Source: a virus
Taxonomy: Duplodnaviria > Caudoviricetes
IMG/VR virus record: IMGVR_UViG_3300020468_000072
Span: 1-24,145 of that record
DNA length: 24,145 nt
Direction: 5' to 3' (one strand)
The notes beneath the pieces were generated by a model, which saw only the letters and a list, made by a program, of their open reading frames with translations, searched no databases and was not told the origin of the DNA. Of this stretch, positions 1-24,145 are shown in pieces (position 1 is the first letter of the stretch; each line of letters begins with the position of its first letter). The translations under genes and the position numbers were made by a program.

Positions 1-2264
1 GGGTCAGCACCATTATTAGCCCTTAAAAACTTTCCATTATTGCTAGATGTACCATGTTCTAATTTTGCTAAAGATATAGAATCATCTGCTAATTTAGAAC
101 CTGCTATAGCTGCACTTGCGTTTATATCAGCGTTAACAATAGCTCCATCAACTATTTTTGCACTTGTTACTGTATTGTCGCTTGGAGTACCGATACTTAC
201 TGATGCACCAATAGTAACGATAAAGAAATCAGCACCACTAGCAGGGGCAGAACTAAATACAATGTTTGCACCATCAAGAGCAAATCCTTCACTAGGCTGT
301 CCTGTACCAGTATTTGGTTTTTGGATAACACCATTAATGCTAACCAACATTTGCTGGGCAAACTGACCTGCATTACTTAAAGTGAATTTATACGCAGCAC
401 CATTAAATGTTGCACTATTACCACCAGTACCACTAAAGTTACCGATAGTATTTATAAAGAAATTACCAATAGATTGCGTTTCTTCCCATGCACTACTTAC
501 TGAGTTATAAACAAGAAGTTTTCCGCTTGCTTGGTTATAAAATAAATCACCACCATCTAGACTTGATGATGGATTATTACCACTATTATCTGTTCTATAT
601 CTTGCAGCAAAAGAGTTTACACCACTAAGGTTAGATGCAACGGTGTTAACATTAGCAATGCTGCCACCTACGTTATTTACGTTTGTTATTGACCCTGCAA
701 CTAAATTAACATTTGCTGAGTTACCTGCTACCGAAGTTACATTGCTGCTAATCCCTGCAACTGTATTTACGTTTGCAATATTATTTCCAACATTATCAAC
801 ATTAGTAATAGCATTTGCAACTGTATCTATTTCAGATGTTGTTTCGTTTAAGTCATTCGCTGCTGTTTCAATTTCAGAAACTGTTTCATTTAAATCGTTG
901 GCAACCGTTTGTATTTTTGCAATGTCTGTTGCAATTGCATTTACATTACTGATATTAGAAGCAACCGTATTTACGTTACTGGCATTGCTTGCTACCGCAT
1001 TAATATTTGATGCCGTACTGGCTACGGTATTTATATTAGTTGCGTTGCTATTTACGGCATTTATATTAGTCGCATTATTAGCTACAGCATTTACTCCTGA
1101 TATACTTCCGGCTACTGTATTTACATTACTAATTGACCCTGCAACTGTATTAGTGTTTGCAAGATCTGATCCAACAATTGTTACCTCTAGCCATGTTGTA
1201 TTACCAAGGTCATAAACCCTCATCCTATTTACTGTTGTATTAAAATATAACGCTCCATCTATAAGTGCATTGCCGTCATTATCTAACGTAGGGTTAGATC
1301 CTTTAGCACCTAGATATCTATCATCAAAAGAATCTAATGCAGCTTCTGCTGCTGCTTGTGCAGTTTCTGCTGCGGTCTTAGCTGTTGTAGCTTCAGATGC
1401 TTTTGTAGATGCGGTTGATGCGGAACTAGCTGCTGCACTCTGTGAACTAGCTGCTGCGGTTTGACTTGATGCTGCTGCCGTTTGTGATGATGCTGCTGCT
1501 GTTGCAGAACTGGCTGCTGCCGTAGCTGATGATGCTGCGTTAGTTGATGATGTTGTTGCAGTTGCTGCGTCAACAATTAAATCCCATTTTGCAGAGTCAG
1601 TATTAGTAGTTAATGGCTGTGATCCTGATGATGTATGACCAGAATTACACATAAAAATATTATTTGTGCTTGTATCTTTTACAAGATCTCTTACAAAATA
1701 TGCACGACTAGCAGCCCAATTTCCTCTGTATGTACCTAATTCACTAAGTATAGAAAATTCACCTGCATTATCAAATGCCATAACTTTGTTGGCACGAGCA
1801 GTAGCATTTTCTGTAATTTCTAAACTACCAATAGTATTAGTTAATGAAAATTTTATAGACCTATCTAATTCATCTTGTTGTTGTTGATGCAAGATAACTG
1901 ATTTATCTAGTGCATCATTAATAACTTCTGGATAAAATCCACCTTGGTTTGTTAAGTCAGTACCTTGTAATGGTTCTAACGCAGATGTAACAACAAGTTG
2001 AAAACCAGAAGGTAAATTAAAATTACTATTGCTTTGCCTTAAAGTTACGCTACCACCGGGATTTCCATTTTGGTCTGGGTTTAAACTAACTGTATAATCA
2101 TTAGTTGCACCAAGAGTTAATAATGTTTCTACACTAGTACTTACTTCTAATTTTTTTACGACAATATCTGCATCAGTAAAAACTTTAAAAGCAAAAGGAT
2201 ATGTAGCAGTATTGCCATTACCTACTAAGTTATTCGTCTTTCGTGTAGTCGAATTTATCGTCAT
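1..2264 (-). CDS. Tail fibre protein, partial (C-terminus beyond left edge; at least 754 aa); not in the ORF track
   Basis: ATG at 2264; my translation stays open to the window edge: MTINSTTRKTNNLVGNGNTATYPFAFKVF...TDLTNQGGFYPEVINDALDK (podovirus fibre N-terminal anchor), Ala/Ser heptad repeats, DRYLGAK...GALYFNT, NVNTVA repeats, VSINGVIQKP. The plus-strand ORFs in 40-1887 are its antisense shadows. Confidence 0.9.
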   Translation of the reverse strand, partial: MTINSTTRKTNNLVGNGNTATYPFAFKVFTDADIVVKKLEVSTSVETLLTLGATNDYTVSLNPDQNGNPGGSVTLRQSNSNFNLPSGFQLVVTSALEPLQGTDLTNQGGFYPEVINDALDKSVILHQQQQDELDRSIKFSLTNTIGSLEITENATARANKVMAFDNAGEFSILSELGTYRGNWAASRAYFVRDLVKDTSTNNIFMCNSGHTSSGSQPLTTNTDSAKWDLIVDAATATTSSTNAASSATAAASSATAAASSQTAAASSQTAAASSQSAAASSASTASTKASEATTAKTAAETAQAAAEAALDSFDDRYLGAKGSNPTLDNDGNALIDGALYFNTTVNRMRVYDLGNTTWLEVTIVGSDLANTNTVAGSISNVNTVAGSISGVNAVANNATNINAVNSNATNINTVASTASNINAVASNASNVNTVASNISNVNAIATDIAKIQTVANDLNETVSEIETAANDLNETTSEIDTVANAITNVDNVGNNIANVNTVAGISSNVTSVAGNSANVNLVAGSITNVNNVGGSIANVNTVASNLSGVNSFAARYRTDNSGNNPSSSLDGGDLFYNQASGKLLVYNSVSSAWEETQSIGNFFINTIGNFSGTGGNSATFNGAAYKFTLSNAGQFAQQMLVSINGVIQKPNTGTGQPSEGFALDGANIVFSSAPASGADFFIVTIGASVSIGTPSDNTVTSAKIVDGAIVNADINASAAIAGSKLADDSISLAKLEHGTSSNNGKFLRANNGAD
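620..1160 (-). repeat. Coding repeats of the fibre shaft: ~10-aa (N)VNTVAxxIx units and a 14-aa tandem TxANDLNETxSEIx
   Basis: Translation: NTVAGSISNVNTVAGSISGVNAVANNATNINAV... and TVANDLNETVSEIE/TAANDLNETTSEID at ~820-907. Confidence 0.8.
1400..1570 (-). repeat. 21-bp/7-aa Ala-Ser repeats (AAASSAT/AAASSQT) in the tail fibre
   Basis: TNAASSATAAASSATAAASSQTAAASSQTAAASSQSAAASSAST in the minus-strand frame. Confidence 0.85.
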
Positions 2265-2291
2265 TAACTAGACTTATTCACTATCTTATTT

Positions 2292-2325
2292 AGGTTACAA
2301 CTGATTCTTTGTATTACGGTCACAC
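2292..2325 (-). promoter_or_regulatory. Putative phage late promoter, copy 1 (tail fibre)
   Basis: GTGTGACCGTAA (2325-2314), 16 bp, TAACCT (2297-2292); intergenic, just after the stop of the 2805-aa gene. Confidence 0.75.
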
Positions 2326-2327
2326 CT

Positions 2328-5300
2328 TTAATTTCTGCCTTCGCCTTTTTGTCCAGTAACTATAGCTCTTATTAAATCAAGTGGCCCTCTCGGTGTCCAT
2401 TTACCATTTTTAAGATCTACTAATAAACCAATAGGTTTAGCTGCAAAATATGTAGGAAATTTTGTTAATAAAGATAAAGCAGTTAATCCGCTTCTTACAT
2501 CGTAACCACTAACTTCTTTTTCTCCTTTTATAACACCGGGAAGATTCCAAATAAATCTAGTTGTACCTTGTACTGTTGTATTAATAAGACTTATAGATGG
2601 ACTTAACGTAATACGGTCATTGTATCTTTTGCTATCTATTTGATTTAATGGAGCCATAAATAACGTGCTTCCTAAAGGTACAAAAGCAGTACCATATCTT
2701 GCTATTGACATAAAACCAAATTCAAATAATTCATCAACAAAACCGTCTTCGTCATCATCTACTAATCCACCACCGGCTGCTTCTTGTATTGCTTCAGATA
2801 CAAGTGCAGGTAAAGCTAAACCAAATAAAAACGTAAACAACATTTGACCGCTAAATTTTTTAGAAGTAAATCCTATTTCTTTTATTAAAGCTTTATATTG
2901 TGTAGAATTTAAATTTGCTTGAGCATTAAAATAACTTGTAAATTGAAACATTGCTTTAAAAAATGGTTCAGCAATTTGATAACTTGCTACGTCTTCTGGC
3001 AATAAACTATCTTGTGTCATACGAACAGCACCATCAGCTTGTTGTATTGCTTCTTGTTGTATTTGTGCTTCTGTCATAGTTGTAGGTGCGTTAGCAGAAA
3101 CTTGATTGTATTTAGCTATCCATACAACGCTGTCTACATAATTTTGAAAAAATTGTTGGACAACATATCCATTTTTTCTTGCCCATGCTTGTAATTTTTC
3201 AAATCTTTGTGGATTTAAAATTAAATCATTCATTTGATCTTGCACATCAAACATTTGATTAACTTGCCGATCACGCATAAATGGTGACATTTGTGCTACT
3301 TCATTAGCCATTTGATGAGGTTCTCTTGTATATCTTCTAAATGCATCATTTAAATATTTATGTTCTATTTCTAATCGTGCAGGGATTAATCCTGTTATTT
3401 GTTGCATACCATTTTTAATACTTAAAAACATATAATTTAAACTTGTTGACCTTGTAATTGCACTAATAGCTTGATTTACAAAATGATCTTCTCCAAGTGT
3501 AGTTCTTTGTGATGCTGCATTTCTTAGCCAAGGTATTAACATTTTGTCAATTGCAGTAGGATCAACACGACCTAATGCACTAGAGAATTCTTTGTCTTTA
3601 AACAATCTAACTAAATCTGTTACAGCAGGTTGTATATACGCAAATCGCAAAGAGTTATCCATATGTTGTGCTTGCACTCCAAGATTAAAACTTAATGCTT
3701 TCATAGACCTAGTTCTAGGCTTAGTAAAACCTCTCGGTACAGCAGGTACTGCGTATCTCATTTCTTCTCTTACATTGTCTAAAGTTTGTTGTAGTCCTAA
3801 TTCTTTTCTGTTTATATTTTTGTCTAATGCAGCAGGTACATAACCACCTCTAAATGTTCCAAATTTATTAACTATAGGAGTTGCACCTATTTCTTTGAAA
3901 TAATATCCAAATACTTCTTTATGCGCTTGTTGTGTAAGCGGTAGCATTTCTTGATTTAAATCCCATACAGATTGTAAAAATTCAAAATCTTTTAACGTAA
4001 GATATCCTTCATTTATCATGCGGTCTACAAATGTATCCCATTTTCTTGTATCTAAAGAACCGTCATCTCTAAATTCACCCCATCCTCTACCTACTATTAA
4101 TTTTTCTAAATTACTTTTGTTGCCTGTATGTAACATAGCTCCAAGTAATTCAGCTTTGCCCATACCTCTTTCACGACCAAATGTATAAGATATGCCTTTG
4201 TTATTAACTAACTCAGGAGCTTTTATTAAACCTTTTCTAAAATCAACTTGTTCTAATAATTTAACGTAACGTCCTGTCCATTTTGGTCTTTCAGAACGCC
4301 ATTTATTAATAGGATCTTTTAATACACGCCAAATATATTTTGTAAATGAACCTGCTACTTCACCTTTTTTTGATACTAATACACCGCCACCTAAAGCACC
4401 ACCACCTCTTATAATCCTTGGACTACCTTCTCCATCTTTGCTTTTGCACCAAGATTCTACACGCCTTAGTCCAGATTTAATTCCTTCTAATTTCATAATT
4501 TGTCTTTCCCAAAAATTTGTTTCACCTGCTTCTCCAAAATCTTCTGAAGCACTTTGATCCATATTTTGTAGTTTTGGTATTAGATCATCTTTAATTACTT
4601 GTTTTTCTATTAATTTACCTTCAACTCGCATTTGTTTAGTGCGTCTTGATTGATACCACAATGATTGTATTATTTCGTCTAAAGTATCAAAATCTTGTGA
4701 AGTTAAATCTTTTATCTCACGACCCGGTAATTCTTTTGCACTTGTAATAACTAAATCTATTTCGTTAAAAGTATCTTTATCGTATTTTTCTAATTTACTT
4801 ACATATGATTCATCGCTTTCTATTTCTGGCCCTTCGCCAAAAAACGTCAATATTTCTTTAGCTGCGTTTACATAATTACTTTCTCTACTGTCAGTTTTTT
4901 CGTTGTACTTAAATATATCTTTTATTCTCTTATTAAATTTATCACGATGTTTTTGTACCTCTACAGCTTCACGAGCTAATTGACTATTTAATAATTCAGA
5001 TCTTTTAGCTTCTATAGCACCTCGCACATCACCAGTTCTCATTGCTTTTTCTAAAGCTTTTCTAGCTCTTTTTTCATTTTGTGCAAACACTGTTGGACGT
5101 ATATCACGCAATTTCATAGATGCCAAAATATCTCTAGCTACTAATCTTGCAGCAACAACTTGTTGACGTACAGGTTGCATTGTTTTATTTAAAAATTTTA
5201 ATTCAATTGCTAAAAATTTTGCTCTTGCTTCGTTATGTAATGCTTCTTGTAATTGCAATTCTTGTTGTCTAGGATCAGTTAAACCGCTATATTCATTTAA

Positions 5301-8300
5301 CATACGATCTTCTACTCTTTGTTTTATAACGTCTTTTATTGGTTCTAAATTTACTAAACCATTAATCATATCTAGTCCAGTTTCAAAACCAAACATTTCT
5401 GCAACCATATCAACAGGTAATCCATTTTTACCTACCATTCCATATTGACCTGTACCTAATTTTTTTATTTCTGATGCCATGTCATAAAATGGCACTAAAT
5501 TTTTTAAATCTTTTATATCTATTTTGTTACTTTCTAATGATTCAAATTGAGTTCCATCTTTGTCATTCCATAAACCACGTTTTAAAAAATTTTGTAATTT
5601 ATATAGACGTTCATTTTCAACATCTTTAGTTATTTCTTCTGTAACTTTCTTCCGAATTTTTTCAATTTGTTTTTGTTGTTGTTTTTCTAATTTAAATATT
5701 TTATTTTTTATCCAAGGTATTTGTCTCATACTTGCTTTAGTAAGACTTTCTATTGCTAAATCTTCATATTCTTTAATTGCATCTGTATATTGTTTCCATG
5801 TTGCATCATCCATTCCACTTTCTTGTTGAGTTGCAAACATAGGCTTCATGCCATATATTTGTTCTGCTTGTGTAATTGCTTCCTGACTAGCTAACATACG
5901 ATCCATTACACTTCTTACTTCGTCAGTTAATACAGGTAAATCAGTACCATTTTCTTCTCTATATAAATCATTTAATTCACCGCTAATTGAGTTGTATATT
6001 CGTGTTAAATATTTAGTAAATTCTCTAAATATATTTTGCAATTCAATACTAGGTGCTGCTTTTTGTTCTGTTATATATATCTCGTAGTTGTACGCAAATG
6101 CTTCATGGTATTTTCTTTTTTGTTTTAATGTAAGTTTGCTCCATGTATCAACATCTTTAACACCCCAAAAATTTAATAACACATTAAAATCATTTTGCAT
6201 TTCAGTTGTTGCTTGTCCAGACAACACTAAATCTTCATGCACAGTTAACATGAAATGTGCTGTTTCATGCAAAAACGTAGACATATCACTTTCTTTACTT
6301 AAAAAAGCTGTTAAAGTTTTTGGATCAAAACCACCTCTTGCATTACCGGGTATTTGTTGTTGTGATAATATTTTGCTTTCTTTTTCTAAATCTATTACAT
6401 CTACTCGAATAGACCCTCTAGGTTTTCCAACTGAGAGTCTGAAATCTTTTCGTCCGTTTGGGAATTCATCATCGAGCTTAAGTCGAGAAGGGTTGACTCT
6501 GAGTCCAACTGAGGTATCACCATAGCCAGTATCTGGGATAGTTCTGGTGGTAACGTAGACATCAGGTTCTCCAGCACTTCTAAGTTCACTGGACTTTCTG
6601 ATGTTGTCTGCTGCTCGTTTGTTGGTGTGGTGGTAAACGGTAACTGTTCCGTCTGTGTTAAGGGGGAGTCCTGTTGATTCGTCAATTCTTCCTTGTTGTT
6701 GGAAAGTATTAACCTCTCGTATTCCTCCTGTTCCTCCTTCTCCAGATTCACTTCTTCTTGTGCGCTCAATGGCCTGACGTTTGAGTTCATTGTCTACCTC
6801 CTGTAATGTGGTTTGGATGTCGGCATCTGATACGCCTTGCTGCCTAGCTAAAGATTCAGCAGCATTTGCATAGTCAGGTGCTTCGTTGTCTTCGTACCCT
6901 GAGTTTGTTTCTTGTGAATCAAGTTTAGCAGCGTCATACAAGCGTCTTTCTGGATACCAAAGCAATGCTTGTAGATCTGCCATTGTAAGATCTTTTTGCG
7001 TTTGTTGCAACTCTGTCAACACTTGACTAAATACTTTTCTTATATTTCTTCTTTCTGGCGCACCTTTTGGTGCTTCTTTTTGACCATCTAAATATTTTGC
7101 TAATGCATTACCGCCTTTTCTTATTTCTCCACCAATACTTATATGTGGATATCTTTTTTGTGGTGTACCTAATAAATCAAGCAAAAATTGTTTTCTTTCT
7201 ACCTTATCTTTAACTGTAGCTATCTCATTCATTTTTTTTCTATTGGCTTTTTTTGTACTTGCTTTTTGTATTGCAACGCCTACTTCATCTATATTTGACA
7301 ACTTAACTTTTACTCCAATAATTTCTGATAATAATTTTTTTTCTTTTAAAGACAATGCCTTAACTAATTCTTTTAATTGCCCACGTTTTACTTTAGCCTG
7401 TTTTGAATAATCTATAACTAGTTCACCTCTCATTCTTCCCCAAGTACGCATTAACCATCTATCCATAGTTAATTGTTCATAGTTTCCATATAAATTTGCA
7501 AAAAATCCATTACCAATTTTTGGCCCCATTACTGCTGCGCCATATACAATTTCACCTTGAGTTTCGCCAGATACTTCGTCATTTGTATATGCTTCTACTT
7601 CTTTAACTGTGTGAGTTGTCTTCATAAAATTTTCAAAGCTTTCAAATCCTTTTTCTTCAATTAATCTGTTAAACAATTTAAAGTTACGGTTAATTGCATC
7701 AGCAGCATCACCAATACCAATTTTTGTAGGAAACTTACCGTTAACTATGTAATAGCTGTATGCTTCTTCTGCAAGTTGAAAGTTTTTATCTACTTTTATA
7801 CCGTTAGATGTATTAGCTAATGCCCAAGTAAAAGCAAAATTTGCTTCTGGTTCAGTAGCTAGTTCTGGATGTATAAGTGCAAGTAAAGCTTTTGCTTTAG
7901 AAACTTTTTCGTTGTACCAACCAACTGCGTTTGAGTTTTCTATTAACGCAAATTTAGCATCTGCTAGTACTGTTTTAACAAGATACTTTTCTACTTCTGC
8001 GGTAAATTCTTTAACATCTACACCTGCTTTTTTAGCAGCGTCTACTACAAGTTTTTGTATTGCAATTTTAAAATCACGATTAGTTTTATAACTTTTACCT
8101 TTAGCAAAATTAAATGCAGCTTCTAAATTAGCTACATCAAAAATTGTGTCAGGAATTGGTTTGCCTTGTTCTTGTGGTTGTGTCCTTTGTGCAAAAATTT
8201 CTTCATTAATTAAATCTTGTTGTTTTATAATATCTGCTACGTCTGTTGCCCAAGTATTGCTTTCAGTTAATGATCTTATTTGATTATTATCAAAAACAAC

Positions 8301-10745
8301 AACTTCTTGATTGCCATTATCTCCTTTCATAATAATTCCATCATGCCCTAACTCTTTTAACCTTTCTTGAAAACCGTTAGCTGCTGTTTCACCACCACGT
8401 TTTAATTCAATTTTTTCTTGTATAGTCGCATAATATGGATTTTCTAAACGCACATACAAAGGTAAAACATCTTGTGCAGTATTTCCTTTTCTTTGAGTTT
8501 CGTATGACGCAGCCAAATTTTGTGCATCTTTACCACGCACCAAATATATTCCTTTACCAAAAGCACCAATATCTTTTTTGTTTGGATGATTAACATCAAA
8601 TTCATTTATATTATCTTGCGTACCATGATATAAAATTTCAGCATTGTCATTTTTATCTTTAAAAACTGATTTACCAATAAATTTTAAAAATTGTGCTGTA
8701 TCTGTTTTGGCTGTGCCATTTTGATTAAATAATTGTTCTTGTGGTGAAATTTGTACTTGGTCTGTACTAACTACTTTATATGGAAATCTTTTTGCAAATT
8801 CTTCTGGTAAAATTCCTAATTTATTACTTTGCGTAATAACGTAATCACGATAAAAATTTGAAGCTATTTGTAAACTTTTTTGTGTTTTAAATCTGCCTGT
8901 ACCTTTAAGCATATTAACAAAATCTTTTTTGACTTTATTAGCACTTTTACTAAAATCACTAGATTCTTTATTTTTGTTTGCTAATACTTGTATAGCTTCT
9001 TTTTTTAGTTTTTCTTTGTTAGCTAAAAAGTTTGTATTTTCGGCTCTACTAAAAGTGTCTTTATCTTTACGAAGATGGTCTTGTAATAAAAGATCAATTT
9101 CTGTACCTGCAAATTTTGCAGCATAATCACCTGTAGGAATTATTATGTCAGTACCTACTAATGTACCGTTTTTACTTGCGTCTGTTAATTGTTTAGCAAC
9201 TTCTGGTGATACTGCATTTACATCTTCCATCGTTAATCCACGACTATTCATTACATTAAGAAGAGTTTGTGCGTCTAAATAAAATTCTTTAATTCCATTT
9301 TCGTCACCTAATTGTTGTGCAAAAATATTAAATAATCTTGGGTTTCTTTCTTTTAATTTGCTGTTTGCTGATTGTGTTGCTAAATTTTCAAAAAATATAG
9401 AATCTTCTTTTGCTTGATTAGATTTATTTAAATCATATGAAAAAGAATACACACTACCCGGTAAACCAACTAAAACCATACCTTGCATAGTTCTTGCAAA
9501 AGTTGTGCCTAACCTAACAGCAACTCTACCTAAACCATCTGCACTGGTAAGGTCTTTTTCTAAATCACTATCTTGTAATGTAATTGCTAAATCACGACCT
9601 ATAACATTAGCTAATTCTTGCCCTACTTCAGTAAGGCCTTCATATGTGTTGTTTAATAAATAATTTTTTGCAAGATTTTTTAATGCTAATTTTCTTGATG
9701 GTTTTATTAATTCTTTAGCTATAACTTTTGTTGTTTGTTTTGCTAATGTTTTTCTTATAGGAGCAGTTACAAAACCTAAACCGACAAGTTCTAAAGCTGC
9801 ATTAGTAACACCAACACCTGCTGCAATATATTTTGATGACTCTTTATCAAGTCCTTCATCTAATAAATCCAAGTACATTGAACCTGCTTCTATAGCATAA
9901 GAATCGGCAGCCAATGTAGACATAAAACCAACAACCCACCCAGATTTTGCACCTGCAACTGCTCCCGGTATTGCGCCTACTCCACCTGCTACTGAACCTG
10001 TACCTGCTCCTATTAAACCTCCAGTTATTGCACCTGTTGTACCACCTGCAACTGCGTAAGGTAATGTCTTTGAGTACTGTCCAAATATTGCAAAACCTTC
10101 TTCAAAAATTCCTGTACCATCTCTTGCATACTCTTCTAACCTTTTATCAATTTCTGCTATTTGTAAAAAATCTTCTTCATCAGCTAAACCAAATTGTGCT
10201 TTAGTACCAATTCTACCTCTTCTTACTTGTAATCTACCTTTTGCCCAACCTTGACCTATATTCTCAGGTATTTTACCTGTAGATTTAAAAAGTCTTTCTA
10301 ACCCTTCTAAATTAGCAAGATTGTCATTTGCCAAAGCAGCAAATGTAGGATCAGTCAATTGTTTATATAATACTGGGCTATTATCTCTAGCAAATTCTAA
10401 TTCTTCTAATCTATCTCTTCTTTGTTTTTCAATCATTAACGTGACAGCTTGGTCACTATTTAAAGCAAATTCTTTTGGTAAACCTAGCTCATCTGCTAAT
10501 CGTGATGCTTCACCAACTTTGTCTGGATCTTTATCTATAACAAGTTGCAAATTAGCTTTAACTTGATTACGCATATTTTGTTCATCTTGTTCATGAAATT
10601 TTGCGTATGGATTTACATCTGTATCATCGATTTTTATTTCATTCTCTTTATCAATATTTTGACTTGGTGCTAAATTTAAAATATTTTCATTTTGCAATTC
10701 ATCGTCTTCTTTATGAAATTTTAAATATGGATTTGAAAGAGTCAT
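2328..10745 (-). CDS. Giant internal virion/ejection protein (T7 gp16 / BPP-1 Bbp10 position), polyvalent: ART-like, HhH-glycosylase-like, second ART-like and HExxH metallopeptidase domains
   Basis: 2805 aa, last of three genes after the nozzle. Gly/Ala-rich hydrophobic region ~aa 230-330; YHGT...GKGIY...GHDGII...EVVVFDNNQIRS (aa 706-825); GWY...GPKIGNGFFANL...TMDRW...LQALLW (aa ~940-1265); YHHT...VYVT...YGD...LDDEFP (aa ~1371-1445); HETAH (aa 1493) plus HEAFA (aa 1547); C-terminal hydrophobic segments. Confidence 0.85.
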   Translation of the reverse strand: MTLSNPYLKFHKEDDELQNENILNLAPSQNIDKENEIKIDDTDVNPYAKFHEQDEQNMRNQVKANLQLVIDKDPDKVGEASRLADELGLPKEFALNSDQAVTLMIEKQRRDRLEELEFARDNSPVLYKQLTDPTFAALANDNLANLEGLERLFKSTGKIPENIGQGWAKGRLQVRRGRIGTKAQFGLADEEDFLQIAEIDKRLEEYARDGTGIFEEGFAIFGQYSKTLPYAVAGGTTGAITGGLIGAGTGSVAGGVGAIPGAVAGAKSGWVVGFMSTLAADSYAIEAGSMYLDLLDEGLDKESSKYIAAGVGVTNAALELVGLGFVTAPIRKTLAKQTTKVIAKELIKPSRKLALKNLAKNYLLNNTYEGLTEVGQELANVIGRDLAITLQDSDLEKDLTSADGLGRVAVRLGTTFARTMQGMVLVGLPGSVYSFSYDLNKSNQAKEDSIFFENLATQSANSKLKERNPRLFNIFAQQLGDENGIKEFYLDAQTLLNVMNSRGLTMEDVNAVSPEVAKQLTDASKNGTLVGTDIIIPTGDYAAKFAGTEIDLLLQDHLRKDKDTFSRAENTNFLANKEKLKKEAIQVLANKNKESSDFSKSANKVKKDFVNMLKGTGRFKTQKSLQIASNFYRDYVITQSNKLGILPEEFAKRFPYKVVSTDQVQISPQEQLFNQNGTAKTDTAQFLKFIGKSVFKDKNDNAEILYHGTQDNINEFDVNHPNKKDIGAFGKGIYLVRGKDAQNLAASYETQRKGNTAQDVLPLYVRLENPYYATIQEKIELKRGGETAANGFQERLKELGHDGIIMKGDNGNQEVVVFDNNQIRSLTESNTWATDVADIIKQQDLINEEIFAQRTQPQEQGKPIPDTIFDVANLEAAFNFAKGKSYKTNRDFKIAIQKLVVDAAKKAGVDVKEFTAEVEKYLVKTVLADAKFALIENSNAVGWYNEKVSKAKALLALIHPELATEPEANFAFTWALANTSNGIKVDKNFQLAEEAYSYYIVNGKFPTKIGIGDAADAINRNFKLFNRLIEEKGFESFENFMKTTHTVKEVEAYTNDEVSGETQGEIVYGAAVMGPKIGNGFFANLYGNYEQLTMDRWLMRTWGRMRGELVIDYSKQAKVKRGQLKELVKALSLKEKKLLSEIIGVKVKLSNIDEVGVAIQKASTKKANRKKMNEIATVKDKVERKQFLLDLLGTPQKRYPHISIGGEIRKGGNALAKYLDGQKEAPKGAPERRNIRKVFSQVLTELQQTQKDLTMADLQALLWYPERRLYDAAKLDSQETNSGYEDNEAPDYANAAESLARQQGVSDADIQTTLQEVDNELKRQAIERTRRSESGEGGTGGIREVNTFQQQGRIDESTGLPLNTDGTVTVYHHTNKRAADNIRKSSELRSAGEPDVYVTTRTIPDTGYGDTSVGLRVNPSRLKLDDEFPNGRKDFRLSVGKPRGSIRVDVIDLEKESKILSQQQIPGNARGGFDPKTLTAFLSKESDMSTFLHETAHFMLTVHEDLVLSGQATTEMQNDFNVLLNFWGVKDVDTWSKLTLKQKRKYHEAFAYNYEIYITEQKAAPSIELQNIFREFTKYLTRIYNSISGELNDLYREENGTDLPVLTDEVRSVMDRMLASQEAITQAEQIYGMKPMFATQQESGMDDATWKQYTDAIKEYEDLAIESLTKASMRQIPWIKNKIFKLEKQQQKQIEKIRKKVTEEITKDVENERLYKLQNFLKRGLWNDKDGTQFESLESNKIDIKDLKNLVPFYDMASEIKKLGTGQYGMVGKNGLPVDMVAEMFGFETGLDMINGLVNLEPIKDVIKQRVEDRMLNEYSGLTDPRQQELQLQEALHNEARAKFLAIELKFLNKTMQPVRQQVVAARLVARDILASMKLRDIRPTVFAQNEKRARKALEKAMRTGDVRGAIEAKRSELLNSQLAREAVEVQKHRDKFNKRIKDIFKYNEKTDSRESNYVNAAKEILTFFGEGPEIESDESYVSKLEKYDKDTFNEIDLVITSAKELPGREIKDLTSQDFDTLDEIIQSLWYQSRRTKQMRVEGKLIEKQVIKDDLIPKLQNMDQSASEDFGEAGETNFWERQIMKLEGIKSGLRRVESWCKSKDGEGSPRIIRGGGALGGGVLVSKKGEVAGSFTKYIWRVLKDPINKWRSERPKWTGRYVKLLEQVDFRKGLIKAPELVNNKGISYTFGRERGMGKAELLGAMLHTGNKSNLEKLIVGRGWGEFRDDGSLDTRKWDTFVDRMINEGYLTLKDFEFLQSVWDLNQEMLPLTQQAHKEVFGYYFKEIGATPIVNKFGTFRGGYVPAALDKNINRKELGLQQTLDNVREEMRYAVPAVPRGFTKPRTRSMKALSFNLGVQAQHMDNSLRFAYIQPAVTDLVRLFKDKEFSSALGRVDPTAIDKMLIPWLRNAASQRTTLGEDHFVNQAISAITRSTSLNYMFLSIKNGMQQITGLIPARLEIEHKYLNDAFRRYTREPHQMANEVAQMSPFMRDRQVNQMFDVQDQMNDLILNPQRFEKLQAWARKNGYVVQQFFQNYVDSVVWIAKYNQVSANAPTTMTEAQIQQEAIQQADGAVRMTQDSLLPEDVASYQIAEPFFKAMFQFTSYFNAQANLNSTQYKALIKEIGFTSKKFSGQMLFTFLFGLALPALVSEAIQEAAGGGLVDDDEDGFVDELFEFGFMSIARYGTAFVPLGSTLFMAPLNQIDSKRYNDRITLSPSISLINTTVQGTTRFIWNLPGVIKGEKEVSGYDVRSGLTALSLLTKFPTYFAAKPIGLLVDLKNGKWTPRGPLDLIRAIVTGQKGEGRN
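6401..6790 (-). CDS. Nested +1-frame gene inside the giant ejection protein; 129-aa acidic protein of unknown function
   Basis: AGGAGGT-AGACA-ATG (SD at 6802-6796); 26 D/E versus 5 K/R; host-frame codons over the ART-like domain avoid TTA/GTA/ATA, which keeps the +1 frame open. Confidence 0.6.
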   Translation of the reverse strand: MNSNVRPLSAQEEVNLEKEEQEEYERLILSNNKEELTNQQDSPLTQTEQLPFTTTPTNEQQTTSESPVNLEVLENLMSTLPPELSQILAMVIPQLDSESTLLDLSSMMNSQTDEKISDSQLENLEGLFE

Positions 10746-10750
10746 AATGT

Positions 10751-13111
10751 TTATCCCATGATGTTAAAAGTTTGTACATACTTGCGTGTAGTACCTGTAT
10801 CAGAACTAACTATGTCTCCGTTTTTATTGTACTTAGGAGTTTTGTCACCCTTTTCTGTTTCTCTTGGCATACCTTCACGAATCCAGTATTCAGCAATTTG
10901 TTGTTCAGTTGGTCGACCTTTGCCTGAGTCTATAAATGATTGAACTATTTGTTTTCTTTGATATTTATTTATTGCTCTTAAAAATACTTTTTTATTTCCT
11001 ACTTTTACATATGCTTTTTGATATTCATCTTCATCAACAGCACCAAGAGGAAATATTTGTTTACCTTTGCCTTGCATAAGAATTTTATCATTTAATACAA
11101 ACGCAACAGCATCTTGCTTTTCTTTAAAAGATAATTTACTACCTTTTTGAGTTTGCCTTTTATTTATTTCTTCTTTTACTGCAAGCCTTACATCTCTATA
11201 ATCACTTCCTATATCTGTATTTTTTAATAATTTTTCAAATCCATAATCTTTTAATGCAGTGTCAAAAATATCTGCATCTACTTTAGCTTCTAACACTGAT
11301 CCTGTTCCACCTGCTTGTAATTTTTTAGATTCTTCTACATATTCTAAATAATCACTTTGTGTAAGTTTTCCTCTGTATTTATTTAATTTGTTTATATCTG
11401 CAACTACTTCTGGGTTTTTATCTAAAAATAAAATTGTATTTGTATCTGATTTTTCTGAGTGACCATTTCTTAATAACAATTGATCTTCTCTTGTAAAATC
11501 TTCTATATCAATGCCGTTGTCTGCTAACTTAGTCCATCCATCTTTATCAGAATATGCAATTTCTTGTGCTGCTTCTAAATTAGCATCATAAATTTCTTCT
11601 TTACCTTTTTTTTCCTCTTTATAATTTCTTTCCAGTTCTGCTAATGCATATGTAAGTTGATCTTCGTCTTGTATAGTATCTTTTAATTTTTTCTTTAAAT
11701 CAACTAATAATGGCATTTTTGTTTTTTCATCTACCTTATATGAAGGCCCATCGTTAGGGTCGTAATCATAATTAATATCTGATTTTAATATTTGTAAATC
11801 ATTAGCAACCATTGTTGCAAAAGGATTATCTGCTCCTATTTTGTTAACCATATCTTCATTTGTGTAACCTATAACTAAATCAATTAATTTTTCATTGTAT
11901 CCGTCAGAGTCTTTGTCTACACCAGATTTTTTTAATTCACTTTTTGCTTTTGAAAAATATGAATCTGCTTTTTTAATACCTAAATGTTTACCAGCAAAAA
12001 GATGTATTGTTTGATGTTGTGGAAGTAAACTTAAACCAGAATCTTCTTGATAATATTTAGATGTATTTTGTACTTGTTCTAAAAATTCTTTAGCATCCGA
12101 TTCATTTAATTGACTAGTATCTATTTCATCAGGTCTAAAACCATATTTGACAGTTCTACCAGTACCATCATCAGTATGATTAAAACTATCTAATGAAAAT
12201 AATTTATTTGCTTTATCTGTATATGAACCGCTATTAGTATCACCACGATCAGTTAAAATTGCATTTGCTTTTATTTCCCCTTTTTGTTTGTTATAACCAG
12301 TAAGAATTTTTGACGCATAAGTATTGTATGTTGCTGCATCAACCCTGCCTTCATTAGTTTCACTATCTAAATATGCTTTTGCATCGTCAAAATCTTTCTT
12401 TGAAATCATTTGATTTAAAGTAGATACGTTAATTTTATTTATAACCTTTTGTATCAACCCTGCTCTTTGTGAACTATTTTCTGGCCAACCTTTATTATCT
12501 GCATATCTAGAAGCTAATAACAAACTAATAGCTTTGTGTTTACTAAATTCACCAGAACCATCATGCCAATCTTCATAATTTTGCCCAGTTGTATCTGCAA
12601 TAATATCTATTTCATTTAAAAATTCATTATCACGATATCCTTGAAATTCTGTAATTTCATGTTTAGTCATGAACATATTTGCAGAATTTAATGTACTTGC
12701 TGCTTTTGTTTTAAACAATAATTTCTGTGTATTGTTTTCTAGCGATTCTTCAAACTCTTCTGATAATTTTGTAAGGTCAGCTTTAGTCTGATCAAGAACA
12801 GTTATAGGATCATCATTCTCGTCATAACCAACTATTTTTATTGCATTTTCACCTTCTAAAGATGCAAAGTTTAATTTTGTTTCATTTACTTTAGCTATAT
12901 ATTCATTGTGTTTTTGTGTATATACTGCATCATCTCTTTCGTCTTGTAATTTCTGTGCAACATTACTTATTTGTTGCCCAAGTTGCATTTGGCCTTTTGC
13001 TAATTGTTTTAACGGTGCGCTTTTTTCATCCGACATTTGCTGGATGCTGCCACCCTGCAACATAGTAGGTGCATTACTTTCTATCTGAACTGTTGGTACT
13101 TCTAAAACCAT
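10751..13111 (-). CDS. Internal virion/ejection protein (T7 gp15-like position)
   Basis: 786 aa, helical and charged, middle of the three post-nozzle genes; assignment by synteny. Confidence 0.65.
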   Translation of the reverse strand: MVLEVPTVQIESNAPTMLQGGSIQQMSDEKSAPLKQLAKGQMQLGQQISNVAQKLQDERDDAVYTQKHNEYIAKVNETKLNFASLEGENAIKIVGYDENDDPITVLDQTKADLTKLSEEFEESLENNTQKLLFKTKAASTLNSANMFMTKHEITEFQGYRDNEFLNEIDIIADTTGQNYEDWHDGSGEFSKHKAISLLLASRYADNKGWPENSSQRAGLIQKVINKINVSTLNQMISKKDFDDAKAYLDSETNEGRVDAATYNTYASKILTGYNKQKGEIKANAILTDRGDTNSGSYTDKANKLFSLDSFNHTDDGTGRTVKYGFRPDEIDTSQLNESDAKEFLEQVQNTSKYYQEDSGLSLLPQHQTIHLFAGKHLGIKKADSYFSKAKSELKKSGVDKDSDGYNEKLIDLVIGYTNEDMVNKIGADNPFATMVANDLQILKSDINYDYDPNDGPSYKVDEKTKMPLLVDLKKKLKDTIQDEDQLTYALAELERNYKEEKKGKEEIYDANLEAAQEIAYSDKDGWTKLADNGIDIEDFTREDQLLLRNGHSEKSDTNTILFLDKNPEVVADINKLNKYRGKLTQSDYLEYVEESKKLQAGGTGSVLEAKVDADIFDTALKDYGFEKLLKNTDIGSDYRDVRLAVKEEINKRQTQKGSKLSFKEKQDAVAFVLNDKILMQGKGKQIFPLGAVDEDEYQKAYVKVGNKKVFLRAINKYQRKQIVQSFIDSGKGRPTEQQIAEYWIREGMPRETEKGDKTPKYNKNGDIVSSDTGTTRKYVQTFNIMG

Positions 13112-13113
13112 AG

Positions 13114-13680
13114 TTAACCCCAGTGTGTAGATTTTGCAATCTGCCCTATAACACCACCTGCTCCTGTCATTAACGTACTACTCATGTTTAAAAACGGACT
13201 AACGGAACTGGCAGAAGCAAACATATTACCTGCTGATACACCTAACATATCTGATTGAATATTGGCTTGCACTCCTCTCATACGCATATTTCCTACAGCT
13301 TTTACCTTATTAACATTAATAGTTAGCCTATCTATTTCATCCAATACTTCCTGACTTACAGCAACATCTCTTGTACTTCCGTATCCTAAAGTACCTCCTC
13401 TTGCAGCAGTAGACGCAGTTCTTTTACCTTTTTTTAATCCTTGTGCTAAAGATTTAAGTTGTGCTTGTTTGTTGTATTGCCTTGATATATGTTGCGCTTG
13501 ACTTTCTATAGATTTGGCATTTATTTTTGCCATATATTGTTGATGCTCAAATTGTAATGCCTGACTTTTTAATTGGTTTTTTCTAAATTTACTTTCAAAA
13601 TAACTACCTACACCACCAGAAATTAGGCCACCTACTGACATTACATCGCCAAATTGTCCAAACTTCTGTTGCCATGACAT
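13114..13680 (-). CDS. Internal virion/ejection protein (T7 gp14-like)
   Basis: 188 aa; Gly-rich hydrophobic N- and C-termini flanking a Q/A/K-rich coiled coil, AARGG...GS motif; GAGGT SD upstream. Confidence 0.7.
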   Translation of the reverse strand: MSWQQKFGQFGDVMSVGGLISGGVGSYFESKFRKNQLKSQALQFEHQQYMAKINAKSIESQAQHISRQYNKQAQLKSLAQGLKKGKRTASTAARGGTLGYGSTRDVAVSQEVLDEIDRLTINVNKVKAVGNMRMRGVQANIQSDMLGVSAGNMFASASSVSPFLNMSSTLMTGAGGVIGQIAKSTHWG

Positions 13681-13714
13681 TGTTGTACTTACCTCAACGC
13701 ATCCCTATTTTTAT

Positions 13715-13748
13715 AATATACATACACTTTATCTGTTTACGGTCACAC
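13715..13748 (-). promoter_or_regulatory. Putative phage late promoter, copy 2 (ejection-protein operon)
   Basis: GTGTGACCGTAA (13748-13737, overlapping the last base of the nozzle TAG), 16 bp, TATATT (13720-13715). Confidence 0.78.
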
Positions 13749-16216
13749 TATCCACCAATAGCAACTTCTAATGTCATACCTACAACCGTTAATGGTAATG
13801 GATCAGTTTGACGTACAAATAACTGACCATTATCTTGCCATGTTGGAGTAACCATAATTTTTATATCTTCTGTTTTTAATCTAGGTGGTGCGCCATATGC
13901 TTCAGTTGTACGTTGTTTTGCTTCTACTAATTTATCTGCACTAGGGCCAGCAAATATACCAGAAGATTCTAATACTCGTAACCATACATGATTTATATTT
14001 TTTACACGGCCTTGGCCAAACGCTTCTGTCTGCAATGCCATTGGCATACTTTGCAAATCACTTTCGTATTCTAAACCTACATGAACAACACTAGATGCAC
14101 GTTCTAATGTTATAGAACCACTAGACACTACTCTTTGTGGATGTACAGCAGCATCTGCCAATATACTTACTGTTTTGCCTTCTAAATGATCTAACCCAGA
14201 AATAACATTTCTTGCAACTTCATATGTTGTAATTCCTGTATTGCGTAAACTTGCAGGTAAATCTACGTCTAACTTAACTGTTGCTACCGTTTGATTTGTT
14301 GTAGCAGTTATATTGCAACGATAATAATTAGATCCGCTTATTAAAACTATTGCATCGCCTACATCATCAAGACTTGGTGGTGCATTAAATAAATTATAGT
14401 TTGCAGTTATAGTAACGCTTTCTCCTCTTGTATAATTTGTACCGCCAGATATAGTTACTGTTTGGTTTGTATTTGTATTTGTACCGTTGTATGTGCTACC
14501 GCAATCAACAAAAAAACAATCTCGTGCATCATTAAACAATCTTGTACCTAAACGCTCTACATACTTTTTAGTTGCGCCATTAATAGTTCTTTTTACAACA
14601 CAATACAATACGTCATCATTGCCTTCAGACACTACCGCAACGCTTTCAAATGTACCGTCAGTGTCATGCTGATGCCATGCTCCAATAGTTTGTTCTGGAA
14701 CATATGTAAAACCTAATAATTTACCTCCACTGCTTATAAACCAAACAATAGGAATAGGAGCTTTTGATAAAGCCATATCTGTAACAGTTAAATTATCAAA
14801 CAAATGTGGCGCACGCAATGACAAGTCACCAGTAATAAAACCATTAGCTTGCCAGTTATAACCTAGTTCTCTAACGTGACCACCACGAGATGCAGCATAT
14901 ACCATACTGTTATTTACAATTACTGGTTGTGCATTATTAGCACCAACATATGATTGTGGTTTTACAGATATAGAGGTAGGTGTTATAGCATCACTGTTAA
15001 TAGATGATACACGCCACTCTGCTGACCCTGTAAGCATAAGTAAGTTTGTTAGTGGAACTATGTGTCTTATAGTGTTTGATTCACGAGCAGCAACTCTAAA
15101 CTTAATTCGGTCATCATCTCGTATTGGTAAACCAAAAGATAAATTACTTTCAGTACCAGATTTTGTCATCAATATAGTTTGCGGTTCATTATTAGTTCCA
15201 GCAAACACTCTTCGTTGTTCAAAATAAGATACAGCACCGGGAAAATTATTTGTAGATTGAAATTCGTTTTCGTAAATAGGTGGTGTACGAGAAAAGTTTG
15301 GTGCAATATTTGCATCTATAATACTTGTAGAAGTTGTCTCTCCAAGAAAACCATATATACCAGCTTGTTCTTTATATACTCTGTATTTTGATGCTCCACT
15401 AACTGCGTTCCATGAAATAGTATTTTTAGCTCCTGTTACATAAATATTATTTTGTACAGATGCAGAACCTGATTGTGCGCTTTCATCAACAAGGTTACTT
15501 GCCACTGCGGTAACAACATATTCATGAGCTTCATAAGTATCTGTGTTAGTACTACTTGATGAAGGTATATATGCAGATACACTTACACCTGTAGGTGACG
15601 CTAATGGACTTGCAAAGTTAATTGTTCTAAGTTCCCATTTAGTTGCGCTTAATCTTCTTAATTCTCTAGGTGCATGATTAGGATGCACTAATGTCATAAC
15701 GTCAGCAGATTGCACATAATGAACATCAAATAATTCTGCTTGTTGATATGGATGTGGTATTTCGTATATGTTTGGACTTGTAGGTAATGCGTACCAATTA
15801 GTTCCATTTGGTGGTTGGCTATTAGAATGTGCTGTTTTAGCGTAATAATTAACACCACTATATTTTGCTATGTCTCCTATTGCATAGTTTGTACCACTGT
15901 TCCATGCAGCACCATCGCTATAAAATAAAGTTTGTCCTAATGTATGAAATCTAAAATATTCATTACCCATCTCAATTATCATTGTCTGCACTGTAGAAAA
16001 AGTAAAAGATAATAATCTTACGGATTGATTACTGTTTTTTACTTCTCTTACAAACGAAAATCCCGGTCTGTTTTCTGCTGGCCCTTGGGGTTTTGCTACA
16101 AAATTACGCATTGTAGCTGCACCTTGTTGAAATTTGGCATCATCTATACGACCAAACATTTCTGGTGATATTTCACCTCCAGAAAAAGATCTAGAAAACG
16201 TGCGTGTAACTGGCAT
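13748..16216 (-). CDS. Tail nozzle / tail tubular protein B (T7 gp12 / P22 gp10-like) with CBM5/12-like and FN3-like inserts
   Basis: 822 aa; SFSGGEISPEMFGRID start, YVQSADVMTLVH, FPGAVSYFEQRRVFAGT, GAWHQHDT, RQTDPLPLTV end; follows the adaptor. Confidence 0.85.
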   Translation of the reverse strand: MPVTRTFSRSFSGGEISPEMFGRIDDAKFQQGAATMRNFVAKPQGPAENRPGFSFVREVKNSNQSVRLLSFTFSTVQTMIIEMGNEYFRFHTLGQTLFYSDGAAWNSGTNYAIGDIAKYSGVNYYAKTAHSNSQPPNGTNWYALPTSPNIYEIPHPYQQAELFDVHYVQSADVMTLVHPNHAPRELRRLSATKWELRTINFASPLASPTGVSVSAYIPSSSSTNTDTYEAHEYVVTAVASNLVDESAQSGSASVQNNIYVTGAKNTISWNAVSGASKYRVYKEQAGIYGFLGETTSTSIIDANIAPNFSRTPPIYENEFQSTNNFPGAVSYFEQRRVFAGTNNEPQTILMTKSGTESNLSFGLPIRDDDRIKFRVAARESNTIRHIVPLTNLLMLTGSAEWRVSSINSDAITPTSISVKPQSYVGANNAQPVIVNNSMVYAASRGGHVRELGYNWQANGFITGDLSLRAPHLFDNLTVTDMALSKAPIPIVWFISSGGKLLGFTYVPEQTIGAWHQHDTDGTFESVAVVSEGNDDVLYCVVKRTINGATKKYVERLGTRLFNDARDCFFVDCGSTYNGTNTNTNQTVTISGGTNYTRGESVTITANYNLFNAPPSLDDVGDAIVLISGSNYYRCNITATTNQTVATVKLDVDLPASLRNTGITTYEVARNVISGLDHLEGKTVSILADAAVHPQRVVSSGSITLERASSVVHVGLEYESDLQSMPMALQTEAFGQGRVKNINHVWLRVLESSGIFAGPSADKLVEAKQRTTEAYGAPPRLKTEDIKIMVTPTWQDNGQLFVRQTDPLPLTVVGMTLEVAIGG

Positions 16217-16219
16217 TGA

Positions 16220-16888
16220 TTACCTCCCTGATGTCCAAGGAACTATATGTTCTACCGTTATATCTCTATGTAAATTGTCTGCTTGTTTTGCACTTGATAA
16301 ATATCCCATCATCATTTGTGTAGATCGTTTAGCTTCTGCCATACCTTGATCACCTTTTATTATTGGCCCTGCAAGCATTGATGCTAAATGCCAAGACAAT
16401 GTAATAACAAATAAATCACTAAATATAGATGTGTCAGTAATTTTACTTTGATATCTCAACATTGCATTTTCTTGATTGGTATAAATATATGCTCCTTCTA
16501 CCGCAAATTGCTGCGGTGTATATTGTCCAGCTACAATTGTTGGTGCATAATTACTTGTTATACCTCCGGGAGTATCACCAGCAGACATTCTTGTAGCGTA
16601 ATCATTTTGTGATGATGGAGATATTATTGCAACAGGTGACATCATGTCAGCAGGTGCAGTATATGCATAATCCCATTGATCAAGAGTATTAGTTGTTAAT
16701 GCTAAATTTCCACGTTTAGAAGCAAAGTTCCAAGTATGCATTTGTAGCAAAGTGTTTCTTGCAATAGGATAAAACCGTGCAGCTTTTTCTGCTTGCGCTG
16801 ATCCTTCTGGTGGATTTATCGAAGCTATTGTTGCATCATCACCCAAGTGCGCTAGGGCAAGGTTGCAAATATCTACTTCAGTTGCCAT
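16220..16888 (-). CDS. Tail adaptor / tail tubular protein A (T7 gp11-like)
   Basis: MATEVDICNLALAHLG, HTWNFA, WDYAYTAPAD, LSWHLASMLA motifs typical of podovirus adaptors; AGGAG SD. Confidence 0.85.
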   Translation of the reverse strand: MATEVDICNLALAHLGDDATIASINPPEGSAQAEKAARFYPIARNTLLQMHTWNFASKRGNLALTTNTLDQWDYAYTAPADMMSPVAIISPSSQNDYATRMSAGDTPGGITSNYAPTIVAGQYTPQQFAVEGAYIYTNQENAMLRYQSKITDTSIFSDLFVITLSWHLASMLAGPIIKGDQGMAEAKRSTQMMMGYLSSAKQADNLHRDITVEHIVPWTSGR

Positions 16889-16900
16889 TACATCTCCTAT

Positions 16901-16937
16901 AAAAAGAGGAGGATAGCAGTAATACTACTAGCCCCCT
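16901..16937 (-). terminator. Rho-independent terminator after the capsid module
   Basis: Minus strand AGGGGGCTAGTAGT-ATT-ACTGCTATCCTCCT followed by CTTTTT; 14-position stem with two G-U pairs and one mismatch. Confidence 0.75.
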
Positions 16938-16961
16938 GTATGTCAAATAAGAAGACTTAGC

Positions 16962-17255
16962 CTATTTATTAGCTGCTTCAAGTTGTTTAATTAAAGTATC
17001 TTTTGTTTGTCTTCTATCAAGTTCAATACCGATAGAACGACCATAAACTTCAAGTTCTGCTTTAGTCATCAATTCTAAATTAGTTGTCTTAACTTCAGCT
17101 TCCACAGGTGTAGTAGACGCTACAGGTGGTTGAGGTTCTTGACCACTAACTAATTCAAGATGCTTGCAAAATTCTCCGTTATACTCAAATTCTTCGCCAA
17201 TTTCTCGTAATGATTGACCAACGAAACACTTGATTTTAGCTTTGTAAATAGGCAT
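16962..17255 (-). CDS. Hypothetical head-region protein with a C-terminal Rho-N/HeH-like helical motif
   Basis: 97 aa; short beta-rich N-terminal part, Pro/Thr linker, MTKAELEVYGRSIGIELDRRQTKDTLIKQL. Confidence 0.6.
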   Translation of the reverse strand: MPIYKAKIKCFVGQSLREIGEEFEYNGEFCKHLELVSGQEPQPPVASTTPVEAEVKTTNLELMTKAELEVYGRSIGIELDRRQTKDTLIKQLEAANK

Positions 17256-17269
17256 AAGTCATTTTTAAT

Positions 17270-17701
17270 TTAAGCTACGGTAAAGCCAGAAGCATAGAAC
17301 TTTCTACCGTCACCGATTGTTTCTACTATATCAGCAGTAACTTTACCAGCGTTAAAAGTACCAGCAATTGTGTATCTAGCACCAAGGTATCTTTGACCTT
17401 TGCCAGCAATTTCTGGGTTTAAACGTACTACTACGTTTTTACCAACTGTAAGTGCTGCTGTAAGAATAGCATCGCTGCTGCCTATAACAGTAGGACTTCC
17501 CAAGTTTGCACTTGCACTGGTAATAACTTCAAATTTTACGCTTGTACCATTTGCTAATGCAGTAGTAACGGCAAAATTCATGTATAAAGCAGTACCTTCA
17601 CCCATGTCTCTAGCAACACTTAAATCAACAGTGTTTGTAGAAACAGCAGTTGTAGTAAGTGCTTGATCTTCGCTCACTCTGAGCAATGCATCTGTAATCA
17701 T
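17270..17701 (-). CDS. Capsid cement/decoration protein (BPP-1 Bbp16-like)
   Basis: 143 aa, beta-rich; MITDALL...STNTVDL...RYLGARYT...GKVTA...YASGF; directly after the capsid gene; AAGGAG SD. Confidence 0.8.
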   Translation of the reverse strand: MITDALLRVSEDQALTTTAVSTNTVDLSVARDMGEGTALYMNFAVTTALANGTSVKFEVITSASANLGSPTVIGSSDAILTAALTVGKNVVVRLNPEIAGKGQRYLGARYTIAGTFNAGKVTADIVETIGDGRKFYASGFTVA

Positions 17702-17728
17702 TTTGAATCTCCTTTAATAATAAATGGG

Positions 17729-18748
17729 TTAACTTACCGCAGCTTCGGTATTAATTAGCGCATCTACTCTTCTTAGAGGAACACCTAAGAATGATAAGTA
17801 GCTTTGTGCTGTACCAAACTGTGATAAACCTTCTTGGATGGCTAATACAGATTGTGACTTATCAAGTGCTGCGATTGATAAACCTGAGTGAACAGTTCTG
17901 TTCATGTAGAACGCTGCTCTTCCCATAGCCATATTAGGAATTCTGTATAATGCTCTAGCCATTAATTTGATAAGAGCAGTAGATGTAGTGGATGCTTGAG
18001 TTCCAGTACTTCCTAAAAGGTCAGAAATGTCAATGTTACAAATACGAACAACGTATCTCCAATCTTTAACAACCAAACCGTTTTTCCATTGGTAACGAGT
18101 AGCAAAAGCTTGTAGCCTTGTACCGTCACTGTTGTAAACAGTTTGCTCACCTAGATCTTCGTGTGTTAAACCTGCCTTAGATCCTTTAGGGAAAGGACAA
18201 TAAACAGTATTATCACCCCAAACTACTAGATATACAGAAGCATTATCAGAACCTGATCCACCTGCATTAAGGATGTTTACTGCGTTATCCGCTGAAAGAT
18301 CACCGTATCTTGGCGCTAGACCTAGAAACTTTTTAGGATCTGTTCCGGGATTACCGTAGAACATTGTTTCTGCCTGAGTCTGGTTCATTGCTTCTAAGAA
18401 AGCAGTGTCTTCAGATAGACGGAATTGTGCAGTGTTACCATTTAACATTGCTAAGTCTTTATCAACTTCAGATCTTGCTTCTAGAATTCCACAAGCTTCA
18501 TCGATCTGTGCTGTTGTTGACTTAGTTGATGGAATACCTTGGTTTAATGCTCTCCAATAAACTCCGGGTAGTCCTGTTCTAATAACTACACGTTCTCCAG
18601 TAGGTAAGTTACCTTCTTTAAAAACGCAGTCATCTAGTATTTCGTTTGACTGTGATAACAGTTCTGCAACGATTGGAACTCTACCGTCTGGGTCGCTTCG
18701 TTTTGCCCAATCCGCTAGGGTTAAATTTGAATTTGAAAGTGTAGCCAT
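17729..18748 (-). CDS. Major capsid protein (BPP-1 Bbp17-like HK97-type fold)
   Basis: 339 aa; LTLADWAKR, IVAELLSQSNEIL, RTGLP...WRALNQG, GLVVKDWRYVVRICNID, FLGVPLRRVDAL; AGGAG SD. Confidence 0.92.
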   Translation of the reverse strand: MATLSNSNLTLADWAKRSDPDGRVPIVAELLSQSNEILDDCVFKEGNLPTGERVVIRTGLPGVYWRALNQGIPSTKSTTAQIDEACGILEARSEVDKDLAMLNGNTAQFRLSEDTAFLEAMNQTQAETMFYGNPGTDPKKFLGLAPRYGDLSADNAVNILNAGGSGSDNASVYLVVWGDNTVYCPFPKGSKAGLTHEDLGEQTVYNSDGTRLQAFATRYQWKNGLVVKDWRYVVRICNIDISDLLGSTGTQASTTSTALIKLMARALYRIPNMAMGRAAFYMNRTVHSGLSIAALDKSQSVLAIQEGLSQFGTAQSYLSFLGVPLRRVDALINTEAAVS

Positions 18749-18762
18749 TAATAACTCCTGAC

Positions 18763-19446
18763 TTAATTTTGCTGATTAGAATACAGTGCGTTTGCTATAC
18801 CGTTAAAATCTTTTGGAATACTATTGCCTTTGGCATTAGCACCTTGAGAATTACCAACATAACTGTCTTCACTGATTGCCTTACCTGCTCTGTACATAAA
18901 CCTGATTATCTCAGGATGATTTCCAAAGCCTGTCTCTTGTAGCAGCGACTTAAAAGCATCAGTACCAAAAGCATCTAAAGCTTGTTTAGCAACATCAAGA
19001 TTTTCGTTTAACGCTTCACCACCAAATTCTTCATCTGATTGTGATTCGTTTGCCCAATCTGCTCTTACTTGCTCTAGCATTTTGGCTTGCCTTTCCTGTA
19101 TTACAGGGGCAACTTTGTTTAATACTTTTTGTGCATCTTCTTGTGGCAGGTCAAGTTCTTTAGCGACATCACCGAAAGCAGTTAATACTTCGGGGTCGAG
19201 TTCTTGCGGTGCGTCAGCCACCTTAGACTCAAACTCGTAATTTTCAGGTGCGCCTTTTACAACTTCCTGATCGCTAGTTTCACTTTCAACAGCGGTTTCA
19301 TCCGAAACTTGTTGATCCTGTACACTCGTAGCTTGCTGCTCAGTTTCAGTAGTTGCATTAACTGATTGCTCAGTTGTACCGTCTACTGGTTGCTGTGTGT
19401 CACCTTCATTTGATTGGTTGGCTTCCGTCATCAGCATCTCTGACAT
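18763..19446 (-). CDS. Capsid scaffolding protein (Bbp18-like)
   Basis: 227 aa; acidic low-complexity N-terminus, APENYEF, GFGNHPEIIRFMYRAGKAISED; just upstream of the capsid gene; AAGGAG SD. Confidence 0.8.
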   Translation of the reverse strand: MSEMLMTEANQSNEGDTQQPVDGTTEQSVNATTETEQQATSVQDQQVSDETAVESETSDQEVVKGAPENYEFESKVADAPQELDPEVLTAFGDVAKELDLPQEDAQKVLNKVAPVIQERQAKMLEQVRADWANESQSDEEFGGEALNENLDVAKQALDAFGTDAFKSLLQETGFGNHPEIIRFMYRAGKAISEDSYVGNSQGANAKGNSIPKDFNGIANALYSNQQN

Positions 19447-19750
19447 TTTTTTGCTCCTTGATCATTGTCGGATATAGTTCTGGGCAGAGAGTGTGAATTA
19501 AGTTAAGGATTTGCAAACCATAGTTTCTGTTACCTTCGCTAAATGACATTGCCATTGCGTTGGTGTTAAACGATGATCGAAATACACCTGCTTGTTCCAG
19601 AAGTCTCCAGATTAATCTGCGACCCCTCTTGCTGCTCATGAGCCATTTTATATCCGATTCTTCGTTCTGTCGGTCAATTCTTTCTTCGGACTTTTTATTG
19701 TCTTTAGATTTCTGTTGACTTTTAAGATCGAGAGGATTGTATTCGCTCAT
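19406..19750 (-). CDS. Bbp19-like phage protein
   Basis: 114 aa; DIKWLMSSKRGRRLIWRLLEQAGVFRSSF...MSFSEGNRNYGL; overlaps the scaffold start by 41 nt. Confidence 0.78.
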   Translation of the reverse strand: MSEYNPLDLKSQQKSKDNKKSEERIDRQNEESDIKWLMSSKRGRRLIWRLLEQAGVFRSSFNTNAMAMSFSEGNRNYGLQILNLIHTLCPELYPTMIKEQKNVRDADDGSQPIK

Positions 19751-19755
19751 GCTCT

Positions 19756-19789
19756 AATATATCTAGTCACTACGGTATTACGGTCACAC
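19756..19789 (-). promoter_or_regulatory. Putative phage late promoter, copy 3 (scaffold/capsid operon)
   Basis: GTGTGACCGTAA (19789-19778), 16 bp, TATATT (19761-19756), 5 nt before the ATG at 19750. Confidence 0.78.
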
Positions 19790-19951
19790 CTAACCATACA
19801 GCTTCTTAGCCATTTCTTCTTTACTAGTTCTTTTTGCTTTTTTAAATGCTCCATCAGTTGGCGCACCCTTTTGTCCTTTTTTACGCATACGTTCACCAGA
19901 ACCATCTTTAATTCTTTTACGTTTTGCGTGAATGTTTTCGTATAAACTCAT
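19790..19951 (-). CDS. Small basic protein, 53 aa (below the ORF-track cutoff)
   Basis: MSLYENIHAKRKRIKDGSGERMRKKGQKGAPTDGAFKKAKRTSKEEMAKKLYG*; starts 2 nt after the upstream stop; from memory resembles a small basic protein family common in marine phages. Confidence 0.8.
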   Translation of the reverse strand: MSLYENIHAKRKRIKDGSGERMRKKGQKGAPTDGAFKKAKRTSKEEMAKKLYG

Positions 19952-19953
19952 GA

Positions 19954-20112
19954 TTAAAACATTGATGGATAAAGTGTTCTAAGTTTTTCTAAATCTTTTT
20001 TATCTTTTTCTGATGCCATACCTGCATCCATTTTAGTTTTTATTAATTGTATTTTTCTTCTTTGTATCGTTGTTATAACACCTTCTTTGCTTTCTTTTTT
20101 CTTACCGAACAT
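19954..20112 (-). CDS. Small Lys-rich protein, 52 aa (below the ORF-track cutoff)
   Basis: MFGKKKESKEGVITTIQRRKIQLIKTKMDAGMASEKDKKDLEKLRTLYPSMF*; TAATG stop/start overlap with the upstream ORF. Confidence 0.7.
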   Translation of the reverse strand: MFGKKKESKEGVITTIQRRKIQLIKTKMDAGMASEKDKKDLEKLRTLYPSMF

Positions 20113-20279
20113 TATTTTTTACCCCCATACAATTTGTCTGCAATTTGTTGCAATCTTGACTTACCTTTATCTTTATTTTTATTTTTTTTATCTTCTTTTT
20201 CTTTTTTATCTTTTTCAATCATCTCTCTAAACCTTTTTTTGTAGTCAGGAGACATCTTTGTAAAGTTTGGATTTTCCAT
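20112..20279 (-). CDS. Small Lys-rich protein, 55 aa (below the ORF-track cutoff)
   Basis: MENPNFTKMSPDYKKRFREMIEKDKKEKEDKKNKNKDKGKSRLQQIADKLYGGKK*; AGGA SD overlapping the upstream TAG. Confidence 0.72.
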   Translation of the reverse strand: MENPNFTKMSPDYKKRFREMIEKDKKEKEDKKNKNKDKGKSRLQQIADKLYGGKK

Positions 20280-20288
20280 AATAAATTC

Positions 20289-20651
20289 CTATGCTAAATA
20301 AGTTGTGGTATTAGCAACAGGTGTTGCCTTTGGTGGGGCAGATGCCTTCTCACCATACAATCCATCAGCTTGATCACCACTTTTATCAAATGGTTCTATA
20401 CCCATTGCAGTTATTTGTAGCTCTACATTCTGCTCAACACCATCTTTTTCTTTACTTTCTCTAACAGTTTTGACATAAGTAATAGCTTTAATCATCATTT
20501 CGCTACCAGCTTCTGGTAATTTTTCTATACCTAACTTTTCTAACTCTTGTCTACCTAACGATATACACAAACCGTAGCTATACATCGGCTCTTCGTACAT
20601 TTCATTGCTGTCAATAGGTTGTGGGTCTTTTTTTAAATCAATTAAATCCAT
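20289..20651 (-). CDS. Conserved hypothetical head-region protein
   Basis: 120 aa; YSYGLCISL...LEKLGI..LP..G...VELQITAM; ATG abuts the portal stop (TAAATG), with a GGAGGT SD. Confidence 0.7.
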   Translation of the reverse strand: MDLIDLKKDPQPIDSNEMYEEPMYSYGLCISLGRQELEKLGIEKLPEAGSEMMIKAITYVKTVRESKEKDGVEQNVELQITAMGIEPFDKSGDQADGLYGEKASAPPKATPVANTTTYLA

Positions 20652-22331
20652 TTATACCTCCAATGGTGTTGGTGAATTGTAGCCACTAAACTGACCTACT
20701 ACATCCATCATAGATGGTTCACCAGTTTTAGAATTATTTAACTTAGTCATGTTTTCTACAGCTTCCTGTTGTGCTTCTCTTTGTGCCATTTGTTGCTGTG
20801 CTTGCGCTCTTTCCTGACGTATTCTTGCTACCTGCTTATCAGGCACAATTAATTCTGGATCAATACCTAGCATTTCTCCATATGCATTAGCCCATTTGTC
20901 AGAATCAAACTTATCAAGTACATCTGGCTTCATTTGTGCAATCATGCCCATAGAATTTGTATATCTATCAACACTATTAGTACCAATAGCACGTTGTGCT
21001 TGCGCCAACATAGATACGAACTCTACATTTAATTCAGTGCCTTGTAATTCTTCTGGTGCTGGTGGTACTAATCCAGCTTCTACCATTCTGTTAAACGTAT
21101 TATCAATTAATGGATCTAATAACTCATTATGTAACCGTTCTAATACTGGCCCTAACATAAGCAGCTTTTCTTCGTGACGTTCTGCTACTTCTGTTGCAGT
21201 CATTCTTGTATCAGTAGCATTAGCCAACATAAGAAACAAATCAGCATAAAAACTACTATTTATACGACCACGAACATCCTGTATGTCCTGTAATAAATGG
21301 TTTAGGTTTAAATTTACGTTAAATGCTGTCTCAATTTTGCCTTGTTGACCATCAATAAACGTAACTCCACCCGGTAAACTGTCTACATCTCTGTTTTTCA
21401 TGTAGCTAGGCACTTGTAATGGTGGTTTTGTTTGATAATCAATGCCCTGTGCCTTGCGTAATTGTTCATGCTGTAACTGTTTTACGTCACCTAATGCTTC
21501 CATTCCCGGTGAATTACCATAAACATCGCCACCTGCTATGCCCCATCTTGGAATAATGGCAGGGAAATCTCTAAATCCGCTTTCTCTTAACACCTGTTCA
21601 CCATCACCGCCTTGCTCAAAGTAACAAGACTTGTATTTCATGTTCATATTGTCTTTTTTCTTGTAGTCACGCTCTCTATCATCCCTTGGTTCTATCCCAT
21701 GAATAATAGTAATCCATTGATCTAGTGAACCCCTGTCGTACAGGTTCTTAACGGACGTTGAACATTTGTTATATCCAAACTCTCTTACAGTTTCTCCTAC
21801 TGTTTTTTGGAATTCTCTAAATAAAGTATTTACTCTGCCCTGATAATCAGTAGCAATTGCATATTCTCCTATCGTTACTGGGTAATGATGTATAGCATTC
21901 TTACTATCAGGTAAAACAATAGATCCAGCCGTACCAAATGCTCCAAGTTCTTCATAAATACCATGCAATGTTCGGTATGTATTGGACTTAGTAAACACTA
22001 ATTGCATACGTTCTGTTACATCAGATAGCCATAACTGCACTGGTGGAAACTTATTTAAGTCTGGATCTGTAGTTCCTAGCCTAAACCAAGGTCTTGCAGG
22101 GGATGTTGCACCTGCCATCATGCCAGCACCTAGTGTTCTTAATGCTCTTGTACCAGTATTGTCGTATATCGAGTTATGTCTTCTATGACCTTTGTTTCTA
22201 TCCTGTTCAAAATAACGTCCGTTCCTTGGTAATAGATATGTAGTGACTTCTTGCCAATGTGACCACCAAGTAGCCCTCTCTGATCTGAGATGACCCCACC
22301 TCGTCAACAGTTGTTGTCTCTTGGTTTTCAT
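20652..22331 (-). CDS. Portal / head-tail connector protein (T7 gp8 / Bbp21 family)
   Basis: 559 aa; TSPARPWFRL, YGNSPGMEALGD, MTATEVAERHEEKLLMLGPVLERL, EFVSMLAQAQR. Confidence 0.93.
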   Translation of the reverse strand: MKTKRQQLLTRWGHLRSERATWWSHWQEVTTYLLPRNGRYFEQDRNKGHRRHNSIYDNTGTRALRTLGAGMMAGATSPARPWFRLGTTDPDLNKFPPVQLWLSDVTERMQLVFTKSNTYRTLHGIYEELGAFGTAGSIVLPDSKNAIHHYPVTIGEYAIATDYQGRVNTLFREFQKTVGETVREFGYNKCSTSVKNLYDRGSLDQWITIIHGIEPRDDRERDYKKKDNMNMKYKSCYFEQGGDGEQVLRESGFRDFPAIIPRWGIAGGDVYGNSPGMEALGDVKQLQHEQLRKAQGIDYQTKPPLQVPSYMKNRDVDSLPGGVTFIDGQQGKIETAFNVNLNLNHLLQDIQDVRGRINSSFYADLFLMLANATDTRMTATEVAERHEEKLLMLGPVLERLHNELLDPLIDNTFNRMVEAGLVPPAPEELQGTELNVEFVSMLAQAQRAIGTNSVDRYTNSMGMIAQMKPDVLDKFDSDKWANAYGEMLGIDPELIVPDKQVARIRQERAQAQQQMAQREAQQEAVENMTKLNNSKTGEPSMMDVVGQFSGYNSPTPLEV

Positions 22332-22334
22332 TGA

Positions 22335-22658
22335 TTAACCGCCTAATAATGTGTTGCCACCTAGATTTAAATCTTCACCTGCTACACCGCCTTGACCAGT
22401 AAGCAATGTACCACCGCCACCTTCTCCTTGCCTTGCTTCAATACCTGCATTAATACCACTAACGTCTGCTGCCTTTCTATTGGCTTTGTTTTGTGCAACT
22501 TCGTTAGCTTCTTGTGTTTTTTCTGCTTGTGCAGCAGCTTTTTGGTTAGCAGATTTTTGTTCAGCTAATTGTCTTTCTTGTTGTTTCTGTTGCTGTCTAC
22601 CTTGAACATACTGAACTGCGGTACTGGCAACTGTGGCAACGATGGCTGTGACTACCAT
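22335..22658 (-). CDS. Small virion protein upstream of the portal (T7 gp7.3-like position)
   Basis: 107 aa; hydrophobic N-terminus, Q/A coiled coil, C-terminal TLLTG...TLLGG; AAGGAG SD. Confidence 0.65.
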   Translation of the reverse strand: MVVTAIVATVASTAVQYVQGRQQQKQQERQLAEQKSANQKAAAQAEKTQEANEVAQNKANRKAADVSGINAGIEARQGEGGGGTLLTGQGGVAGEDLNLGGNTLLGG

Positions 22659-22660
22659 TT

Positions 22661-23170
22661 TTAAATCTCCTTAGAATACATGATTTCTTGTACACCATAT
22701 TTTAATTTTGGTAGCAATTTTGCTAAAGCGGTGTTTTCTTTAGCGTGCCATAACATAAGTTTACAGCCTTCAGATCTAGCATGATCTTCTGTTGCCTTTA
22801 ACAAACGTAAACCTAATCGTCCACCCCGAAGTTCTTTTTTGACAAACAAAATGTCATTCTGGGCAATCCTTAGATCAGCATAATGCAAGTGATGCATCAT
22901 TATGTTCATAGAATATCCAATACAGACATTATCTTGCATTGCTACATAGACAAATAACCAACCTGTTGAATCAAGTGCTTCATACAGTTTGTAGTTTGGC
23001 TTTAGTTTCATTATTTGTTTGTTGCGAGCAATCTCTTCGTAATGCTCTTCAAATAATGATTTTGCTAAAACAACAAATTCATCGTAGGTGCAGAGTTTAA
23101 TCTCTGTTTTTGGTACTCTACTTTCGTTTACAGTAGCTTTACTATCATTAGTTACGGTCACACTAGTCAT
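22661..23170 (-). CDS. GNAT-family acetyltransferase
   Basis: DILFVKKELRGGRLGLRLL (acetyl-CoA binding motif A), ARSEGCKLMLW; ATGA overlap with the upstream gene. Confidence 0.8.
   Translation of the reverse strand: MTSVTVTNDSKATVNESRVPKTEIKLCTYDEFVVLAKSLFEEHYEEIARNKQIMKLKPNYKLYEALDSTGWLFVYVAMQDNVCIGYSMNIMMHHLHYADLRIAQNDILFVKKELRGGRLGLRLLKATEDHARSEGCKLMLWHAKENTALAKLLPKLKYGVQEIMYSKEI
23130..23163 (-). promoter_or_regulatory. Putative phage late promoter, copy 4 (inside the 5' end of the GNAT ORF)
   Basis: GTGTGACCGTAA (23163-23152), 16 bp, TACTGT (23135-23130). Confidence 0.65.
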
Positions 23171-23733
23171 AAAGGATATTTAGTTACACAATCAAATATT
23201 ATATGCACTCTGTCTGTAGTGCCAACATTGTCCGCTGTATGCATTTTCTTATGGTTAAACCACCAAACGTCACCTACCTCAAACTTTTGTTTCTGATCTC
23301 CGCAGGTTTGGCTACACCACTCGTTAGATGTGACTACTAAATGAAATCTGGAGTAATGATCTGCATACGTTCCTTGGTCGTTATGTTTAGTTACATGACC
23401 ACCATGTTTAAGATTAACTATAAGTACCCTACCCATTTCTATTACTTCTAATTTTTCTAGTATTGGTCGCATTAATGGTACTAATGCATCCTTCAAATAC
23501 TTCATACTTGGGTAGTCATACGATCCTATGTCGTACATGACGTAGTAAGGAGTCATTTTTAGTGGCCCTCTAACGTATATTGACTCGGTATCTTTATGTG
23601 GTGTACCAGTAAAATGTTGACGGTGTTTTATTTCTTTCCATAACTCAGGTTTACCGTCCAACAATTGGAGTAATGGGTCTACATCTAGACCTTCTGCTAT
23701 ACGAACAAAGTTACATTCTGGTGTATGGGTCAT
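23167..23733 (-). CDS. Aspartyl/asparaginyl beta-hydroxylase-like 2OG-Fe(II) oxygenase
   Basis: HxD (KHND), RFHL, VWWFNHKKMH, DRVHIIFD; the start is probably ATG 23733 (AAGGAGG just upstream) rather than 23754. Confidence 0.85.
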   Translation of the reverse strand: MTHTPECNFVRIAEGLDVDPLLQLLDGKPELWKEIKHRQHFTGTPHKDTESIYVRGPLKMTPYYVMYDIGSYDYPSMKYLKDALVPLMRPILEKLEVIEMGRVLIVNLKHGGHVTKHNDQGTYADHYSRFHLVVTSNEWCSQTCGDQKQKFEVGDVWWFNHKKMHTADNVGTTDRVHIIFDCVTKYPL

Positions 23734-24145
23734 ATTCCTCCTTCTGAGTAGCAACTTTACGTCTTTTGATGTAGATGTCCTCCATCTCTTTCTTGGCTAC
23801 TGGGAGGGCAAAGGTTAGTGCTAGGGCATCTGCTAAATCTGGTGACCCTGCTCCCTGTAATCTCTTCTTTATCTGATCCTTACTTTCCAATACTTTCCTA
23901 CCTACATTGTCGTACCAATATATCGGTGTTGCTAACTCTTGTTTGAGTGCGGTGTCGTTCGGTATTGCACCTCCCATCTCTATCCATTCTTTCATTAACC
24001 ACCACATCTCTGTCCTACGGTTAATGTATTGCTCTGGTTTGGTTGCCTTACCTCCAAATGGTATTTCTATTACGTCATATGACAACTGCCTTAGTCTGTC
24101 GATTACTCCACTACCTGCACCTGCATCACAGAACACTGCATCTGG
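23711..24145 (-). CDS. terL: Terminase large subunit, C-terminal nuclease domain (partial)
   Basis: Frame open to the right edge; FCDAGAGSGVIDRL, YINRRTEMW, LESKDQIKKR, SPDLADALALTFA. Confidence 0.9.
   Translation of the reverse strand, partial: PDAVFCDAGAGSGVIDRLRQLSYDVIEIPFGGKATKPEQYINRRTEMWWLMKEWIEMGGAIPNDTALKQELATPIYWYDNVGRKVLESKDQIKKRLQGAGSPDLADALALTFALPVAKKEMEDIYIKRRKVATQKEEYDPYTRM

Follow-up and report, generated by a model that had tools for sequence, protein, structure and literature searches.

The nesting of one phage gene in another is a known arrangement, as is the toxin-immunity pair, and small acidic inhibitors are equally well established (the MuF toxins are polymorphic toxin-immunity pairs, Ugi and Ocr are acidic DNA-mimic inhibitors, and λ Rz1 is a same-strand gene nested in the +1 frame of Rz with a start of its own). 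The locus analyzed here resembles each of these in part. With Rz1/Rz it shares a same-strand +1 nested phage gene that has its own start and whose product likely binds that of the gene around it, but unlike Rz1 it encodes no signal peptide or cysteine, and it would have originated through capture of a gene pair and later overprinting of a folded enzyme. With Ugi and Ocr it shares small size and strong acidity of the product, whose target, unlike theirs, would be the phage's own cargo and not a host enzyme. With polymorphic toxin-immunity pairs such as Rhs TreTu-TriTu and RhsP2-RhsI2 it shares a deliverable enzyme and then a small cognate gene tightly linked behind it; distant relatives in which the small gene is separate (L661, L676 and L684-L687) have the toxin-immunity layout itself, whereas in the window the enzyme forms an inner segment of a polyprotein, in whose gene the putative partner lies out of frame. 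Polyvalent proteins are described for phages and conjugative elements (Iyer et al. 2017, PMC5512222); those of phages are encoded in the midst of virion genes and are believed to enter the particle and be injected, and they share with this locus a giant multi-cargo protein encoded among virion genes, ART-PolyVal and LPD22 domains and an HExxH region. The main text of that paper does not contain the words "overlap", "linker" or "glycosylase" and the passages of it used here describe no nested partner genes; a literature search, with most subscription papers outside its scope, returned no account of nested partner genes in giant virion genes. New here are the linkage to a cognate domain, the series of separate, nested and fused partners, and the overprinting of a folded enzyme.

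The window, by which we mean the whole 24-kb virus record analyzed, carries on its minus strand a podophage structural module that encodes a portal, a major capsid protein, tail proteins, a gp14-like protein and a 2805-aa giant protein; the capsid, tail and gp14-like genes precede the giant gene (table 1), whose own frame we call the host frame. The C-terminal half of the giant protein matches the bbp10 product of Bordetella phage BPP-1 (E 1e-75), and the presence of several conflict domains in a single chain, in a virion-gene setting, marks it as a polyvalent protein. Its HETAH-motif region has no Pfam match and is a candidate zincin-type processing peptidase, a role taken from passages of PMC5512222. 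Hydrophobic-then-glutamine motifs lie on either side of the downstream ART domain (TFQQQ and ILSQQQ, at 6693-6707 and 6354-6371 on the minus strand) and may be processing sites for this peptidase; similar motifs recur at cargo borders across many relatives, where short nested ORFs frequently stop. Between the terminase and portal genes (22661-23754, minus strand) are a GNAT acetyltransferase gene and an Asp/Asn β-hydroxylase-like gene. Of cultured phages, the closest relative found is Limnohabitans phage DC33 (L461, PQ492659.1), whose capsid protein is 86.7% identical and whose record is filed as Inoviridae despite its podophage-type capsid gene.

Table 1. Features of the giant gene and of the gene nested in it (positions in the window)
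Feature	Position	Strand	Remarks
Host gene, 2805-aa giant internal-virion (polyvalent) protein, Bbp10-like	2328..10745	-	LPD22, ART-PolyVal, phrog_9880
First ART (ART-PolyVal), host residues 701-832	8250..8645	-	PF18760 E 3.8e-17
DUF7178-like helical enzyme-like cargo domain, host residues 869-1312	6810..8141	-	Kept in 95/95 cassette copies
Shine-Dalgarno AGGAGGT	6796..6802	-	Host codons CAG GAG GTA, Q1315-E1316-V1317
Nested +1-frame gene, 129 aa, acidic	6401..6790	-	AGGAGGT, 5 nt, ATG at 6790; TAG ends at 6401
Nested residues 1-33, acidic N-terminal helix (predicted helix 10-33)	6692..6790	-	Common to ART-less relatives; over host linker
Nested residues 34-64, predicted disordered S/T/P/Q linker	6599..6691	-	pLDDT under 50 for 33-62
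Nested residues 65-129, predicted four-helix module over ART core	6404..6598	-	Helices 70-77, 82-91, 101-111, 118-128; pLDDT about 80
Compact ART-fold cargo domain, host residues 1352-1455	6381..6692	-	Model pLDDT 90; also stand-alone gene
HETAH-motif region, host residues 1470-1570	6036..6338	-	HExxH motif directly visible, 1493-1497

A preliminary description of this DNA reported an acidic +1-frame ORF, led by a Shine-Dalgarno sequence, inside the 2805-aa gene, and it is present exactly as reported: it spans host residues 1319-1448 (the gene running from 10745 to 2328), and its product, helical according to the model, has 26 D/E and 5 K/R (net charge about -21). The reported stop on a host-frame GTA GAT is likewise there (V1448-D1449), within the last strands of the ART model. 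The codon shift and rise in GC claimed over the ART-like domain are borne out by counts, since over the nested stretch the host frame uses CTC 5 times, CTT 3 times and TTA never for Leu, GTT, GTC and GTA 6, 2 and 1 times for Val, and ATT, ATC and ATA 3, 2 and 1 times for Ile, while TTA, GTA and ATA are the commonest codons for these residues in the rest of the gene, and GC is 0.45-0.46 against about 0.30 in the flanks. The open +1 frame is beyond chance. This frame has 270 stops in the 2805 codons of the giant gene, about one per ten, and its next longest stop-free run is 55 codons; synonymous recoding of the stretch with the gene's own codon usage left it stop-free in 0 of 100,000 trials, and recoding with third-base frequencies matched to the stretch in 8 of 100,000. 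AGGAGGT occurs twice on the minus strand of the window. RNA folding at the nested start region is no better than in shuffles (z -0.11), and a promoter scan gave 4 sites where chance predicts 3.5, and its minus-strand site at 7010-6982 therefore does not count as evidence for a promoter. A second in-frame ATG at 6562 (minus strand), with GGAG upstream, would give a 53-aa product; a Met at this start is kept in 89 of 95 relatives, and the GGAG there may only mirror a host-frame Gly-Glu.

The nested protein has no usable match among families, structures or the Atlas (best structure Z 5.2), and it has neither a sequence nor a fold match to Ugi or Ocr; the pTM of its model is 0.38. A profile search of 1.84 billion proteins gave 12 matches: 10 are this ORF or relatives of it, and the remaining two are long low-complexity proteins. 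A suspected resemblance to acyl carrier protein found no support in the searches, and a spanin of the Rz1 type is ruled out by the lack of any cysteine, hydrophobic leader or signal peptide in the 129 residues.

Among the first 80 related loci the frame is open in 75 (including four cut by contig ends and one that ends 11 codons early), open from a different start in one and not open in four. In a larger sample of 160 distinct complete ART cores, 123 have the +1 frame open behind a Shine-Dalgarno sequence of at least 5 matching bases, and the spacer is 5 nt in all 123 even though the start is ATG in 86, TTG in 30 and GTG in 7; in five of these open copies the host frame is broken within 300 codons. 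Selection was measured on 95 non-redundant sequences. Synonymous codons that would put a stop in the +1 frame occur at 1 of 1218 sites in the ART and 0 of 209 in the linker (1 in 1427 inside), as opposed to 53-75% of sites in five flanking regions. Four-fold sites have 5.4 changes per site inside compared with 8.6-14.8 in the flanks, and 8 of 32 are invariant inside compared with 0 of 53 outside. In 94 of the 95 relatives the third base of host codon 1315 is G, and in 94 codon 1316 is GAG, although elsewhere only 10-13% of Gln, Glu and Lys codons end in G. The constraint is also uneven within the nested frame, with 3.6 four-fold changes per site under nested residues 65-129 and 8.5 under residues 34-64 (p=0.007), and under the first helix identity is higher in the +1 frame (0.46) than in the host frame (0.36). 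To judge from these comparisons the nested ORF is almost certainly a real gene under selection.

The preliminary description offered the domain upstream of the ORF as a second possible target, and it is this option that the linkage supports. The DUF7178-like domain lies upstream in all 95 cassette copies, and 461 of 568 loci with a DUF7178-like C-terminus also have the ART. The ART-less set comprises 60 distinct loci with enough downstream DNA, and in each of the 37 non-redundant ones that were scored the +1 frame beats at least 97 of 100 synonymous recodings on a profile of nested residues 1-33; the 37 range in GC from 0.40 to 0.68, 31 of them beat all 100, only 15 score at least 10 bits, and several have weak or shifted starts. 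Many of the ART-less nested starts fall 54-62 codons past the tryptophan of a conserved WYPE motif (56 in the window). In five loci (L571, L577, L593, L597 and L598) the N-terminal part of the nested frame is not acidic. Phage DC33 has a 71-codon version, starting at L461:2774 behind GAAGGAG-ATG, that is unannotated, as are the nested genes in the phage records examined. Further +1 ORFs lie behind other cargo domains of the same giant genes, at L461:3662 and in L457 and L458. The conserved part of the nested protein, its predicted N-terminal acidic helix, by these measures travels with the upstream DUF7178-like domain, and the protein is very likely a partner of that domain.

The upstream domain itself belongs to a family with at least 527 candidate stretches in IMG/VR. 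Its Atlas neighbours carry PF23802 on 14-33% of their members, and 12 of 28 members of its alignment match PF23802 below the cut-off of 27 bits (best 23 bits, E 8.6e-5). Sequence search gave no solved relative, and there was no match in 401 sampled genomes. The domain is only slightly basic (67 K/R, 60 D/E). By eye its motif order is like that of Nth, and profile comparison aligned one of the motifs; the hhalign probability against HhH-GPD glycosylases is under 1%, which is not significant, and the label "glycosylase-like" applied to this domain appears to reflect a motif resemblance only.

The ART-like call made earlier for the domain under the nested ORF is supported by its predicted structure, which matches TreTu (Z 7.3, rmsd 3.0 over 85 residues), KptA (Z 6.8) and RhsP2 (Z 5.7); the best of these Z values lies below the caution line of 8, yet nearly all of the best 50 matches are ART-fold chains, and there are weak KptA and Tox-ART-HYD1 Pfam matches. 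The strand-1 His, strand-2 aromatic and late acidic residue looked for in an ART fold are conserved: H1372, H1373 and D1434 are present in 95 of 95 sequences, D1426 in 94, and residue 1397 is Tyr in 88 and Phe in 7; these residues presumably have catalytic roles. In one branch (L063, L135-L141) the central ART motif is strongly changed (Tyr to Phe) and the nested helix pattern is kept. Relatives of the domain occur as stand-alone genes of 109-126 aa and also in other giant proteins. The 37 ART cores outside the 123 include three in the same cassette (two with a weaker Shine-Dalgarno sequence and one with a frameshift), L076, which is separately open, and 33 copies in other settings without the ORF, of which 30 have +1 stops and three are open only from the core edge and have no Shine-Dalgarno sequence. 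In a tree of 48 ARTs the 16 nested copies fall in one branch (support 90/94, not starred) together with three ORF-less copies, L152, L078 and L366, two of which have a decayed +1 relic. The claim that the ORF travels with the ART therefore did not hold, since 33 ART copies lack it, three of them in the same branch. Because ORF-less copies occur both inside and outside the nested branch, the extension over the ART is likely derived, and the stand-alone genes indicate that an ART does not always need it. A nested ORF with a strong Shine-Dalgarno sequence was also sought over and after the first ART (host residues 701-832), and none was found. At L076:2906-3349 the same ART is preceded by another kind of helical enzyme-like domain, whose own +1 ORF of 148 codons extends over the ART; P0052 resembles this arrangement with another N-terminus. 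At L174 a frameshift at the nested start fuses the nested N-terminus to the host frame, which may be an assembly error or a natural variant, and P0050 and P0056 are similar chimeras.

More distant loci, about 30-45% identical to a distant query, show how the acidic ORF can be placed relative to the enzyme. Among the 64 that were classified (L643, L644, L647 and L697, which lack an anchor, being left out) it is nested in 47, falls within a C-terminal tail in 5, forms a gene of its own across the enzyme's stop in 9 (five in the +1 frame and four in +2 with an ATGA/GTGA-type overlap) and is undetected by the test in 3. A profile of 10 nested peptides, run against 432 ORF pieces, found the separate genes of L661 (E 4.5e-11), L676 (1e-10) and L687 (2.9e-7), and it also picked out L671, where enzyme and peptide form one in-frame fusion with the peptide at the C-terminus (E 1.6e-7); L667 has the enzyme and no partner at the corresponding place. 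The small partner is thus nested, separate or fused at the same place in different relatives, so it is likely that an enzyme-partner pair was swallowed by the giant protein. The window helix scores 4.2 bits against the distant partner family, compared with 5.6 for the best of 20 shuffles, and 7 of 51 near members beat their own shuffles; with no sequence match between them, the link between the window helix and the distant family is positional and compositional. In GC-rich loci the fraction of A-ending host codons is 0.45 in the linker and 0.11 in the enzyme (higher in the linker in 60 of 62), a bias that a Glu/Gln/Asp-rich gene in the +1 frame would be expected to impress on the linker. An acidic +1 stretch also occurs in the tail of four megaplasmid copies (Bosea, Methylorubrum, Rhizobium); in L643-L646 a stand-alone DUF7178-like enzyme gene on alphaproteobacterial megaplasmids has an unannotated acidic +1 ORF in its 3' tail. 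Tails of the nested frame can be specific to what lies downstream, since the nested ORF closes with a different, short helical hairpin in 10 of 17 loci that have one particular downstream domain (without a Pfam match, and which we take to be GNAT-like) and in 1 of 80 that lack it; in several of the seven misses a variant hairpin is visible by eye. By analogy, the predicted four-helix tail over the ART in the window occupies a slot equivalent to that of the hairpin.

What this gene does is best weighed against four other readings. That there is no functional protein, and that the open frame and GC content came from a higher-GC donor or the Shine-Dalgarno sequence serves pausing or frameshifting, we regard as extremely unlikely. 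The GC of the core (0.47) in loci of GC 0.33 would fit such a donor, and internal Shine-Dalgarno sequences can stimulate frameshifts; but higher-GC import, raised as an objection in the preliminary description, fails to explain the ORF, given the 8 in 100,000 of the GC-matched simulation and the GC-richer ART copies that still carry +1 stops, and neither alternative accords with the switching among ATG, TTG and GTG at a fixed spacing or with residue-level constraint in the +1 frame. An independent small effector, a DNA mimic or host-protein inhibitor that hitch-hikes with the cassette, would suit the high negative charge and helical character of the product, yet it is very improbable in view of the L671 fusion and the fixed place behind one domain across genomes of 33-69% GC, in phages and megaplasmids alike.

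The preliminary description's lead reading, that the protein is mainly an immunity protein of the overlapped ART, draws on real observations: constraint on the 65-129 module goes further than avoiding stops, the +1 frame is likewise open across the ART in P0051 and in a second lineage (L076, P0052), the hairpin case shows a nested tail specific to a downstream domain, and the closest folds, TreTu and RhsP2, were solved with immunity proteins according to their PDB titles. We nevertheless find it distinctly unlikely, since ART copies elsewhere, even in the same branch, lack the ORF, and the ORF start and first helix occur where there is no ART. A true partner of the upstream domain could also be a chaperone, activator or targeting subunit, packaged or co-acting; all the linkage evidence fits this equally well, and a tightly inhibiting peptide, unless cut off, would leave the L671 fusion enzyme blocked for good. 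It too is unlikely, though less so than an ART-directed role, since the partner is a separate polypeptide in 61 of 64 loci, which suits one that is left behind, and most small acidic genes that overlap the stop of an enzyme delivered to other cells encode immunity proteins. The earlier idea of immunity linked to a cargo thus survives in that there is a real overprinted gene that behaves as a small cargo partner, and fails in its linkage to the ART. We consider it probable that the nested product is a dedicated binding partner of the DUF7178-like domain and inhibits it: it is always behind the same domain, whose relatives carry a separate, nested or fused partner, and so is likely a built-in inhibitor.

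Under this built-in-inhibitor reading, an enzyme gene and a stop-overlapping small acidic gene would have been captured together into the giant protein; the enzyme's stop would then have been lost, so that the host frame continues across the partner gene, yielding an Arg/Gly/Ala-rich "linker", while the partner survived out of frame with its own ribosome-binding site. Late in infection ribosomes would start at the internal Shine-Dalgarno sequence of the same mRNA, so that partner and giant protein would be produced side by side. With its acidic helix (residues 1-33) the partner would cover a presumed basic, nucleic-acid-binding site on the enzyme, and such inhibition during particle assembly would protect both the phage DNA under replication and the cell that makes it. 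The giant protein would then be packaged and ejected into the next cell without its partner, and the cargo would act there. In the lineage of the window the nested frame would have been extended over the next cargo, the ART, giving a predicted four-helix module that is under selection at the amino acid level; this extension may restrain the ART, which would make the product a two-headed inhibitor of two adjacent cargos.

If a cognate partner gene is indeed kept in this way, then cargo internal to a virion polyprotein can have one, in place of the downstream immunity gene that C-terminal toxins use, and three evolutionary states (separate, nested and fused) are caught in one family. A folded 65-residue module, to judge from its predicted fold, appears to have arisen atop a conserved enzyme. 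The nested gene would be a cloning key for an uncharacterised and widespread enzyme family, and the cultured Limnohabitans phage DC33 makes the partner model testable. A wider and decidedly tentative possibility is that giant phage ejection proteins are two-frame polyproteins, in which the main frame strings together cargos and the +1 frame a string of matching antidote modules, the antidotes being shuffled and joined with their cargos (a helix for the upstream enzyme plus a tail for the downstream one) and, where a new cargo arrived with no antidote, as in the case of this ART, one having evolved de novo on the enzyme's own coding sequence. If that is true, Arg/Gly/Ala-rich "linkers" in such proteins would be the shadows of hidden immunity genes, each of them marking a toxic cargo.
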